From Clostridia bacterium (GTDB taxonomy: Bacteria; Bacillota; Clostridia; Oscillospirales; Acutalibacteraceae): 64,000 bases of DNA. Below the pieces are notes generated by a model, which saw only the letters and a program-made list of their open reading frames with translations, had not been told where the DNA came from and did not search any database. The stretch spans positions 31,553 through 95,552 of the forward strand of contig JAFQRF010000015.1 in NCBI GenBank assembly GCA_017410195.1, in the 5' to 3' direction. This document shows positions 1 to 64,000 of this stretch, piece by piece. Position 1 is the first letter of the stretch. Every line of letters begins with the position of its first letter. The translations under genes were made by a program, and so were the position numbers.

Positions 1-2073
1 ATGGCGGGTCAGGGCTTCAAGGATGCTTCGGAGCAGGCTCCGCTCTACCTGAGAACAACTCAGGATATGCTCAGTCAGTTTGAATATCTCGGCGAAGAAA
101 CTGCGTATGAAGTTGTTGTTAAAAACCCCAACCTTATAGCCGATATGTGTGAAGAAATAAAGCCTATTCCCGACGGAACATATCCTCCGAAAATCGAAGG
201 CTCGGATGAAGAACTCCGCCGAATCTGTTATGAAAGAATGGAGGATTATTACGGTTCTCCGCTCCCTGAATATATCAGAGAAAGACTCGATAAGGAGCTT
301 GAATCCATAATTAAAAACGGATTTGCCGTTCTTTATATCATCGCCCAGAAGCTTGTCTGGAACTCAATGGAAAACGGCTATTATGTCGGCTCCAGAGGTT
401 CGGTAGGTTCATCGTTCGTTGCCTTTGCTGCCGGTATTTCCGAGGTTAATCCGCTTGTACCGCACTACATCTGCGAAAGCTGTAAGCACAGCGAATTTTT
501 CTACAAGGGCGAATACGGTTCGGGCTATGATATGCCGCCGAAGGATTGCCCCGTCTGCGGAAAGCCTATGCACCGTGACGGTCACGATATTCCGTTTGAA
601 ACCTTCCTCGGTTTCTACGGTGACAAGCAGCCTGATATCGACCTTAACTTCTCTGGTGAATATCAGTTCTATGCCCACAGGTATACCGAAGAGCTTTTCG
701 GAAAATCCCATGTTTTCAAGGCGGGTACAATCGGCACTCTCGCCGATAAAACCGCATTCGGATTTGTTAAAAAATGGGCTGAGGAAAAGGGTGTGTTCCT
801 TTCAAGAGCAGAGGAAGAACGTCTTGTCCAGGGCTGTGTCGGTGTTAAAAGAACAACGGGTCAGCATCCGGGCGGTATGGTTGTTGTGCCTGCTGATATG
901 GATGCGGAGGATTTCACCCCCATTCAGCACCCTGCCGATGATGCTGACTCAATCCACAGAACAACCCACTTCGACTTCCATTCGCTTCACGATACCATTC
1001 TCAAGCTTGATAATCTCGGCCATGATGTGCCGACACTCTATAAGCATCTTGAGGATCTGACAGGTATCTGCGTTATGGATGTTGATATCTGCGACCCGAA
1101 GCTCTACGAGCTTCTGACCTCTCCAGAGCCTTTGGGTGTAACCGCAGAGGATATCGACTGCGAAACGGGAACGCTTTCTCTCCCTGAGCTTGGCACACCG
1201 TTTGTGCGTCAGATGCTTATGGAATCTCAACCGAAGAATTTCTCCGATATGCTTCAGATTTCGGGACTTTCGCATGGCACAGATGTTTGGATTGGCAACG
1301 CTCAGGAGCTTATCAAAAACGGTACCTGCACCATTTCGGAAGTTATCGGTACCCGTGACAACATCATGGTTTACCTTATCAACAAGGGTGTTGAAAAGGG
1401 CATGGCGTTCAAAATTATGGAAATTGTCCGTAAGGGCAAGGCAACGAAGCTTCTGACCGATGAACACAAGCAGGCGATGATAGATAACGGCGTTCCGCAG
1501 TGGTATCTTGATTCGTGTATGAAAATAAAATACATGTTCCCTAAGGCTCATGCTGCGGCATATGTAAGTGCGGCAATGCGTCTTGCGTGGTACAAGCTTT
1601 ATAAACCTGTTGAATATTATGCAACATTTATGACCGTTCGCGGCGAAGATATCGATACCGCATCCGTCCTTGCAGGCAGGGGAGCGGTCAAAAAGAAAAT
1701 GGATGAAATCAAGCAGAAAATGCAGATGAAAACCGCAACAGCCAAGGAAGAAGGTACATTCACATCTTTGCAGGTTATCAACGAAATGATGGCAAGAGGA
1801 GTTGAAATTCTTCCGATTGATATTTATAAATCTACCGCAAACCGCTATATTATTGAGGACGGAAAGATAAGGCTGCCGTTCTCGGCAATTGCAGGCTGCG
1901 GCGGCAGAGCAGCAGAAGGCCTTGAGGCGGCACGCAATGACGGCGGCGGAGATTTCCTTTCAATTGAGGACTTCCAGCTTCGTTCGGGTGCTTCAAAAAC
2001 AATTATTGCAGCTCTCGAAGAAGGCGGTGCATTTGCATCTCTGCCGAAATCAACCCAGCTCAGCTTCTTTTAG
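1..2073 (+). CDS. polC: DNA polymerase III PolC-type alpha subunit, C-terminal part (5' end lies outside the window)
   Basis: GSRGSVGSS, Zn-finger CESC...CPVC insert, [34 protein letters not shown] motifs. Confidence 0.97.
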
Positions 2074-2082
2074 GAGTTAAAT

Positions 2083-3396
2083 ATGGAAAAAAGAAAAATC
2101 CCCCTGCGCCAGAGAACTTGGTATAAACTTGATAATGCGGCCAAGGTATTCCCCGGGCAGGACAGCTCATCATGGTCGAATGTATACAGACTTTCGGCTA
2201 CCCTGACCGAAACCGTTGACTCCGGGTTGCTTGAGAAAGCGATTGAAATAACCTTGAAGCGTTTCCCCACCTTTGATGTGCGTATGCGTAACGGTTTTTT
2301 CTGGCACTATCTTGAAAAAAATCCTTACGGCGTTCCTCCGATTATGGAGGATATCGCAAATCCCTGTACACGCTTCAGGATGAAGGAAAACAGAGGATAT
2401 CTTTTTAAAGTTTATTACTACGAAAAGCGTATTTCGGTTGAATTTTATCATTCGCTGACCGACGGTTACGGTGCGTCACGTTTTTTTATGACTTTGGTTG
2501 CGGTTTATCTCAGGCTCACGGGCAAGGATATTCCGAGCGGAGAGAGCGTTTTTGATGTGAATGAAAAGCCCCGTCCGGGAGAATCCGAGGACTCGTATTC
2601 CAAGGTGTGCAACTCAAAGGCAAAGGCAAAAAGACTTCAGAAATTCACTTACCGATTCAAGGGCAAAAGACTGCCGAAGCACGTTGTTAACGTCACGACC
2701 GGCTATATGCCGGTCTCGGTTATAAAGGAAAAAGCTGCCGAGCACGGAGTGACCGTCACCGAATATCTTGCTGCGGTTTTGCTTTGGGTTATGTATAATT
2801 TGCAGAAGCAGGAGAAAAAAAACAAGGAAAAGCACGTCGGAATTCAGATTCCTGTCAATGCAAGAGGCTTTTTCGGAAGCGAAACCCTGCGCAATTTTAT
2901 GCTTTGTTATTCATTCCAGATTGACCCCAAAATGGGTGAATACACCTTCCCTGAAATCGTAAAACAGCTTTCGCTTTACCTTCGTTTTATCAATAACGAA
3001 AAAGAGCTGCAGGCAATGATGAACGGAAATATGGGTATCGAAAAAAATCCCCTAATGAAGATAATTCCGTCATTCGTCAAGGATTTCGGCGTGAGTATGG
3101 TCTATAAGGTTGCGGGCGAAAAAGCAACGAGCTGTCTTATTTCCAATGTAGGCATAATTAAAACACCCAAGGAAATGGAGCAGTATATCGAAAAACTTGT
3201 TCTTGTTATGGGTCCCGCAATGATTAACGGCGCAAGATGCGGTTCGCTTTCATACAAGGGTACTCTTGCGTTCACTATTTCAAATATTTATGAAAGCACA
3301 AAAATTCAGAAAGAATTTTTTACTACTCTTGTCAAATTCGGTATTCCCGTTAAAATAGAAAGCAATAAAAATGCAATTATGGGAGGTGACCGCTGA
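2083..3396 (+). CDS. Alcohol acetyltransferase-like CoA-dependent acyltransferase (condensation-domain superfamily)
   Basis: WYKLDNAAKVFP N-terminus, HxxxDG motif (YHSLTDGYG), PVNARGFFGSETLRNF, SNVG; RBS AGGAG upstream. Confidence 0.8.
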   Translation: MEKRKIPLRQRTWYKLDNAAKVFPGQDSSSWSNVYRLSATLTETVDSGLLEKAIEITLKRFPTFDVRMRNGFFWHYLEKNPYGVPPIMEDIANPCTRFRMKENRGYLFKVYYYEKRISVEFYHSLTDGYGASRFFMTLVAVYLRLTGKDIPSGESVFDVNEKPRPGESEDSYSKVCNSKAKAKRLQKFTYRFKGKRLPKHVVNVTTGYMPVSVIKEKAAEHGVTVTEYLAAVLLWVMYNLQKQEKKNKEKHVGIQIPVNARGFFGSETLRNFMLCYSFQIDPKMGEYTFPEIVKQLSLYLRFINNEKELQAMMNGNMGIEKNPLMKIIPSFVKDFGVSMVYKVAGEKATSCLISNVGIIKTPKEMEQYIEKLVLVMGPAMINGARCGSLSYKGTLAFTISNIYESTKIQKEFFTTLVKFGIPVKIESNKNAIMGGDR

Positions 3397-4097
3397 TGTC
3401 ATACTGTGTTAACTGCGGAGTTGAACTCGAAAAAGGCTGCCCGTCGTGCCCTCTTTGCGATACTCCCGTAATAAACCCGAGAGAAATGAAAACCGAAGCG
3501 GTAAAACCCGTTTACCCCGAAAATCTCAGCATTCCCAAATCACTTAGCAAAAAATACTGGGTTTTTGTTTTTTCTCTTGTTATGCTGATTCCGAATCTTG
3601 TTCTGATAATTCTCAATTCTCTCGTTTTTGACAGCGGAGTTGTGAAATATATCGTCGGCGGATTCGTTGTTGCGTGGATATGGTTTCTCTTTCCGCTTTT
3701 ATGGAAGAAGCCCATTCCCGTTATACTTCTTGCAATCGATGCGCTTGCGCTTCTGAGTTATCTTGATATGTTCAAGATATACGGCGATGATGCGGGAGGT
3801 TGGTTCAACTCAATCGTTCTGCCCGTTGTTATTTCGTTGTGGGCAATATGCAATCTGTTTATTTTCTGGCTCAGAAAACCGAGGAGCAAGTCTCTTATCT
3901 CCATTGCGGTTCTCGGTTCAATAAGTGTAATGTCGTTTGTTATCGAAATCTGTATGAATATGTTCTATAACGGCAAGCTTCAGATTGTTATTTCGCTTGC
4001 GGTAACGGCGTGCTGCGTTTCGCTTATGATATTCTTTGCCTTCCTTGAAAAAAGCAAGCGTCTTAAAGCTTGGGCAGAGAGAAAATTCTTTATGTAA
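3396..4097 (+). CDS. Zinc-ribbon plus multi-TM membrane protein (DUF6320-like)
   Basis: N-terminal CxxC...CPxC (YCVNCGVEL...CPLC) then about 6 hydrophobic helices; start overlaps the previous stop (TGATG). Confidence 0.7.
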   Translation: MSYCVNCGVELEKGCPSCPLCDTPVINPREMKTEAVKPVYPENLSIPKSLSKKYWVFVFSLVMLIPNLVLIILNSLVFDSGVVKYIVGGFVVAWIWFLFPLLWKKPIPVILLAIDALALLSYLDMFKIYGDDAGGWFNSIVLPVVISLWAICNLFIFWLRKPRSKSLISIAVLGSISVMSFVIEICMNMFYNGKLQIVISLAVTACCVSLMIFFAFLEKSKRLKAWAERKFFM

Positions 4098-4113
4098 TAT
4101 GATATATAAAAGG

Positions 4114-4142
4114 TTGAAATTTTTTGTCATATGATTTATACT
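4114..4142 (+). promoter_or_regulatory. SigA-type promoter for the M20 peptidase-glycerate kinase pair
   Basis: TTGAAA(4114-4119)-17 bp-TATACT(4137-4142). Confidence 0.55.
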
Positions 4143-4185
4143 AAAAAAGTAAGCGATTTGAATTCAAGAAAGGAAGATTGAAAGA

Positions 4186-5664
4186 ATGAAAAAATCTGTA
4201 ATTCCTTATGCTGTGCTTGGTGCAGCAGGTGTTGCAGCTGTTGCAACAGCGATCAAGGCCGCAAAATTTGTGCCTGAAAAGAGAGATGTAGGTCCTCTTA
4301 CCGAAGAAAACGTTGATGCAAAGAGATGTCAGGAACATCTTTCCAAGGCGATTTCAATTCCTACAATCAGCTATCCCGATAAAGAGAAGATCGATTTTAC
4401 TCAGTTTGATAAATTCCATGCTTTCCTTGAAGAAGCATTTCCTCTTATTCATAAGAATCTCAAAAAGGAGGTTATTCAGGAAGCAAGCCTTATTTATCAC
4501 TGGAAGGGAACAAGGGATGACCTTGAACCCATCGCTCTTCTTGCTCATCAGGACGTAGTTCCCATTTCCGAAGGCACAGAGCAGGATTGGACATATGCAC
4601 CCTTCAGCGGTCATAATGACGGCGAATTCATCTGGGGCAGAGGCGCTCTTGATATGAAAAACCATCTTATCGCTGTTATGGATGCAGTTGAAACTCTTCT
4701 TGAGGAAGGCTTCCAGCCCGAAAGAGACGTTTATCTTCTCTTTGGTCAGGACGAGGAAGTTGTTGCTTCGGAAGATGGCGGCGCAAAGAATATTATGCGT
4801 ACCCTCAAAGCAAGAGGCATTCATCTTGATTCCGTTCTTGATGAAGGCGGAGCAATTATCCCTGTAAATGTGAAAGGTATTCTTAACAATAAGGAACTTA
4901 TCGGCGTAGGTATCGCTGAAAAGGGTTATACCGATATAGAAATCACCGTCAATGCAAAGGGCGGACATTCTTCTCAGCCTCCCGTTCATTCGGGTCTCGG
5001 CGAGCTTGCAAATGTTATTAAGGACCTTGAGGATAATCAGTTTAAGGCAGAGCTTATGCCTTTTGTTAAGGATTTGTTCTCAAACATCGGCAGAAGCTGT
5101 ACTTATCCTGCAAGACTTCTCACCTGCAACCTTGATTATCTTCAGCCCGCTCTCAAGTTCGGTATGACGAAGATTCCTTTTACAGCTTGCCTTGTCAGAA
5201 CAACAACAGCTGTTACTATGGCTCAGGGCAGTCCTGCAGCTAACGTTCTTCCTCAGAAGTCAAGCATTACCGTCAACTTCAGACAGATGCCCGGTACAAC
5301 CGTTCAGGATGTTGTTGACCATATCCGTAAAGTTTGCAGAAACAAGGATATTGAAATCAAGGTTCTCAAGGCTAAGGAAGCTTCAAAGTTCTCACCCACA
5401 GATTCAAGAGCATTCAAGATTATTGAAGAGCTTTGCATGCAGGAAAATAAGGACAGTATCGTTGCTCCCTACCTTGTTATGGGCGGCACGGATGCTTGCT
5501 ACTATGAGCCTATCTGTGAAAACATCTACCGTTATGCACCTTATAAGGTAAGCGTTGCGCTTCTCAGATGTACTCACGGCACAAACGAAAGAATTCCCGT
5601 TGAGGCTGTTGCACCCGGTGTTGCATTCTTCAAGAGATATATCAGAAGAGCATCGGCTGAATAA
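4186..5664 (+). CDS. M20 family metallopeptidase (Gly-Xaa carboxypeptidase-like)
   Basis: HQDVVP, GRGALDMK, DEE, DEGG, GGHSS, GGTDA, C-terminal HGTNE metal-binding motifs. Confidence 0.88.
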   Translation: MKKSVIPYAVLGAAGVAAVATAIKAAKFVPEKRDVGPLTEENVDAKRCQEHLSKAISIPTISYPDKEKIDFTQFDKFHAFLEEAFPLIHKNLKKEVIQEASLIYHWKGTRDDLEPIALLAHQDVVPISEGTEQDWTYAPFSGHNDGEFIWGRGALDMKNHLIAVMDAVETLLEEGFQPERDVYLLFGQDEEVVASEDGGAKNIMRTLKARGIHLDSVLDEGGAIIPVNVKGILNNKELIGVGIAEKGYTDIEITVNAKGGHSSQPPVHSGLGELANVIKDLEDNQFKAELMPFVKDLFSNIGRSCTYPARLLTCNLDYLQPALKFGMTKIPFTACLVRTTTAVTMAQGSPAANVLPQKSSITVNFRQMPGTTVQDVVDHIRKVCRNKDIEIKVLKAKEASKFSPTDSRAFKIIEELCMQENKDSIVAPYLVMGGTDACYYEPICENIYRYAPYKVSVALLRCTHGTNERIPVEAVAPGVAFFKRYIRRASAE

Positions 5665-5665
5665 T

Positions 5666-6775
5666 ATGAATATTCTTATTGTGCCTGACAGCTTCAAAGG
5701 TACGCTGACCGCTCAGGAGGTCTGCGACATTATCGGGCAGGCATTTGCCGATACAATAAACAATATAAAAATAACAAAGCTTCCCGCTGCCGATGGCGGC
5801 GAGGGGCTTTGCGCTTGTTTGCATAAAATCTGCGGCGGAGAGATGAAAACGGCTGAGGTCTGCGGTGTTTTCGGTAAAAAAATGCTTGCAGATTATCTTA
5901 TGCTTGAAGATAAAACTGTTGTTATCGAAATGGCAGCGTGTGCGGGGCTTCCGCTTGCGGGAAAGAATAAAGACCCCGAAAAGGCAACAACTTTCGGGGT
6001 CGGCGAGCTTATTCTTGATGCAAAAGAAAACGGAGCCGAAAGGATTCTTCTCGGTCTCGGCGGCAGCGCAACAAACGATTGCGGCTTCGGTATGGCATCG
6101 GCACTCGGCTATATGTTTACCGATAAAAACGGTAAAGAATTAATTCCGATGGGCAAAACGATGATTGATGTTGAAAGAATAACCAAACCTGAAAAAGCAC
6201 TCGAACTCCCCGTTACTGCGGCATGCGATGTTGAAAATCCGCTTTACGGCAAAAACGGAGCTGCTTATGTTTTTGCACCGCAAAAGGGTGCGGACGAAGA
6301 AATGGTTGAACGGCTTGACTCGGGTTTGCGCCATGCTGCGGAAATAATAAAAAGAGATTTATCCGCAGATGTTTCGAAAACCAAAGGCGCAGGTGCGGCA
6401 GGCGGAATGGGCGCAGGTGCGGTTGCATTCCTTGGTGCAGAGCTTAAAAGAGGGATTGATATTCTTCTTGATACAGCCGATTTTGATTCAAAAGCCGCCG
6501 AAGCTGACCTCATAATAACGGGTGAGGGCAGACTTGATTCTCAGAGTGTAAACGGCAAGGTTATTTCGGGAATCGCAAAAAGAGCGGCTGCACTCGGCAA
6601 AAAGGTAATCGCAATCTGCGGAAGCAGGGGAGCAGGTGCCGATGAAATCAAGAAACTCGGTGTTTCCGAGCTGTATTTCTCATCTGAAACAGACAAATCT
6701 TTTGACGAAATAATCAAAACCTGCAGGGAAGATTTATATAGTGCCGCAGTCAGAGCGGCAGAGAAAGTAAAATAA
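5666..6775 (+). CDS. Glycerate kinase (type I)
   Basis: True start at ATG 5666 (MNILIVPDSFKG); ADGGEG, GLGGSATND, GAGAAGG, ITGEGRLD motifs. Confidence 0.92.
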   Translation: MNILIVPDSFKGTLTAQEVCDIIGQAFADTINNIKITKLPAADGGEGLCACLHKICGGEMKTAEVCGVFGKKMLADYLMLEDKTVVIEMAACAGLPLAGKNKDPEKATTFGVGELILDAKENGAERILLGLGGSATNDCGFGMASALGYMFTDKNGKELIPMGKTMIDVERITKPEKALELPVTAACDVENPLYGKNGAAYVFAPQKGADEEMVERLDSGLRHAAEIIKRDLSADVSKTKGAGAAGGMGAGAVAFLGAELKRGIDILLDTADFDSKAAEADLIITGEGRLDSQSVNGKVISGIAKRAAALGKKVIAICGSRGAGADEIKKLGVSELYFSSETDKSFDEIIKTCREDLYSAAVRAAEKVK

Positions 6776-6777
6776 GA

Positions 6778-6818
6778 AAAACGGCGAGGTAATTCAAAAA
6801 ATGAATTGCCCGCCGTTT
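6778..6818. terminator. Hairpin between convergent glycerate kinase and copA
   Basis: ACGGCG..GTAATTCA/TGAATTGC..CGCCGT stem with flanking A/T runs. Confidence 0.65.
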
Positions 6819-6844
6819 GACTGTTGTTAACTTTTTATTGTTCT

Positions 6845-9343
6845 TTATTTTATTTCAACAACCTTATAATCCTGTGCTTCGACCGCATTCTTGAGAACCT
6901 CGTCTGCAAGGGGAGCGTTGAGGGTAACAACTGCGCTGTCGTTTTCATGGCTGACCTCTGCCGATTCAACCTCGGGAATTGCTTCAAGAGTTTTCTTCAC
7001 TCTCGCTTCGCAGTGTCCGCACATCATTCCTTCGATTTTCATTGTCTTTGTCATGGCTTTTTTCTCCTTTGTTTTGGTTTTTATTTTTTTATCTTTTTTA
7101 TCGCTGTGAATTTTCAAAAGATTAAGTCTGAGTGCGTTTGAAACAACGCAGAAGCTTGAGAGGCTCATTGCTGCTGCACCGAACATCGGATTGAGTTTCC
7201 ACCCGAAAATCGGTATAAACAGACCTGCTGCAAGCGGAATGCCGATAGTGTTATACATAAATGCCCAGAAAAGATTCTGATGGATGTTGCGAAGCGTTGC
7301 ACGGCTGAGCCTTATTGCAGCAGGAACATCACTCAGGCGGCTTTTCATCAGCACAATATCTGCCGCATCAATTGCAATATCCGTTCCTGCGCCGATTGCA
7401 ATGCCGATATCCGCACGGGTGAGGGCGGGCGCATCGTTTATTCCATCGCCGACCATTGCAACCTTTCCCTGCTTCATAAGATTACGAATTACGCTCTCCT
7501 TGCCGTCGGGCAGCACTCCGGCTATAACTTCATCAACGCCTGCAAGTCTTCCGATTGTCTTCGCCGTTTTTTCGTTGTCACCCGTGAGCATAACAACCTT
7601 GATGCCCATGTTTTTAAGCTGTTTTATCGCCTCGGGGCTGTCATCCTTTATGGTATCGGCAACGGCGATTATGCCTGAAATGATTCCGTTTTTTGAGAAG
7701 AAAAGAGGAGTTTTGCCTTCCTCTGAAAGCTCTTCAGCTTTTTTCTTTATGCTGTTCGGAATATCCGTTGTCTTTTCAACAAACTTAAGATTACCTCCGA
7801 TAATTTCGGAATTTTTGTTTTTTGCTCGAAGTCCGTTACCTGGCAGTACCTCAAATTCTTCTGTTTCGTCGGGAGAAATGTTTTTCTTTTGCGCTGTTTC
7901 AACGATCGCCTTTGCAAGCGGATGCTCGCTCTTTTTTTCAAGCGAATACGCAATTTTAAGCAGATCGTTTTCCTCTGTACCGTATGGAATGATGTCTGTT
8001 ACAACGGGCGAGCCGTTCGTTATGGTTCCTGTTTTGTCAAGGGCAACAATGCTGACCTTGCCTGCGGTTTCAAGAGAAGATGCAGTTTTAAAATGAATTC
8101 CGTTTTTCGCGCCTATGCCGCTTCCTACCATTATTGCAACGGGTGTTGCAAGACCGAGCGCACACGGACAGCTTATAACGAGAACGGAAATTCCCCTTGC
8201 GAGTGCAAATCCGATGCTTTCGCCCGCAATGAGCCAGATTACGGTTGTTATAATCGCAATGCAGATTACAGTCGGAACAAAAATTCCTGACACCTTATCG
8301 GCGGCTTTGGCAATCGGCGCTTTTGTTGCGGCAGCATCGCTGACCATCTTAATTATCTGTGAAAGCGTTGTATCTTCGCCGACCCTGACCGCTTCGCATT
8401 TAAGATAGCCCGATCGGTTGATTGTTGCTGCTGAAACAGAATCACCCTTTACCTTGTCAACGGGAATGCTTTCTCCCGTCAGAGCAGATTCATCAACTGC
8501 GCTTTCGCCGTCGATAATAACACCGTCAACGGGGATGCTTTCTCCGGGTTTCACGACAAAAACGCTGCCCTTCGTTACATGAGAAATGGGTACTGCTATC
8601 TCCTTGCCGTCACGGATTACGGTTGCGGTTTTGGGTGCGAGCTTCATCAGCCCTTTGAGCGCATCGGTTGTTCTGCCCTTTGAGCGTGCCTCGAGCATCT
8701 TTCCGACGGTTATCAGGGTAAGTATCATTGCGGCAGATTCGAAATAGAATTCATGCATCCATACCATAGCTTCTGTGCTGTTTTTTGCGGCAGTCATTTC
8801 AAAAAGCGCATACACGCTCCAAATGAAGGATGCACCCGAACCGAGCGCAACAAGAGTATCCATGTTCGGTGCGCCGTGGAGAACACTTTTAAATCCGCTG
8901 ATAAAAAACTTCTGATTTATGACCATAATAAAAACTGTCAGCAGAAGCTGAACCAAGCCGTTCGCAACAAGGTTTGATTCAAAAAATTCGGGAAGAGGAA
9001 AATCCCACATCATATGACCCATTGAGAAATACATCAGTACGGCAAGAAATCCGACTGATGCAATCAGCCTTTTTTTTAGAGCGGGTGTTTCTTTATCTCT
9101 GAGAATTTCTTCGTTATTGCTTTCGGATTCCGTTTTATTGCCGTCGGATTTTGGCGACGCTCCGTAGCCTGCATTTTCAACGGCGGCAATGATTTCTGCA
9201 GATGATGCGGTTCCTTCGACGCCCATGGAATTCGTCAGCAGACTGACAGAACATGAGCTGACTCCGGGAACCTTTGCAACCGCCTTTTCGACCCTTGCGC
9301 TGCAGGCGGCGCAGCTCATTCCGGTTACGTTATACTGTTCCAT
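6845..9343 (-). CDS. copA: Copper-translocating P1B-type ATPase with N- and C-terminal metal-binding domains
   Basis: GMSCAAC, CPC in TM, DKTGT phosphorylation site, HP, TGDN, GDGIND, YN..MAAMSLSS, C-terminal GMMCGHC. Confidence 0.96.
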   Translation of the reverse strand: MEQYNVTGMSCAACSARVEKAVAKVPGVSSCSVSLLTNSMGVEGTASSAEIIAAVENAGYGASPKSDGNKTESESNNEEILRDKETPALKKRLIASVGFLAVLMYFSMGHMMWDFPLPEFFESNLVANGLVQLLLTVFIMVINQKFFISGFKSVLHGAPNMDTLVALGSGASFIWSVYALFEMTAAKNSTEAMVWMHEFYFESAAMILTLITVGKMLEARSKGRTTDALKGLMKLAPKTATVIRDGKEIAVPISHVTKGSVFVVKPGESIPVDGVIIDGESAVDESALTGESIPVDKVKGDSVSAATINRSGYLKCEAVRVGEDTTLSQIIKMVSDAAATKAPIAKAADKVSGIFVPTVICIAIITTVIWLIAGESIGFALARGISVLVISCPCALGLATPVAIMVGSGIGAKNGIHFKTASSLETAGKVSIVALDKTGTITNGSPVVTDIIPYGTEENDLLKIAYSLEKKSEHPLAKAIVETAQKKNISPDETEEFEVLPGNGLRAKNKNSEIIGGNLKFVEKTTDIPNSIKKKAEELSEEGKTPLFFSKNGIISGIIAVADTIKDDSPEAIKQLKNMGIKVVMLTGDNEKTAKTIGRLAGVDEVIAGVLPDGKESVIRNLMKQGKVAMVGDGINDAPALTRADIGIAIGAGTDIAIDAADIVLMKSRLSDVPAAIRLSRATLRNIHQNLFWAFMYNTIGIPLAAGLFIPIFGWKLNPMFGAAAMSLSSFCVVSNALRLNLLKIHSDKKDKKIKTKTKEKKAMTKTMKIEGMMCGHCEARVKKTLEAIPEVESAEVSHENDSAVVTLNAPLADEVLKNAVEAQDYKVVEIK

Positions 9344-9351
9344 TGTTTCAC

Positions 9352-9648
9352 CTACTTCATAAGCTTCTGAAGCGTTGCAACTAGCTCATCAACGGTTTCA
9401 TCCTTACCGTTTCTTATGTCTTCGGCAACGCAGGTTTTTATGTGGTTTGCAAGCAATTCTTTGTTGAACGCATTCATTGCGGCGCTAACAGCCGAGGATT
9501 GAACGAGGATATCGGTACAATATGCGCTTTTTTCTATCATTCCCTTAATCCCTCTTATTTGTCCCTCAATTCTGTTAAGCCTGTGAATAAGATTTTTATA
9601 TTCTTCTTCGGTACGCTGTTTTGTTTTTCTGCAACATTCGTTATCCAT
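9352..9648 (-). CDS. csoR: Copper-sensing repressor CsoR
   Basis: Likely start ATG 9648 (MDNECC); RLNRIEGQIRGI, YCTDIL, HIKTC give the Cys/His/Cys copper ligands; directly upstream of copA. Confidence 0.92.
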   Translation of the reverse strand: MDNECCRKTKQRTEEEYKNLIHRLNRIEGQIRGIKGMIEKSAYCTDILVQSSAVSAAMNAFNKELLANHIKTCVAEDIRNGKDETVDELVATLQKLMK

Positions 9649-9670
9649 ATTATCACCGTCTTTCAGTTTT

Positions 9671-9699
9671 ATTATATACCCATAGGGGGTATATGTCAA
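9671..9699 (-). promoter_or_regulatory. SigA promoter of csoR-copA with a CsoR operator in the spacer
   Basis: Minus-strand TTGACA(9699-9694)-17 bp-TATAAT(9676-9671); pseudo-palindrome ATATACCCATAGGGGGTATAT (9674-9694) matches the TAC-C/G-tract-GTA CsoR operator. Confidence 0.9.
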
Positions 9700-9713
9700 G
9701 GCAAAATATGTGT

Positions 9714-9810
9714 AAAAAAATAAGCAAAGAGTTCCGCAGATTTAACTCTGCAGAACTCTTTGCTTAGCTATATATCCGAACGAATACTGGAATGTAATTT
9801 AATGCATCCT
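9714..9810 (-). ncRNA. Candidate about 95-nt small RNA or attenuator leader
   Basis: Minus-strand ATGACA-17-TATAAT promoter with TG extension (9840-9812), then a 20-bp near-perfect stem (9721-9766) followed by a 7-nt U-tract; no ORF. Confidence 0.45.
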
Positions 9811-10025
9811 TATTATATCACAAACTTTTTTGTTTGTCATTAGTTTTTTTAAAGAAATTTTAAATTTTTTTATTGTTTTCATTATAATATGCATATTGCG
9901 GAGCAATTACAGACAAAACAGAAAATATTTTACGGCTTATTTATCCGCTGTTTAATCGGTGCAATACGGCACACATTATTACTGCTTCGCAAATGCGGAG
10001 CAAAAAATTGACACGGAGGTGAAGA

Positions 10026-11243
10026 ATGAAGCGTTTTTTTAAAGCTCTGAGTGTTTTTCTTTTTGTGATGTGCATTCCGATTTATTCGGCGGTTATTTAC
10101 GGAGTTTCGGAATTGCCTGATGAAATCAGCATAGGCGAAAGCGAAGAGATTGATTTCGGCAATATTTGTTTTGAAGAAAAAAGAGAGCCGGTTAAATCAG
10201 CGTCAACGGGATTCGGCAAAACGGAATATGAATCCAGAATAATGGCGCTGAAGGTAGTACCCGTCAAGGATATTAAGGTTAATATAACAAAGCGGAGATT
10301 TGTTTCTCCCGGCGGTGATGTTTTCGGAATAAAGCTGTATACAAAAGGTGTTATTGTTGTCAGCATAGATTCCGTAACAACATCCTCAGGCACGGCTGAC
10401 CCTGCGGTAACGGCAGGAATAAAGTGCGGTGATATAATAACCACAATCAATTCCGTGGCGGCAACAAGCTCTCAGCAGATGACGGATGCGGTTGAAAGCT
10501 CGGACGGAAATCCTCTGCATCTGAGGATTGACAGAAACGGAGAGATAATTGATATTTATCTCACGCCCGTTATGTCGGTCAACGGAAAATTCAAAGCAGG
10601 TCTTTGGGTAAGGGACAGCTCCGCAGGTATCGGTACGGTAACTTTTTATGACGATTCGTCAGGAATGTTTGCAGGTCTGGGTCACGGCGTTTGCGACGTA
10701 GATACGGGCAAAATTATGCCGCTGAACAACGGAGAAGCAGTCAGGGCTAAAGTCAACGGCTTCTATAAAAGCAGCGCAGGTAACCCGGGCGAGCTTTGCG
10801 GTGTGTTTTCCGATGTTGCCCTGGGCAGCCTTCGTGTTAACCATGAGATGGGAGTTTACGGCAGGCTTTTGCAGCCATCGGGTACAAAGGTTATGCCGGT
10901 TGCGCTCGAAAGTGAAATTCGTCTCGGAAAAGCTCAGATGATAACAACAATTGATGACAGCGGTCCGCAATATTATGATATCGAAATAACAAAGATTTAT
11001 CCCTCATCGGATTTATCGGCAAGAAATATGATAATAAAAGTGACCGATCCTGTGCTGCTTGAAAAAACAGGAGGAATCGTTCAGGGAATGAGCGGAAGCC
11101 CTATTGTTCAGAATTCGATGCTCGTAGGTGCAGTAACCCATGTTTTTGTGAATTCTCCCGATCAGGGATACGCAATTTTTGCTCAGCGAATGCTTGAAAC
11201 AATGGATACGGTTAAAAGCTCTGAATTGGCAAAAGCATCTTAG
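10026..11243 (+). CDS. spoIVB: SpoIVB serine peptidase (S55) with PDZ domain
   Basis: GLWVRDSSAGIGTVTF, GLGHG, GGIVQGMSGSPI, GAVTHV; directly upstream of spo0A. Confidence 0.95.
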   Translation: MKRFFKALSVFLFVMCIPIYSAVIYGVSELPDEISIGESEEIDFGNICFEEKREPVKSASTGFGKTEYESRIMALKVVPVKDIKVNITKRRFVSPGGDVFGIKLYTKGVIVVSIDSVTTSSGTADPAVTAGIKCGDIITTINSVAATSSQQMTDAVESSDGNPLHLRIDRNGEIIDIYLTPVMSVNGKFKAGLWVRDSSAGIGTVTFYDDSSGMFAGLGHGVCDVDTGKIMPLNNGEAVRAKVNGFYKSSAGNPGELCGVFSDVALGSLRVNHEMGVYGRLLQPSGTKVMPVALESEIRLGKAQMITTIDDSGPQYYDIEITKIYPSSDLSARNMIIKVTDPVLLEKTGGIVQGMSGSPIVQNSMLVGAVTHVFVNSPDQGYAIFAQRMLETMDTVKSSELAKAS

Positions 11244-11303
11244 CACAAGTGGCATTTTTGTCACATTTTGCGATAACTTCTGTAAAAAAATCCCAGTAAA
11301 TTA

Positions 11304-11332
11304 TTGACAGATTTGACAAAATATGGTAATAT
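11304..11332 (+). promoter_or_regulatory. SigA-like promoter upstream of spo0A
   Basis: TTGACA(11304-11309)-17 bp-TAATAT(11327-11332) with TG extension. Confidence 0.5.
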
Positions 11333-11365
11333 CTCCGTGAACTAAACAAAACGGAGGAAAAAACC

Positions 11366-12127
11366 ATGAGAAAAATGTTGAGAGCAATGATAACTGAGGA
11401 CGGGAGCGAAACTCTTCACGAACTTGCAGGAATTCTGCGTTCAAACGGATTTGAAGTAACAACCGTAATCAAAGACGGAACACAGATAACAGAGAGATTC
11501 AAAGAAGGCGAAAGACCCGATGTTCTTCTGATGGATGGCTTTATGCCGCGACTTGATGCATTGGGAGTTCTCAGAGAACTCGGGTCAATGCGCCTTGAAA
11601 AAAGACCGATGGTTATGGTGCTTTCGAGTACTGATAACCAGCGCTTTGAGAGCGAGATTCTCAGAAGCGGCGCGGATTATTATTTCCTTAAGCCTTACAG
11701 TCCCAAGATGCTTGCGGAGCGTATAATTCAGTTTTCGAGCATCCATAATTCCTGTGCCAATCAGAACGGCGTAAAGGATTTGGAGGTTGTTGTGTCGCAG
11801 ATAATGCACCAGATAGGCGTGCCGGCTCATATCAGGGGATATCAGTATCTCAGAGAGGCGATAATTCTTTCGGTCAATAACAGCGAGATGATAAGTTCGG
11901 TCACGAAGATTCTCTATCCTACGGTTGCAAAGCACTTCAAAACAACTCCGTCAAGAGTTGAAAGAGCTATCAGACATGCAATTGAGGTTGCGTGGGACAG
12001 AGGCGACGTTGATGTACTCAGCTCCTATTTTGGCTATACGATTCAGAACGAGCGCGGCAAACCCACAAACAGCGAGTTTATTGCGATGATAAGCGATAAT
12101 CTTAAGCTGCAGATGAAAACGGTATAA
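11366..12127 (+). CDS. spo0A: Sporulation master regulator Spo0A
   Basis: Receiver domain DVLLMDGFMP...LKPY; C-terminal IGVPAHIRGYQYLR, LYPTVAK, PSRVERAIRHAIEVAW, KPTNSEFIAMISD. Confidence 0.97.
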   Translation: MRKMLRAMITEDGSETLHELAGILRSNGFEVTTVIKDGTQITERFKEGERPDVLLMDGFMPRLDALGVLRELGSMRLEKRPMVMVLSSTDNQRFESEILRSGADYYFLKPYSPKMLAERIIQFSSIHNSCANQNGVKDLEVVVSQIMHQIGVPAHIRGYQYLREAIILSVNNSEMISSVTKILYPTVAKHFKTTPSRVERAIRHAIEVAWDRGDVDVLSSYFGYTIQNERGKPTNSEFIAMISDNLKLQMKTV

Positions 12128-12162
12128 AAAGGCGGCAGGGAGCAAAGCTCTCTGCCGTTTTA
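12128..12162. terminator. Bidirectional terminator after spo0A
   Basis: GGCGGCAGGGAGC-AAA-GCTCTCTGCCGT stem flanked by A5 and T runs. Confidence 0.75.
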
Positions 12163-12164
12163 AA

Positions 12165-12791
12165 TTAACCTGAAATTAAACTAATGTCACCGGGAGATGG
12201 TTCTATTGAAAAGAGCGGAACAAAGAAAACGCTGTTTTTTACTTTGTGAGATACAATCTCAATAACACTTGATTCATAATTTCCATATTCGTCAGTTAAT
12301 TCAGATTCAGTTTTTACAAGATTATCGCCTAAGAAATAGGATTTTGTTATTGCATTGTATTCGTTTGTGAATTCTTCTACATAATATGTAATCGAATCGA
12401 TTTGTTCCTCGTAGCTTTGAATATATATCAGTTCTTCTGTTTCAGGAATAATAAGCATATCATCGGTTAATTCAACTTTTAATGAAACAAATGGAAAATA
12501 CGGAGAAAACATATAAAAATATCCGTCTTTTATTATTACCTTTATTTTTGTGGTTATATAACTCGATAAAGGAAAGTCGCAAATAATTGCAAAATCCCCA
12601 TTCTTGACATACATTTTTGCATCCGATTTTTCGCCGTTGATGCTGTTTGTGATTTTTGCTTCAATTTCATAATCGTCAACATTTTGTATCCATTTCTCCG
12701 TCCTCGTCTGCTCCTGCGCAAAAGCACTTACGGAAAAAACGGACATGATAAAAATAGTTGCCGCTAATGTAATACACGTGAGCTTTTTCAT
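12165..12791 (-). CDS. Secreted hypothetical protein, paralog 1 (possible LolA/DUF4412-like beta fold)
   Basis: Signal peptide ending SAFA; shares PxxPF, SYEE..YVEE(F/Y), (F/Y)xGDxL and C-terminal V..xxFxVP motifs with 12802-13425 and 14725-15393. Confidence 0.7.
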   Translation of the reverse strand: MKKLTCITLAATIFIMSVFSVSAFAQEQTRTEKWIQNVDDYEIEAKITNSINGEKSDAKMYVKNGDFAIICDFPLSSYITTKIKVIIKDGYFYMFSPYFPFVSLKVELTDDMLIIPETEELIYIQSYEEQIDSITYYVEEFTNEYNAITKSYFLGDNLVKTESELTDEYGNYESSVIEIVSHKVKNSVFFVPLFSIEPSPGDISLISG

Positions 12792-13383
12792 TTTTCACCT
12801 CCTATATTGCTGTAGAAAAACAAAATGAGTACCAAGGGACTCTTAATTCCTTGTCACTGACATTGTAGGACTTTATGTTCACAAAACCGCGGACTTGATT
12901 TCCGTTTTCATCGAAATAGCAGGTTTCAATTTTACGGAGTATATCGCCATTAAAATAATATTTCGCAAATTCATCATTTTCATTTCTGAATTCCTCAACA
13001 TATAAAGTTGAGAAGATATCTTTTTCTTCATAACTTCCGACAAAATCAAGACCTTGAATGGGATAATCATCATATGACGTCAGAATATCGGTTATTTCAT
13101 CTGCAGGGGATTTGAAATGAACAAACGGGAAAACAGGGGAATATACATATAAATATTCTCCGTCATATATCATTTTTATTTTAACAGAAAAAAATTCACT
13201 TAAAGGAACATACAATGTAATACCGAGTTTACCATTTTTTAAATGAGCATGAAATTCTGTTTTGTTTAAACCGACTTCGTAAGAAGCGGTAAATTCTATC
13301 TCATTTTTTGAGTCTGACTCAATCCACTTCTCCGTTCTCGTCTGTTCCTGCGCAGAAGCACTGACGGAAAAAACGGACATGAT
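12690..13383. repeat. 60-bp direct repeat (12690-12749 and 13324-13383) covering the signal-peptide end and first mature residues of paralogs 1 and 2
   Basis: 55/60 identical by manual alignment, encoding IMSVFSVSAxAQEQTRTEKW. Confidence 0.9.
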
Positions 13384-13425
13384 CAGTATAATCACTGTTA
13401 AAAATATACTTATTAATTTCTTCAT
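12802..13425 (-). CDS. Secreted hypothetical protein, paralog 2
   Basis: Signal peptide ending SASA, same motif set; strong RBS AAAGGAGG. Confidence 0.72.
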   Translation of the reverse strand: MKKLISIFLTVIILIMSVFSVSASAQEQTRTEKWIESDSKNEIEFTASYEVGLNKTEFHAHLKNGKLGITLYVPLSEFFSVKIKMIYDGEYLYVYSPVFPFVHFKSPADEITDILTSYDDYPIQGLDFVGSYEEKDIFSTLYVEEFRNENDEFAKYYFNGDILRKIETCYFDENGNQVRGFVNIKSYNVSDKELRVPWYSFCFSTAI

Positions 13426-13446
13426 TATAATTCCTCCTTTGAATAA

Positions 13447-13475
13447 ATATTAGCACAGCCAAAGGAGTAAATCAA
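13447..13475 (-). promoter_or_regulatory. SigA-like promoter for paralogs 2 and 1
   Basis: TTGATT(13475-13470)-17 bp-TAATAT(13452-13447) with TG extension. Confidence 0.5.
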
Positions 13476-14167
13476 GTGATATTTATCCGAAAAGAAACTT
13501 TATTTTCAGCTTCCCAGATAAGTTGTCCTTTTTCTTTCAGCACCGATTCGAAATCGGGAATTTCTTCAAACATTGGATTATCCCATATATAATAGTATAT
13601 CGCATCGCATTCTTTTCTGCCGAAAACTCCGTTATAGGTAATGTCAAATTTTTCTTCATAAACATTACCTTCATTCTGAATTTTATCCCATACGGTTGAA
13701 AATGCAAACATGCATATAATATTTTTTTCTTCGCCGTTTTCAGTTATAACAGCGGGTCTGCTGATGCAGTTGTCATATCCGTCAACATAAATTTTTACAA
13801 TCGGATTTCCTTCTTCGTTAACGTAAGCATCGGCTATTCCGTCAAAGTATTCAACCGGCTTCGATTCAAAAATTTTGATTGCGGTAAAAAGTCCTGCGGC
13901 TGCAGTTATGACAACTGCCGCAAAAACAGCAATGATACGCTTGATAATTATTTTTCTTTTTACTTTCTTGATAACTTTTTTGTTTGCTTTTTCTTCGTCT
14001 GAGTTTGTGATGATGCGTACAGACTCTTTTTTCATTTTTTTTAGTTTTTCAAAGCATTCGGTACATTTCGCCGTGTGTTCTTCAACGGCAGCCTTGCTTG
14101 CTTCGCTGCAGATTCCGTCGCAGTAAATCGGCATCAAATCTTTAATTATTTCACAGTTTTTATTCAT
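13472..14167 (-). CDS. Zinc-binding (zf-HC2/ZAS) membrane anti-sigma factor
   Basis: CEIIKDLMPIY...HTAKCTEC (HxxxCxxC), basic linker, one TM helix, extracytoplasmic domain; overlaps the sigma stop. Confidence 0.88.
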   Translation of the reverse strand: MNKNCEIIKDLMPIYCDGICSEASKAAVEEHTAKCTECFEKLKKMKKESVRIITNSDEEKANKKVIKKVKRKIIIKRIIAVFAAVVITAAAGLFTAIKIFESKPVEYFDGIADAYVNEEGNPIVKIYVDGYDNCISRPAVITENGEEKNIICMFAFSTVWDKIQNEGNVYEEKFDITYNGVFGRKECDAIYYYIWDNPMFEEIPDFESVLKEKGQLIWEAENKVSFRINIT

Positions 14168-14630
14168 CTTGTTTCTCCTCCATTTTCAATTTTGCTCTGT
14201 AATAGGTAACTCTTGCCCAGCTTTCGGTTTTGTCGAAAAGCTCTGCAATTTTTGCGAAAGGAAGCTCACCGAAAACACGCAGAGAAAAAACCTCTTTATA
14301 TGGCTCAGGCATAGCGTGAAGCTTTTTGTGAAGCTCAAAAGCCGTGTCGTTGTCAACAACCTCATTTTCAACGCAGAATGTTATATCTTCATGCATATGC
14401 TCCGACCTGCGCTTCTCCTTTGCACAGTAAGAATAATAAGTATTCTTTGCAATCTGGCAGAGCCAAACGCTGAGCTTGCATTCTCCGTTGAATTTATCGA
14501 TGCTTTTAAGAGCTTTGAAAAAGGTTTCCTGCGTTATTTCTTCTGCAATATCGTGGCTGCGTGACAGCGCAAGAATATATCTGTAAACATCTTTCATATA
14601 TCGGTTATAGACCTCTTCAAAATTATCCAC
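14160..14630 (-). CDS. ECF RNA polymerase sigma factor
   Basis: Likely GTG start 14630 after RBS; AEEITQETFFKA, SVWLCQIAKN (region 2), LPEPYKEVFSLR...ELPFAKIAE...ARVTYYRAK (region 4). Confidence 0.92.
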   Translation of the reverse strand: MDNFEEVYNRYMKDVYRYILALSRSHDIAEEITQETFFKALKSIDKFNGECKLSVWLCQIAKNTYYSYCAKEKRRSEHMHEDITFCVENEVVDNDTAFELHKKLHAMPEPYKEVFSLRVFGELPFAKIAELFDKTESWARVTYYRAKLKMEEKQDE

Positions 14631-14650
14631 GCCGTCACTTCCTTTCATAT

Positions 14651-14680
14651 ATAAGACACGCAAAGCGGAGTTTTGTTACA
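14651..14680 (-). promoter_or_regulatory. Probable autoregulatory ECF promoter
   Basis: TGTAAC(14680-14675)-16 bp-TGTCTTAT(14658-14651), resembling the SigX/SigW-type TGTAAC/TGAAAC-N16-CGTC architecture. Confidence 0.6.
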
Positions 14681-14694
14681 AAATAAAATTGAAA

Positions 14695-14722
14695 GAACCG
14701 CACCATTCCTGATGCGGTCCGG
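14695..14722 (-). terminator. Hairpin after paralog 3
   Basis: GAACCGCACCA-TTCC-TGATGCGGTCC imperfect stem. Confidence 0.5.
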
Positions 14723-14724
14723 TT

Positions 14725-15393
14725 TTATGCTGTTATGAGCGAAAGAAAAATTCCTTTAAGCAGGGGAGTAAGGTCGATTGCGGCGGCAGGCACTTCAAAC
14801 ATGCTGTCGCTGACGGTAAAGGAAATATCGTCAAAGTATGTGTTCTGAACCGAGCCGGTTGACTTATCCGTGACGATGAGCATTTTGAGTTCGTCGCCTA
14901 CATAGTAAAATTTGCTGATTACAAATTCTCTGTCGTCATATTCCTCAACATAATATGTTGTGCCGTCAACTGTTTCCTCATAGCTTTTGAGATATCTCGT
15001 GAATGCCTGAGTGAGGTCTGCAGCGCCGAGTACCATTGCCCATACGTTTGCGCCCTTTATGGGGTTCGTGTCCATTTTAACATAGAAAAACGGAAGGGTG
15101 GGCAGATAACCGTAAATTCCGTCATCGTTGGCAATGATTCTTGCTTTGAGGAAGCCTGCGCTGTATTCATAGCAGATGTTGTTGCCCTTGACGGAAACGG
15201 AATTTTTGATTGTTGCGGGGAAGAATCCGAAAAGCTTTGTTTCGCCCGAGCGGATGGTTACGGAAACCTCGGTTGCGGTTTCGAGCTTATCGAGAAGTGC
15301 ATCAGTTTTGGGCGATGCCGCAAACGCATTAACCGAGAAAACCGACATGATAAGAATAATTGATGCGATTAAAACGCTGAGTGTTTTTTTCAT
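14725..15393 (-). CDS. Secreted hypothetical protein, paralog 3
   Basis: Start ATG 15393 after AAGGAGG; signal peptide ending NAFA; YEETVDGTTYYVEEY, VSDSMFEVP; own TTGAAA-17-TAGAAT promoter. Confidence 0.75.
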   Translation of the reverse strand: MKKTLSVLIASIILIMSVFSVNAFAASPKTDALLDKLETATEVSVTIRSGETKLFGFFPATIKNSVSVKGNNICYEYSAGFLKARIIANDDGIYGYLPTLPFFYVKMDTNPIKGANVWAMVLGAADLTQAFTRYLKSYEETVDGTTYYVEEYDDREFVISKFYYVGDELKMLIVTDKSTGSVQNTYFDDISFTVSDSMFEVPAAAIDLTPLLKGIFLSLITA

Positions 15394-15454
15394 GGCTTTG
15401 TCCTCCTTTTTGAATATTCTACCATAAATATCATTTATTTTCAACATATAATTA

Positions 15455-16552
15455 TTAACTCTCAATGAGAAGGCGTGCTATAACAGAATTTGATACCAGA
15501 AAGCCGTCAACGGTGAGTGAAATATTTTTGTTTGTGACCCTTGCAAGCCTATGCTTTTCAAGCTCTTTTGCTTTTTGCATTAAATCTTCGGAAATATCTT
15601 TGCTAAAACGCCTCTTGAAGTTCTCAAAAATCAAGCCTTCTGACAAACGCAATGCGAGCATAATATATTCTTCCTCGTCGCCTCCAAAGCCGTCATCAAC
15701 GGACGGGTTTCCGTTTATGAATCCGTCGATACTGCGCTCGTAATAAAATCTTTTTCCGTCAACGAATGAATGAGCAGATGCGCCGATACCCAGATATTCT
15801 TCACAACGCCAGTATTTGAGATTGTGTCTGCTTTCAAAATCTTTTTGCGAGAAGTTTGAAATTTCATATTGATAAAAGCCTGCTTTTTCAAGCTCTTTTA
15901 CTGCAAATAAATATAAATCGCAGGTTGCATCCTCGTCAGGCAGACAGAGGGTGTCTTTTATTTTATGGAAAGGCGTTGTTTCTTCGATTTTGAGGATATA
16001 TGCGCTGACGTGCTTTGCGCCTGAATTCTTGCAGAATTCAATTGATTTTTTCAGGCTTTCCTCAGTTTGATTCGGAATGCCAAGCATAAGGTCAAGCGAA
16101 ATATTATCAATTCCTGCCGCATTTGCCCTTGCAATTGCACGTTCAACGTCATCGCATCCGCCTCGTCTGCCGAGTGATTTTCTTTCGCAATCATCTGCGC
16201 TTTGCAGACCCATTGAAATTCTGTTGATACCGCTTTTGGCTGCAACTGAAAAGTCAAACTCCGAATTGACAGCACCCGTGTCCGACGGGTTGCATTCAAG
16301 AGTTGCTTCGCAGTCGGGAGTTCGGCTTATATGCGACATTATTTTTGCAATATTATCTGACCCGATGAGTGACGGAGTGCCGCCGCCGAAATAGACGGTG
16401 TTGTAAATTCTGCCCGATTCGTCAATTCTTTTGCAAACTGCATTAATATAATTTTCAACAGTTTCGCTTTTGGGTGTGACGGAATAAAAATCGCAGTAAG
16501 GGCATTTACCGTTGCAAAACGGAATGTGGATATATAATCCGATAGGGTTCAT
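15455..16552 (-). CDS. hemW: Radical SAM heme chaperone HemW (HemN-like)
   Basis: LYIHIPFCNGKCPYCDF, YFGGGTPS, NRISMGLQS, YEISNF, HNLKYW; downstream of lepA. Confidence 0.93.
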   Translation of the reverse strand: MNPIGLYIHIPFCNGKCPYCDFYSVTPKSETVENYINAVCKRIDESGRIYNTVYFGGGTPSLIGSDNIAKIMSHISRTPDCEATLECNPSDTGAVNSEFDFSVAAKSGINRISMGLQSADDCERKSLGRRGGCDDVERAIARANAAGIDNISLDLMLGIPNQTEESLKKSIEFCKNSGAKHVSAYILKIEETTPFHKIKDTLCLPDEDATCDLYLFAVKELEKAGFYQYEISNFSQKDFESRHNLKYWRCEEYLGIGASAHSFVDGKRFYYERSIDGFINGNPSVDDGFGGDEEEYIMLALRLSEGLIFENFKRRFSKDISEDLMQKAKELEKHRLARVTNKNISLTVDGFLVSNSVIARLLIES

Positions 16553-16569
16553 AAAATCACCTGAAAAAC

Positions 16570-16593
16570 GTAGGGGCGACCTGTGGTCGCCCG
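16570..16593 (+). repeat. GTAG-family REP-like palindrome
   Basis: GTAG followed by GGGCGACC-TGT-GGTCGCCC hairpin in the lepA-hemW gap. Confidence 0.65.
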
Positions 16594-16599
16594 CCTAAA

Positions 16600-18414
16600 T
16601 TAATCATTATCATCAAGCTTGAGGACTGCCATAAATGCTTCCTGCGGCACTTCAACAGTACCGAAGTGACGCATTCTCTTTTTGCCTTCCTTCTGCTTTT
16701 CAAGAAGCTTTTTCTTTCGCGTGATGTCGCCGCCGTAGCACTTTGCAAGAACGTCCTTACGCATTGCCTTGACGGTTTCACGGGCGATAATCTTGCCGCC
16801 GATGCCGATCTGAATGGGAATTTCAAACATCTGGCGGGGGATATGCTCCTTGAGTCTTTCGGCAATTTTTCTTGCCTTTGAATACGCCTTTTCGGAGTGG
16901 ATGATGAACGAAAGAGCATCGACGATATCGCCGTTGAGAAGAACATCGAGCTTAACAAGATTTGACCTCCTGTAATCGGAGATTTCGTAGTCAAACGAAG
17001 CGTAGCCTCGTGTTCTTGATTTGAGCGAATCAAAGAAATCGTAGATGATTTCGTTCAGAGGAAGCTCATAATGGATGTCAACTCTGTCGGGAGTGATATA
17101 GTCCATATTCTTGAATACGCCTCGTCTGTCCTGACACAAATCCATGATTGCGCCGACGTATTCCGACGGTGCGTAGATGTGTGCATCCGTGAAGGGTTCT
17201 TCGCACGATGCTATTGTTGCGGGGTCGGGATAGTGAGTGGGGTTGTCGATTTCAACCGTTGAGCCGTCGGTAAGATTTATTTTGTAAACAACGCTGGGTA
17301 TTGTTGTTACAAGGTCGAGATCGTATTCTCTTTCAAGTCTTTCCTGAATAATTTCAAGATGAAGCAGACCGAGAAAACCGCAGCGGAAGCCGAAACCGAG
17401 TGCGCCCGAAGTTTCGGGTTCATATGTCAGAGCGGCATCGTTGAGCTGAAGCTTTTCAAGTGCATCACGAAGATTTTCGTAGTCTGCACCGTCGGCAGGA
17501 TAAACGCCGCAGTAAACCATGGGGTTTACCTTTCTGTAGCCGGGGAGCGGCTCAGAGGCAGGGTTTTCAACCGTTGTTACGGTATCGCCGACACGTGCAT
17601 CGCCGACTGTTTTGATTGATGCGGTAATATATCCGACCTCGCCTGCGGTAAGCTCCTTGCAGGGCTCGGGAATGGTTGCTCTCATGTATCCCGTTTCAAC
17701 AACAGTGAATTCTGCGCCTGTTGCCATCATTCTCATGGTATCGCCGGGCTTTATTTTGCCTTCCTTGACTCTTACGTAAACGATAACACCTTTATAGCTG
17801 TCATAAACGGAGTCAAATATAAGCGCACGAAGCGGCAAATCATCGTTTGCTTCGGGAGCGGGAACATCCTTAACTATTCTTTCAAGCACCTGCTCAATAT
17901 TAACGCCCGTTTTTGCCGAAACTCTCGGAGCTTCGGAGCAGTCGAGACCTATAACGTCCTCAACCTCGGCGGCAACTCTGTCGGGGTCAGCCGAGGGGAG
18001 GTCGATTTTATTGATAACGGGTACAAGTTCAAGGTCATGGTCAAGTGCAAGATAAGTATTTGCAAGTGTCTGAGCTTCAACTCCCTGCGAAGCGTCGATA
18101 ATAAGTACCGCGCCCTCGCAAGCCGCAAGAGAACGAGAAACCTCATAGTTGAAGTCAACGTGACCCGGAGTATCGATGAGGTTAAGAACATATTCCTCGC
18201 CGTCCTCGGCAAGGTAGTTGAGCTTAACGGCGTGAGCCTTGATTGTGATACCTCTTTCTCTTTCAAGGTCCATCTTGTCGAGAAGCTGTGCAGTCATATC
18301 GCGAAGTGCAACGGACTTTGTCTTTTCGAGAAGTCTGTCGGCAAGAGTTGACTTGCCGTGGTCTATATGTGCAATAATGCAAAAATTTCTGATTTTGTCT
18401 TTTGAAACTGCCAA
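16600..18414 (-). CDS. lepA: Elongation factor 4 (LepA)
   Basis: TTG start with RBS; [53 protein letters not shown]. Confidence 0.98.
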
Positions 18415-18445
18415 TGTGTTTTTCTCCTTATAGGAATGAATTGAT

Positions 18446-20002
18446 TTAAATGCTTACTGTTTCTTCAAGCTTCCTGTCAACGCCCGACTGACCTATCCAC
18501 ATGTCTTCCCATCGCTGACCTGCAATCTGTTCAAGGCGCTTTCTGTCTTTGCCTGAAACAGTGCAGGTGCCTGTTTCGTGCTTTTCTTTAATAGCAGCCT
18601 GAATGAGTTCATGGTCTTTCTTTTTCATCTTGAAGCTGAAAATGAGGATGAGAGAAATAAGCGCAAAAAGTGCGGGAAGCCAGCTTACGGAAAGTCTTAA
18701 ACCGAATTCTGCAGACTTTGTGAGCATTGAATATTTGGTGTGCTTAGTGCTGTAGCCCATTTTGTCAAGCATGAATCCGACCGCACCCGATGAAAAGCTG
18801 CTGATGGTCTTTTTCAGGAATGAATTGAAAGCGGAGATAACGCCTTCACGGCGTCTGCCTGTTATCAGTTCGTCAACATCGGTAACGTCAGGCTGGATGT
18901 TGGTAACAACAAAGCCGGGACCCGAAAAGCCGAAGTTGTAGAAAATTGATGCAATGTAGATAAAAATAACGGGGGTTGAGGGAGTTGCAAAGCCGTTGAT
19001 GAGAAGCCCGATTACCATAAACGGCGCAAGCAGAAGACCGCAGAAACGCTTGTCAAAATATCTCGAAAGGAAATAGTTGAAGGGTCCGCCTGCAACCTCG
19101 GCAACGCCTGCGATAGTCTGAAGAACCGCAAAATGACTGTACTGCTCTGCGATGCTGATAAGGAAATACTGGTCCGCATCGCCATAAAAGGTTTTTGCAA
19201 AGCTGTAGAAAATGCCGATGAAGAAATACTGCCTGAAGGCTCTGTTTTTGAATACCTGAAGATATTCTTTCAGGAAATTTTTCAGATTGAGCGGAGGATT
19301 AACCATGTCAACCGAGCTTTTTTCTTTTGTTGAGAAGAAGGTTACAATCGGTGACCAGCAGAAGAAAATAATAAGAACAATGCCGCAGAAAAGGTATTTC
19401 GGTCTGTCGGCAGGCGACGGATCGTCGAGATTTGTGCCTCCGAGAATAAAGCTCATAAAAAGGAACGATGGAAACATACCGAACATGTTGAATATGTATT
19501 CCATTATCTTGTATTGTGTTCTTTCGAAATACTTCGGTGCAATCGTCGGCAGCATGGCGGTATGCGGAATGTTAATCATGGTATAGCCGGTGCTGTAAAC
19601 AAACGAAGCAATAAGATAATAAACGAAAATTGCGTTTGCATTTCCCGTGCCGGATATTCCGAAGGAATACCACTTCATCAGATAGCCGATAAGAAGTACG
19701 GGTAAAGCGGCAATAAGCCATATACGGTGTTTACCGAAACGTGATTTTGTTCTGTCTGTTATAAATCCCATTGCAACATCGGTAAAGGCATCAAAAAAAC
19801 CGCCGATGGTGCTGATAAGACCTATTGCTCCCGGCTCAAGACCTTCAACGAAGCCGAGATATTGCTGATGATATTTGCTCAGAGGATTGGTAACACCGCC
19901 GATAGTGATATTTGCAACGTTATAGCCGACTATCGGTCTGAGGTATTCAACGGTGTTGCCTTCAATGCCGATGACATTTTTAATCTTGTTTCCGATTCCC
20001 AA
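18446..20002 (-). CDS. MFS glycoside-pentoside-hexuronide:cation symporter
   Basis: TTG start with GGAGGAG; [39 protein letters not shown]; about 12 TM. Confidence 0.85.
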
Positions 20003-20068
20003 GCTGACTCCTCCTTAATTTATATATACTTATTTATAATAACAAAAATTTAGCGGAAGGTCAAGCAT

Positions 20069-20099
20069 AAAAAATCCCGAAAGCCGAAGCCTTCGGGAT
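20069..20099 (-). terminator. Terminator after the cytidylate kinase-like gene
   Basis: ATCCCGAA..TTCGGGAT stem followed by U-tract on the minus strand. Confidence 0.65.
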
Positions 20100-20105
20100 A
20101 ATTGA

Positions 20106-20690
20106 TTATAATGATGTAATGATTTCAACGCATTTATCGATGCCTAGCTTTCCGCTGTTAAGGCAGATGTCATAATGCTCGGGGTCACCCCATGTCATTT
20201 CGGTGAAATGCTCATAATATGCGGCACGTTTTTTGTCTTTATCTTTTATTCTCTTTTCGGGGGAATCGTCTTTTTCGCCATATATTTTAACAATTCTTTC
20301 TGATCTTGTTTCTTTGTCTGCGTAAACGAATACCTTGACAACATCGTTGCGTTCACGCAGAATGTAGTCTGCGCATCTGCCGACTATAATGCACGGACCT
20401 TTTTCGGCAAGCTCTTCGATAACCTTCTTCTGAGCGTGCCAGATGATATCATCCTTTGTCATGTTGCTGTAAAGATTATAGAGGGTAAAAATTGTTGACA
20501 TTTTGCCCGATGCGGAGAGATGCTCGCCTTTTTGGGCGATTTCCTCTTTCAGCAGACCGCTTTTGATTGCAACTTCGTCAATTATTTCGCTGTCATAGCA
20601 GGGGATTGAGAGTTTTTCGGCAACCTTTTTGGCGATTGTTCTGCCTCCGCTTCCGAATTCACGGCCGATTGTTATAATTTTGTTATACAT
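20106..20690 (-). CDS. Cytidylate kinase-like family protein (P-loop)
   Basis: IITIGREFGSGGRTIAK, CIIVGRCADYIL, YDICLNSGKLG. Confidence 0.85.
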   Translation of the reverse strand: MYNKIITIGREFGSGGRTIAKKVAEKLSIPCYDSEIIDEVAIKSGLLKEEIAQKGEHLSASGKMSTIFTLYNLYSNMTKDDIIWHAQKKVIEELAEKGPCIIVGRCADYILRERNDVVKVFVYADKETRSERIVKIYGEKDDSPEKRIKDKDKKRAAYYEHFTEMTWGDPEHYDICLNSGKLGIDKCVEIITSL

Positions 20691-20712
20691 AAGTTCAACC
20701 CCTTTTGTATAT

Positions 20713-21663
20713 TTAATTTTTTGGTTTGTTGGTGTTTAAATGCTCCTTGAGAATATAAATCGGTCTGTTTTTGACCTGAACATACATTTTTGAAAGATAT
20801 TCGCCGATGATGCCGAGGCAGAAGAGAAGAAGCCCGCCGATGAGCAGCAGAAGAACAACTATGGTTGCGTATCCGGGAACATCAATTCCGAATGCAAGCT
20901 TCTGGATAACAACAACAATTAGGTAAAGAATCGAGCAGACGGAAGAAAAAATTCCGATGAATGTTGCAAATTTGAGCGGAGCAGTTGAAAATGCAAAAAT
21001 TCCTTCAAATGCATATTTGAACAGCTTGCGGTAGTTCCATTTTGATTCGCCGCTTTCTCTTTGGGCAACTTCGTAGGGAATATATTTTGTGTTGAAACCC
21101 ACATAGCTGAAAAGTCCTTTTGAGAATCTGTGGAATTCTGACATCTGAAGAATTGCATCGACCATAACCCTTTTCATCAGTCTGAAATCAGATGCACCGT
21201 TAACAAAATCAACATCCGAAATTTTGTTTATTAATTTGTAGAAAGCTGATTTGAATGCCGAAAGCACGGCGGATTCCTTTCTGCTTTGCTGATAAGCGGC
21301 GACGCAGTCTAACTCCTCATCGGTGTTGAGAGTGTCAAGCATTTCAAGTACAACCTCGGGTCTTTGCTGCAGGTCGGCATCGATAATACACACAAGGTCG
21401 CCGACAGCCTTTGAAAGTCCTGCATACATTGCTGCCTCTTTGCCGAAGTTTCTGCTGAATGTTAATATCTGAATATTGCTTTCTTTACAATTGTTTTCGT
21501 ATAGCTTTTTTAATTTTTGGTAGGTTTTATCTTTACTTCCGTCGTTGACAAAAACAAATTCATAATCCTGAACCTTGCCGCAAAACACCTTGTTGACCTC
21601 ATTGAAGAATTTTTCAACATTGCCCTCTTCGTTGTAGCAAGGGATAACCAACGACAACTTCAT
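20713..21663 (-). CDS. GT2 polyprenol-phosphate glycosyltransferase (GtrB-like)
   Basis: VIPCYNEE, VNDGSKD, FSRNFGKEAA, DADLQ, DFRLM, two C-terminal TM helices, GEYL. Confidence 0.9.
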   Translation of the reverse strand: MKLSLVIPCYNEEGNVEKFFNEVNKVFCGKVQDYEFVFVNDGSKDKTYQKLKKLYENNCKESNIQILTFSRNFGKEAAMYAGLSKAVGDLVCIIDADLQQRPEVVLEMLDTLNTDEELDCVAAYQQSRKESAVLSAFKSAFYKLINKISDVDFVNGASDFRLMKRVMVDAILQMSEFHRFSKGLFSYVGFNTKYIPYEVAQRESGESKWNYRKLFKYAFEGIFAFSTAPLKFATFIGIFSSVCSILYLIVVVIQKLAFGIDVPGYATIVVLLLLIGGLLLFCLGIIGEYLSKMYVQVKNRPIYILKEHLNTNKPKN

Positions 21664-21802
21664 AAGCCTTCACCTCTTGTCTGTGTACTTTTGCAGAATC
21701 ATTCTATTATTATATACAAATTCTATCATCCATGCAGAATAAAGTCAATATACGGATTCGAAACATGAACTACGATTTTACAAAGTGTTAACATTTAAAT
21801 TA

Positions 21803-21831
21803 TTGACAAATTCTTCTTGTTGGGGTATAGT
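21803..21831 (+). promoter_or_regulatory. SigA promoter of the hrcA operon
   Basis: TTGACA(21803-21808)-17 bp-TATAGT(21826-21831). Confidence 0.85.
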
Positions 21832-21842
21832 AATAACAGAAA

Positions 21843-21869
21843 TTAGCACTCTTGCTTTTTGAGTGCTAA
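21843..21869 (+). promoter_or_regulatory. CIRCE element (HrcA operator)
   Basis: Perfect TTAGCACTC-N9-GAGTGCTAA; an additional half-site TTAGCACTC at 21872-21880. Confidence 0.97.
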
Positions 21870-21900
21870 AATTAGCACTCGGCGAAAGAAGGTGTGGAGA

Positions 21901-22929
21901 ATGTCTGAACTCAGCGAAAGAAAAAAGCTTATTTTATCGGCTGTTGTTGAGCAGTATATCAAAACGGGCGAGCCGATAGGATCAAAAGAGCTTCTTGCTC
22001 TCACGGGTATGTCGGTATCCTCCGCAACCGTGCGCAACGAGATGAGCGAGCTTTCCGCAATGGGTTATCTTGAACAGCCGCACACCTCGGCAGGCAGAGT
22101 TCCTTCGCAAAAAGGCTACAGATATTATGTAGATAATCTTATGAAGGACAGAGAAATCGATGAGCTTAACCGACGGATGATTGAAGCAGGAATTTCCTCG
22201 GCGGCAGGCGACCCCGAAAGGCTTATTGCTCAGGCAGGGGAAGTGCTTGCGGAACTTACCAAGTGTGCCTGCATTTCAACGGCGCCGGGTGGAGATGCGG
22301 TTATAATCCGCAAGATTGAGCTTGTGCCGGTCGGAATTCATTCGGCAATGCTTGTTCTTTTAACTTCAAACGGAATCCTCAAGAGCAGACTTTGCAGGCT
22401 TGACTGCGAGCTTACGGTGAAAATTCTCGAAGAGTTCTATAATATAGTTGATTCATGTATAATAGGAAAACCTGCTTCTGATATCAGTGTTGTTTCGATG
22501 CAGACGGCTGCCGCTTCGGTTGACAGCGACCCGTTTGCGATGCTTCCGCTTATGGCGGCGGTTTGCGAGCTTGCAAGAAGCATGGAGGATTCAAGAATAA
22601 TCCTCGGCGGCAGTTCGAATCTGTTTTCGCACAAGGACTACGGTGTCGGCGCAATTGAGCTTTTTGAATTTCTTAATAAAAGAGAACCGCTTTCGGCTGT
22701 TATCAGCGGAATAAAAGAGCCGCTTGATGTTATCATCGGCAAGGAAAATCTTTACCGTCAGCTTGAAAATTCAAGCGTCATCGTGGCAAAATATTCCGTA
22801 GGAGGCAGAGATTCGGGTTCAATCGGTCTTATCGGACCGACCCGTATGGACTACGAAAGCATTATCCCCAGCGTTAAATATTTGACAGATATCGTCGGGC
22901 GCATGATTACTCAGGCGATTGAAGAATAG
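21901..22929 (+). CDS. hrcA: Heat-inducible transcription repressor HrcA
   Basis: Start ATG 21901; GEPIGSK, SSATVRNEM, QPHTSAGRVPS.KGYRYYVD, IGPTRMDY. Confidence 0.96.
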   Translation: MSELSERKKLILSAVVEQYIKTGEPIGSKELLALTGMSVSSATVRNEMSELSAMGYLEQPHTSAGRVPSQKGYRYYVDNLMKDREIDELNRRMIEAGISSAAGDPERLIAQAGEVLAELTKCACISTAPGGDAVIIRKIELVPVGIHSAMLVLLTSNGILKSRLCRLDCELTVKILEEFYNIVDSCIIGKPASDISVVSMQTAAASVDSDPFAMLPLMAAVCELARSMEDSRIILGGSSNLFSHKDYGVGAIELFEFLNKREPLSAVISGIKEPLDVIIGKENLYRQLENSSVIVAKYSVGGRDSGSIGLIGPTRMDYESIIPSVKYLTDIVGRMITQAIEE

Positions 22930-22934
22930 AAAGG

Positions 22935-23465
22935 ATGCAATTTTCAGCAATGAAGAAAGAAAAAAAGACTCCCGAAGCAACCGAAGAAGTTAAAGAGACT
23001 GCTGAGGAAGTGAAGGAAGAAACAGCCGAAGAAAAGCTTAGAAAAGAGCTTGACGAAAAGAACGACCAATTCTTAAGACTCTATGCGGAATACGATAATT
23101 TCCGTAAGCGTTCACAGAAGGAAAAGCAGGATATTTATTCGTCATCGAAGGCTGATGTAATAAAGGAGTTGCTTCCCGTTCTTGATAATTTTGACAGAGC
23201 GGCTAACAATACCGAATGTAGCTTTGAGGATTACAAAAAGGGTATTGAACTGATTTTTAATCAGTTTGGCGAAATTCTCAAAAAGACGGGCGTTGAAAGC
23301 TACGGCGAAAGAGGCGATGCATTTGACCCCAACATCCACAATGCGGTTATGACCGTTGAGGATGACGAACTCGGCGAAAACGTGGTTGCCGAAGTGTTCA
23401 CAAAAGGCTATAAGCTTGGCGACAAAATCATCAGAGATGCCGTTGTCAAGGTCGCAAATTCATAA
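22935..23465 (+). CDS. grpE: Nucleotide exchange factor GrpE (start could be 22950)
   Basis: [49 protein letters not shown]. Confidence 0.96.
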
Positions 23466-23509
23466 ATCAAGTTTATAATTTTTCATTTATTTATAGGAGG
23501 ACAATTATT

Positions 23510-25333
23510 ATGGCAAAGATTATCGGTATCGACTTAGGTACAACAAACTCATGCGTTGCAGTTATCGAAGGCGGCGAACCCGTAGTTATCGCAAACGCTG
23601 AAGGCGCAAGAACAACACCCTCTGTTGTTGCTTTCGGTAAGACAGGCGAAAGAATGGTAGGTCAGGTTGCAAAGAGACAGGCTGTTACCAATTCCGACAG
23701 AACAGTTGCATCAATCAAAAGACAGATGGGTTCGGATTACAAAGTAGCAATTGACGACAAGAAGTATACTCCGCAGGAAATCTCTGCAATGATTCTTCAG
23801 AAGCTCAAGACAGACGCTGAAGCTTATCTCGGCGACAAGGTAACAGAAGCTGTTATTACCGTTCCCGCATACTTCACCGATGCTCAGAGACAGGCTACAA
23901 AGGACGCAGGTAAAATTGCGGGTCTTGAAGTCAAGAGAATCATCAACGAGCCTACTGCAGCAGCTCTTGCATACGGCATCGACAAGGAAACCGACCAGAA
24001 GGTTATGGTTTATGACCTCGGCGGCGGTACATTCGACGTTTCAATCATCGAAATGGGCGATGGCGTTCAGGAAGTTCTTGCAACCGCAGGTAACAACAAG
24101 CTCGGCGGTGACGACTTCGACCAGAGAATTATCAATTGGCTTGCAGACGGTTTCAAGGCAGAGCAGGGTATCGACCTTCGCGGCGACAAGATGGCTATGC
24201 AGAGACTTAAAGAAGCTGCAGAAAAGGCGAAGATTGAGCTTTCAGGCGTAACAACTTCAAACATCAGCCTTCCCTTCATCACCGCTGATGCAACAGGTCC
24301 CAAGCATCTTGAAATGACTCTTACAAGAGCAAAGTTCAACGAGCTTACCGCAGACCTTGTTGACGCAACAATGGGTCCCGTTCGTCAGGCTATGAATGAC
24401 TCGGGTCTCAAGACAAGCGAAATCAATAAGGTTCTCATGGTCGGCGGTTCATCAAGAATTCCCGCTGTTCAGGAAGCAATCAAGCAGTTTATGGGCGCAG
24501 AACCCTTCAAGGGCATCAACCCCGATGAATGCGTTGCTATCGGCGCTGCTCTTCAGGCAGGTGTTCTCGGCGGCGAAGTAACAGGTCTTCTTCTTCTCGA
24601 CGTTACTCCGCTTTCACTCGGCATCGAAACTATGGGCGGTATCAGCACAAAGATTATCGACAGAAACACAACTATCCCTGTAAAGAAGAGCCAGATCTTT
24701 TCAACCGCAGCCGACAATCAGCCTTCGGTTGAAGTTCATGTTCTTCAGGGTGAAAGAGAATTCGCAAGAGACAACAAGACTCTCGGCGTGTTCCATCTTG
24801 ACGGCATCATGCCTGCACCCAGAGGCATTCCTCAGATTGAAGTTACATTTGATATAGATGCAAACGGCATCGTTCACGTTTCCGCAAAGGATCTCGGTAC
24901 ACAGAAGGAGCAGTCAATCAATATCACATCCTCAACAAATATGTCCAAGGAAGATATCGAAAAGGCTGTTGCAGATGCAGAGAGATTTGCTCAGGAAGAT
25001 AAGGAACGCCGTGAAAACGTTGACACACGTAATGCTGCAGACCAGATGGTTTATCAGTGCGAAAAGCTCATGAACGAAAACGGCGATAAGTTCAGCGATG
25101 ACGAAAAAGCAGGCGTTAACGAAAAGATTGACGCTCTCAAGGAAGCTCTCAAGGGAGAGGATATCAACCTTATCAAGACCCGTCAGGATGAACTCACCGC
25201 AAAGTTCCATGAAGTTTCCGAGAAGCTTTATCAGGCAGCTGCCGAAGCAGCTCAGGCTCAGCAGGGCGGTGCAGCACCCGGCGGCGAAGGCTATACAGAA
25301 GCAAACTACACCGATGTTGATGATAACAACTAA
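23510..25333 (+). CDS. dnaK: Chaperone DnaK
   Basis: [48 protein letters not shown]. Confidence 0.99.
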
Positions 25334-25351
25334 TGTGAGGAGTTAATCCCC

Positions 25352-26515
25352 TTGGCAGATAAGAGAGATTATTATGAAGTCCTCGGCGTTTCAAAAAGCG
25401 CGAGCGAGGATGAAATAAAAAAAGCATACAGAAAAAAAGCAAAAGAGTTTCACCCGGATCTTCATCCGGGTGATGCTGAGGCTGAGGCAAAATTCAAAGA
25501 AGCAAACGAAGCTTACGAAGTGCTTTCCGACAGTCAGAAAAAAGCACGCTACGACCAGTTCGGTCATGCAGGCGTAGATCCGAATTACGGAGCGGGCGGA
25601 GGAGGCGCATACGGCGGCGGTTTTGGAGGAGGCTTTGATTTCGGCGACCTCGGTGATATATTCGGCTCGTTTTTCGGCGGCGGCTTCGGAGGCGGCAGAC
25701 AGTCAAATCCCAACGCACCCCGCAGAGGTGAGGATGTTCAGGCGAGAGTTACCATTTCTTTTGAGGAAGCTGCAAAGGGTTGCAAGAGAACGGTTGATAT
25801 CAACCGTGTTGACACCTGCTCCGAATGCCACGGCTCAGGCGCAAAGTCGGGTACATCGCCCAAAACCTGTCCCGATTGCGGAGGCAGAGGTTATGTCAAC
25901 GTTCAGCAAAGAACGGCTTTCGGCGTAATTCAGACTCAGAAATCCTGCCCGAAATGTCAGGGTCAGGGTAAGGTTATCGAAAATCCCTGCGCAAAGTGCC
26001 GAGGAACCGGCAGAACTTCAACCAAAGCATCGGTTGAGGTTAACATACCTGCAGGTATTGACGACCGTCAGGTGTTCAATGTCAGCGGTGCAGGCAATGC
26101 CGGCGTTAACGGTGGTCCCAAGGGTGACCTCAGAGTTGCTGTTTTCGTAAGACCCCACCCGTATTTTGAGCGTGACGGATATAACGTATGGCTTGAACAC
26201 AGAATCAGCTATCCGCAGGCGGTTCTCGGCGACAGCATCAGAATTCAGACTCTTGACGGAGATGTGAAATTCGATATTCCCGCAGGAACTCAGTCGGGTG
26301 CCGTGTTCAGTCTTAAAGGCAAGGGTATTCAGATTCTTAACGGCAGAGGCAGAGGCGATCAGCTTGTACGAATTATTGTTGATATTCCCAAGAATCTTAC
26401 CCAGCGCCAGAAAGAGCTTCTTGTTGAATTCGAGAAGGAACTTGGCGTTAAGCGAGGCGCACCTGCAGGCAACGGCAAGGAAGGCTTTTTTGATAAGTTC
26501 AAGAATAAGAAATAA
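25352..26515 (+). CDS. dnaJ: Chaperone DnaJ
   Basis: TTG start; J-domain HPD, G/F-rich region, four CxxCxGxG repeats. Confidence 0.98.
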
Positions 26516-26520
26516 TAAAA

Positions 26521-26550
26521 AAACGCTGTGTCGTTTGACACGGCGTTTTT
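26521..26550 (+). terminator. dnaJ terminator
   Basis: AAACGCTGTGTC-GTTT-GACACGGCGTTT plus T-run. Confidence 0.75.
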
Positions 26551-26561
26551 GAGGTATAATT

Positions 26562-27206
26562 ATGAAATACGATGCAGTAATATTCGACCTCGACGGTACG
26601 CTGACCGATACCCTTGAAGACCTGAAAAACAGCGTCAATTACGCACTTTCTCAATTCGGATTTCCCGAAAGAAACACCGAAGAAATCCGCAGTTTTGTCG
26701 GCAACGGAGTGAAAAGGCTGATTTATCTCAGCGTTCCAGAAAACACGCCCGATGAAATATCGGAAAGCTGTCTTTCTGTGTTCAGAGAGCATTATAATAA
26801 CCATTCCTGCGAGAAAACCAAGCCTTATGACGGTATAGCTGATTTGTTGAAGCTTCTCAAAGATAACGGAATTAAAACCGCAGTTGTGACAAATAAAATG
26901 CATTCTGCGGCAGAGGATATCGTGAAATATTTCTTTGACGGATTGATTGATGTAACCGTCGGTCAGATTGACGGAGTGGCGCAAAAGCCGCAACCCGACG
27001 GTGTTTACAGAGTGCTTGATTTGCTCGGAGTGTCAAGAGAAAAAGCTGTTTATGTCGGTGATTCTGAGGTTGACTGCATAACAGCAAAGAACGCGGGCAT
27101 TCCCTGCATAGGCGTGATGTGGGGATTTCGCGATCGTGATGTACTGATTAAAAATGGAGCAGATTATATAGTGGACAGACCCTTGGATATATTTGATTAT
27201 ATCTGA
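26562..27206 (+). CDS. HAD-family phosphatase (phosphoglycolate phosphatase-like)
   Basis: FDLDGTLTD, VTNK, KPQP, VYVGDSEVD. Confidence 0.88.
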   Translation: MKYDAVIFDLDGTLTDTLEDLKNSVNYALSQFGFPERNTEEIRSFVGNGVKRLIYLSVPENTPDEISESCLSVFREHYNNHSCEKTKPYDGIADLLKLLKDNGIKTAVVTNKMHSAAEDIVKYFFDGLIDVTVGQIDGVAQKPQPDGVYRVLDLLGVSREKAVYVGDSEVDCITAKNAGIPCIGVMWGFRDRDVLIKNGADYIVDRPLDIFDYI

Positions 27207-27221
27207 TTGTCGAATTTTGTA

Positions 27222-27250
27222 TTGACAAAAGCAATCCACCATTATATAAT
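27222..27250 (+). promoter_or_regulatory. SigA promoter of metK
   Basis: TTGACA(27222-27227)-17 bp-TATAAT(27245-27250). Confidence 0.88.
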
Positions 27251-27270
27251 AAAGTATCAATAGAATATGT

Positions 27271-27366
27271 CCTTATTAAGAGTGGCAGAGGGACAGGCCC
27301 TTTGAAGCCCGGCAACCTGTGTTATGCAAGGTGCTAAATCCTGCGGCGTAATGCCGGAAAATAAGG
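27271..27366 (+). ncRNA. SAM-I (S-box) riboswitch
   Basis: CTTATTAAGAG.GG.AGAGGGAC.GGCCC.TTGAAGCCCGGCAACC...AAGGTGCTAAATCC..AATAAGG; P1 CCTTATT/AATAAGG; downstream of a promoter and upstream of metK. Confidence 0.95.
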
Positions 27367-27373
27367 TGTTTTC

Positions 27374-27404
27374 AACCACTGAAGACTCCTTCGGTGGTTT
27401 TTTT
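27374..27404 (+). terminator. Riboswitch-controlled terminator
   Basis: AACCACTGAAG-ACTC-CTTCGGTGGTT plus T-run. Confidence 0.85.
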
Positions 27405-27447
27405 CGGGACTTATCGTTGATAATATTTCTAAAAGAGGTTTATTAAA

Positions 27448-28593
27448 ATGGCAAACTACTTATTCACATCCGAATCCGTAACCGGCGGACATCCCGATAA
27501 AATCTGTGATCAGATTTCGGATGCCGTTCTTGATGCTATTCTCGCTCAGGATCCCATGGGCAGAGTTGCCTGCGAAACCTGCTGCACGACCGGTATGGTT
27601 CTTGTTATGGGTGAAATTACAACAACAGCAGATATCGATATCCCCAAAATCGTAAGAGAAACAGTTAATGAAATCGGCTATAACAATGCTGAATACGGCT
27701 TTGACTGCAACACCTGTGCTGTTATGACAGCTCTTGACAAGCAGTCGGGCGACATCGCAATGGGTGTTGACAGACTCGGCGCAGGCGACCAGGGTATGAT
27801 GTTCGGCTTCGCTTGCGACGAAACTCCCGAGCTTATGCCACTTCCCATTTCACTTGCTCACAAACTTTGCGCAAAGCTTACCGAAGTGCGCAGAGACGGA
27901 ACTCTCGGTTATCTCAGACCTGACGGTAAGAGCCAGGTGAGCGTTGAATATGACGAAAACAACAACCCCGTAAGAGTTGATACCGTTGTTATTTCTTCCC
28001 AGCATTCAGCCGATGTTACTCTTGAGCAGATCAGAGCAGACATCATTGAAAAGGTAATTAAGCCCGTTATTCCCGCACCAATGCTTGATGAAAACACAAA
28101 GTATCACATTAACCCCACCGGCAGATTTGTAACCGGCGGACCTCAGGGAGACAGCGGACTTACAGGCAGAAAGATAATTGTTGATACTTACGGCGGCTAT
28201 GCCCGTCACGGCGGCGGAGCATTCAGCGGCAAGGACCCCACAAAGGTTGACCGTTCGGCGGCTTATGCGGCACGTTATGTTGCAAAAAATATTGTTGCTG
28301 CCGGTCTTGCAAAGAAATGTGAGGTTGAGCTTGCATACGCAATCGGTGTTGAACAGCCCGTATCCGTATTTGTTGATACCTTCGGAACGGGTAAAATCGC
28401 CGATACCGATATTTCGGCAATCATTAATGAGCTTTTTGACCTCAGTCCTGCAGGCATCATCAAGACTCTTGACCTGAGAAGACCCATATATAAGCAGGTT
28501 GCAGCGCTCGGCCACATCGGCAGAACAGATATCGATCTTCCTTGGGAAAAGACCGACAGAATTGAGGATATCAAAAACGCAGCGAAATTATAA
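27448..28593 (+). CDS. metK: S-adenosylmethionine synthetase
   Basis: [41 protein letters not shown]. Confidence 0.99.
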
Positions 28594-28613
28594 AAGAAAA
28601 AATCCATTGGTGT

Positions 28614-28644
28614 AAGGGGCAGTCCATGTGACAGCCCCTTTTTA
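28614..28644 (+). terminator. metK terminator
   Basis: AAGGGGC...GCCCCTT stem plus T-run. Confidence 0.7.
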
Positions 28645-28716
28645 TTTGCAAAACAACTAATATAACGGCGGCAGCTTTTTGAAAAACCATCCTGATGAGA
28701 TTTGTTTAATTTTGCC

Positions 28717-28745
28717 TTGATTTAATTTTCTCTGTTTGCTATAAT
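28717..28745 (+). promoter_or_regulatory. SigA promoter of the alpha-galactosidase gene
   Basis: TTGATT-17 bp-TATAAT with TG extension. Confidence 0.7.
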
Positions 28746-28780
28746 AACCATGTAAAATATAAAATAGGAGAGTGTGAGGC

Positions 28781-30445
28781 GTGAAAAAGAATTATGTAAT
28801 CAAATATCTGTCGGGCGGAAAGACCGTTACATCAAACGCAACGGAGAATGAATTTTATTCGCTTGATATTTCGGATGCAGACGGAAGATATACAGTAACT
28901 CTCAATCCCAAAAAGGATTTTGAGCTTGTTGATTTTTACGTTGAAATGCCTTATGAATTCAAGGCGGGCGACAAATTCTTCGCAAACGGCTATCAGTCAT
29001 GGACCAACACAAGAGAATTTACTGCTGACGAAATCAGAAAGGGAACAATAAAGCTTTCTCATATCCATCCTTATCTCAGACACTATGCAAGCATCACGAG
29101 CGATGACAGAATTGTTGAATATACTGAAAAGCCCGGCGAATTTCACAGCCACTGTTATACATATATCAGAAACGGCGAAAAGATGAAGCTCTGGGGTTCG
29201 CTCTGTGAAAGCACGGGTTATACATATTTCAAAGTCGGAATGAACAGCAACTATTTCTCAATCCGCAAGGATGTTCTCGGCAAGAAAGTGACCGCATCGC
29301 TTAAGATTTTTGATATTGTTTATTTTGAAGGAACATATGACGAAGTTTTCGATAACTACTTCGGAATGTTCAAGATGCCCGAAACAAGAAAGGGCGCAAT
29401 GAGCGGTTATACCTCATGGTATAACTACTTCCAGAAGATTGACGAAAAAATCATTCTCCGCGACCTTGACGGTCTTGATCCCGCAAAGGAAGAAACATCT
29501 ATTTTTCAGATTGACGACGGCTATGAACCCTATGTCGGCGACTGGCTTGACTATTGCGACAAGTTCCCCAACGGCATGAAATATATTGCCGATAAGATTC
29601 ACGACAAGGGTTACCTCGCTGGCATCTGGATTGCTCCCTTCAGCTGCCAGAAGATTTCAAGAATCGCAAAAGAGCATCCCGATTGGCTCATCAAGGATGA
29701 AAACGGCAAACCTCAGCTCGGCTGTATTGCCTGGGGCGGTGCATATACTCTCGATATCTACAACGAAGAAGCAAGAGCTTATATCAAAAAAGTGTTTGAC
29801 GTTGTTCTCAATGAGTGGGGATACGATATGGTTAAGCTCGACTTCCTTTACAGCGAATGTGTAACTCCAAGAAACGGCAAGAGCAGAGGCGAAATCATGC
29901 ACGAAGCAATGGCTCTTCTCAGAGAATGTGTCGGCGATAAGCTTCTCCTCGGCTGCGGTATTCCCATGAGCGCCGCATACGGCGTCTGCGATGCCTGCCG
30001 TATCAGCTGTGACGTTGATCTTACATACAAGGGCAAGATTTACAACCACATCCACGTCAGCAACGAAATCCTCAGCGCACAGAGCGCAATCAACAACTCC
30101 GTATTCCGCCGCCATCTCAACGGCAGAGTATTCATGAATGACCCCGATGTATTCTTCCTGAGAAACGATAATCTTAAGTTTACCTGGGAACAGAAGAAGC
30201 TTCTCGCAAGAATCAATAATCTTTGCGGTAACGTTCTCTTCGTTTCCGATAACGCAGGCGATTACGATGCCGTGCAGATGGGACTTCTCAAGAAGTATTT
30301 CAAGAAGACCGACGAAAAGATTACATCCGCAGAATATGTAACAAAGGATGTTATCGAAATCAAGATTGATGAAAACGGCGTGAAAAAGGAGCTGGTTTTC
30401 AACATCAAGACAGGTCAGATTATCAAAGACGGCGAAATCAGATAA
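28781..30445 (+). CDS. Alpha-galactosidase (GH36-like)
   Basis: GTG start; GYTSWYNY, FQIDDGYE, WIAPF, VKLDFL, RISCD, NDPD; no signal peptide. Confidence 0.85.
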   Translation: MKKNYVIKYLSGGKTVTSNATENEFYSLDISDADGRYTVTLNPKKDFELVDFYVEMPYEFKAGDKFFANGYQSWTNTREFTADEIRKGTIKLSHIHPYLRHYASITSDDRIVEYTEKPGEFHSHCYTYIRNGEKMKLWGSLCESTGYTYFKVGMNSNYFSIRKDVLGKKVTASLKIFDIVYFEGTYDEVFDNYFGMFKMPETRKGAMSGYTSWYNYFQKIDEKIILRDLDGLDPAKEETSIFQIDDGYEPYVGDWLDYCDKFPNGMKYIADKIHDKGYLAGIWIAPFSCQKISRIAKEHPDWLIKDENGKPQLGCIAWGGAYTLDIYNEEARAYIKKVFDVVLNEWGYDMVKLDFLYSECVTPRNGKSRGEIMHEAMALLRECVGDKLLLGCGIPMSAAYGVCDACRISCDVDLTYKGKIYNHIHVSNEILSAQSAINNSVFRRHLNGRVFMNDPDVFFLRNDNLKFTWEQKKLLARINNLCGNVLFVSDNAGDYDAVQMGLLKKYFKKTDEKITSAEYVTKDVIEIKIDENGVKKELVFNIKTGQIIKDGEIR

Positions 30446-30456
30446 AAGGGATATTT

Positions 30457-30490
30457 GTAGGGGACGACCTCAGCGTCGTCCCGTTTTTTT
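30457..30490 (+). repeat. GTAG-family REP-like palindrome that doubles as the terminator of the galactosidase gene
   Basis: GTAG then GGGACGAC-CTCAGC-GTCGTCCC, then T-run. Confidence 0.6.
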
Positions 30491-30545
30491 ACCCAAAAAA
30501 AAAACGCCGAAACCGATAACGGCTTCAACGGAGAAAACATATTAT

Positions 30546-30792
30546 AAAAAGAGAAATAGCCCTTGACTGATGTTTCTTTACACAATCAATCAAGGGCTAT
30601 TTCTGAGAACTCTTAATATCTAACATCTTTGGATAACCTCTCTTTCTGCAATATTGTCCAATCTTAAATTATCCGATTTTCAGTTTTTCGTTTCTTTTAA
30701 GATTGTAGGTTTGAGACTTTTAAAATTCTTATAAAATTTAAAATTTTGCTGTCTCAGGTTTTTACCTTCTCATTGGTATCACCCTTTCCTTG
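30546..30792 (-). ncRNA. Candidate about 245-nt structured RNA carrying a 3-codon ORF (MRR)
   Basis: TTGAAA-17-TATATT promoter with TG extension (30826-30798); strong SD then ATG AGA AGG TAA; internal stems; 20-bp terminator stem 30552-30604 with U-tract. Confidence 0.45.
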
Positions 30793-30912
30793 ACTATAAT
30801 ATAGCACAGATTTTTGCTGTTTTCAAGATGGAAATTTGTACAAAATTGTTGCTTTTCACTTATGTAAAACATAGAAATTTGTTAAATATGCATACAAATT
30901 TCGGAAATCATA

Positions 30913-30941
30913 TTGACATTGAGCAGATAATGAGTTATCAT
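30913..30941 (+). promoter_or_regulatory. Orphan SigA-like promoter with an overlapping palindrome
   Basis: TTGACA(30913-30918)-17 bp-TATCAT(30936-30941); TAATGA-GTTA-TCATTA palindrome across the -10. Confidence 0.5.
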
Positions 30942-30980
30942 TAAAATGTTGGGGGGTTGCAGAACCCCGCTTTTTTATGC

Positions 30981-31018
30981 AAAAAATGGCTTGTGTGGAT
31001 TGACAGTCCGCACAAGCC
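30981..31018. terminator. Terminator of the malQ-EEP operon (probably bidirectional)
   Basis: GGCTTGTGTGGA...TCCGCACAAGCC stem with A6 on the left and a T-rich right flank. Confidence 0.8.
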
Positions 31019-31027
31019 TTATTTTAT

Positions 31028-31786
31028 TTGTTAAATTTCAACATCCGCATAAATTGCGTTGTGGTCGGAGTAAAAATCTCCGTCAACCATTTTGTTGATA
31101 ACCTTGAAGCTGACGGGCTTTACCGTTGCTTCGTCAACAAAAACGAAGTCTATTCTTTCGTGAATCTCTTCGGGTCTGAAACCGTGGAAGGTATAGCATT
31201 CGTCGCTGTCGGGAGCGAGCTTTCTTGCATCTTTCATATTACCGCTGACCATTGTGTTGTAGCAGTCGGAATTCTGATAGACATTGAAATCGCCCGTGCA
31301 GACAACGGGTACACCGCCGAATGAAGCCGCTTTTTCCTGAATCATCTTTGCACCGTTGATCTGTGCGATTCTGCCGACGTGGTCAAGATGAGTGTTAAAA
31401 TGAATATAGGATTTTCCGTTTTCTTTGTCAGTGAGCTTAACGTATGTTGCAATTCTTGTGCAAGCGGAGTCCCAACCCTTTGAAGGCTTTTCGGGAGTTT
31501 CGGAAATCCAGAAATTTCCGCTGTCGCTTGCTTCAAACTTATCTTTTTTATAGAAAACAGCAGCGAATTCACCGTCTTTGTCGCCGTCATCTCTTCCGAC
31601 GCCTACAAACGAATATTCGGGAAGATTTTTGCAGAGTTCCTGCATCCATTCCCAATGGGCTTCCTGAACGCCGAAGGAATCGGGGTCAGCCTCTTTTATG
31701 ATGCTTATAACCTTTGGTACACGCTTTTTCCAGACCCTCTCGCCCTTGCCTGCGCAGAGAAGATTGAATGAAAGAATTCTGTACAT
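31028..31786 (-). CDS. Endonuclease/exonuclease/phosphatase (EEP) family protein, cytoplasmic
   Basis: ILSFNL, FGVQE, NTHLDH, TGDFN, IDFVF, SDHNAI. Confidence 0.9.
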
Positions 31787-32715
31787 CAGTTTGTACCTCC
31801 GTTAAAGAGAGTCATTTCAACGGTGAGAGGGAAGTGGTCGGATGCGAGGATATGATGGATGAAATCGGAATTGATTGAATAGGATTTTACAGATGAGCAG
31901 TAGCCGTTGACAAAAACAAAGTCAATGGGTTTGTTGTCGGGCATGATAACGTGATAGCCGTGGTAGGTTGCATGGTCATCATATTCTGCCGCCATGTATT
32001 TTGTATCTTTAAGACCTGTTTTGAGGATTGTTTCGTAGTTATACGAGCCTTCGGGGAAGTTGAAGTCGCCTGTCACAACAACGGGAATATCTGGCGCGAT
32101 TTCAGCGATATAAGCCGAAATGAGTGCGATTGATTCAGCCTGAGCAACGCTGCCTACGTGGTCAAGGTGAGTGTTGAAGTGAGCGTATACAAAGCCTGTT
32201 GTCTTATCTTTGAGGATTGCGTATGAGGTTATTCTGTTGCAGGCAGCATCCCAACCCATCGAGGGAACATCGGGAGTTTCGGAAAGCCAGAAGAAGCCTG
32301 AATCAACAAGCTCATACTTGTCCTTGAGATAGAAAATCGCACTTGATTCACCTTCGGAAATGCCGTCATCTCTGTACTTGGCTATGTAAGCATAATCGGA
32401 AAGACCTGCAGCGATGCCTTCAACCCAGTCTTTGTCTGCTTCCTGCAGACCGAATGAATCGGGAACTCCGTTTTGCAGGGTTTCAACGATAAGAGGAAGT
32501 CTGTTTTCGTTAGATCTGAGACCGTCGCCGCTGATTTTGACGTTATATGACATGATTTTCATATCCTGCGAAAGTGCGGCATTTGCAACAGGATTGGGAT
32601 TTACATTCTTGAGCGCCATTGTGGGGTCAATGCCTTCAACAGGGTTTGCGGGAACGAAAGTTGCGATAAGTGCTGTGAAAAAAGCAACAATTTTTTGCAT
32701 TAATTTAAAATACAT
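31786..32715 (-). CDS. EEP family protein with N-terminal signal/anchor
   Basis: Hydrophobic N-terminus KIVAFFTALIATF, MSYNV, GLQE, NTHLDH, TGDFN, IDF, SDHFP. Confidence 0.9.
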   Translation of the reverse strand: MYFKLMQKIVAFFTALIATFVPANPVEGIDPTMALKNVNPNPVANAALSQDMKIMSYNVKISGDGLRSNENRLPLIVETLQNGVPDSFGLQEADKDWVEGIAAGLSDYAYIAKYRDDGISEGESSAIFYLKDKYELVDSGFFWLSETPDVPSMGWDAACNRITSYAILKDKTTGFVYAHFNTHLDHVGSVAQAESIALISAYIAEIAPDIPVVVTGDFNFPEGSYNYETILKTGLKDTKYMAAEYDDHATYHGYHVIMPDNKPIDFVFVNGYCSSVKSYSINSDFIHHILASDHFPLTVEMTLFNGGTN

Positions 32716-32739
32716 ATTTATTACTCCTTTATATTAAGT

Positions 32740-33636
32740 TTATCCGTTAATCATTGTCATTGTTGAAACAACAGGGTGATGGTCGGATGCATAAATTCCA
32801 TTGACCTTTTCGCTGACAACGGCGTAGCTCTCAACCTCACTTACAAATGCGTTTGCAAATACGAAGTCAATGGGTCTGTCTTTTTCAACAAGGTCGGAAT
32901 AGCCGTGATATGTAACATTGCCGCCGCTTGCGGTTTTTGCAAGATATTTTGTATCTTTGAGACCGCTTTCAAGCACTCTTGCATACATATCTTCGCCTTC
33001 ATAGTCATTGAGGTCACCGGTTAAAACAACGGGAATATCGGGTGCGATTTCAGCGATTTTTTCTGCGATTACCGCAACGGATTCGAGCCTTGCAATAACT
33101 CCGAGATGGTCAAAGTGAGCGTTGAAGTGAGCATAGGTGAAGCCGGTATCTTTATCTTTGAGAACAGCGTAGGTGCAAATTCTGTTGAACATTGCATCCC
33201 AGCCCCTTGAAGCTTTCTCAGGAGTCTTTGAAAGCCAGAATGTACCCGAATCAAGCAGATCATACTTATCTTTTTTATAGAAAACGGGGCTTGCTTCACC
33301 GCCGCCTTTGTTTGAATCTCTGCCGATTCCGACGTAAGCATATTCTGTCATAAGAGCAGGAAGTCTTTCCATCCAGCCTTCGTCAGCTTCCTGCAGACCG
33401 AATGAATCAGGATTATATTTGCGGATGTTTTCGGCAACAAGCGGAGTTCTGTTTTCGGGTGATTTTTCGCCTGAGCCTTTGATGTAAACGTTGTAACTCA
33501 TAACGGTTATGCTCTGCGAAAGCTTTGCCTCCGGAAGTGTTTCAGGATTCACCTGAGCCACGGGAGTCGGGGTGTAGAAAAGCATCATAATAGCTGTCAC
33601 CATTGCAAAAAACGCGCTGATAATTTTGTCAATCAT
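32740..33636 (-). CDS. EEP family protein with N-terminal signal/anchor
   Basis: KIISAFFAMVTAIMMLF, MSYNV, GLQE, NAHFDH, TGDLN, IDF, SDHHP. Confidence 0.9.
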   Translation of the reverse strand: MIDKIISAFFAMVTAIMMLFYTPTPVAQVNPETLPEAKLSQSITVMSYNVYIKGSGEKSPENRTPLVAENIRKYNPDSFGLQEADEGWMERLPALMTEYAYVGIGRDSNKGGGEASPVFYKKDKYDLLDSGTFWLSKTPEKASRGWDAMFNRICTYAVLKDKDTGFTYAHFNAHFDHLGVIARLESVAVIAEKIAEIAPDIPVVLTGDLNDYEGEDMYARVLESGLKDTKYLAKTASGGNVTYHGYSDLVEKDRPIDFVFANAFVSEVESYAVVSEKVNGIYASDHHPVVSTMTMING

Positions 33637-33649
33637 TTTTATTTCTCCT

Positions 33650-35173
33650 TTACTTTATATATTCTGCAAGTGCTGAAACATCAAGCTTGTCAATGTTTTT
33701 CGCACCTGAAATCACCTTGAAAACATCCTTGCACATCTTCATGATGCCGCCTTCTTCATCGCTCTCCGAGTTGAGGACGATAATCGGGTCGTGAACACTA
33801 AGACGGATAAGGAACCAGCCGTTTCCGCACGAAGAATCAGCGTTGATACGGATCCCCTCGTGATTGTCATCACATGCCGACCAGCCTGCATGATTCTTGA
33901 CTTCATTTTCAAAAAGCTCAATTATCTTTTCGCCTTCGGGGCGGAAATCGTCACAGAGAATTCTGAAACGGAGTTCTTTTTCTTCCTTTGCCTCACGAAG
34001 CTTGCCGATGAGGTCTTCAAGGCTTGTACCCTGCTTTGAGAGTGCGGCGGCTTCGATAATGAGCTTTGTTATCAGATATGCGCCGTCGTCAAGAAAATAA
34101 TTCTCCGCAAATGCTGCGTGACCCGAGGTTTCCATTGCAAGAGGGCAGTCAATTCCGCTTTCGCAAAGCTCAATCTGCTTGTTGATAACATTGCGGTAGC
34201 CTCTCTTGAAACGCAGATGTTTGCCTCCGTTTGCGGCGATGAATTCCGCAAGGCCGTCGGAAGTTACGCTGTCGGTAACAATCGTGCCGCCGGGGCAGGA
34301 TGAAAGTGCAATCTTTGATGCGAGAGCAACAAGTCGGTTGCGGTTGATTTCGAATCCGCCCTTGCCTACGCAAGCTGCTCTGTCAACATCCGTATCGAAT
34401 ATAACACCGAAATCCGCATCGGCATCTGCGGTTGCCTTTGAAACGCATTCCATTGCCTGAGCATTTTCGGGATTCGGAGCGTGGTTGGGAAAGTTGCCGT
34501 CGGGGTCAAGATAAATGCTTCCCGATGTATCGGCACCAAGGGGCGCAAGCACATCTTTTGCATAGAATCCGCCGACGCCGTTGCCCGCATCAACAACGAT
34601 TTTCATACCCTTGAGAGGATGCTCACGGTCGGTTTTGTCGTCAACACCTTCAATTATCATGTTTCTGAGAATTTCGGCATAACGTGCCATGAAATCGTGC
34701 TTTTCGCATTCGCCGCTTCCGTTGCCGAGCGGAGCTGACATTTCACCTGCCGCCTTGAGAATATCGGCGATATCCGAGCCGTCAAGTCCGCCGTCACGGG
34801 TAAAGAATTTGAGTCCGTTTCTGTCCTTGGGATGATGGCTTGCGGTAATCTGCACCGCACCGTCGCATCCCATCTCAACCGTTGTCATAAACATTGCGGG
34901 GGTTGATGCGAGCGAGCAGTCCGCAACCTTTACCCCGTTTGAGGTAAGAGCCTTTATTACGGCACGTTTTATTCTTTCGGCAGAAAGGCGGCTGTCGTGA
35001 CCGACGGAAACAAAGATATCATCCTTGCCCGTCTTTTTTCTCAGCCATTCTGCAAACGATGCTGCAGAGCGCGTAACCATTTCGTTACTCATATAAAGCG
35101 GATTTGTTTCATCTCCGAGAGCATAGCCTCTTATATCGCTTCCGCTTTTAAATTTTGAATAATCCATAATCAT
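33650..35173 (-). CDS. Phosphomannomutase/phosphoglucomutase (start may be 35167)
   Basis: SGSDIRG, TASHHP phospho-Ser loop, FDTDVDR metal loop, ETSGH. Confidence 0.92.
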   Translation of the reverse strand: MIMDYSKFKSGSDIRGYALGDETNPLYMSNEMVTRSAASFAEWLRKKTGKDDIFVSVGHDSRLSAERIKRAVIKALTSNGVKVADCSLASTPAMFMTTVEMGCDGAVQITASHHPKDRNGLKFFTRDGGLDGSDIADILKAAGEMSAPLGNGSGECEKHDFMARYAEILRNMIIEGVDDKTDREHPLKGMKIVVDAGNGVGGFYAKDVLAPLGADTSGSIYLDPDGNFPNHAPNPENAQAMECVSKATADADADFGVIFDTDVDRAACVGKGGFEINRNRLVALASKIALSSCPGGTIVTDSVTSDGLAEFIAANGGKHLRFKRGYRNVINKQIELCESGIDCPLAMETSGHAAFAENYFLDDGAYLITKLIIEAAALSKQGTSLEDLIGKLREAKEEKELRFRILCDDFRPEGEKIIELFENEVKNHAGWSACDDNHEGIRINADSSCGNGWFLIRLSVHDPIIVLNSESDEEGGIMKMCKDVFKVISGAKNIDKLDVSALAEYIK

Positions 35174-35853
35174 TCACCTTTCGAAAAATATTCGTCGGAT
35201 ACGCTGAGAAGGAATTTATACATTGGTGTATACAGCTTGTATGTACCCCTGATAATCTCTATTATTTTTTCATCTTTAAGGTCATCAAGATCGCCTGAAA
35301 ATGTGATGAAGCCGACATCTTTTGCGTTGTAATATTCTTCAAGCCCTTCGGGACATCCGGGGAAAGGTCTTTTATACTGTCTTTTAAAGAAATATGAGCC
35401 GCTTTTTTTGCACATATCGGCAGCCTTGCGAAATTCATCGGGTCTTTCGCGCAGATTTTTTCTGAATGCTTCAAGCAGACCGGGTTCATCACCGTAGAAG
35501 CCTACGCCCATTGAATATTCACGGGGTGTCACCTCAAACCACATGCACGGATATCCTACCCAGTCGTGCTTCGGGCGCATAAACATAATCCAAATATTTT
35601 CACGGTAAAGGCTTTTATCCTTGGTATAGCGTGTATCGCGTCGCACTCTTGAAACCATTTTTGTGGGTATGGTATTCATAAGAGGATCAACTGCAAGAAG
35701 CTCTTCGCCGATTATGCCTGCAATCTGACGCATCGGCACGGTCACATTGCTTTTGATTTCTTCTTTATGTTCTTCGTAGAACGCTTTCGAATCCCTGAAT
35801 CGGTTATCCGCAAGCAGAAACAGAGCGTCACGGGTTATTCCCTTGTATTCCAT
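35170..35853 (-). CDS. DUF2461-like protein
   Basis: FLLADNRF.DSKAFYEEHK, SRVRRDTRYTKDKSLYR. Confidence 0.75.
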   Translation of the reverse strand: MEYKGITRDALFLLADNRFRDSKAFYEEHKEEIKSNVTVPMRQIAGIIGEELLAVDPLMNTIPTKMVSRVRRDTRYTKDKSLYRENIWIMFMRPKHDWVGYPCMWFEVTPREYSMGVGFYGDEPGLLEAFRKNLRERPDEFRKAADMCKKSGSYFFKRQYKRPFPGCPEGLEEYYNAKDVGFITFSGDLDDLKDEKIIEIIRGTYKLYTPMYKFLLSVSDEYFSKGE

Positions 35854-37119
35854 TTATATCAGCCCTTTCTTTGCAAGACCCTCGGCAGCAAGCATTATTG
35901 CGGTTTTTGCCGAGTGGAAGTTGATTCCGCCCTGCATCCAGACCGCAAACGGCTCACGCAGGGGTGCATCTGCGGAAAGCTCGATTGATGAGCCGAGAAT
36001 AAATGCACCAGCCGCCATAATGACCTTACTGTCATAGCCGGGCATATCCCACGGCTCGGGAGTGACGTAAGAATCAACGGGAGCGCCGCTCTGGATTCCT
36101 CTGCAGAATTCAACGAGTCTTTCTGCATTTTCAAGGCAGAGAGCCTGAATAATATCGTGACGGCTTTCATCACTTGTCGGAGTGACTCTGAAGCCGAGAT
36201 TTTCAAATAATGCCGCCGCAAACACGGCTGCTTTCAGTGCTTCCCCGACAACATGGGGAGCATGGAAAATTCCCATGAACATGTTTCTGTTTTCACCGAG
36301 AGTGCATCCGACCTCTTTGCCGAGACCGGGAGTGGTTGCTCTGTATGCGCAAAGCTCAACAAGATCTTTTCTGCCTGCTATGTAGCCTCCTGTTCTTGCA
36401 ATTGAGCCGCCTGCATTTTTTATCAGCGAACCTGCCATGAGGTCTGCGCCGACCTCGGTAGGCTCGATTTTTTCAACAAGCTCGCCGTAGCAGTTGTCAA
36501 CCATAACAACCGCATCGCTCTTTGAGTGAACAAGCTTTGCGATTTCTCCGATTTCGGCAACCGAAAGAGTGGGGCGCAGGCTGTAACCTCTTGAACGCTG
36601 GATATAAACCATTTTCGGATTCATCTCAAGAGCCTTTTCAATTGCCGCTATATCGGGTCTGTCGTCGCTTCCGAGATCAACCTGAGCATAGTCAACACCG
36701 AATTCTTTGAGCGAACCCATTCCTTCGCCGCTGATGCCGATAACGCTGTGGATTGTGTCATAGGGAGTACCCGTTACGCAGAGCATTGTGTCACCCGGGC
36801 GGAGGACACCGAAAAGCGCAACTGCAAGAGTATGAGTGCCGCAAGTAAAGGTGTGGCGAACGATTGCATCTTCTGCGCCGAAGATATCGGCATAGATTCT
36901 GTCGAGTTTTTCTCTGCCCGAATCGCCGTAGCCGTAACCCGTCGAGCCTGCGAAATCCGCTTCGCTGACTCTGTTTTCAATGAATGCGGAAAGCACCTTC
37001 TGCTGATTATATTCGGTTATATCATCAATTTCATTAAATTTGGATTTCGCCTTTTCAAGGGCGGCATCGCTTGCAATTTTTATTCTTTCGCTTATATCAA
37101 AAAAGTTTTTTAATTTCAT
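35854..37119 (-). CDS. PLP-dependent methionine gamma-lyase/aluminium-resistance (YnbB-like) family protein
   Basis: GSTGYGYGD.GR, CGTHTL, QRSRGYS, DNCYGE, GSLIKNAGG, GSSIELSAD. Confidence 0.88.
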   Translation of the reverse strand: MKLKNFFDISERIKIASDAALEKAKSKFNEIDDITEYNQQKVLSAFIENRVSEADFAGSTGYGYGDSGREKLDRIYADIFGAEDAIVRHTFTCGTHTLAVALFGVLRPGDTMLCVTGTPYDTIHSVIGISGEGMGSLKEFGVDYAQVDLGSDDRPDIAAIEKALEMNPKMVYIQRSRGYSLRPTLSVAEIGEIAKLVHSKSDAVVMVDNCYGELVEKIEPTEVGADLMAGSLIKNAGGSIARTGGYIAGRKDLVELCAYRATTPGLGKEVGCTLGENRNMFMGIFHAPHVVGEALKAAVFAAALFENLGFRVTPTSDESRHDIIQALCLENAERLVEFCRGIQSGAPVDSYVTPEPWDMPGYDSKVIMAAGAFILGSSIELSADAPLREPFAVWMQGGINFHSAKTAIMLAAEGLAKKGLI

Positions 37120-37121
37120 TT

Positions 37122-38564
37122 TTACCTCTTGTAAATTCTGTTGAGTGATTTAAAAAATTCTCTGTCGGCGTTCATAAGCTGGTCTTTTGTCACACGGTAG
37201 CTCCAGTTGCCGTCTGCAACGCCGGGAGTGTTGATTCTTGTGTCCGAGCCGTACATAAGGAAATCCTGAATCGGTATAATCGCAAGGTCGCTGACGCTTG
37301 CAAAAATCGCTCTTAAGAAAAGGGGAGATGCACCGCCCCAGTCGCCGCCCGAAAATCCGCAATAGTCAAGCGCTCTCTTGCGCACGTCGTCACCGCTTTC
37401 CCAAAGAAAGCCGAAAATTGTGTTGTTATCGTGAGTACCCGAATATGCAACGGAGTTTCTGATATAGTTGTGGGGCATATGAATGCTGTTGCCTTCGTCA
37501 AGAAAACCGAACTGGAATACTCTCATTCCGGGGAAACCGCTTTCGTCAACAAGTGTACGCACTTCGTCTGTTATATCGCCAAGATCTTCTGCGATAATGA
37601 GTTTATCTTCATGCCCTTTTTTAATGGCATTAACCAGCTCGATGCCGGGTCCCTTGACCCATTCGCCGTTTCTTGCTGTTTTTTCTTTTGCATCAACCGA
37701 CCAGTATGCTTCAACTGCTCTGAAATGGTCGATTCTTACGCCGTCAAACATATCGAGAGCGTGATCAATTCTCTCTTTCCACCAACCGAAGCCGTCTTTT
37801 TTCAATTCATCCCAATCATAAAGCGGATTGCCCCAGAGCTGACCGTCCTCTGCAAAATAATCGGGCGGCACACCCGCAACCCTTGAGGGATAGCCTTTTT
37901 CGTTGAGTTGAAAAAGGCTTCTGTTTTCCCATACGTCACAGCTGTCGTCCGAAACATAGATGGGAATATCGCCGATAACACTTATGCCTTTTGCATTCGC
38001 ATAATCCTTGACCTTTTTCCACTGCGTAAAGAATTCATATTGAATGAATTTCCACATACCGAGCGTTTCGGTGTCCGAAATTTCATCAGATTCCCATTCC
38101 TGCCAGGGCTTGAGTCCGTTTTGCTCACGCAATGTCATAAAACGGCAGAAAGCTTCTATTCTGGGGTGTTTCTCAATGAATTCATCAACCGCATCGGTGT
38201 TTTCAAGATTTTTATATGCTTTTCTGAGCAGAGGGATTCTTTCCTCAGCGAGCCGTTTATATTCCGCGGAATACGGAGTTTTTTGTTTGCAGTTTTCGAG
38301 GTCATCTTTTGAAATAAGTCCGTCCTCAAAAAGCTTTTCGGGGTCAATGAAATACGGATTCCCCCCGAAAGCGGAGAATGATTTATAGGGGGAATTGTAT
38401 TCATCGGTAACCGTGAACGGCAGAACCTGCCATACGGAAAAACCGTTGTCTTTAAGAAAATCAACGAATTCAAATGCATTCTTTCCAAAGTTACCGATTG
38501 AGTAATCGCCGTAGAGTGAAGAAATGTGCATAAGAATTCCGCTTTGTCGTTTCATAGGGTACAC
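37122..38564 (-). CDS. malQ: 4-alpha-glucanotransferase (GH77)
   Basis: SGILMHISSL, WQVLP, IGDIPIYV, GVPPDYF...GQLWGNP, RIDHFR, AEDLG, THDN, RINTPG. Confidence 0.96.
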   Translation of the reverse strand: MYPMKRQSGILMHISSLYGDYSIGNFGKNAFEFVDFLKDNGFSVWQVLPFTVTDEYNSPYKSFSAFGGNPYFIDPEKLFEDGLISKDDLENCKQKTPYSAEYKRLAEERIPLLRKAYKNLENTDAVDEFIEKHPRIEAFCRFMTLREQNGLKPWQEWESDEISDTETLGMWKFIQYEFFTQWKKVKDYANAKGISVIGDIPIYVSDDSCDVWENRSLFQLNEKGYPSRVAGVPPDYFAEDGQLWGNPLYDWDELKKDGFGWWKERIDHALDMFDGVRIDHFRAVEAYWSVDAKEKTARNGEWVKGPGIELVNAIKKGHEDKLIIAEDLGDITDEVRTLVDESGFPGMRVFQFGFLDEGNSIHMPHNYIRNSVAYSGTHDNNTIFGFLWESGDDVRKRALDYCGFSGGDWGGASPLFLRAIFASVSDLAIIPIQDFLMYGSDTRINTPGVADGNWSYRVTKDQLMNADREFFKSLNRIYKR

Positions 38565-38689
38565 CTTCCATTTTAAATTGATTTCAGTATATCACAAGAA
38601 AAAATAAAAATAAAGTAATTTTATAAAAAACTTGATATTTTCGTCAGCAGATATTAGAATATAAGAAATAAGACTTCGGAGGGGATAAT

Positions 38690-39427
38690 ATGTCAAAAGC
38701 AGTTGAATATTTTGAAAACATACAGAAAATCATGAGCCGAATTATGACGGAGCAAATGGAGAATATAGAAAAAGCCGCAAGAGCGGTTGCAGATACTCTT
38801 GAAAACGGCGGCAGAGTACACGCTTTCGGAACAGGTCATTCGCATATGCTTGCCGAAGAGATTTTTTACCGTGCAGGCGGACTTGTAAATGTCAATCCCA
38901 TTCTCGAATCGGGTCTTATGCTCCACGAAAGCGCCTCAAAAAGCACTGCTCTTGAAAGACTTGAAGGTTACGGCGAAATTATTTTTGACTTTAACAATAT
39001 AAACGAAAAGGATATACTTTTCCTTTTTTCAAATTCAGGCAGAAACGGTGTTGCGATTGACCTTGCCCTCATCGCAAAAGAAAGAGGCGTCAAAACCGTT
39101 GTCATAACAAATATGCTTCACACAATGCAGGGCAAATCAAGGCATTCAAGCGGTAAAAAGCTTTATGAAGCCGGTGATATCGTGATTGATAACTGCGGAT
39201 GCATCGGCGATGCATCGATGACGATTGAAAAAATCGGCAGGAATGTTGCACCCACCTCAACTGCAGCGGGTGCGGCAATTCTCAACGCAATCGAAGCAAG
39301 AGCGGTCGAAATTATGGTTGAGGAAGGTTATATGCCCGAGGTATTCTCAAGCAGCAATGTTGACGGCGGCGACGAGATAAACGAGGCTTACATCAAAAAA
39401 TACAGCGGGGAGATTAAAGCATTATGA
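38690..39427 (+). CDS. SIS-domain protein (UPF0309, Streptomyces NagS-like)
   Basis: FGTGHS, FYRAGGL, ALER, SNSGRN, SRH.SG, IGDA, SNVDGG. Confidence 0.8.
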   Translation: MSKAVEYFENIQKIMSRIMTEQMENIEKAARAVADTLENGGRVHAFGTGHSHMLAEEIFYRAGGLVNVNPILESGLMLHESASKSTALERLEGYGEIIFDFNNINEKDILFLFSNSGRNGVAIDLALIAKERGVKTVVITNMLHTMQGKSRHSSGKKLYEAGDIVIDNCGCIGDASMTIEKIGRNVAPTSTAAGAAILNAIEARAVEIMVEEGYMPEVFSSSNVDGGDEINEAYIKKYSGEIKAL

Positions 39428-41088
39428 TTTATCCTGAATTTCAGAAGTCTGTTATAGCCGAGTGGATTGATTTTTCACCTGCAAAAATTGCCGTTGACGG
39501 ATATGAAAGCAGCTTTGTAAGTGAGAAATTAAGAGAAAATACCGGCAACACATGTAAAGCTTATACACTTTACATAGATGTTGTTAAGGAAAACACAAGA
39601 AGAACGGAATATATTGAAGAAGCATACCGCATAACAGATGAAAAGTACTTCATGTGCGGCGAAAAAAATGGCGATGATTTCAGAATGACGCTCACCGTTT
39701 CGGGAAAGAAGTCACTTTTCAGAGCGGTTAACAGAATTGCTTCGATGTTGGACGACGGAAAATTCCCCGTCGGTACGGTAGAAGATTATCCTTTGTTTGC
39801 CAAAAGGGGCTATATAGAAGGGTTTTACGGCAATCCTTGGAGTCACGATAACCGAAAAATGATGCTTGAACTCATGTCTTTTTACGGCATGAACACATAT
39901 TATTATGCCCCGAAGGATGACCCTTATCACCGCGACAAGTGGGATATTTTATATCCCGAAAAAGAGCTTTCGCAGCTTACGGAAATTTCTGACCTTTGCC
40001 GTGAAAATTTTGTTGATTTTCACTTCTGTATTGCTCCGGGACTCAGTATGAAATATTCCTCAGAAGAAGATTTTTGTAAACTGGCATGTAAAGTTAAACA
40101 ACTTTACAACATCGGAATCAAAAAATTCGGTCTTCTGGTTGATGATATTCCTGAAAACCTCTGTTTTGAGGAGGATAAAATTGCTTTTGACGGTGAAGCG
40201 GTCAATGCGCACATATATCTTATTAACAGATTTTACGGCTTTATTAAAGATTTGAATTCCGAATGCAGTCTTACAGTTTGTCCGCTCGTTTACCACGGAA
40301 GCGGTGAGGAATACTATGTTTCAAAGCTTGGCAACGGAATCCCGAGCGATGTAAGCATCTTCTGGACGGGAAAAAATATCTGCTCTCAGGAGCTGACAGT
40401 CAGAGAGGCTGTTGTTTTTGATAATGCAACAAATCATAAGCCGCTTTACTGGGATAACTTCCCCGTTAACGATTGCGAAATGTATAACGAAATGCATATC
40501 GGCTATCTGAGCGGCAGAGAAAGGTATCTTTTCCGTTATTCGGAAGGTTTAATTTCAAATACAATGGAGTACTGTCTGTCAAGCAGAATACCTTTACTTA
40601 CGGCTTCGGACTATCTTTGGAATCCCATTGCCTACAGTCCGTACGAATCGTGGCATAAGGCATGTGAAATTGTTCTTGGTGAGAACAAAGAAACACTCAT
40701 GCCTTTCCTTGATAACCTTCTTACCTCTTGTCTGAAGGTTGAAAATTCACCGATGCTGAATTCGGCGCTCGGAAATGCTCAACAAAAACTTTTTGCGGGC
40801 GATATGCCCGGTGCATTTGCAGTTATGGCAGAGTATACAGGCAAACTTTCGAAGTGCTGCGAAGCTCTCAGAACTCTTGATAATTCAATGGTTAAGGAGC
40901 TTATGCCTTGGGCTGAAAAGCAATTCCTTGCGCTTGATGTTATTGAATCCTCTCTTTCGCTTCTGGGAGAAAAATCCGATGAAAATAAGCAGAAAGCAAA
41001 CGATATTCTGCAGAAATATCTTTCGCATTCGAAAACTCTGTGTGACTTTTCTCTCAGAGAGTTTGCAGAAAGGATGCAGACATTATGA
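39424..41088 (+). CDS. GH84 beta-N-acetylglucosaminidase (O-GlcNAcase-like), no signal peptide
   Basis: RGYIEGFYGNPWS, YYYAPKDDPYHR, LVDDI catalytic DD pair, FWTG, WDNFPVND; ATGA overlap with the SIS gene. Confidence 0.9.
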   Translation: MIYPEFQKSVIAEWIDFSPAKIAVDGYESSFVSEKLRENTGNTCKAYTLYIDVVKENTRRTEYIEEAYRITDEKYFMCGEKNGDDFRMTLTVSGKKSLFRAVNRIASMLDDGKFPVGTVEDYPLFAKRGYIEGFYGNPWSHDNRKMMLELMSFYGMNTYYYAPKDDPYHRDKWDILYPEKELSQLTEISDLCRENFVDFHFCIAPGLSMKYSSEEDFCKLACKVKQLYNIGIKKFGLLVDDIPENLCFEEDKIAFDGEAVNAHIYLINRFYGFIKDLNSECSLTVCPLVYHGSGEEYYVSKLGNGIPSDVSIFWTGKNICSQELTVREAVVFDNATNHKPLYWDNFPVNDCEMYNEMHIGYLSGRERYLFRYSEGLISNTMEYCLSSRIPLLTASDYLWNPIAYSPYESWHKACEIVLGENKETLMPFLDNLLTSCLKVENSPMLNSALGNAQQKLFAGDMPGAFAVMAEYTGKLSKCCEALRTLDNSMVKELMPWAEKQFLALDVIESSLSLLGEKSDENKQKANDILQKYLSHSKTLCDFSLREFAERMQTL

Positions 41089-41603
41089 TTGGAATAAAAA
41101 ATCCTGCTCTCCGTGAAGCCTATGAGCGTCTTTATCACAAAACTCCGCTCGGGTTTTACAATTGCGGCAGACTTTGTGACGGGCTTTGCTGCCGTGGCGA
41201 CTGTCAAGGTATGTGGCTTTACCCCGGAGAGGAGGAGCTTTTCAGAGATAAAGAAGGATTTGAGGTTTGTGAAACCGAAGGAAACTACGATTATCCCATG
41301 GTCATTTGCTCCGGAGAATGCAACAGAGAGGAAAGACCGCTTGCGTGCCGCATTTTTCCTGCATTTCCGCTTGTTACGGAGGATGACGGCAAGGTCAGTG
41401 TTGAAGTTATTTATGACCCGAGAGCATCAATGTGTCCTCTTGCACGAAATAAAAAACCGCTTGACCGTGCTTTTATTAAAGAAGTACGCAAAGCGGCGTT
41501 ATATCTTGCACGTGACAAGGAAATTTTTGAATACATGAAAGCTGTCAGTGAAGAAATAACCGAAATCATTGAGTTGAAGAATAAATTAGAAGGTATCTTT
41601 TAA
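41085..41603 (+). CDS. Cys-rich hypothetical protein (CxxxCxxxCC, YkgJ/metal-chelating-like)
   Basis: CGRLCDGLCC, CSGECNREERPLACRIFP, CPL; ATGA overlap. Confidence 0.6.
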   Translation: MIGIKNPALREAYERLYHKTPLGFYNCGRLCDGLCCRGDCQGMWLYPGEEELFRDKEGFEVCETEGNYDYPMVICSGECNREERPLACRIFPAFPLVTEDDGKVSVEVIYDPRASMCPLARNKKPLDRAFIKEVRKAALYLARDKEIFEYMKAVSEEITEIIELKNKLEGIF

Positions 41604-42919
41604 TGAGTAAAATTGGGTTTAAAATAATAATTGTAACCGTGATGATTCTGTCGCTATGTTCGTGCAGAATTACCGTTGAGCCTGAGTTGATTCCGAGTGT
41701 AACAACAACCGAAGCAGGCTACGACTATGTGTCTGCAGCGTCAAAGCTTTCAGCGGCGTCGGGATTATCGGTAACCCCTTCCTTCCTTGAAAATATGGGA
41801 GAATCGGTAACTTCTCAGCTTGTTTCCGCAGTCGATTCGGGTACATACACCGAGAAGACCTGGCTATCTGTTACGGGTTATTCGTATTATGTTACAAAGG
41901 ATATTCTTTCCGGAAATTATACTGCCGAAAACATAAAGGACTGCAGCAATAACGGCAGGGATTTATTTAGCGTTGCGTTTGTCGGCGATATACTTTTTGA
42001 TAAGGATTTTCGTCCTATGGTGCATGCAAATGAAATGGGCGGTGCGCTTAACTGCATAGATAAAGCCGTAATCGATTATCTCAATGCCTGCGATATTTTT
42101 CTTATTAATAATGAGTTTACAATCGGCGAAAGAGGTGAGCCGTTACCCGGAAAAACATGGACATTTCAGGTTGAACCGGATAAAATTCAGCTTTTGAAGG
42201 ATTTGGGTGCGGATATTGTTTCACTTGCAAATAATCATATTTATGACTATGGTGAAGTTGGCTTTTTCGATACGATTGACAATCTTAAAAAGGCGGGAAT
42301 GCCTTATGTAGGCGCAGGTTCAAACCTTGAAGAAGCCGCAAAACCCTATTATTTCATTGTAAACGGCGTTAAAGTCGGCATTGTTGCGGCAAGCTGTGCG
42401 GAAAAAACGACCTCATTCAACCCTGTTGCAACCGTCGAAACACACGGAGTTATGGGTACTTACGACAGCACGGAGTTTATTAAAGCAATAAAAAAAGCGG
42501 ATGCCGAGTGCGACATCCTTGTTGCCTATGTGCATTGGGGAACAGAAAACACAACCGTTCTCGACGAACAGCAGAAAACTCTTGCCCGCGAATATATTGA
42601 TGCAGGCGTTGATGCCGTTATCGGCGGTCATACGCATTGCCTTCAGGGCATGGAATTCTATAAAAACGTGCCTATTGTTTACAGCGTAGGTAATTTCTGG
42701 TTTAACAGCAAGACTCTTGACTCCTGCGTTATAACCCTTGAAGTGGACAGAAAAGGGGACATGGGTATCAGAATTATGCCTCTCAAGCAGCAGAATTGCG
42801 AAACACGTCTGCTTGAGGGCGAAGATGCCCGTGCGCTTTTTGACAGAGTTGAAAGCTATGAGCCTCAGGGCGTTTCGATTGCCGATGACGGCTTGATTAC
42901 TTCTGCTCAGACTCAGTAA
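41603..42919 (+). CDS. CapA-family (PGA_cap) metallophosphatase-fold lipoprotein
   Basis: Lipobox LCSC; VGDI, NNE, SLANNHIYDYG, HWG, IGGHTHCLQG, YSVGNF. Confidence 0.85.
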   Translation: MSKIGFKIIIVTVMILSLCSCRITVEPELIPSVTTTEAGYDYVSAASKLSAASGLSVTPSFLENMGESVTSQLVSAVDSGTYTEKTWLSVTGYSYYVTKDILSGNYTAENIKDCSNNGRDLFSVAFVGDILFDKDFRPMVHANEMGGALNCIDKAVIDYLNACDIFLINNEFTIGERGEPLPGKTWTFQVEPDKIQLLKDLGADIVSLANNHIYDYGEVGFFDTIDNLKKAGMPYVGAGSNLEEAAKPYYFIVNGVKVGIVAASCAEKTTSFNPVATVETHGVMGTYDSTEFIKAIKKADAECDILVAYVHWGTENTTVLDEQQKTLAREYIDAGVDAVIGGHTHCLQGMEFYKNVPIVYSVGNFWFNSKTLDSCVITLEVDRKGDMGIRIMPLKQQNCETRLLEGEDARALFDRVESYEPQGVSIADDGLITSAQTQ

Positions 42920-43223
42920 ATCCGAGCCACGCATATTTTTTCATATCGACCCTGCCGTCAGCAAGAAATTCAATGCCTTCTTCGCTCAGGAGAAGGCGTT
43001 GCATATTCTCGCCTCCGAAAGCAAAAGCAGTTGAAACTTCTCCGTTTCGGGTAACAACACGGTGGCACGGAATTTTACCAGGCTCGGGGTTGACATGGAG
43101 GGCGTAGCCGACTACTCTTGACCATCGGGGATTGCCTGCCATCGCAGCAACCGTGCCGTATGACGCAACTTTTCCTTTGGGTATTTTTCTGACAACCGAG
43201 TAAATTTTATCAAAAGTATTCAT
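42897..43223 (-). CDS. O6-alkylguanine DNA-binding/methyltransferase (MGMT/ATL) single-domain protein
   Basis: IPKGKVASYG, RVVGYAL, PCHRVV, QRLLLSEEG. Confidence 0.88.
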   Translation of the reverse strand: MNTFDKIYSVVRKIPKGKVASYGTVAAMAGNPRWSRVVGYALHVNPEPGKIPCHRVVTRNGEVSTAFAFGGENMQRLLLSEEGIEFLADGRVDMKKYAWLGFTESEQK

Positions 43224-43281
43224 ATTATCACCGTTATTTATTATAATACAAACATTCTATATATGCAACCGAGGTGAAAAA

Positions 43282-43950
43282 ATGCCGAAATATACACATA
43301 TCATATGGGACTGGAACGGAACTCTTCTCAACGATATATCCGCATCGCTTGCAAGCGTGAATGATATGCTCGATATGAGAGGGATGCAGCATATTAATAT
43401 TGACTTTTATAAAGAATGTATCGGAGTGCCTATCAGAAAATTCTATGACCGAGTTTTTGATATGAAGAAAGAAGATTATTCAATTATAATAAAACAATAT
43501 AATGAAGGCTATCTCAGGCATCTTGCCGATTGCGGACTGACTGACGGTGCGTGCGAAGCTATAAAGCATTTCAGAAAATGCGGCATGCATCAGGCGGTTG
43601 TTTCGTCGTCAAATAACGACCAGCTTTGTGCAAATATAAAGAAATACGGACTTGACGGCTGCTTTGAAGCCGTGCTCGGGTCGGCTGATTTTTATGCAGG
43701 CTCAAAGATTGACCGTGCGAAAGATTATCTTGCCGAAACAGGAGGAGAGAGCGAAAAAACGCTTGTTATCGGCGACCTTGAGCATGATGCGGATATGGCA
43801 AAGGAGCTTGGTGCAGACTGTGTTTTGCTTACAAGCGGTCATGAGCATATTTCGCGCCTTGAAAGAGCCGGAGTACCCTTGATTAATGATTTGTTTGAGT
43901 TGATTTGTTATACGGATAACGCTTTGCAAAACAAGCCAATTGTTGATTGA
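43282..43950 (+). CDS. HAD-family hydrolase (DWNGT variant)
   Basis: WDWNGTLL, VVSSS, K, VIGDLEHD. Confidence 0.82.
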   Translation: MPKYTHIIWDWNGTLLNDISASLASVNDMLDMRGMQHINIDFYKECIGVPIRKFYDRVFDMKKEDYSIIIKQYNEGYLRHLADCGLTDGACEAIKHFRKCGMHQAVVSSSNNDQLCANIKKYGLDGCFEAVLGSADFYAGSKIDRAKDYLAETGGESEKTLVIGDLEHDADMAKELGADCVLLTSGHEHISRLERAGVPLINDLFELICYTDNALQNKPIVD

Positions 43951-43984
43951 AATGTATGATTTTATATATGTAAACAAATTTGAA

Positions 43985-44022
43985 AACAGCAGAAAAAACA
44001 AGCTTTTCTGCTGTTGTTTTTT
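43985..44022 (+). terminator. Terminator after the HAD gene
   Basis: AACAGCAGAAAA/TTTTCTGCTGTT 12-bp stem plus T-run. Confidence 0.75.
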
Positions 44023-44313
44023 GGGGAATAGTTTAAATTTGAATTTGAGTTCTGGCATAATTTGCAAAAACAAAACTGTGAATTGTGAACAATTGAAAAA
44101 CAAATTATTTGTAAAAACTAAACAAAAGAACGTCGAGTTCATAATTTGTTCATAATTTATTTACAAAATATTTAAATTATCACACGGACTATGCAACAAC
44201 TCCCTTATAAAGTAAATAACGTAAACTAAGGCATTTTAAATGCCTGCAAAAGGAAACTCCTTGCAAGGGTTTCCGCCGCAAGCTTTTGCGGAAAATTTTA
44301 TGGAGGTGCAAAT

Positions 44314-47300
44314 ATGAAAAAGGCAAAACGACTTTTGGCAGTTTTGTTGACAGCGGTTATGCTTATGACCTCGGCGTGTCTCCCGTCATATGCTTATATT
44401 GCTGAAGAAAACGACTGGCACACACCCACTGACACTAATGTTCACGGTTATTATTTGGATTATGGTCAGGCAGCAGGTTATATTCTCGACTTGCTTGATG
44501 AATTGCTTGCCGATCTAAACTTTTATTTGACCATGGATGACCTTGACAAGAAATTGGGTATCGAAATTTTCGAGGCACAATTAGGTCTTAATTTGGACCA
44601 GCGCCTTTATAACGCGGGAATCTACCCCAATAATGTTAATAGGGTGTATGGTCTTGAGACACCAAATGTTGACGGCGAAAAGGGTTATCTTGATTTAAGA
44701 AATGTTGACTTGGCAATCAGATCTCTCTATGCAGTTGGAGAGGCTCTTACCGGCGGTAACATCTTGATCGGCGCAGCCGGACTGGCTCTCGGTGATCTTC
44801 TTAACAAAGAAACCGGTCTCGGAAGACTCGGCGGTGTTGTTTCTCTGAACTACCTCAGATCAAACAACGATGATATTCTCGTTCTTGAGCATTTTATCAC
44901 AATCGTTGCCGATGCTCTTGCTCCCATCCTCAGAGATATTCTCGGCGGTGAGTTCAGTGTAGGTCCATTTCTTGAAGGAACGTTCAATGATCTTCTGAAA
45001 GATTTTCTTGGTCCCAATGCAGCACTCGACAACATCGGCGGCGCAGTTAAAGATCTTCTTTATTCATTGCTTATCAACTCTCAGGCAGATCAGATTAATG
45101 ACGGCGTTGACTGGGACCCCAATACTGACGGTGTTCAGACACTCTCAACTCTCGATGCAATGGTTCAGAAGCTTGTTGACTGGGCTCTTATCGAAGGTAC
45201 TAACGACACAATCCTGGGCGGCGGCTATTCACTGCTCGGCGCAGGACATGAAGAACTCATGCCTGCTCTTGCAGACCAGCCCGGCGCGGCTAACCTCGGC
45301 GCAGTAGCAATCCAGTCCGACCGTGACCTTGACGGCGCACTCGAAAACAACACGATGAGTTTCTATCAGCTCGTTTCAAACGTTCTTCAGGCTCTTCTCG
45401 GCGGTATGCTTACTCCCATGCTCTCAGACCTCATCGTTGATGCAGTCGGCATTGAAATTACCGAGGCTTATCCCTTCGGTGATCCTTCAATCACAAGCGA
45501 CATGATGTACGGCATGCTTCTCGGCAGCGTAACAAGAGATGAATCCGGTAACCTCAACTCAACTGCAGGTGTTATTGAAAACCTTCTTGTTTCCAACGGC
45601 GCTCCTGAGCTTGAAATCGAAAAATATGATTCCGCAGAGCTTCCTGCAGATACTCCCGTCGGTCATGTAAATGCTGTTATTAAATGGTTCCTTGACGACG
45701 GCGGTCTCGATGCCCTTATCAAGATTGACTACCAGGGTATCCACATTCAGGATAACCTCATGTCACTTCTTAACGACATCGCACGTCTTGCTGTCAACCT
45801 TCTTCCCGGTCTCGGTCTCTTTGCAGGCGGCATGGATCTTGCTTACACAGCAGACGAACTCAACGAATACTGGGCATATGATGCTGATATGAATATTGTT
45901 AACGGCAATGATGATGCTGCTATTGATGCTCTCTATCTCACATATGAAACAGAAGAGATCGTTTACGTTGATACTTATACGGAAAATGCAGACGGTTCAA
46001 AGACACCCAGCATCTACTGCTACTACAGCGACCGTTCGGTTGTTAATACAACCAATCCCGATGCAGCAGACTACATGGACCCCAAGATGATCAGACAGCA
46101 CTATGTAGTTACCACTGATCAGGTATTTGCATGTCTTATCAAGATGGTTCTTGATGATATAATTGAGGGTTGCTACTGGCCTGAATGGGCAGATACAATT
46201 CCTTCCGTTCTTGCTTACGGTCTTGCAGGTCTTGCATCTCCTCTTCTTCCCGAAAACAACTACTTTGCACGTCTTGACGCTTATCACAAGCAGATGACTG
46301 CAAGAGACGGCGGCGACATTTACGATTCAAACGGCGTTAACATCACTCCTATTCCTTATACTGTTGATAAAGAAATCACAATCAAGGATCCCGCAGGTTC
46401 TTACACAAAGACTGTTTCGGTTCCTCAGGCTGCTCTTGATATCGGATGTTCATATCTTGCAGCTTATTTGAATACTCAGCTCGACCTTAATGACGACGAA
46501 AAGCTTGATACCGATACATCACTTGAGAAGTTTGCAGGCGAGTTCCTTGTATGGGGCTTCACAAACTATCTTCCTATGTTCACTGGTCAGATGAACGCAA
46601 ACGGTGTTCTTAATGCATACTACTATTCTGGTGAATATAATTCTGAAACAGAGAATCAGAATCACACCATTGAAAAGGGTGTGTTCATGGATGCCGTTAA
46701 CACATACCTCTGTCAGACATACTCTAACTTTGCTAACAGAACACCCCTCAACGCAGATGATAACGCTGATGCATATGATGCTATCTATACCCTTATAGAT
46801 AACACACTCTTCAAGCTTATTCCCACATCATGGCTTCCCGATATCCACGGTTCACAGCAGTTTGTTCTTGATTGGCTTCTTGGTAATCTCTGCGAGTTTG
46901 ATCTCCAGGGCATCCTCGATCTTCTTACCGTAAACATGGATGCTGATGCAGAGCTTAATCTTCCCGTTATTCAGGTTCTCCTCAGAGTTATTGACCGTGT
47001 GCTTGCGCTTATTGTTAATGACCACTCGATCATTCTCGATATCGGCAGAAGACCTCTTACCAAAACAGACGGCAACGGCAATTATGTCTATGTTGCACCT
47101 TCTGTTGATACTCTTGACAAACTTCTTGATTGCTCAAGCGCAGATGCAGCTCTCCCACAGCTTGTTTATAATCTTCTTATTAGAATCAATGAGTTCAAGA
47201 GACCTCTTCTTGCAACTCTTCTTCCCCTTATCTTCTCGGCAGAATATGAAAGACCCTATGATGAAGAATATCTCGGAAATAAAGGTGTTGCATATTATAA

Positions 47301-49866
47301 GAGTGATGACTTTGAAGATTATCTTTCAACCTACACAGATCACGTTAATGCAACTCTTTTCAGAAAGCTTGATAACGAAGCAGATGCAGAGGCTGCATGC
47401 GACGGTAATGCGACTGTAGTCAGAAATGATAACGGCACTTACAGCATCAAGCTCAGCAACCAAACAACTCTCGCAACTTACCCTGACAGCGCATCGGCTA
47501 ACAGCGACCTTAAGCTTCTCAAGGATGCATATTATGTTGCAGTTGAAAGCGAAACAGAGGTTGACGAAGAGGGTAATCCTGTTATAGAGTATCATGTTTA
47601 CTGGCGTGAAAGCTATATGACAGCAGCATATAACAAGTCAACCCTTACAGACGATGCTGTTCCTTACGGTAAAGAATACTACGAGTATACTGATTTCAAC
47701 TACGCATCATTCTATCCCAGAAGAGCAGGTGCAAGTGATTTCGCCTACTATGGCGGTGAATATCAGACCTTTGCTCCCGAAGATTTCTCAGGCAGAGAAT
47801 ATTACTACACCAACGCTGACAAGGCTCTTGAAAAAGCTCAGGATTATATCGGCACCTACAGATCCTTCGCAACAAACGATCTTCCCGCAGCTTACGGCGA
47901 CTGGCTCATGTTCTCAATCGAAACTCAGCTCAGAACAAAGGATATCTGGGATAGTAACCATGACGGCAAATCGGTTATGAACGATAGCGACAGTGATTAT
48001 GCTGCTGCAACAGATTCAAGCAACGGTTATCCCGTTGACGGCGAACCCGGAATGCCCTCATCGATGTATCCGTTCTCATCACCTTCAACATCAGTCTTCT
48101 CGTTCTATGATAATAAGACCGGTGAAACAATTACCTCAGAGTCAATGAATATGTTCAATGCAACAAACTACGAGCAGATTGCTCTTGCGCTTGAATACGG
48201 CAGTGACCCTGAAAATAACGTTGAGCTTTCAGTTGAAGACACAGAATCCGTTGTAAGACTTGCTCTTTATGATGCAGTTGATGCAAACGGAACAAAGCTT
48301 GAGAAAAATGCTATTCAGTTTGATATTACAAAGAATGCAGATAATGAATATAACGGCAATCTCCAGTGGAATACTCTTTCAAACTCACAGTTGACTACTA
48401 TTGCAACATGGCTCGACAATAACGGATTTACTTATGAAGCTGTTCTTGATGAAGCAGGAAATGCAACCGGCGACTATAAGATTTTCCGTCCCGCATTCAA
48501 ACTTATTGACGAGTCATTCTCAATCTCAACTCCTAACATTGGTCTTGTTTCAACACCTGCTCTTCCTGAAGCTGAAGAACTTACAACAATCAGATATAAG
48601 AGAGGTCTTGAAACAAAGAGTGATTACGAAAAAGCATATGTTGCTCTTCACAATGCATACAAGGATTATATCACTGCTCTTTATCAGAACAGAAGATCAC
48701 TCTATAACCTTGTAGATGAAGTCAGCTATCGTTATGAAGAGGCTGAAGCAGTTCGTTCGATTCCCATGCAGAACGCAGGTGATATCATCGTTCTTGACTG
48801 GGCTATTGATTACGCAAAGAAAAATTATTATCTCTTTGATGCAGGCCGTAACTACAGATACACCGGCGAGCTCGTAAACGGTCAGCCCGAAGTTTCAAAG
48901 GTTTACACTTCAACCTCATTCGCATATCTCCAGGAAGCATATGACTATGCTGTTTCTCTCAGAAAGAAGGTTGTTTCCAACGCTGCAGTTTCAAACGAAA
49001 TAACTCAGTCAATGGTAACGGCAGCATATCAGGGCATCCTCGCTGCAATCAGAAAGCTTGTTGAATTTACAGGATTTGCGGATTGGACACAGCTTGACAG
49101 ATACATCGAAATGGCTACCGAAATCTTAAATGATCCTAACAAAAATGATCCGATTCTCGGTTATGCAAGCGGCCTTGATGTTCTTGAAGAAGTTCTTGAA
49201 GACTCAATTCTTCTCAGATCAGATTCAACAATTGACTGTGAGAGTCAGGAAACTAGGGTTGATCCTCAGGCTGCTGCTCTTAACGAAGCTATCCAGAGCC
49301 TCGTATTCAACACCATCCCCTCAATTCTTCCCACAGAAGAAGCAGGCTCAGTTGATTCCATCGCAGTTTCAAACGTTAACAACCGTCTTGTTGGTCATAT
49401 CTTCGGCCTTGCAGAAGGTACAGGTATGAACAGCACAATGGTTGATGATGATGGCACACTTACAATTGCCGGTATAACCATCGATAAAGAAATCGGTAAC
49501 GAAGTTAACTTCAGCCCCACAGGCCGCGGAAACGGTACCGGTTCTTACTTCTCAGGTCGTATCAGAACTATTGAAAGATTCAGATATTACGCAGTTGTTT
49601 ACGGTGACCTTAACGGTGATACACGTATCGACGGTTCAGACGCAGCGTATGTTCAGTATCAAATTGCAAAAGGCAAGAACACCGAAGCTGATATGGATCA
49701 CTTCATGTTCGTTGCAGCCGATGCTAACCACGACAACGTTGTTGACGCAGCTGATATCGTTGCAATCCAGAATCATTACACATATGCTGACACCAACGGT
49801 GACGGTGTTGTAAATGATGATGATAAGATTTCACAGATTGAGCATAGAGAAGAAAATATCCAGTAA
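44314..49866 (+). CDS. 1850-aa secreted acidic protein with C-terminal FIVAR-like helices and type I dockerin; core of unknown function
   Basis: Signal peptide MKKAKRLLAVLLTAVMLMTSACLPSYA; YTSTSFAYLQEAYDYA and ADWTQLDRYIEMA helices; YGDLNGDTRIDGSD and DANHDNVVDAAD Ca loops; RBS GGAGG. Confidence 0.85.
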   Translation: MKKAKRLLAVLLTAVMLMTSACLPSYAYIAEENDWHTPTDTNVHGYYLDYGQAAGYILDLLDELLADLNFYLTMDDLDKKLGIEIFEAQLGLNLDQRLYNAGIYPNNVNRVYGLETPNVDGEKGYLDLRNVDLAIRSLYAVGEALTGGNILIGAAGLALGDLLNKETGLGRLGGVVSLNYLRSNNDDILVLEHFITIVADALAPILRDILGGEFSVGPFLEGTFNDLLKDFLGPNAALDNIGGAVKDLLYSLLINSQADQINDGVDWDPNTDGVQTLSTLDAMVQKLVDWALIEGTNDTILGGGYSLLGAGHEELMPALADQPGAANLGAVAIQSDRDLDGALENNTMSFYQLVSNVLQALLGGMLTPMLSDLIVDAVGIEITEAYPFGDPSITSDMMYGMLLGSVTRDESGNLNSTAGVIENLLVSNGAPELEIEKYDSAELPADTPVGHVNAVIKWFLDDGGLDALIKIDYQGIHIQDNLMSLLNDIARLAVNLLPGLGLFAGGMDLAYTADELNEYWAYDADMNIVNGNDDAAIDALYLTYETEEIVYVDTYTENADGSKTPSIYCYYSDRSVVNTTNPDAADYMDPKMIRQHYVVTTDQVFACLIKMVLDDIIEGCYWPEWADTIPSVLAYGLAGLASPLLPENNYFARLDAYHKQMTARDGGDIYDSNGVNITPIPYTVDKEITIKDPAGSYTKTVSVPQAALDIGCSYLAAYLNTQLDLNDDEKLDTDTSLEKFAGEFLVWGFTNYLPMFTGQMNANGVLNAYYYSGEYNSETENQNHTIEKGVFMDAVNTYLCQTYSNFANRTPLNADDNADAYDAIYTLIDNTLFKLIPTSWLPDIHGSQQFVLDWLLGNLCEFDLQGILDLLTVNMDADAELNLPVIQVLLRVIDRVLALIVNDHSIILDIGRRPLTKTDGNGNYVYVAPSVDTLDKLLDCSSADAALPQLVYNLLIRINEFKRPLLATLLPLIFSAEYERPYDEEYLGNKGVAYYKSDDFEDYLSTYTDHVNATLFRKLDNEADAEAACDGNATVVRNDNGTYSIKLSNQTTLATYPDSASANSDLKLLKDAYYVAVESETEVDEEGNPVIEYHVYWRESYMTAAYNKSTLTDDAVPYGKEYYEYTDFNYASFYPRRAGASDFAYYGGEYQTFAPEDFSGREYYYTNADKALEKAQDYIGTYRSFATNDLPAAYGDWLMFSIETQLRTKDIWDSNHDGKSVMNDSDSDYAAATDSSNGYPVDGEPGMPSSMYPFSSPSTSVFSFYDNKTGETITSESMNMFNATNYEQIALALEYGSDPENNVELSVEDTESVVRLALYDAVDANGTKLEKNAIQFDITKNADNEYNGNLQWNTLSNSQLTTIATWLDNNGFTYEAVLDEAGNATGDYKIFRPAFKLIDESFSISTPNIGLVSTPALPEAEELTTIRYKRGLETKSDYEKAYVALHNAYKDYITALYQNRRSLYNLVDEVSYRYEEAEAVRSIPMQNAGDIIVLDWAIDYAKKNYYLFDAGRNYRYTGELVNGQPEVSKVYTSTSFAYLQEAYDYAVSLRKKVVSNAAVSNEITQSMVTAAYQGILAAIRKLVEFTGFADWTQLDRYIEMATEILNDPNKNDPILGYASGLDVLEEVLEDSILLRSDSTIDCESQETRVDPQAAALNEAIQSLVFNTIPSILPTEEAGSVDSIAVSNVNNRLVGHIFGLAEGTGMNSTMVDDDGTLTIAGITIDKEIGNEVNFSPTGRGNGTGSYFSGRIRTIERFRYYAVVYGDLNGDTRIDGSDAAYVQYQIAKGKNTEADMDHFMFVAADANHDNVVDAADIVAIQNHYTYADTNGDGVVNDDDKISQIEHREENIQ

Positions 49867-49902
49867 TCTGATTGTCAACGATACACAAATCAAATTAAAC
49901 TT

Positions 49903-49933
49903 AATCCCCCTCGGTTCGCCGAGGGGGATTTTT
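49903..49933 (+). terminator. Terminator of the large dockerin gene
   Basis: AATCCCCCTCGG-TTCG-CCGAGGGGGATT plus T-run. Confidence 0.9.
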
Positions 49934-50108
49934 CCTGCTTTAGTATATAAATTTATATGCTTTGGTATATTGGCTTATTTGCAGGTGCTTGTTAACATTC
50001 TGTTAAAAAATGAAAGATGAAAATCAAATTCTTGCAAAAGTTATTCACTTATTTATACCGTATATACTGTATAAAATTAGTGCAAAATAAGAATAATTAA
50101 ACCTGTAA

Positions 50109-50187
50109 AGTGGAAAACTTTACGCTCATAATTAGAATTCAGAAAAATAAATCGGAGTTTTCCACTTTTTCCACCGAGTTATCCACA
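50109..50187. promoter_or_regulatory. DnaA-box-like cluster
   Basis: Perfect TTATCCACA (50179-50187), TTTTCCACT (50158-50166), TTTTCCACC (50167-50175), inverted AGTGGAAAA (50109-50117). Confidence 0.5.
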
Positions 50188-50316
50188 TATGCAAGTAAAA
50201 GACTTTACAGCTTTTGGCTGTAAAGTCTTTTTGCTTTACTGCATATATGCATGCATATATAAATGTATATTAATATATATAAAGAAGAAGTTTGCAAGAA
50301 AGCATTCAAAAAGCGA

Positions 50317-51438
50317 TTAAAGCATTCTTTTACCCTTGACGAAAACAGCTTTTATCTCTGAAAAATCCTCCGACAGAATGAGCAAATCTGCGTTCTTTCC
50401 TTCTTCAATGCTGCCCGTTTTTTCATCAACCCCGATTGCTCTTGCAGGGTTGATTGTGAGGGATTTAATTGCCTGTTTAAGCGGAATTCCGAACTTTAAA
50501 AGATTGTGGAATTCTTCAAAAAGATTCGTGCTGCTGCCTGCAAGAGTTCCGTCTGCAAGTCTTGCGGCATCTGTTTTATATATCTTCTGACCGCCAAGCA
50601 TGTATTCACCCTCGGGAAGCCCTACCGACATTGTTCCGTCGCTGATAACAACAGTTCTGTCCTCTCCGAGTGCTTTAAATGTTATTCTGAGTGTTGCAGA
50701 TGAGATGTGAATGCCGTCGCATATGAGTTCAGCAAAAATCTCATCGCTGTCAAGAACCGCACCGACCATTCCGGGTTCTCTTGAACCGAGTCCGCTCATT
50801 GCGTTGTAAAGATGTGTTGCGTGTGTTATGCCCCAGCCGAATGCTTCTTTTGCTTTTGCGTAGTCAGCCGTGGTATGCGCCGCTGAAACCGTGCAAAGCT
50901 TTGATGCTTTTTTTGTGAATTCTTCGGCACCGTTTCTTTCGGGAGCAATGTCAACAAGTTTTACCGGGCAAATGTCATTCAGCTCATTGAATAGTTCAAA
51001 ATCAGGTTCAACTATATGTGCGCCGTCCTGTGCGCCTTTCTTTTCAGGTGCAATAAACGGACCTTCCATATTTATTCCGTGGATATATGCTCCTTCTTCT
51101 TTTCCCATTGTATCCGCAATATAACCGAAGCATTTTCTGAGTGTATCGGCAGGCAGCGTCATTGTTGTAGGACAAAAAGAAGTTATGCCGTTTTTAGCAA
51201 GCCATTTGCTCATGTTTGCAACTGAGTCAGGTTTTCCGTCGGTTGCATCAGCAAGATTACAGCCGTGAATGTGAATGTCGATGAACCCGGGTATAACAAC
51301 GCATCCTTCAAAGTTTTCACCGTCAGCATTTGTAGGGGTGATTTTTTTGATTATTCCTTCGCCGATTTCGAGATCGGTTTTAAGCGGTTCAAAATTTCCG
51401 CCATAGACTGTTGCATTTTTAATTATCATTTTATTCAC
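50317..51438 (-). CDS. nagA: N-acetylglucosamine-6-phosphate deacetylase
   Basis: PGFIDIHIHG, EGPF, AHT, THLYNAM, ICDGIH, ISD, LAGS, NPA. Confidence 0.96.
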   Translation of the reverse strand: MNKMIIKNATVYGGNFEPLKTDLEIGEGIIKKITPTNADGENFEGCVVIPGFIDIHIHGCNLADATDGKPDSVANMSKWLAKNGITSFCPTTMTLPADTLRKCFGYIADTMGKEEGAYIHGINMEGPFIAPEKKGAQDGAHIVEPDFELFNELNDICPVKLVDIAPERNGAEEFTKKASKLCTVSAAHTTADYAKAKEAFGWGITHATHLYNAMSGLGSREPGMVGAVLDSDEIFAELICDGIHISSATLRITFKALGEDRTVVISDGTMSVGLPEGEYMLGGQKIYKTDAARLADGTLAGSSTNLFEEFHNLLKFGIPLKQAIKSLTINPARAIGVDEKTGSIEEGKNADLLILSEDFSEIKAVFVKGKRML

Positions 51439-51456
51439 CGTCCGTTATATTAAAAT

Positions 51457-51483
51457 AAAAAGCCGCAACGTAAGCTGCGGCTT
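51457..51483 (-). terminator. Terminator after acpP
   Basis: AGCCGCA...TGCGGCT stem followed by U-run on the minus strand. Confidence 0.7.
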
Positions 51484-51489
51484 GACAGT

Positions 51490-51717
51490 TTAGATTCTGT
51501 CTTCGATATAAGTTACAAGGTCGCCGACTGTCTTGATTTTGTCAAGAGCATCGTCTGAAAGCTCAATATCAAATTCGTCTTCGATTGACATTGCAAGGTC
51601 AACAAGGTCAAGGCTGTCTGCTCCGAGTTCGCCTGTGATTGATGAACCTTCGGAAATAATGCTCTGATCAACTTCGAGCTGTTCGCTGATGATTTTTTTG
51701 ATTTTTTCGAATACCAT
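51490..51717 (-). CDS. acpP: Acyl carrier protein
   Basis: LGADSLDLVDL phosphopantetheine site; IEDEFDIEL; IKTVGD. Confidence 0.95.
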   Translation of the reverse strand: MVFEKIKKIISEQLEVDQSIISEGSSITGELGADSLDLVDLAMSIEDEFDIELSDDALDKIKTVGDLVTYIEDRI

Positions 51718-51856
51718 TTCTTAATCTCCTTTAAATATGTTTGTTGGATTTTACATTATAAATATTATTGATTTATCTTTGTTTTGTCAATAGTAATTTT
51801 TGAAAATCGGGAATATCCGCAAAAAGTTCACCGATAATACTAAAAAAGGAGTGATA

Positions 51857-52225
51857 ATGACGGATATTTTAATTGATTTGCTGAAAGCGTTTGCGGTTGG
51901 CGGTTGCATATGCCTGATAGGACAGATCCTGATTGATTTGACAAAGCTGACACCGGCAAGAATTCTTGTTGCTTTTGTGGTTTTGGGGGTTATTCTTACA
52001 GCGGCGGGCTTATATGAACCGCTCGTTGATTGGGCCGGCGCAGGAGCAACGGTACCGCTCACCGGATTTGGCTTTACAATGGCAAAGGGAATCGAAAAAG
52101 CAATTGCCGAACAGGGGATAAGAGGCATCCTGACCGGTGCGCTGACTGCGGCATCGGGAGGAATTACGGCTGCAGTTCTCTGCGGGCTGATAGCATCGTT
52201 TCTGGCAAAGCCGAAAGAGAAGTAA
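51857..52225 (+). CDS. spoVAE: Stage V sporulation protein AE (SpoVAC/VAEb family)
   Basis: Start ATG 51857; AFAVGGCICLIGQILID.TKLTPARILV, GAGATVPLTGFG, GILTG, KPK. Confidence 0.88.
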   Translation: MTDILIDLLKAFAVGGCICLIGQILIDLTKLTPARILVAFVVLGVILTAAGLYEPLVDWAGAGATVPLTGFGFTMAKGIEKAIAEQGIRGILTGALTAASGGITAAVLCGLIASFLAKPKEK

Positions 52226-52327
52226 TCCGTCTGCCTAAATATATGATAATTAAATTTCGGGTTTTGTCAACTCAGTCGGGAACAAATTAATAAAATCTTA
52301 GAAATTTTTTAAGGTGCGAAAGAAAAA

Positions 52328-52350
52328 TCCCTTGCCGGCAGGCAAGGGAA
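52328..52350. terminator. Terminator of the 51-aa protein (may also serve spoVAE)
   Basis: TCCCTTGCC-GGCA-GGCAAGGGA with an A-run on the left (U-run on the minus strand). Confidence 0.75.
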
Positions 52351-52360
52351 ATAAAATCAA

Positions 52361-52516
52361 TTATGCTTCTTCGCAGCAGGAGCAGGAAACGTAGTTTTCT
52401 TCACAGTCTGCAACTGCATTCTTTTTGTCAAGATACTTTTTGATTGCAAAATAAATTGCTGCTGCAGCACCTGCGATAGCAATGATTGAACCGATGATTT
52501 TAAGAGCCTTTTTCAT
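52361..52516 (-). CDS. Small 51-aa single-TM protein with acidic Cys-rich tail (absent from the ORF track)
   Basis: MKKALKIIGSIIAIAGAAAAIYFAIKKYLDKKNAVADCEENYVSCSCCEEA; GGAGG RBS; TTGACA-17-TATAAT promoter (52583-52555); own terminator. Confidence 0.82.
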   Translation of the reverse strand: MKKALKIIGSIIAIAGAAAAIYFAIKKYLDKKNAVADCEENYVSCSCCEEA

Positions 52517-52659
52517 TTTGATTTACCTCCCGAGAGAAATTTTTCATTAGTATAATTATATCTCAATAGTCTTTAATTGTCAATAATTTAATAACCGCGG
52601 TCATAAAAAGTTTACAACCACGGTCATTTTTTGCGTTGTTAAATTGTTTTACACAAAAC

Positions 52660-52911
52660 TTATTTAATAAGCTGTGCAAGAGCTGACTTTTTGTGAGCAG
52701 CATTGTTCTTGTGAATAAGACCCTTTGCAGCTGCCTGGTCAACCTTCTTGATAGCCTCTTTAACAAGGGCGTTTGCTTCGGGAGCATTTGCTTCAACGGC
52801 TGCATGAGCCTTTTTGATTGCTGTTTTGAGAGCTGTGTTGCGTGATTTGTTTCTTGCAGCTCTGGTCTTGTTAACAAGAACTCTTTTCTTTGCTGACTTA
52901 ATATTAGGCAT
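52660..52911 (-). CDS. rpsT: 30S ribosomal protein S20
   Basis: Start ATG 52911; MPNIKSAKKRV...RNKSRNTALKTAIKK...KGLIHKNNAAHKKS. Confidence 0.97.
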   Translation of the reverse strand: MPNIKSAKKRVLVNKTRAARNKSRNTALKTAIKKAHAAVEANAPEANALVKEAIKKVDQAAAKGLIHKNNAAHKKSALAQLIK

Positions 52912-53060
52912 AACGACACCTCCTTCTTCATACAGGTGATTATGATAACACATTTTTTTGATAAATGCAAGATTTTTTTGAAAATTGTTTGAAACTTTTG
53001 AAAAAAATTTGCAATTAATAATACTAAATTTTCTGAAAAAAATCAAGAGGTAATTTTAAA

Positions 53061-53930
53061 ATGGATTTCAGAACCGATTTGGCGCTTGAAAGATGTGAAA
53101 ATTTAGCCCAAAAGGACCTTGACGGAATTCTCGTGGAAAGCTATGATTCCAACGGTGCAACGGTAACGAGAATAGATGTCATAAACGCCTCAGGTGAGAA
53201 AACAATCGGAAAACCGCAGGGCAGATATGTTACGGTTGAGGTTGCACCGTTTGCAAAGCATGCACAGTTTATCGATAAAAGTCTTGATGCCGTGAAAGAA
53301 GAAATCAGACGTATGCTGCCCGAAAAGGGGAGCGTACTTGTTGCGGGTCTCGGCAATTCGAAAATAACTCCCGATGCGCTCGGTCCGAAATGTGCATCGA
53401 TGATTTTTGCAACTCGTCATATAACCGGAGAGCTTCTTAAAGAAACGGGATTTGAGGGTTTGCGAAGCGTGAGTGCGTTTTCAACCGGTGTTCTTGGCGA
53501 AACGGGTGCCGAAGCGGGAGAAATGATAAAAGGCATTGTTGAAATGCTGAAGCCTGATACGGTTATAACCGTTGATGCACTTGCGGCAAGGGACGTCAGT
53601 CGGCTCGGAACGACAATACAGATGTGCAATACGGGTATTGTTCCCGGCTCCGGGGTCGGCAATGCAAGGCTTGAGATAAGCAAAAGGACAATCGGAGTGC
53701 CTGTAATTTCGATAGGTGTTCCTACCGTTGTTGATGCGGCAACACTTATTTCCGATTTTGCTCAGGGTGTTAATGAGTCTGATATTCCCGAACAAGCTGA
53801 AAATATGATGGTTACGCCCCGTGAGGTTGATATGATGATTGAAAGGGCGGCAAAACTTACTTCTCTTGCCATCAACTGTGCGCTTCAGCCTGAGATTGCT
53901 CCCGAGGATATGCTGATTTTAACTGCATAA
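53061..53930 (+). CDS. gpr: Spore germination protease GPR (A25)
   Basis: RTDLALE, GLGN..ITPDALGP, TVDALAAR, GIVPGSGVGN, GVPTVVDAATL, VTPREVD; divergent from rpsT. Confidence 0.94.
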   Translation: MDFRTDLALERCENLAQKDLDGILVESYDSNGATVTRIDVINASGEKTIGKPQGRYVTVEVAPFAKHAQFIDKSLDAVKEEIRRMLPEKGSVLVAGLGNSKITPDALGPKCASMIFATRHITGELLKETGFEGLRSVSAFSTGVLGETGAEAGEMIKGIVEMLKPDTVITVDALAARDVSRLGTTIQMCNTGIVPGSGVGNARLEISKRTIGVPVISIGVPTVVDAATLISDFAQGVNESDIPEQAENMMVTPREVDMMIERAAKLTSLAINCALQPEIAPEDMLILTA

Positions 53931-53941
53931 ATCTATTTTTG

Positions 53942-53974
53942 ACCGATTGCTGAAAAGTAATCGGTATTTTCTTT
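53942..53974 (+). terminator. gpr terminator
   Basis: ACCGATTGCT-GAAA-AGTAATCGGT plus T-run. Confidence 0.75.
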
Positions 53975-54067
53975 TATCGGTAAAACTATATCTTGTGTCG
54001 GTTCTGTGAGGATGATACAAGAAACAAAAATCTTTTGAAATTTTCTTGATTTTTTTGAAAAAAACAC

Positions 54068-54124
54068 TTGCATTTATATGGGGTTCGCATTATAATAAAG
54101 GGGATGTTAGGGTGAGTTTGGGGG
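54068..54124 (+). promoter_or_regulatory. dcw/mraZ promoter with 10-bp-phased G-tracts (probable MraZ operator)
   Basis: TTGCAT(54068-54073)-17 bp-TATAAT(54091-54096); G-runs starting at 54080, 54100, 54110, 54120. Confidence 0.65.
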
Positions 54125-54171
54125 AAAATGCAGACTCTCGGAGAGTTTTTTGGAAAGAAGGAGGAAGACAA

Positions 54172-54627
54172 ATGTCATTGCTTTTGGCCGGCAAGGAATC
54201 AAGAAAGTTTGACCAGGTCAACAGAATAGCTCTTCCTACTTGTTTCAGAAAAGAAATCGGGGAAACTGCAATCCTCATGAAATCCGTTCACAAAGAACCG
54301 TGCCTTATGCTTTTTACCGAGCAGAGCTGGGAGGATTTCAGCTACGCTTTCATCTATTCATTTGATGACCCGATGAAGCGTGCAAAGGCTCAAAGACGCC
54401 TTGCAGACAGAGTTGAAAAAGTAACGGTCGATAAATCCGGCAGAATTTCCATTAAGGATGATTTCAAAGCATATGCTCAGCTTACCGATGATGCTTATTT
54501 CGTCGGAATGATGGACAGGGTTGAAATCTGGAGTGTTGAAAACTGGGATCTCATCAATTCGGATGATGACGATGATGACGATTTCTTCAGCGGAATAAAT
54601 TACAGCGCTCCCAGGAGGTCGGAATGA
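54172..54627 (+). CDS. mraZ: Division/cell-wall cluster repressor MraZ
   Basis: Start ATG 54172 after GGAGG; two DxxxR motifs (DQVNR, DKSGR), G..DRVEIWS..NW; first gene of the dcw cluster. Confidence 0.85.
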   Translation: MSLLLAGKESRKFDQVNRIALPTCFRKEIGETAILMKSVHKEPCLMLFTEQSWEDFSYAFIYSFDDPMKRAKAQRRLADRVEKVTVDKSGRISIKDDFKAYAQLTDDAYFVGMMDRVEIWSVENWDLINSDDDDDDDFFSGINYSAPRRSE

Positions 54628-55556
54628 GCGGAAATGCAAATGAATTCCACCATATTCCCGTGCTTTTCAACGAAACAATCGAATCGCTTAATATAAAGCC
54701 CGACGGAATCTATGTTGACTGCACTTCGGGCGGCGGCGGTCATTCAAGCGAAATAGCAAAACGCCTGAACGGCGGAAGGCTGATTTCGATTGACAGAGAC
54801 CCCGAGGCGATTGAAACGCTCAAGGAAAGGCTTCTTCCTTTTGGGTGCGTGACGGTTGTTCATGATAATTTTTTTAATATTAAATCTATTCTCGATTCTC
54901 TGGGCGTGAGTGAGGTTGACGGTATACTTGCCGACCTTGGAGTCAGCTCACATCAGCTTGACGAACCCTCAAGGGGATTCTCATTCCATCATGATGCACC
55001 TCTCGACATGCGAATGAGTCTTGAAGGGTTGAGCGCCGCTCAGGCTGTTAACACGCTTTCGCAAAGCGAGCTTCAGAGAATTATTTTTGAATACGGCGAA
55101 GAAAAATTCGCCCCGTCGATTTCAAGGGCTATCGTCAGGGCAAGAGGCGAGAAACCTATTGAAACGACGTTTGAACTTTCGGACATAATCAAATCCGCAA
55201 TGCCTGCGGCTGCAAAGCGTGACGGGCATCCCGCAAGAAAAACGTTCCAGGCAATACGCATTTATGTTAACGGAGAGCTTGACGGGCTTGGAAATGCGGT
55301 TTCCGATATGTTTGATTGTCTGAAACCGGGCGGAAGGGTTAGTATCATAACCTTCCATTCGCTTGAGGATAAAACGGTTAAGCATCAGTTTGCATCTCTC
55401 GCAAAAGGATGCACCTGCCCGAAGAATTTTCCCGTGTGTGTTTGCGGCAACAAGCCGAAGGCAAAGGTGCTTAAAGCTGTTGCTCCCGGCACGAAAGAGC
55501 TTTCCGAGAATATGAGAAGCCGCAGCGCAAGGCTTCGCACGGCGGAAAAAATTTGA
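54624..55556 (+). CDS. rsmH: 16S rRNA m4C1402 methyltransferase
   Basis: HIPVL, VDCTSGGGGHS, DLGVSSHQLD..RGFSF, PLDMRM, TFQAIRIYVN, FHSLED, RSRSARLR. Confidence 0.97.
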   Translation: MSGNANEFHHIPVLFNETIESLNIKPDGIYVDCTSGGGGHSSEIAKRLNGGRLISIDRDPEAIETLKERLLPFGCVTVVHDNFFNIKSILDSLGVSEVDGILADLGVSSHQLDEPSRGFSFHHDAPLDMRMSLEGLSAAQAVNTLSQSELQRIIFEYGEEKFAPSISRAIVRARGEKPIETTFELSDIIKSAMPAAAKRDGHPARKTFQAIRIYVNGELDGLGNAVSDMFDCLKPGGRVSIITFHSLEDKTVKHQFASLAKGCTCPKNFPVCVCGNKPKAKVLKAVAPGTKELSENMRSRSARLRTAEKI

Positions 55557-55642
55557 ATTAACCAAATAACGCACGACGTTTTATTTTGGATGACTATGAC
55601 ATTGTTGCTCAATTTTCAGTTTTCAAGGAAGGAGGAAGAAAT

Positions 55643-56131
55643 ATGGCTGAATATAATCGCAGCGAGGCTTATGATCTTTCGCTCTATGACATGCCTGTTA
55701 TCAGATCGTCTGCAGCTCCGCAGATTGAACGCAGACCTGCGCCTCAGCCAGCAAAGCGCAAAACAGCCGCTCAGGCTCGCAAGGAATCAATTTCTTCCGC
55801 CCTTCGTGCGCTGAAGCTTTTTGCTGTTTCGGTAACGCTTATGGTGCTTTTTGGAGCGGTTCTCTTCTCGAAAATCAATCTTGTACTTATTGAGAATGAG
55901 AAAGCGGAAATCGAAGCAAAAATGAGTGAAGCTCGCAGCGAAAACACGAGACTTGTTATGCAGCTTAACTCATCCGCATCAATTGAAAAGGTCGATGCAT
56001 ATGCAGTTTCCGTTCTTGGAATGCATAAGCTCGAACGCTACCAGATTCACTACTTTGAAAACAGGGATGGCGACAAAGTGGTTATGGCACACGGAAGAGC
56101 GGTTGAAGATAAAGTCAATGCAGACGGTTGA
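55643..56131 (+). CDS. ftsL: FtsL-like bitopic cell division protein
   Basis: Start ATG 55643 after GGAGG; one TM helix followed by a coiled coil (ENTRLVMQLNSSASIEKV...LGM); position between rsmH and the PBP. Confidence 0.65.
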   Translation: MAEYNRSEAYDLSLYDMPVIRSSAAPQIERRPAPQPAKRKTAAQARKESISSALRALKLFAVSVTLMVLFGAVLFSKINLVLIENEKAEIEAKMSEARSENTRLVMQLNSSASIEKVDAYAVSVLGMHKLERYQIHYFENRDGDKVVMAHGRAVEDKVNADG

Positions 56132-56153
56132 AAGCTTTAATTTTGTTTTGTCT

Positions 56154-56184
56154 GCATATGCAGGGCTTAAGGTTGCATATACAT
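56154..56184 (+). promoter_or_regulatory. Possible mother-cell (SigE-like) promoter for the PBP gene
   Basis: GCATATG ... CATATACA with ATA-17 bp-CATA spacing as in Bacillus SigE promoters. Confidence 0.35.
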
Positions 56185-56338
56185 ATTAAAAAGTTATAGT
56201 CAAGGCTGTCTCAATTTCGGCGAGTTGAAAGTGTTTTCGGTGCAGAGTTCATCGGGAATCAGACTTTTGCACGCTGATTTTTGGGACAGTATCTTTTTAT
56301 AGTTATTTATTTTATTGTTTTTCGGAAGGAGAACGGCT

Positions 56339-58627
56339 TTGAATAAGATGTCGCCCAAAAGAAAATTGTTTTACAGAGCGCTGACGGTGTTTGTTGTTCT
56401 ATCCTTGGTTTTTGCCGCAACGGCCGTTAATCTTGCAAGAATTCAGCTCATTGACAGCGAACAGTATAAGCAGCAGGCAGAGGAAAATCAGCTCCACGAT
56501 ACGGAAATATCAGCGGAAAGAGGAATAATTTACGACACAAACGGAACCGTGCTTGCTAAAAGCGCATCGGTCTGGAAAATATATATAAGACCCAACAGAA
56601 TTGAAGATGAAAACTTCAAAAACGACGTTTGCAGAAAGCTTTCAGAAATAACGGGTGTTGAGCTTGAGGATATTAAGGAAAAGGCTGACAAAAATAAATA
56701 TGCCTACCTCGTTGTCAAGCGTCAGGTTGAATTCGAAGAAAAAGAGAGAGTTGCAGAGCTTCTCAATCAGTACTATTCATACAGCGTTATTGAAGAAAAC
56801 AGCGACGGAACTCTTGAAAATGTTGAAAAAAGAATATATTACAGCTCGGCGGTCGGAATTGACCCCGACGTAAAGCGATATTATCCTTACGGTAACCTTG
56901 CATCATGTGTTCTCGGATTTACGGGTACGGATGATATCGGCAGACTCGGTGTTGAACTTGAATACGATACCGTACTGACCGGTACTCCGGGCAGAATTAT
57001 TACTGCTCAGAACGGCAAGAGCGATGTTATGAGCCAGGAATTCGAAACGGTTTATGATGCCGTTCAGGGAACGGGTCTTGTTCTCACTCTTGATGAGGTT
57101 ATTCAGCGTTATCTTGAAGATGCGCTTGAGCAGGTTTATGTTGATTCAAAGGGCGTCGGCGCTCACGGCGTTGTTATGGATGTAAATTCAGGTGCAATTC
57201 TTGCAATGGCATCTTTGCAGAATTTTGACCTTAACAATCCTCAACAGCTTACCGACAAAGAAAAAAAGCAGCTTGAAGAAGAATATCCCGATGCGACCGA
57301 AAGAAGCACTGCACGCAACAATCTTCTTTATTCACGCTGGAGAAATTTCATCGTCAGCGATACCTATGAACCGGGTTCGGTTTTCAAAATCGTAACAGCT
57401 GCTGCTGCACTTGAAGAGAATGCGGTTTCTCCCGATATGTCATACAGCTGTTCGGGTAAAATTCAGGTGTCCGACAGAACTATTAAATGTCATAAGAGAA
57501 CGGGTCACGGAACTCAGAATCTCAAGCAGGGTCTTATGAATTCCTGCAACCCGCTGTTTATTACCGTCGGTCAGAAGCTCGGCAAAGAAAAGTTTTTTGA
57601 ATATTTCGAAGCTTTCGGATTTACGGAGAAAACGGGAATCGATCTTCCTGCGGAGAATATGCCCGTTTCGGGAGTAAACTACCATTCATTGAGCAGTATG
57701 GGTATTGTTGAGCTTTCGAGTTCATCTTTCGGTCAGTCATTCCAGGTTACACCTATTCAGATGGTAACCGCCATCAGCGCAATCGCAAACGGCGGAAAGC
57801 TGATGACTCCTTATGTTGTTGAAAAACAGCTTGACGAAAACGGAAATGTCATAAGCGAAACTCAGCCTGTTGTAAGACGTCAGGTTATTTCCGAACAGAC
57901 TGCGGCGACCGTTGCTGATATGATGGAAGCGGTTGTTACAAGCGGTACCGGTAAGAATGCCTATGTTGCAGGCTACAGAGTTGCAGGAAAGACGGGTACT
58001 TCACAGAAACTCGGCAAGAAGGGCGAATATGTTGCATCCTTCGGCTGCTTTGCGCCTGCCGATGATCCGGAAATCGCTGTTCTTATTCTTGTCGACGAAC
58101 CTGTAGGTCAGATTAACGGCGGTCAAATCTGTACTCCGGTTGCAGCACAGGTTGTTGAGAAAACTCTTGAGTATATGGGCGTTGAACGTCAGTATAACGA
58201 AAAAGAGCTTCAGCTTCTCGATACAAATGCACCTAACCTTGTAGGCAGCTCGGTCGGCGATGCAAAGGCGATGCTTGTCGGTGAAGGTTTTGAGGTTAAG
58301 GTTGTGGGCGAGGGCGAAAACGTACTCAGTCAGATGCCTGCGTACAATCAGTCAATGCCGCAGAACGGCGTAGTTGTTCTTTATACGGAAAAAGATGCCG
58401 AAAGGCTTACCGTTGAGGTTCCTGACCTTCGGCAGATGACTGTTTCTCAGGCAAATAAATACGCTCTCTCGGCAGGGCTTAACATTAAAATTTCGGGCAA
58501 TGCTCTTAATGCAGGCGAGCTTATCTCCTATGATCAGAGCCTTGAACCCGGAGAAGAGGTCGAATACGGCAAAACGATAACGGTTTATTTTAAATCCGAT
58601 GTCGATGTCGGTGATTATGCAGGATAA
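56339..58627 (+). CDS. Class B penicillin-binding protein (SpoVD/FtsI-like) with two PASTA domains
   Basis: Likely TTG 56339 or ATG 56348; RGIIYD, EPGSVFK (SxxK), SCN, KTGT; C-terminal APNLVG and VPDLRQ PASTA repeats. Confidence 0.92.
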   Translation: MNKMSPKRKLFYRALTVFVVLSLVFAATAVNLARIQLIDSEQYKQQAEENQLHDTEISAERGIIYDTNGTVLAKSASVWKIYIRPNRIEDENFKNDVCRKLSEITGVELEDIKEKADKNKYAYLVVKRQVEFEEKERVAELLNQYYSYSVIEENSDGTLENVEKRIYYSSAVGIDPDVKRYYPYGNLASCVLGFTGTDDIGRLGVELEYDTVLTGTPGRIITAQNGKSDVMSQEFETVYDAVQGTGLVLTLDEVIQRYLEDALEQVYVDSKGVGAHGVVMDVNSGAILAMASLQNFDLNNPQQLTDKEKKQLEEEYPDATERSTARNNLLYSRWRNFIVSDTYEPGSVFKIVTAAAALEENAVSPDMSYSCSGKIQVSDRTIKCHKRTGHGTQNLKQGLMNSCNPLFITVGQKLGKEKFFEYFEAFGFTEKTGIDLPAENMPVSGVNYHSLSSMGIVELSSSSFGQSFQVTPIQMVTAISAIANGGKLMTPYVVEKQLDENGNVISETQPVVRRQVISEQTAATVADMMEAVVTSGTGKNAYVAGYRVAGKTGTSQKLGKKGEYVASFGCFAPADDPEIAVLILVDEPVGQINGGQICTPVAAQVVEKTLEYMGVERQYNEKELQLLDTNAPNLVGSSVGDAKAMLVGEGFEVKVVGEGENVLSQMPAYNQSMPQNGVVVLYTEKDAERLTVEVPDLRQMTVSQANKYALSAGLNIKISGNALNAGELISYDQSLEPGEEVEYGKTITVYFKSDVDVGDYAG

Positions 58628-58656
58628 TTTATACGTTATTCCACGGAGGACAAAAG

Positions 58657-60105
58657 ATGGTGCTTGATTATATTTTGAAGGATCTCGGTATAACCGGGGA
58701 CTTTGAAAACAGAGAGGTTACGATGATAACCGATAACTCGGCGAAGGTTTGCGAAGGATGTATTTTTGTTTGCATCGAGGGCAGACGCTTTGACGGTCAT
58801 ACAAAAGCTGCAGAGGCTGTTGAAAACGGAGCGGCGGCGGTTGTTGTTCAGAAGGACATGGGACTGAAAAACCAGATTCTTGTTGAGAACACAAGAAGTG
58901 CGTATGCCAAAATCTGCGCTGCATTTTACGGACATCCCGAAAATAAGCTTAAAATAATCGGTGTTACGGGAACGAACGGAAAAACAACGTCATGCTTTAT
59001 ATTGAAATCCGTGCTTGATAAGCTCGGACATAAAACCGGTCTTCTCGGTACGGTGAAAAATATCGTCGGCGATAAGGAGTATCCGGCAGTTCTCACAACT
59101 CCCGACTGCTATGAGCTTTTCGGACTTTATGCGGAAATGGTTGAATGCGGATGTGAATATTGTGTTATGGAGGTTTCTTCGCAGGCGCTTGACCAGAGGA
59201 GAGTTGACGGCGTTCATTTTGATGCCGCAATTTTCACGAATCTCACTCAGGACCATCTTGATTATCACGGCAGCTTTGAAAACTACAAAGCGGCAAAGAG
59301 AATGCTTTTTGAAAATTCGGATATTGCAATTCTGAATATTGACGATGAAGCGGCATGGGAAATGGTCGAAGGAACAAACTGCAAGGCGGTTACATGCTCC
59401 GTTGAAAATAACAACTGTGACTATTCGGCAAAGAATATCAGAATAGCGGCTTCGGGTGTTAAATATGAGCTTGTGAGCAATGCCAATATCGGCAGAGTCA
59501 GATTCGGCGTTCCCGGTAAGTTCTCTGTCTATAACTCAATGGGTGCTGCTGTCTGCCTTGTTGAACTCGGCATGGATTTCAGAGAAGTTCTTGATGCGCT
59601 TGCGGAATGCGCAGGTGTGCCGGGCAGAATGGAAGTTGTCCCTACAGAAACACCTTATACCGTAATAATTGACTACGCACACACTCCCGACGGGCTTGAA
59701 AACGTGCTCAACTGTGTCCGTGAAATAACGGAAGGCAGAGTAATAACCGTTTTCGGCTGCGGCGGCGACAGAGATAAAACAAAGCGCCCGATTATGGGCG
59801 AGATTGCAACAAAGCTTTCTGATGTTGCGGTTATTACCTCGGATAATCCAAGAAGTGAGGACCCCGAATCGATAATTGAGGATATTACCGCCGGTATAGG
59901 CAAGCATAATTCCAAGGTTATCGTTGACAGCGACAGAACGGGCGCAATTAAAAAGGCGCTTGAAACCGCAAAAGAAGGGGATATTGTTATTCTTGCGGGC
60001 AAGGGTCAGGAAACCTATCAGATTCTTGCAAGCGGCAAAATCCACTTTGATGAGCGTGAGGTTGTTGCAAAAATACTTTCAGAAAAGGTCGGAGAGAATA
60101 AATGA
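58657..60105 (+). CDS. murE: UDP-MurNAc-Ala-Glu:meso-DAP ligase
   Basis: GVTGTNGKTT, MEVSSQ, NLTQDHLDYH, DYAHTPDG, FGCGGDRD, DNPR (DAP specificity), AGKG.E. Confidence 0.96.
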   Translation: MVLDYILKDLGITGDFENREVTMITDNSAKVCEGCIFVCIEGRRFDGHTKAAEAVENGAAAVVVQKDMGLKNQILVENTRSAYAKICAAFYGHPENKLKIIGVTGTNGKTTSCFILKSVLDKLGHKTGLLGTVKNIVGDKEYPAVLTTPDCYELFGLYAEMVECGCEYCVMEVSSQALDQRRVDGVHFDAAIFTNLTQDHLDYHGSFENYKAAKRMLFENSDIAILNIDDEAAWEMVEGTNCKAVTCSVENNNCDYSAKNIRIAASGVKYELVSNANIGRVRFGVPGKFSVYNSMGAAVCLVELGMDFREVLDALAECAGVPGRMEVVPTETPYTVIIDYAHTPDGLENVLNCVREITEGRVITVFGCGGDRDKTKRPIMGEIATKLSDVAVITSDNPRSEDPESIIEDITAGIGKHNSKVIVDSDRTGAIKKALETAKEGDIVILAGKGQETYQILASGKIHFDEREVVAKILSEKVGENK

Positions 60106-61457
60106 TTCCGATGACATTCAAAGAAACGGCGCAGGCGGTCAAATCATCAAGCACGCTTGAAGGAAGCTATGACTGCATCTGCACCGACACAAGAAAAATT
60201 ACCCCGGGCTGTTTGTTTATCGCTATAAAAGGCGAGAATTTTGACGGTCACGATTTTGCCGCAAAGGCTGTTGAAAGCGGTGCAAAGGCTGTTATCTGCG
60301 AAAAGGACTGCGGCCTCGGCGACAGTCAGATTCTTGTTGAAAACACCCGTCTTGCGCTTCTTGACCTTGCAGGTCATTACAGAAGCAAATTCAACATTCC
60401 CGTTATCGGAATTACGGGAAGCGTAGGTAAAACAACAACAAAGGAAATGACCCATGCGGTTATGTCCTCGAAATATAACACTCTCAAAAATGAGGGTAAT
60501 CTCAATAACGAAATCGGTGTTCCGCTTACTCTTTTCAGACTTGACGAAACTCACGAAGCTGCCGTTATCGAAATGGGTATGAGCGGTTTTGATGAGATTT
60601 CAAGAATGACAAAAGCAGTCAGACCTGATGTTGCGATTATCAGCAATATCGGCGTATCACATATTGAAAAGCTCGGCTCAAGAGAAGGAATACTCAAAGC
60701 CAAGCTCGAAATTCTCCACGGAATGAAGGAGGATGCTCCGCTTATTCTCAACGGTGACGATGACATGCTTGTTACCGCCGATGCCGGAGTACACCCCGTA
60801 ATTTATTACGGAGTTGAAAACGTTAATTCATTTTTTAAGGCATTTGATATTACCTCCAAACAAAGTGAAACCGAGATGTCGGTCGGTTACACAGGCGGTT
60901 CGGGCAGGGTGAGCCTGCCCTTCCCGGGCCGTCACAACGTCTACAATGCGTTGGCAGCCGTTGCGGCAGGCATGCAGTTCGGAATCAATGTTCAGGACGG
61001 ACTCAATGCTCTGAAAAATTATGTTCCCGCAGGTATGCGCCAGAGAATCAATAAAAAATGCGGAATAACATTTATCGAGGATTGCTACAATGCAAGCCCC
61101 GATTCGCAGGCTGCGGCTCTTGCAGTGCTTGCAGGAATGAATGCCGAAAGAACGGTTGCCGTTATCGGCGATATGCTTGAACTCGGTGATGTGAGCAGGG
61201 ATGCTCATTACGGAGTCGGCAAAAAAGCGGCGGAAAATAATATTGATGCGGTATTTACTTACGGCGAACGCTCTCTCGAAACCGCAAAGGGTGCATGTGA
61301 CGGCGGCGTTGCCTATGTAAGAAGCTTTGACGATAAAAACGAGCTTTCAAAAGAGCTTTCCTCTTATCTCAGGGAAGGCGATGCGGTTCTGTTCAAAGCC
61401 AGCAGAGGAATGAAGCTTGAGGATGTAATTTATTCCGTCTATGAAACTCTTGAATAA
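60102..61457 (+). CDS. murF: UDP-MurNAc-tripeptide:D-Ala-D-Ala ligase
   Basis: DTRK, GITGSVGKTTTKE, NLNNEIGVP, EMGM, DCYNASP, GDMLELG, KASRGM.LE. Confidence 0.96.
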   Translation: MIPMTFKETAQAVKSSSTLEGSYDCICTDTRKITPGCLFIAIKGENFDGHDFAAKAVESGAKAVICEKDCGLGDSQILVENTRLALLDLAGHYRSKFNIPVIGITGSVGKTTTKEMTHAVMSSKYNTLKNEGNLNNEIGVPLTLFRLDETHEAAVIEMGMSGFDEISRMTKAVRPDVAIISNIGVSHIEKLGSREGILKAKLEILHGMKEDAPLILNGDDDMLVTADAGVHPVIYYGVENVNSFFKAFDITSKQSETEMSVGYTGGSGRVSLPFPGRHNVYNALAAVAAGMQFGINVQDGLNALKNYVPAGMRQRINKKCGITFIEDCYNASPDSQAAALAVLAGMNAERTVAVIGDMLELGDVSRDAHYGVGKKAAENNIDAVFTYGERSLETAKGACDGGVAYVRSFDDKNELSKELSSYLREGDAVLFKASRGMKLEDVIYSVYETLE

Positions 61458-61475
61458 GGAAGGCGTGTATCGGCT

Positions 61476-62513
61476 ATGAACACCGCAGCAGCGATTCTGA
61501 CCGCAAGTATTACCGGTCTTGTTATAACGGGCGCACTCGGATTTGTTATGATTCCGTGGCTTCGCAGGCTGAAATTCGGGCAGACGATTCTTGATATCGG
61601 CCCGAAGTGGCACAGCAGCAAGCAAGGTACGCCGACGATGGGCGGACTTATGTTTATTATCGGAACCGTTGCCGCAATTCTTCTGACAGTTATAACCGAT
61701 AAGCTTATGGGCGGAGATATAACCGCGTCGGGAAGTCTTATCGCATCGGAAATGTATACAAAGCTGTGGAGCGGTGTACTCATGGCGCTCGGCTTCGGAT
61801 TTATCGGTTTTGTTGATGATTACATCAAGGTTGTGAAGCACCAAAATCTTGGTCTTACAATAAAGCAAAAAACGCTTTTGCAGCTTCTTGTCTGCCTTGC
61901 TTATCTGACAAGCATGTATATGGGCATGCAGGGCGCACCTTATATGTTTGTTCCGTTTGTCGGAACGATTGAAATCGGTTTCTTTCACTGGATTTTCGGC
62001 ATTGTCGTTATCTATGCAACGGTAAATGCCGTTAATTTTACCGACGGTATTGACGGACTTTGCGGCAGCATTACCCTCACTGCCGCAGTCTCCGTCGGTG
62101 TCATAGCTGCTCTCAAAGGACTTTTCGGCTTTTCAATGGCATCCGCTGCTCTTGCGGGTGCATGCTTCGGCTTTGTTCTGTGGAATAAAAATCCGGCAAA
62201 AGTCTTTATGGGCGATACGGGTTCGATGTTTCTCGGAGGCATGGTTGTTGCTCTTTGCTATGCAATCGGATGCCCCGTTATTCTTCTGCTTGTCGGCATA
62301 GTCTATGTTATAGAAGGACTTTCCGATGTTCTGCAGATTGTTTATTACCGTGTGACGGGCGGCAAAAGAATTTTTAAAATGGCGCCTATCCACCATCATT
62401 TTGAAATGTGTGGCTGGAGCGAAAGAAAAATCGCTCTGGTGTTTTCAACCGTTAATATTCTCGGCGGCGCAGCAGCGGTTGCTGTTATGTATTACGGCGG
62501 ATATATAATATAA
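61476..62513 (+). CDS. mraY: Phospho-MurNAc-pentapeptide transferase
   Basis: GP.WH..K.GTPTMGG, DDYIK, NAVNFTDGIDGL, PAKVFMGDTGS, MAPIHHHFE. Confidence 0.97.
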   Translation: MNTAAAILTASITGLVITGALGFVMIPWLRRLKFGQTILDIGPKWHSSKQGTPTMGGLMFIIGTVAAILLTVITDKLMGGDITASGSLIASEMYTKLWSGVLMALGFGFIGFVDDYIKVVKHQNLGLTIKQKTLLQLLVCLAYLTSMYMGMQGAPYMFVPFVGTIEIGFFHWIFGIVVIYATVNAVNFTDGIDGLCGSITLTAAVSVGVIAALKGLFGFSMASAALAGACFGFVLWNKNPAKVFMGDTGSMFLGGMVVALCYAIGCPVILLLVGIVYVIEGLSDVLQIVYYRVTGGKRIFKMAPIHHHFEMCGWSERKIALVFSTVNILGGAAAVAVMYYGGYII

Positions 62514-62535
62514 AAACAGGGAGTGAGAACACAGC

Positions 62536-63786
62536 TTGAAAAAAGAAATACTTGCTCATTTCGGGATATTCTATACAATCCGTGATTTGTTCACGGGCAG
62601 AAAAAAACTCAGGGATTGTTTTGCAACCGGTCCTCTTGATATAACGTTCCTCACGCTTGTTATTGCTCTTCTTGCAATCGGAATAGTTATGATGTTCTCT
62701 GCAAGCTATATCAATGCGTGGTATGATTCAAGTCCTGCCGTAGACAACGACCCTTATTATTATGTTAAAAATCAAATTCTTTTTGCCGTTATCGGCGTTG
62801 CATTGATGATAGCTGTTTCGTTTGTCAATCCATCAATTTTCAGAGATGCATCGGGATTCATAATGCTTGTTTCGCTATTGCTTCTCGTTTATGTTCTGAT
62901 AAATCCCTATGTCATTCCGGGCAAAGAGGAATTCAAGCGCTGGATGTGGCTGCCGGGTATCGGCTCATTTCAGCCGTCCGAAATCGCAAAGCTTGCAATC
63001 GTAATGTTCCTTGCGTTCAGCATGGAAAGGCACCACAAGCTTATTGAAAAGCATTGGTGGATGATAGCTCCGTATATTGCGGTTGTCGGTATTGTCTGTC
63101 TGCTTGTTTATAAGGAAAACCATGTTTCGGGTACGCTTCTTATCCTCGGTATAGGCGTTGCAACTATATATTTCGGCGGCGTCAGAATTCATTGGGCAGT
63201 CTATGCGTTAGGTATTGTTGCTGTTGTTATTGCGGCTATATGGTTTGTTACCAATGCAGACGATATTCTTAAAGGCTACGCCAGTGAAAGAATCCGAATC
63301 TGGCTCAAGCTTCTTACAGGCGAAGAGCTTACTGCAGCCGAAACAAGAGGCTCAGGCTGGCAAAGCCTGCAATCGCTTTATGCTATCGGTTCAGGCGGAA
63401 TTTTCGGTCTGGGATTCGGCAATTCAAAGCAGAAGCATATGTATCTTCCCGAGCCGCAGAACGACTTCGTTTTTGCCGTTGTCTGCGAAGAACTAGGCTT
63501 TGTCCGTGCGATTCTGATAGTTGCGCTTTTTGTTCTTCTTGTTGCAAGAGGATTCATAATCGGTCTGAGAGCAAGAACAAGATATGAAGCGATGGTTGCA
63601 ATGGGTATCAGCTTCCAGGTCGGTCTTCAGGCGGCACTCAATATTGCCGTTGTTACTGCAACAGTTCCGAATACGGGTATCAGCCTTCCGTTTTTCAGCT
63701 ACGGCGGTACTTCGCTTGTTATGCTGCTTTTGGAAATGGGCATTGTTCTTTCGATATCAAGAAACAGCGAAAGGAAAAAGAAATAA
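62536..63786 (+). CDS. ftsW: SEDS glycosyltransferase FtsW/SpoVE
   Basis: TTG start; FQPSEIAK, QSLYAIGSGG..GLG, LPEPQNDFVFAVVCEELG, NTGISLPFFSYGG.S. Confidence 0.93.
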   Translation: MKKEILAHFGIFYTIRDLFTGRKKLRDCFATGPLDITFLTLVIALLAIGIVMMFSASYINAWYDSSPAVDNDPYYYVKNQILFAVIGVALMIAVSFVNPSIFRDASGFIMLVSLLLLVYVLINPYVIPGKEEFKRWMWLPGIGSFQPSEIAKLAIVMFLAFSMERHHKLIEKHWWMIAPYIAVVGIVCLLVYKENHVSGTLLILGIGVATIYFGGVRIHWAVYALGIVAVVIAAIWFVTNADDILKGYASERIRIWLKLLTGEELTAAETRGSGWQSLQSLYAIGSGGIFGLGFGNSKQKHMYLPEPQNDFVFAVVCEELGFVRAILIVALFVLLVARGFIIGLRARTRYEAMVAMGISFQVGLQAALNIAVVTATVPNTGISLPFFSYGGTSLVMLLLEMGIVLSISRNSERKKK

Positions 63787-64000
63787 TGTTTGACAATAAA
63801 AGAATTCTCATTGCCGCAGGCGGAACGGGCGGTCATATAAACCCCGCTCTCGGCACGGCAGGTTATATAAAAGAAAAGCATCCTACTGCGGAGATTGCCT
63901 TTGTCGGAACTGCTGATAAAATGGAAGCAAAATTGGTTCCTCAGGCAGGATATGAGCTTAAAACAATTGAAATCAGCGGTTTTTGGCGCAGTTTTTCGGG
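63786..64000 (+). CDS. murG: MurG glycosyltransferase, N-terminal part (truncated by the window end)
   Basis: ATG 63786 overlapping the ftsW stop; RILIAAGGTGGHINPA, FVGT...MEAKLVP..GYEL..I.ISGF.R. Confidence 0.92.
   Translation, partial: MFDNKRILIAAGGTGGHINPALGTAGYIKEKHPTAEIAFVGTADKMEAKLVPQAGYELKTIEISGFWRSFS

Follow-up and report, generated by a model that had tools for sequence, protein, structure and literature searches.

An unannotated unit lies on the minus strand of a 580-bp gap between convergent genes in the window, the whole 64,000-nt stretch of the Clostridia bacterium contig JAFQRF010000015.1 that was analysed. The gene downstream of the unit is a convergent melibiase-family hydrolase. 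Read in the direction of transcription, the features of the locus are:

30860 to 30878, minus strand: distal upstream box, ATTTCTATG then TTTTACATAA, from the promoter alignment of relatives
30835 to 30845, minus strand: proximal operator-like palindrome TTTTGTACAAA, from the promoter alignment of relatives
30798 to 30826, minus strand: SigA/sigma-70-type promoter TTGAAA-17-TGcTATATT with an extended −10, from a promoter scan
30791, minus strand: predicted transcription start, an A 7 nt past the −10, from promoter geometry only
30778 to 30790, minus strand: extended Shine-Dalgarno SD1, AGGAAAGGGTGAT, conserved in genus and order
30762 to 30773, minus strand: ORF1, ATG AGA AGG TAA (MRR-stop), a start-stop-like mini-ORF, from family comparison
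30712 to 30758, minus strand: hairpin P1 (CCTGAGAC ... GTCTCA), from compensatory changes
30659 to 30705, minus strand: hairpin P2 (CAATCTTAAA / TTTAAGATTG), from compensatory changes
30636 to 30647, minus strand: second extended Shine-Dalgarno SD2, AGAAAGAGAGGT, from 101 diverse copies
30597 to 30626, minus strand: ORF2, MLDIKSSQK, 9 codons and a stop, the conserved core of the family, from family comparison
30546 to 30604, minus strand: terminator T1, a 19-bp stem with an apical GUAAAGAAAC loop and a U-tract, from covariation
30495 to 30530, minus strand: second intrinsic terminator T2, CGTTGAAGCCGTTATCGGTTTCGGCG then T10, from a terminator scan

The sequence features named in the original prediction were all located on the minus strand at the coordinates it gave, and among them only a proposed pseudoknot lacks comparative support. 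T2, which the terminator scan placed at 30530-30505, and the two upstream operator-like boxes were absent from it.

The TG-extended TTGAAA-17-TATATT promoter is present as described and was also recovered by the promoter scan, where it scores 10 of 12 matches with the TG present. Its −35 hexamer, TTGAAA, occupies 30826-30821 and is separated by a 17-nt spacer from the −10 hexamer at 30803-30798. The hexamers, the TG and the spacing are all kept in about 100 relatives. The 247-nt predicted RNA folds with −65.9 kcal/mol (z = −6.35), a value that none of 200 shuffles equalled; the transcript would be about 250 nt long, or about 300 nt upon read-through of T1 to T2.

Two operator-like boxes lie upstream of this promoter. 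The TGTACA core of the proximal palindrome has its centre 13 bp before the −35 hexamer begins, and the palindrome is kept across the order (7.7 of 10 matches). In the distal box, TTTTACATAA is a degenerate copy of the proximal palindrome, with its centre 24 bp further upstream. When 98 family promoters were aligned on the −10, an AAtTCT motif and a TTTGTACAAA-like box proved conserved in the distal region, the latter with 7.0 of 10 matches versus 4.1 at a control position. TGTACA boxes presumably fit neither the Spo0A box nor the LytTR direct repeats of AgrA and VirR, and the two palindromes, spaced 24 bp apart, rather resemble paired operators of the kind bound by a helix-turn-helix dimer.

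The unit is one member of a family. The window's genome has a second copy, with 71% identity, more than 190 copies occur in other genomes, and a search of one genome per species gave at least 120 loci. Within the window's genus, 15 genomes carry the element and 22 lack it. At the level of the order, a structure-and-sequence covariance model of the 3′ end matches 75 of 401 genomes, and at the level of the class 32 of 400. The distribution is patchy across gut Clostridia and spans many genera, and uncultured gut Oscillospirales often carry it, among them Acutalibacteraceae, Oscillospiraceae and Faecousia. Cultured carriers include Oscillibacter valericigenes An907 (L035) and Brotocaccenecus cirricatena CLA-AA-H272 (L105), whose copies have an 8-codon variant of ORF2 (MLDIKNHG). 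Phage, viral-contig and plasmid collections contained zero copies, and ideas of a mobile element or of phage communication were dropped for that reason. Rfam 15 at gathering threshold returned only a SAM riboswitch (27270-27367) from the window, and a permissive Rfam scan of 30400-31100 only sub-threshold look-alikes: VrrA, at 29.3 bits versus 50, and microRNA precursor models.

Both copies in the window's genome face convergent genes. Across the family, 65 downstream neighbours share the strand of the unit and 66 lie opposite, and the upstream neighbours are split 64 to 64. No enriched neighbour family or partner gene, be it a modifying enzyme, an exporter or a receptor, was found among 148 elements. 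Random orientation together with unconserved neighbours indicates a free-standing gene rather than a leader, and a cis-regulatory leader was rejected on the strength of that orientation. Comparison of genomes thus shows the unit to be a conserved stand-alone gene, and it upholds the original view of an orphan, structured small transcript with its own promoter and terminator.

Only one base of the predicted RNA precedes SD1, and in all aligned promoters this sequence begins 1-8 nt past the predicted start site. The block GGTGATACC-R-ATG is invariant within the genus and near-invariant within the order; GGTGATACCAATG also serves as the ribosome-binding site of ordinary genes of the window's genome. 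Complementarity of both Shine-Dalgarno sequences was judged against what we take to be the canonical Firmicute 16S tail, the present assembly containing no 16S tail. The strong ribosome-binding site and the 3-codon MRR frame are where they had been placed, and ORF1 has the makeup of a minigene or start-stop, with a Shine-Dalgarno, a start, at most 2-3 sense codons and a stop. By comparison, ORF1 is conserved in length only: it has 2-3 codons in 99 of 103 relatives, ends in TAA (88), TGA (8) or TAG (7) and varies in its residues (MYR 27, MNR 17, MRR 16, MKR 7, plus others). MRR-stop, whose conservation had been suggested as a check, is therefore one variant among several. The tandem AGA-AGG Arg codons had been put forward as a sensing element; codon 2 is TAC, AAC, AGA, TTC or AAA in relatives, and Arg-codon sensing was rejected on that variability. 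A CsrA sponge was likewise rejected, as the GGA motifs are unconserved and the 5′ purine tract ranges from AAAGAGG to GAAAGGG. Some members (L109, L117, L118, L139) carry tandem 5′ modules. More than two ribosome-binding modules is not a rule of the family, since most members (70 of 105) have exactly two and an apparent third is mostly a doubled ATG at ORF2.

The 5′ arm of P1 begins 4 nt past the ORF1 stop, and TGAGAC (30756-30751) pairs with GTCTCA (30717-30712) around an A-rich loop of variable length, with indels among relatives. In P2, CAATCTTAAA (30705-30696) pairs with TTTAAGATTG (30668-30659). Both of these predicted stems are kept by compensatory changes: in 27 relatives P1 is 82% paired, with both sides changed in 3 of 6 pairs, and P2 is 90% paired, with both sides changed in 7 of 10. 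Pairing of the GGATAAT/GTTATCC pseudoknot, in contrast, reaches 63% in 27 relatives and 64.7% in shuffles, with scores as high in 482 of 500 shuffles; this part of the original prediction falls away. RNAalifold recovers P2, T1 and short local pairings only. Partition-function folding gave no clear signal of Shine-Dalgarno accessibility, neither site being above average.

SD2 and the 9-residue ORF2 also lie where they had been predicted. Across 101 diverse copies, almost all positions of SD2 reach 90% conservation or more, and the 8-11 nt between it and the ATG are free to vary in sequence. ORF2 has 9 codons in 164 of 188 copies (87%). It uses all three stops (TAA 54, TGA 48, TAG 14), and the stop always sits at the base of the covarying T1 stem. 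The family consensus peptide is MLDIKSEQK, differing from the window copy at one residue, and the identical consensus peptide is present in other orders of Clostridia. Conservation is concentrated in codons 1-5 and relaxed thereafter; constraint is loose at positions 4 (I/T/N) and 6-9 (S/N/I/T; etc.), and the last residue is K in 95 and N in 1 of 116 unique 9-codon ORFs. The main type begins M-L-(D/E)-x-K and a subfamily M-L-E-P. Across the family, Leu is written TTA, TTG, CTA, CTC or CTG, Asp GAT or GAC and Lys AAG or AAA, with TTA, GAT and AAG dominant, and replacements are conservative (L to I or V, D to E). The synonymous fraction is 0.200 in frame versus 0.095 and 0.134 out of frame. No long protein frame continues from ORF2 in the family copies examined, the longest having 15 codons. 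One locus, L140, exceeds this maximum and is a chance pattern match without a terminator. A literature search for the peptide strings gave no match. Comparison thus shows an ORF2 that is conserved at the amino-acid level, with a fixed length and a near-invariant Shine-Dalgarno, and a small RNA without meaningful coding content is at odds with this, ORF2 being the most conserved part of the family.

The long terminator hairpin with a U-tract, originally given as 20 bp with 19 of 20 paired, is present at 30604-30552, followed by the U-tract. Its 5′ arm holds the last two codons of ORF2 and the stop, and the stem begins at codon 8 in nearly all copies. In 101 sequences T1 is 94.3% paired and 17 of its 19 pairs have changed on both sides, which none of 500 shuffles reach; the ORF2 stop codon and its partner bases in T1 change together. 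The search for relatives and covariation that had been proposed for the unit thus returned more than the single locus, with compensatory changes in P1, P2 and T1. The loop motif GUAAAGAAAC is conserved, with AGUGGUCAG in its place in other lineages. After an interval of 15-30 nt, unconserved in sequence, T2 is kept in loci of the window's type despite differing downstream genes, and a T2-like hairpin within 90 nt after T1 occurs in 89 of 191 copies versus 17 of 125 control segments.

The closest parallel is mccA, whose likeness is one of architecture only: an ultra-short ORF with a strong Shine-Dalgarno before it and an intrinsic terminator directly after it, the length of the ORF being kept more than its sequence. 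A ribosome that binds the 7-codon mccA ORF brings about termination at the terminator next to it and gives the short RNA great stability (PMC4231749). That coupling of ribosome binding to termination and exceptional RNA stability is what we propose, by analogy, for the present unit. The differences are several. ORF2 has 9 codons rather than 7. The C-terminal Asn of the mccA peptide, which MccB needs for adenylation, is absent here, Lys being usual. No mccB (ThiF/E1-like) or other biosynthesis gene lies near the unit, whose context is random over 148 elements. This family has an extra 5′ mini-ORF and a structured leader of 100-400 nt, and it is without phage or plasmid copies.

Other systems resemble parts of the unit. 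Dual-function small RNAs, such as S. aureus RNAIII/hld and B. subtilis SR1/SR1P, are also stand-alone, structured and terminator-ended RNAs with a small ORF, which in the present case is predicted to be translated; the known ones encode 26-50 residues versus 9 here, and no sequence or Rfam relationship links them to the unit. A type I toxin-antitoxin was rejected, the 9-residue, hydrophilic product differing from a hydrophobic toxin of about 20-60 residues with its antisense RNA. ORF1 has the form of the phage lambda bar minigenes, which are toxic in peptidyl-tRNA hydrolase-deficient cells, and of Escherichia coli start-stops, namely a strong Shine-Dalgarno, an AUG, 1-2 sense codons and a stop. 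Unlike the bar minigenes, ORF1 is a conserved part of a chromosomal gene, and its AGA-AGG pair is unconserved. The cryIIIA STAB-SD element is a strong-Shine-Dalgarno 5′ stabiliser against RNase J1 that needs no start codon, whereas SD1 leads into a conserved AUG that is followed by 1-2 sense codons and a stop. In the same way, ribosome binding at a strong Shine-Dalgarno stabilises the Bacillus subtilis hbs mRNA against RNase J1 decay (PMC5737220). With hbs and STAB-SD the unit shares a very strong Shine-Dalgarno within a few bases of the predicted 5′ end, and by analogy a ribosome bound at SD1 would bury that end and block RNase J1.

We favour, at about an even chance, a free-standing micro-gene in which a SigA-type promoter drives an RNA of about 250 nt whose conserved cargo would be a ribosomally translated nonapeptide. 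ORFs of 2-8 codons are translated reiteratively, and the rounds per mRNA are 71, 30 and 6 for 7, 11 and 15 codons (PMC6495379). ORF2 is near the range of these measurements, and with its very strong SD2 and 9-codon frame a tethered ribosome could retranslate it repeatedly, as measured for the 7-codon mccA message, giving a high peptide yield; we propose that the length of ORF2 is conserved because reiterative translation needs a short frame. The 5′ module, with its strong Shine-Dalgarno, AUG, 1-2 sense codons and stop, would keep a ribosome parked at the RNA 5′ end, where it could shield the short message from 5′-to-3′ decay by RNase J1. T1 would protect the 3′ end and T2 would catch its read-through. 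A terminating ribosome would have to melt T1, so that translation and T1 folding may be coupled. The two TTTGTACAAA boxes would place the gene under a dedicated DNA-binding regulator. The nonapeptide could be an intracellular regulator or signal.

Several features sit less easily with a plain peptide gene, which needs neither a structured leader of 100-400 nt nor conserved T1 loop motifs (GUAAAGAAAC). Shine-Dalgarno accessibility that is not above average and the lack of a linked partner gene also count against it, as does the fact that a free 9-residue peptide is normally degraded fast. The A-tract of the terminator, and not the peptide, may account for the last two codons of ORF2, and the dominance of TTA, GAT and AAG may reflect some constraint on the RNA.

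One alternative is a cis-acting translation sensor, a reading that we regard as possible but rather doubtful. Here ORF2 would be a regulatory frame of the leader type, whose conserved N-terminal residues would cause pausing, stalling or abortion of translation within the frame, the cue being a small molecule, a cation, a translation factor or an antibiotic, and the position of the ribosome would decide T1 folding, the ratio of T1 and T2 isoforms and the lifetime of an RNA that acts in trans. The geometry is fixed, with a 9-codon frame and a T1 stem that starts at codon 8 in nearly all copies, the second terminator is enriched, and the T1 loop motifs are conserved beyond the needs of a terminator. 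Conservation in codons 1-5 followed by relaxation is also seen in short arrest peptides, ErmDL and the 9-codon leaders of cat-86 and cmlA among them. Leader-peptide attenuators (cat-86, the 9-codon cmlA, erm, trp/his, mgtL) share with the unit a tiny ORF that overlaps a downstream hairpin, as well as N-terminal conservation and, in some members, acidic residues or Pro near the N-terminus. N-terminal acidic residues and Pro destabilise or pause ribosomes, and MgtL (MEPDP...) senses by this means (bioRxiv 10.1101/2021.02.02.429294; PMC11162784; PMC11282234), so the acidic and Pro residues of ORF2 would suit MgtL-type pausing. In the attenuators, however, the hairpin precedes a regulated gene; here there is none, neighbour orientation is random, and the hairpin is followed by a second terminator instead of a ribosome-binding site or coding sequence. 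The T1-T2 interval is unconserved, so the isoforms would differ by one hairpin only. RNAalifold finds no conserved antiterminator pairing among its helices, and no target is known for an RNA acting in trans. Of the original choice between a small RNA and a ribosome-sensing element, what stands is the stand-alone structured RNA with ribosome engagement at its centre; the emphasis on MRR and its Arg codons and the pseudoknot do not.

The strong Shine-Dalgarno sequences allow another use of the ribosome, as the captive of a decoy or sponge. Together with the tiny frames, they would capture and recycle 30S or 70S particles or the 16S 3′ tail, tuning the free-ribosome pool or protecting idle ribosomes, and the peptide would be secondary. 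Ordinary ribosome-binding sites are far less conserved than these two extended Shine-Dalgarno sequences, the length-only conservation of ORF1 fits a holding site, four members have two tandem 5′ modules, and a frame of 2-8 codons keeps its ribosome for many rounds of translation (PMC6495379). We nevertheless consider this reading unlikely. It fails to explain why ORF2 keeps its amino acids while Leu, Asp and Lys change between synonymous codons, the modules number just two in most members, and 1-3 gene copies could titrate a meaningful share of ribosomes only if the RNA were extremely abundant.

The operator-like boxes raise the prospect of a leaderless RRNPP-type quorum signal, in which the nonapeptide or a fragment of it would bind an XRE-HTH/TPR regulator that recognises the TTTGTACAAA boxes and auto-induces the gene. 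There is a precedent in Streptococcus pyogenes, where the 8-residue leaderless peptide SIP is sensed by the Rgg-type regulator RopB. Two palindromic boxes just upstream of the −35, a multi-copy gene whose paralogues within a genome differ at peptide positions 4 and 6-9, and a divergent HTH_3 protein with a weak TPR match beside the second copy and its orthologues L002, L016 and L018 would all fit. The wider comparison makes this quite improbable. Of 148 elements, only 10 have an XRE-TPR gene within 4 kb; close orthologues of this gene occur in 7 genomes of the genus, 1 of them without the element, while 9 element-bearing genomes have no XRE-TPR, and these mismatched phyletic patterns leave the neighbour unsupported as an obligatory partner. 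The peptide is hydrophilic and without an export signal, and no exporter is linked, ABC exporters being near 13 of 148 elements, by rough estimate about the background rate.

That the unit is a non-functional leftover, either what remains of a gene's decayed 5′ end or a promoter and terminator brought together by chance, is almost certainly wrong and already refuted by the comparative data, in keeping with the original judgement against a gene remnant: one architecture of promoter, two ribosome-binding sites, two frames of conserved length and covarying hairpins recurs in more than 190 copies across many genera, and ORF2 never runs into a long protein frame in the copies examined.

Two more speculative extensions can be drawn. 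It is conceivable, though we think it improbable, that the unit as a whole senses translation status as a free-standing device, with one ribosome parked on ORF1 and a second cycling on ORF2. The M-L-(D/E)-x-K nascent chain would pause or abort on a cellular cue, and occupancy would set T1 folding, lifetime and 3′ isoform, giving a read-out in trans of ribosome or factor availability; to our knowledge, no stand-alone sensor of this kind has been described. On a par with it stands the idea that reiterative translation might flood the cell, or else the gut lumen, with a signal in the form of an N-formylated nonapeptide.

If translated, as the nonapeptide micro-gene that we favour requires, ORF2 would be among the shortest conserved genes known, alongside the 7-codon mccA. 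Neither gene callers nor RNA libraries detect the unit. The conserved operator-like boxes suggest that it has some dedicated regulator. The architecture, in which a start-stop-guarded 5′ end, a Shine-Dalgarno-tethered ORF, a stop inside the terminator and a back-up terminator are combined, suggests a general Firmicute solution for expressing ultra-short ORFs, and it may offer a natural stand-alone system for reiterative translation, ribosome end-protection and the coupling of translation to termination.

A minus-strand RNA unit of about 250 nt, here called the element, carries two short frames (ORF1 and ORF2, with Shine–Dalgarno sequences SD1 and SD2), two hairpins (P1 and P2) and two terminators (T1 and T2), in the following setting:

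28781-30445, plus strand: melibiase-family gene, convergent with the element and flanking it
30826-30798, minus strand: promoter TTGAAA-17-TGcTATATT, seen in the sequence and by promoter scan
30773-30762, minus strand: ORF1, ATG AGA AGG TAA, preceded by AGGAAAGGGTGAT (sequence)
30758-30712, minus strand: hairpin P1 (sequence)
30705-30659, minus strand: hairpin P2 (sequence)
30647-30636, minus strand: second ribosome-binding site AGAAAGAGAGGT, upstream of ORF2 (sequence)
30626-30597, minus strand: ORF2, 9 codons, MLDIKSSQK (sequence)
30604-30552, minus strand: T1, long terminator hairpin with U-tract (sequence)
30530-30505, minus strand: T2, second intrinsic terminator, 3′ of T1 (terminator scan)
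31031-31786, minus strand: endonuclease/exonuclease/phosphatase-family gene, the other flank

Every feature listed in the original prediction was recovered on the minus strand where it had been placed, and T2 was overlooked there. The transcription start is a predicted one. The RNA folds much more strongly than shuffled controls (z = −6.35), and an Rfam scan of the element returned zero matches. A second copy lies on another contig of the same genome (71% identity), its ends conserved and its middle diverged and rich in indels. Of 37 genomes in the genus, 15 yielded full-length copies by BLAST, frequently two in the same genome, and clustered or tandem arrangements are common. At least 120 loci match a 20-base degenerate pattern of the 3′ module in GTDB (one genome per species); those listed all bear Clostridia-type labels except one contig labelled Bacteroidaceae, and include Oscillospiraceae, Acutalibacteraceae, Faecousia, Oscillibacter valericigenes, Brotocaccenecus and others. 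R1, a covariance model built on the 3′ module, matches 75 of 401 Oscillospirales genomes (32 of 179 genera) and, of 400 drawn from across the class Clostridia, matches 32, other orders included; these counts, like all those for the family, draw on phylogenetically related sequences. The spread is patchy and, within the organism's own family, confined to its genus; copies are absent from the 2.9 million viral contigs, phage records and plasmids searched. On this sequence record, the element belongs to a gene family and is no chance occurrence.

The most conserved features cluster around ORF2. SD2 (AGAAAGAGAGGT) is at least 90% conserved at nearly all positions, and the spacer to the ATG is free in sequence and 8–11 nt long. 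Complementarity of both Shine–Dalgarno sequences was assessed with the canonical Firmicute 16S tail, the host's own being absent from the assembly. ORF2 has 9 codons in 164 of 188 copies and 7–11 in the remainder. Its stop varies (TAA 54, TGA 48, TAG 14 among 116 unique 9-codon versions), and the T1 3′-arm bases paired with the stop change together with it. Among covariance-model matches, which are unbiased by the degenerate pattern, conserved residues use synonymous codons (Leu TTA/TTG/CTA/CTC/CTG, Asp GAT/GAC, Lys AAG/AAA) and replacements are conservative (L to I/V, D to E). The synonymous fraction of codon differences is 0.200 in the ORF2 frame versus 0.095 and 0.134 for the two alternative frames, and non-synonymous changes are milder in frame. 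MLDIKSEQK recurs unchanged in other orders, alongside insertion variants (MTLDTKITEK, MKLDIKTEEK, MTLDFKSEQK) and a subfamily with MLEPASSMK, MIEPKSFGK or MVEPKIEQK. Positions 4 and 6–9 are less constrained; codons 8–9 coincide with the terminator A-tract and so may be doubly constrained. Taken together, ORF2 looks like the translated core of the family.

The 5′ arm of T1 holds the last two ORF2 codons and the stop. Over 101 sequences T1 is 94.3% paired, and both partners have changed in 17 of its 19 pairs, a level that 0 of 500 shuffles attain, although such shuffle-based figures overstate independence. A T2-like hairpin follows within 90 nt of T1 in 89 of 191 copies, versus 17 of 125 control segments.

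At the 5′ end, the predicted RNA begins with a purine-rich extended Shine–Dalgarno, GGTGATACC-R-ATG, and ORF1 stops after one or two sense codons past the ATG in 99 of 103 copies (TAA 88, TGA 8, TAG 7). Its residues vary (MYR 27, MNR 17, MRR 16, MKR 7, others); more diverged members carry GGTACAGNCCAATG with MNK, MRK or MYF, and the MLEPA... subfamily apparently lacks the 5′ AUG. As far as the alignments go, ORF1 is conserved in length only. The proposal of an orphan sRNA or ribosome-sensing element is partly right: this is a real orphan structured RNA built on ribosome binding, but its key element is the 9-codon gene rather than the MRR frame.

The middle is about 60 nt long in the shortest members and exceeds 400 nt in the longest. 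P1 and P2 form in the genus and covary (87.7% paired overall), with both sides changed in 7 of 10 P2 pairs; the GGATAAT/GTTATCC pseudoknot suggested earlier is not conserved among relatives. The MLEPA.. subfamily (loci L229, L228, L233 and L237, from other genomes in the order) has a conserved middle domain of its own, in which a covarying hairpin is capped by a CCGUAG loop (e.g. CACACCGUAGUGUGG versus GCGCCGUAGCGCAGG) and accompanied by a GGCUCA motif. One lineage (L045, L114, L147 and L145, in other genomes) has an additional mid-element ORF of 26–52 codons, MPKSKYQENENTKSYP... in the first three and a different 30–31-codon frame, MRGRRLSQ..., in L145.

Across the family, the promoter is near-consensus with an extended −10. 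Upstream lies a pair of TTTGTACAAA-like palindromes spaced 24 bp centre to centre, the proximal one centred 13 bp upstream of the −35 hexamer start, and a conserved AAtTCT motif lies farther out than both. These operator-like boxes suggest that the element would be under dedicated transcriptional control. An XRE-HTH/TPR gene adjoins the second copy in the same genome; as a candidate regulator it finds little support, since just 10 of 148 elements have it nearby and its phyletic pattern does not follow theirs. On the opposite strand, a promoter-like site (TTGGTA-16-TATAAT, 30773-30800, plus strand, 10/12 matches) would direct transcription across the operator boxes, away from the RNA. It arises where the conserved GATACCAA and the palindromic −10 region are read in reverse complement, and is probably a side effect of sequence conservation; divergent transcription from it is conceivable.

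Several other features were noted. A SAM riboswitch (RF00162, 85.5 bits, 27270-27367, plus strand) immediately precedes a 381-aa ORF (27448-28593) that we take from its sequence to be metK (S-adenosylmethionine synthetase), an ordinary, known arrangement. Within 30913-31018, a plus-strand promoter-like TTGACA-17-TATCAT precedes a pair of terminator-like hairpins (30953-30968 and 30988-31018); the latter serves the endonuclease/exonuclease/phosphatase-family gene as a bidirectional terminator. That gene (31031-31786, by Pfam match) is one of three tandem ORFs upstream of the element (31031-33636, minus strand), the other two alike by eye; the N-termini suggest export for two of the three and a cytoplasmic location for the third. 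A third promoter with an identical TGCTATATTATAGTC −10/start region, on contig C69 of the same genome (~38650-39080, plus strand; L004 1440-1870), would produce an RNA of ~350 nt that ends in a terminator and lacks a long ORF, and in which an internal GGCGATACCCGATG module opens a 15-codon frame (MYIAEHQLAAAETDR). R1 gave no match at this locus, which may be a distant relative or an independent small-RNA gene.

Flanking sequence was available for 148 elements, and their neighbours show no meaningful recurrence of any protein family. The closest gene downstream shares the element's strand in 65 cases and opposes it in 66; upstream neighbours split 64/64. This random orientation, with no recurring neighbour family, excludes a cis-acting leader. 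In a single case without general association (L023 37-1283), a copy lies directly 3′ of what, from the sequences alone, is presumably an IS3-type transposase pair.

Among systems whose mechanism has been worked out, the mccA message comes closest: a 7-codon ORF after a strong Shine–Dalgarno precedes an intrinsic terminator, and ribosome binding leads to termination and a very stable short RNA (PMC4231749). On ORFs of 2–8 codons the ribosome stays bound and translates reiteratively, with 71, 30 and 6 rounds per mRNA for 7, 11 and 15 codons (PMC6495379); this fall in rounds with length would account for the conserved length of ORF2. By analogy, SD2 and ORF2 would form a reiterative-translation unit yielding a nonapeptide, and SD1 and ORF1 a 5′ cap occupied by a ribosome. 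When on the AUG, that ribosome would cover the predicted 5′ end in its entirety, and once at the stop codon it would also cover the P1 5′ arm. T1 would be a 3′ protector that the terminating ribosome must unwind, and T2 a fail-safe terminator.

ORF2 could instead be a cis-acting translation sensor, consistent with its conserved N-terminal chain, its fixed distance to T1 and an N-terminal acidic residue/Pro reminiscent of MgtL and intrinsic ribosome destabilisation (bioRxiv 10.1101/2021.02.02.429294, PMC11162784), but a sensor has no regulated output here. The nonapeptide could also be a leaderless signalling peptide. The RNA could also be a decoy that holds ribosomes, but this would leave the peptide-level conservation of ORF2 unexplained, and most members have only two modules. 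Judged by sequence, the family is new, and so is its architecture, as a variant within the class of ultra-short ORFs on small RNAs.

Follow-up and report, generated by a model that had tools for sequence, protein, structure and literature searches.

Gene organisation at the SIS-GH84 locus

The window analysed here, a stretch of 64,000 nucleotides from an Acutalibacteraceae MAG, contains an operon of four overlapping genes on the forward strand. The first gene (38690-39427, +) encodes a protein of 245 aa assigned by profile and structure matches to the UPF0309/PRK02947 single-SIS phosphosugar enzymes, the family of NagS, which is related to MurQ. The second (39424-41088, +) encodes a predicted cytoplasmic GH84 beta-N-acetylglucosaminidase of 554 aa, recognised by its match to PF07555 and its intact active site. 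Both open reading frames are present in the GenBank sequence, and the end of the SIS gene overlaps the start of the GH84 gene by ATGA. On the 5' side the SIS gene is bordered by a divergent malQ operon and on the 3' side by the GH84 gene. A consensus scan of the 125-bp gap 5' of the SIS gene gave, as a pattern match only, a predicted sigma-70-like promoter (TTGATA-17-TAGAAT, 38632-38660, +), which is followed by a GGAGG-type ribosome-binding site before the SIS gene.

The GH84 gene is translationally coupled to the third gene (41085-41603, +), which encodes a YkgJ-like Cys-rich protein of 172 aa with eight invariant Cys and an RPLxCRxFP motif. The fourth and last of the overlapping set (41603-42919, +) encodes a CapA/PGA_cap-family lipoprotein with the lipobox LSLC. 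Their overlaps, by ATGA and TAATG respectively, had not been mentioned in the original prediction. The Cys-rich protein gave no Pfam match even at E 0.5; its AlphaFold2 model (pLDDT 84) had no match at E <= 0.001 in a Foldseek search of the PDB, and the best Z in a wide VIA-align comparison was only 3.5. The Cys-rich gene is conserved only in the Type I clade and the CapA-like gene is optional, as roughly one Type I locus in three lacks it. Both were rejected as core partners, given that neither was found beside GH84 outside that clade. A gene for a HAD-IA phosphatase (43282-43950, +) is conserved nearby in Type I loci. It was discarded as an operon member because an opposite-strand MGMT-like ORF lies in between and it has a promoter-like site of its own, and its place in the wider module is uncertain. 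The nagA gene for GlcNAc-6P deacetylase (50317-51438, -; TIGR00221, 300.6 bits, cut-off 225.65), to which the original prediction had drawn attention, is indeed present 9.2 kb downstream, but it lies outside the operon and is not linked to it.

The GH84 and SIS enzymes

The GH84 protein, the only one of its genome, matches PF07555 with 315 bits and comprises an N-terminal domain, a TIM barrel carrying the catalytic pair D240-D241 and a C-terminal helical region, with no further domain found. The DD pair is invariant in 17 orthologues, as are K164, Y290, W343, N345 and D350, and the DD and WWNYPVND regions align to solved GH84s. From this intact active site, beta-N-acetylglucosaminidase activity can be expected. 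With an open frame (556 aa) only two codons longer at the 5' end and a non-hydrophobic N terminus, the protein cannot accommodate a signal peptide and is predicted to be cytoplasmic. The ATGA overlap, the DD pair and the lack of a signal peptide and of additional domains, all proposed originally, were thus borne out.

The closest solved structure is the cytoplasmic TtOGA of Thermobaculum terrenum (5diy, E 8e-67). Like TtOGA and other signal-less bacterial GH84s such as OgOGA, the window enzyme is short and cytoplasmic and combines the DD pair with a helical C-terminal region. TtOGA, however, lacks the N-terminal domain and is paired in its genome with an OGT, whereas the window GH84 has this domain, comes from a genome in which no OGT was found and is coupled to sugar-phosphate enzymes. 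Secreted GH84s (NagJ and NagH of C. perfringens, and BT_4395) share its catalytic and N-terminal domains (E 1e-53 to 1e-59), but these multidomain proteins carry signal peptides, CBMs and FIVAR/dockerin modules that the window GH84 lacks.

The SIS protein matches NF002805/PRK02947 over its full length (residues 4-244; 311 bits, cut-off 135) and PF13580 with 169 bits, and falls below the threshold of the MurQ model TIGR00274 (17.8 bits, cut-off 302). Among solved structures, it matches the BH3325-type protein 3cvj (E 2.5e-56) and NagS SCO4393 (9eol, E 7.5e-45). NagS (also 9f7o and 9f7v), a relative of MurQ that catalyses GlcNAc-6P dehydration across C2-C3 (PMC12680351), is a single-SIS protein of the same family and length. 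The segments GHS, YRAGG, ALER, GD and NVDGG, which had suggested a NagS-like protein, are all found in the translation. Residues H53, S54, R64, S91, E94, S119, S121, D179 and N228 of NagS correspond to H50, S51, R61, T86, E89, S114, S116, D174 and N223; the catalytic H, R, E, D and N and three phosphate-binding Ser are identical, and S91 is the only catalytic or binding residue that differs. A further change is found at G227, which is Ser in the SIS protein. As in NagS, the substrate would probably be a 6-phosphorylated N-acetylhexosamine. Although all the essential residues of NagS are kept, they are invariant throughout UPF0309, including members in quite different gene contexts. The alignment proposed originally as a check therefore finds the catalytic residues but cannot distinguish NagS from inactive relatives.

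Conservation of the pair and its genomic partners

A UPF0309 gene lies directly 5' of the GH84 gene in 63 of 81 related loci, with an overlap of 4 nt in all 63; these locus counts and the co-occurrence counts below come from related, non-independent genomes, so that the statistics overstate the case. The pairing is retained even where GH84 identity falls to 42%, and the deepest split of the GH84 tree has paired loci on either side. Within the family (251 genomes), UPF0309 is carried by 15 of the 17 genomes with a short GH84 versus 15 of the 234 without one, and by one of ten that have only long secreted GH84s. Neither SIS nor kinase genes adjoin any of these long GH84s. In other classes of the phylum, no SIS-GH84 link was seen within 1.5 kb of 30 GH84 loci, and a literature search on GH84 with kinase, SIS or peptidoglycan recycling found no description of the module. 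The neighbourhood survey thus agrees with the coupling first noticed in the window and supports a functional connection between the SIS and GH84 genes.

The most frequent additional partner is a BadF-type kinase, which adjoins UPF0309 in 20 of 29 UPF0309 loci across Clostridia. About 35 related loci show the Type II order, with overlapping genes for two ceramidase-like proteins, a BadF kinase, the SIS protein and GH84. The operon in the window has no kinase gene; an orthologous BadF-type kinase, 46% identical to that of the relatives, is encoded, unlinked, at 1679-2629 of contig C39 of the same genome. In seven related loci, the same GH84 clade is found inside clusters composed of a MurK-like kinase, MurQ, in some cases DUF4838, GNAT, GH84, two ceramidase-like proteins and NamZ. 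Contig C43 of the window's genome carries a MurK-MurQ-GNAT-NamZ-type cluster in the same order without GH84, including the true MurQ of the genome (317 bits), and the window operon itself is not linked to MurK, MurQ, NamZ or GlmA-type genes. No transporter is linked to the SIS-GH84 module. Together with NagA, the genome encodes a NagB-like protein of the Glucosamine_iso family (contig C14); with nothing missing, the idea that the SIS protein stands in for NagB was rejected.

The module resembles the MurQ/MurK/NagZ/NamZ/GlmA recycling clusters of E. coli, B. subtilis, Clostridium acetobutylicum and Tannerella in its succession of exo-GlcNAcase, BadF-type kinase and SIS lyase/hydratase leading to GlcNAc-6P; it differs from these peptidoglycan-sugar recycling clusters in having GH84 instead of the GH3 enzyme NagZ, and UPF0309 instead of MurQ. 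A simple replacement of MurQ by UPF0309 was considered and rejected. MurQ is rare, occurring in only 20 of the 251 family genomes and in none of the five with a kinase-SIS-GH84 arrangement, and it co-occurs positively with UPF0309 (7 of the 20 MurQ genomes; odds ratio 4.9); in relative G603 the two genes are 3 kb apart. Given this co-occurrence, and that the window's genome already has a canonical MurQ-MurK cluster, UPF0309 does not simply stand in for MurQ, and probably acts on something other than plain MurNAc-6P. Orthologous SIS-kinase pairs are also seen without GH84, beside DegT aminotransferases or DUF4838, and in relative G048 the GH84, GNAT, kinase and SIS genes adjoin a GH92 alpha-mannosidase and a DUF4838 putative glycosidase. 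In view of these pairs and of GH92 at one GH84-SIS locus, the substrate could be a non-cell-wall glycan.

Possible functions of the module

On balance, we favour the view that a lineage-specific module for amino-sugar salvage in the cytoplasm, probably of cell-wall type, has the SIS-GH84 pair at its core. The observations underlying it are the intact GH84 active site without an export signal, the full NagS/UPF0309 catalytic set, the translational coupling and the conservation of the pair. In this salvage route, fragments capped with GlcNAc would be imported and GH84 would cleave off their terminal beta-GlcNAc; the most probable fragments are disaccharides or muropeptides of cell-wall type, for instance GlcNAc-MurNAc or a variant of it. 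A BadF/NagK-type kinase would then phosphorylate the freed N-acetylhexosamine(s) at O6, and the SIS enzyme may apply MurQ/NagS-type chemistry (ring opening, abstraction of the C2 proton, and 2,3-elimination and/or hydration) to a GlcNAc-6P-like sugar phosphate. In our view, removal of a 3-O substituent, or a reaction directed towards GlcNAc-6P, is more likely than net dehydration of GlcNAc-6P. NagA and the NagB-like enzyme would pass the product into glycolysis. The intracellular GlcNAc release and amino-sugar route of the original prediction fits the conserved partners, namely the BadF-type kinase, GNAT and the MurQ/MurK/NamZ clusters.

A broader and distinctly more tentative proposal is that UPF0309 outside Streptomyces constitutes a second, undescribed class of N-acetylhexosamine-6-phosphate lyases/hydratases, which would remove another 3-O substituent in place of, or besides, the lactyl group of MurNAc, with cytoplasmic bacterial GH84s as dedicated disaccharide-salvage partners. 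Such 3-O-substituted substrates might be a modified form of muramic acid, or GlcNAc bearing a 3-O-linked sugar of the kind seen in pseudomurein, core-fucosylated plant N-glycans and type-1 chains.

Other functions have to be weighed against salvage. If the SIS protein were a genuine NagS, it would dehydrate GlcNAc-6P to 6P-chromogen I for deacetylation by NagA, in a side, toxicity or signalling branch fed by GH84. The common family and fold, the kept residues, the presence of NagA and the expectation that GH84 and a kinase together yield GlcNAc-6P all agree with this. However, the proteins are only about 34% identical (a hand count over 232 aligned positions), against 58.7% or more among NagS orthologues, which occur solely in Streptomycetaceae and always adjoin dmdR1 (PMC12680351); the SIS protein belongs to an Acutalibacteraceae MAG, outside the taxon of reported activity, and has GH84 rather than a divergent dmdR1 as its neighbour. 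Moreover, NagS homologues at 26-36% identity, including one at 33% from Clostridium amylolyticum, failed to complement and had at most negligible GlcNAc-6P dehydratase activity (PMC12680351), and the shared residues are common to the whole of UPF0309. The description as NagS-like therefore holds for family and residues, and identity of function with NagS itself seems improbable. Foraging on host or plant glycans is rather unlikely, if less so: GH84 would trim beta-GlcNAc from imported N-glycans, mucin or other oligosaccharides, and the SIS protein would process a phosphorylated GlcNAc derivative, for example by elimination of a 3-O-linked sugar, or act as an isomerase/deaminase. The organism is an uncultured herbivore-gut bacterium, characterised bacterial GH84s act on glycan GlcNAc (PMC10245121), and the GH92 and DUF4838 neighbours in G048 would suit such a role, but no sugar transporter or extra glycan-degrading gene is conserved with the pair at 80 loci, and the partners that do recur belong to cell-wall-sugar metabolism (MurQ, MurK-like, NamZ and GlmA-like GNAT).

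Removal of O-GlcNAc from cytoplasmic proteins, an option raised at the outset and proposed for TtOGA, was not upheld and is considered very unlikely. TtOGA, the best solved match, is active on O-GlcNAc peptides, which it cleaves, and shares its genome with an OGT (PMC4683255), and the window GH84 likewise has no signal peptide; yet no GT41 OGT (PF13844) was found in the genome, which is 93.5% complete, the conserved partners are all sugar-metabolic enzymes, and a signalling role leaves no reason for the gene to be translationally coupled to that of a phosphosugar enzyme. Finally, the pair might be adjacent without a shared function, as synteny inherited among close genomes. The 80 related loci all come from one family-level group of MAGs, and roughly the 25 closest share the flanks as well (the malQ operon and a giant dockerin gene). 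Nevertheless, the pair is found between other flanks (L115, L119-L123 and every Type II locus) and where GH84 identity drops to 42-50%. In addition, all 63 pairs overlap by precisely 4 nt, both genes are kept in genomes where they are unlinked, and a divergent SIS/GH84 arrangement in relatives G048 and G473 keeps them together. Mere inheritance of gene order is already disfavoured and appears extremely improbable.

The operon bears on two questions, the function of UPF0309 outside Streptomycetaceae and the physiological role of signal-less bacterial GH84s. These 'O-GlcNAcase homologues' have long stood in for human OGA in structural work; if the lyase/hydratase proposal is true, the intracellular bacterial members would be metabolic rather than signalling enzymes. 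The function of UPF0309 outside Streptomycetaceae was left open by the 2025 NagS study after negative assays (PMC12680351), and the conserved kinase-UPF0309-GH84 module narrows the search for its substrate to beta-GlcNAc-capped amino-sugar disaccharides. The module is common in ruminant-gut Acutalibacteraceae, and may therefore also influence how nitrogen from microbial cell walls or from glycans is turned over in the gut of herbivores.

The SIS-GH84 operon and its proteins

Four genes that run in one direction, each overlapping the next, occupy positions 38690-42919 of the window. The gene of the SIS protein (245 aa; 38690-39427, + strand) comes first and shares an ATGA overlap with that of the GH84 enzyme (554 aa; 39424-41088, +), which in turn overlaps by ATGA a gene encoding a Cys-rich protein (172 aa; 41085-41603, +); a CapA/PGA_cap lipoprotein gene (438 aa; 41603-42919, +) follows with a TAATG overlap. 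A promoter-like site, TTGATA-17-TAGAAT (38632-38660), and a GGAGG-type ribosome-binding site lie 5' of the SIS gene, and the upstream neighbour of the operon is a divergent operon with malQ at its head. The order 3' of the CapA gene is an MGMT-like ORF on the opposite strand, a HAD phosphatase gene with a promoter-like site of its own, a giant dockerin protein and nagA (50317-51438, - strand). No transporter is linked to the SIS-GH84 module. The original prediction of a NagS-like protein coupled to a cytoplasmic GH84 had been built on the SIS motifs, the ATGA overlap, the DD pair of GH84, the lack of a signal peptide and the downstream nagA, and all of these elements were confirmed. The MGMT-like ORF (42897-43223, - strand; 108 aa) encodes the DNA-binding domain of 6-O-methylguanine DNA methyltransferase, and its position between the CapA-like and HAD genes is kept in 19 related loci.

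The GH84 enzyme matches PF07555 with 315 bits, and matches to solved structures span the GH84 N-terminal domain and the C-terminal helical region. Its DD pair, D240-D241, is invariant in 17 orthologues, as are other sugar-binding positions. The open frame extends just two codons 5' of the ATG, and a signal-peptide-like N terminus was found in none of 81 related GH84 proteins. The closest solved structure is 5diy, the cytoplasmic TtOGA of Thermobaculum terrenum, which has been proposed to work together with an OGT (PMC4683255). The genome to which the window belongs (93.5% complete) holds this GH84 only, and GT41 was not found in it.

The Cys-rich protein carries eight invariant Cys residues and the motifs C-x3-C-x3-CC, C-x3-C, RPLxCRxFP and DPRxxxCP. 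Its language-model neighbours (Atlas) are labelled YkgJ family and its AlphaFold2 model is confident (pLDDT 84, pTM 0.84); it matched nothing in Pfam, and no relative of solved structure was found (best Z 3.5).

Comparison of the SIS protein with NagS and MurQ

The SIS protein is a full-length member of UPF0309/PRK02947 (NF002805, 311 bits against a cut-off of 135), whose solved relatives include 3cvj (E 2.5e-56) and Streptomyces NagS, SCO4393 (9eol, E 7.5e-45). Given that the chain numbering of 9eol is that of the NagS paper, NagS residues can be transferred directly. The essential H53, R64, E94 and D179 of NagS correspond to H50, R61, E89 and D174, the important N228 and S91 to N223 and T86, and the phosphate-binding S54, S119 and S121 to S51, S114 and S116. 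When 87 UPF0309 proteins from widely differing gene contexts were aligned, H53, R64, E94 and N228 were invariant and D179 nearly so. Thus, the catalytic residues by which a NagS-type enzyme was to be recognised are present, but they do not discriminate the NagS reaction, being invariant or nearly so across the family whatever the gene context. They mark machinery common to UPF0309, not the NagS reaction.

The SIS protein is identical to NagS at about 80 of 232 positions (34%, counted by hand on the alignment). NagS orthologues are at least 58.7% identical, occur only in Streptomycetaceae and always adjoin dmdR1; three more distant homologues, with 33.2% (Clostridium amylolyticum), 25.7% and 35.7% identity, dehydrated GlcNAc-6P negligibly or not at all and failed in complementation (PMC12680351). 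UPF0309 is also present in 7 of 20 MurQ genomes, both genes can share one locus, and in two genomes with two GH84 paralogues each (G576 and G647) one paralogue is paired with MurQ, the second with UPF0309. UPF0309 is thus not a plain substitute for MurQ. Its substrate is probably a GlcNAc-6P-like sugar, related to but different from that of MurQ; the trace activity of the Clostridium homologue would fit GlcNAc-6P as the product of the enzyme, not its substrate.

Between the window and its closest relatives (loci L089-L091), the SIS protein is 96-98% identical against only 73-77% for the overlapping GH84 and 80-85% for the Cys-rich and CapA proteins, so that the SIS gene is either much more constrained or recently exchanged.

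Conservation of the SIS-GH84 pair

One genome was scanned for each species, and 80 related GH84 loci were recovered, every one in a MAG of Acutalibacteraceae, Oscillospiraceae or Clostridia; the gut of goat, deer and sheep is the source of many. With the window counted, a UPF0309 gene lies directly upstream of the GH84 gene in 63 of 81 loci, with a 4-nt overlap in every case. Type I, that of the window (about 30 loci; GH84 48-77% identical), consists of SIS, GH84, the Cys-rich protein and, optionally, the CapA-like lipoprotein. Type II (about 35 loci; GH84 42-57% identical) has two ceramidase-like genes, a BadF/NagK-type kinase, SIS and GH84, mostly overlapping and frequently with a divergent GNAT upstream. 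Type III (5 loci) has a kinase and GH84, and Type IV (7 loci) a MurK-like kinase, MurQ, in some cases DUF4838, a divergent GNAT, GH84, two ceramidase-like genes and NamZ. G048 and G473 have a GH84 gene that diverges from a set of GNAT, kinase and SIS genes. Types I and IV form clades in the GH84 tree (support 98 and 100, respectively), and SIS-linked forms stand on either side of its deepest split.

Among 251 family genomes, unlinked cases counted, a short GH84 occurs in 17, UPF0309 in 30 and both in 15, an odds ratio of about 110 for genomes that, being related, are not independent. UPF0309 was present in 1 of 10 genomes whose only GH84s are the long secreted forms. Such SIS or kinase neighbours never accompany the long GH84s of the family, nor were they found within 1.5 kb of the GH84 genes at 30 loci that belong to other classes of the phylum. 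A sugar kinase usually adjoins UPF0309 genes across Clostridia; 20 of 29 loci have one of BadF type and others one of PfkB type. The SIS-GH84 pairing is meaningful, and literature searches turned up no account of a module that joins kinase, UPF0309 and GH84.

Type II loci continue beyond GH84 with a YbaK/ProX-like gene that has a tRNA_edit domain and overlaps the GH84 gene at its end (L129:7641-8222). Genes for a HAD phosphatase, an FMN reductase and a PGM/PMM-family mutase come next.

Amino-sugar genes and a putative salvage module

The partners comprise a putative exo-GlcNAcase, a kinase, a MurQ-related SIS enzyme, a GlmA-like GNAT and amidohydrolase-like proteins, to which some genomes add MurQ, MurK and NamZ themselves. 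This set follows the logic of cytoplasmic amino-sugar and peptidoglycan-sugar salvage, with GH84 taking the place of NagZ. Given such partners, we lean towards reading the SIS-GH84 pair of the window as the core of a module of this kind, a function that we infer beyond family membership and linkage. A cell-wall-type substrate would be the likeliest specific case, though we put it forward only tentatively; the substrate could also be a non-cell-wall glycan, as the orthologous SIS-kinase pairs that adjoin DegT aminotransferases, DUF4838 and GH92 would allow.

Other components are found elsewhere in the genome of the window. An orthologue of the kinase is unlinked (C39:1679-2629; 46% identical to the SIS-linked kinase of G048), and NagA and a NagB-like gene are carried; NamZ was not found in this genome. 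A canonical cell-wall-sugar cluster (C43:36635-43819; locus L088) contains two ceramidase-like genes, GNAT, DUF4838, MurQ (317 bits on TIGR00274) and a MurK-like kinase, in Type IV order except that the GNAT and ceramidase-like genes have no GH84 between them.

DUF4838 (L161:3208-4947) and NamZ (L148:10570-11691) alternate in otherwise matching MurK-MurQ-GNAT-GH84 clusters. NamZ is an exo-muramidase and the DUF4838 protein of L161 has a GH20b/GH67N-like N-terminal domain; the alternation raises the possibility that DUF4838 is an analogue of an exo-hexosaminidase or muramidase.

Outside the family, the SIS protein has its closest orthologues (54-57% identical) at L040:5632-9200 in G118 and L055 in G038. 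Their neighbours are a BadF kinase, a ceramidase-like protein and two aminotransferases of DegT/DnrJ/EryC1 type, in genomes where no GH84 was found. Ceramidase-like proteins, which resemble the N-terminal domain of neutral ceramidase (for example, L129:1187-4351), are often encoded in tandem pairs adjoining GH84 modules, and some, not others, have membrane-anchor-like N termini. By tblastn, about ten paralogues are spread over contigs C5, C14, C31, C43, C61, C63 and C71 of the genome of the window.
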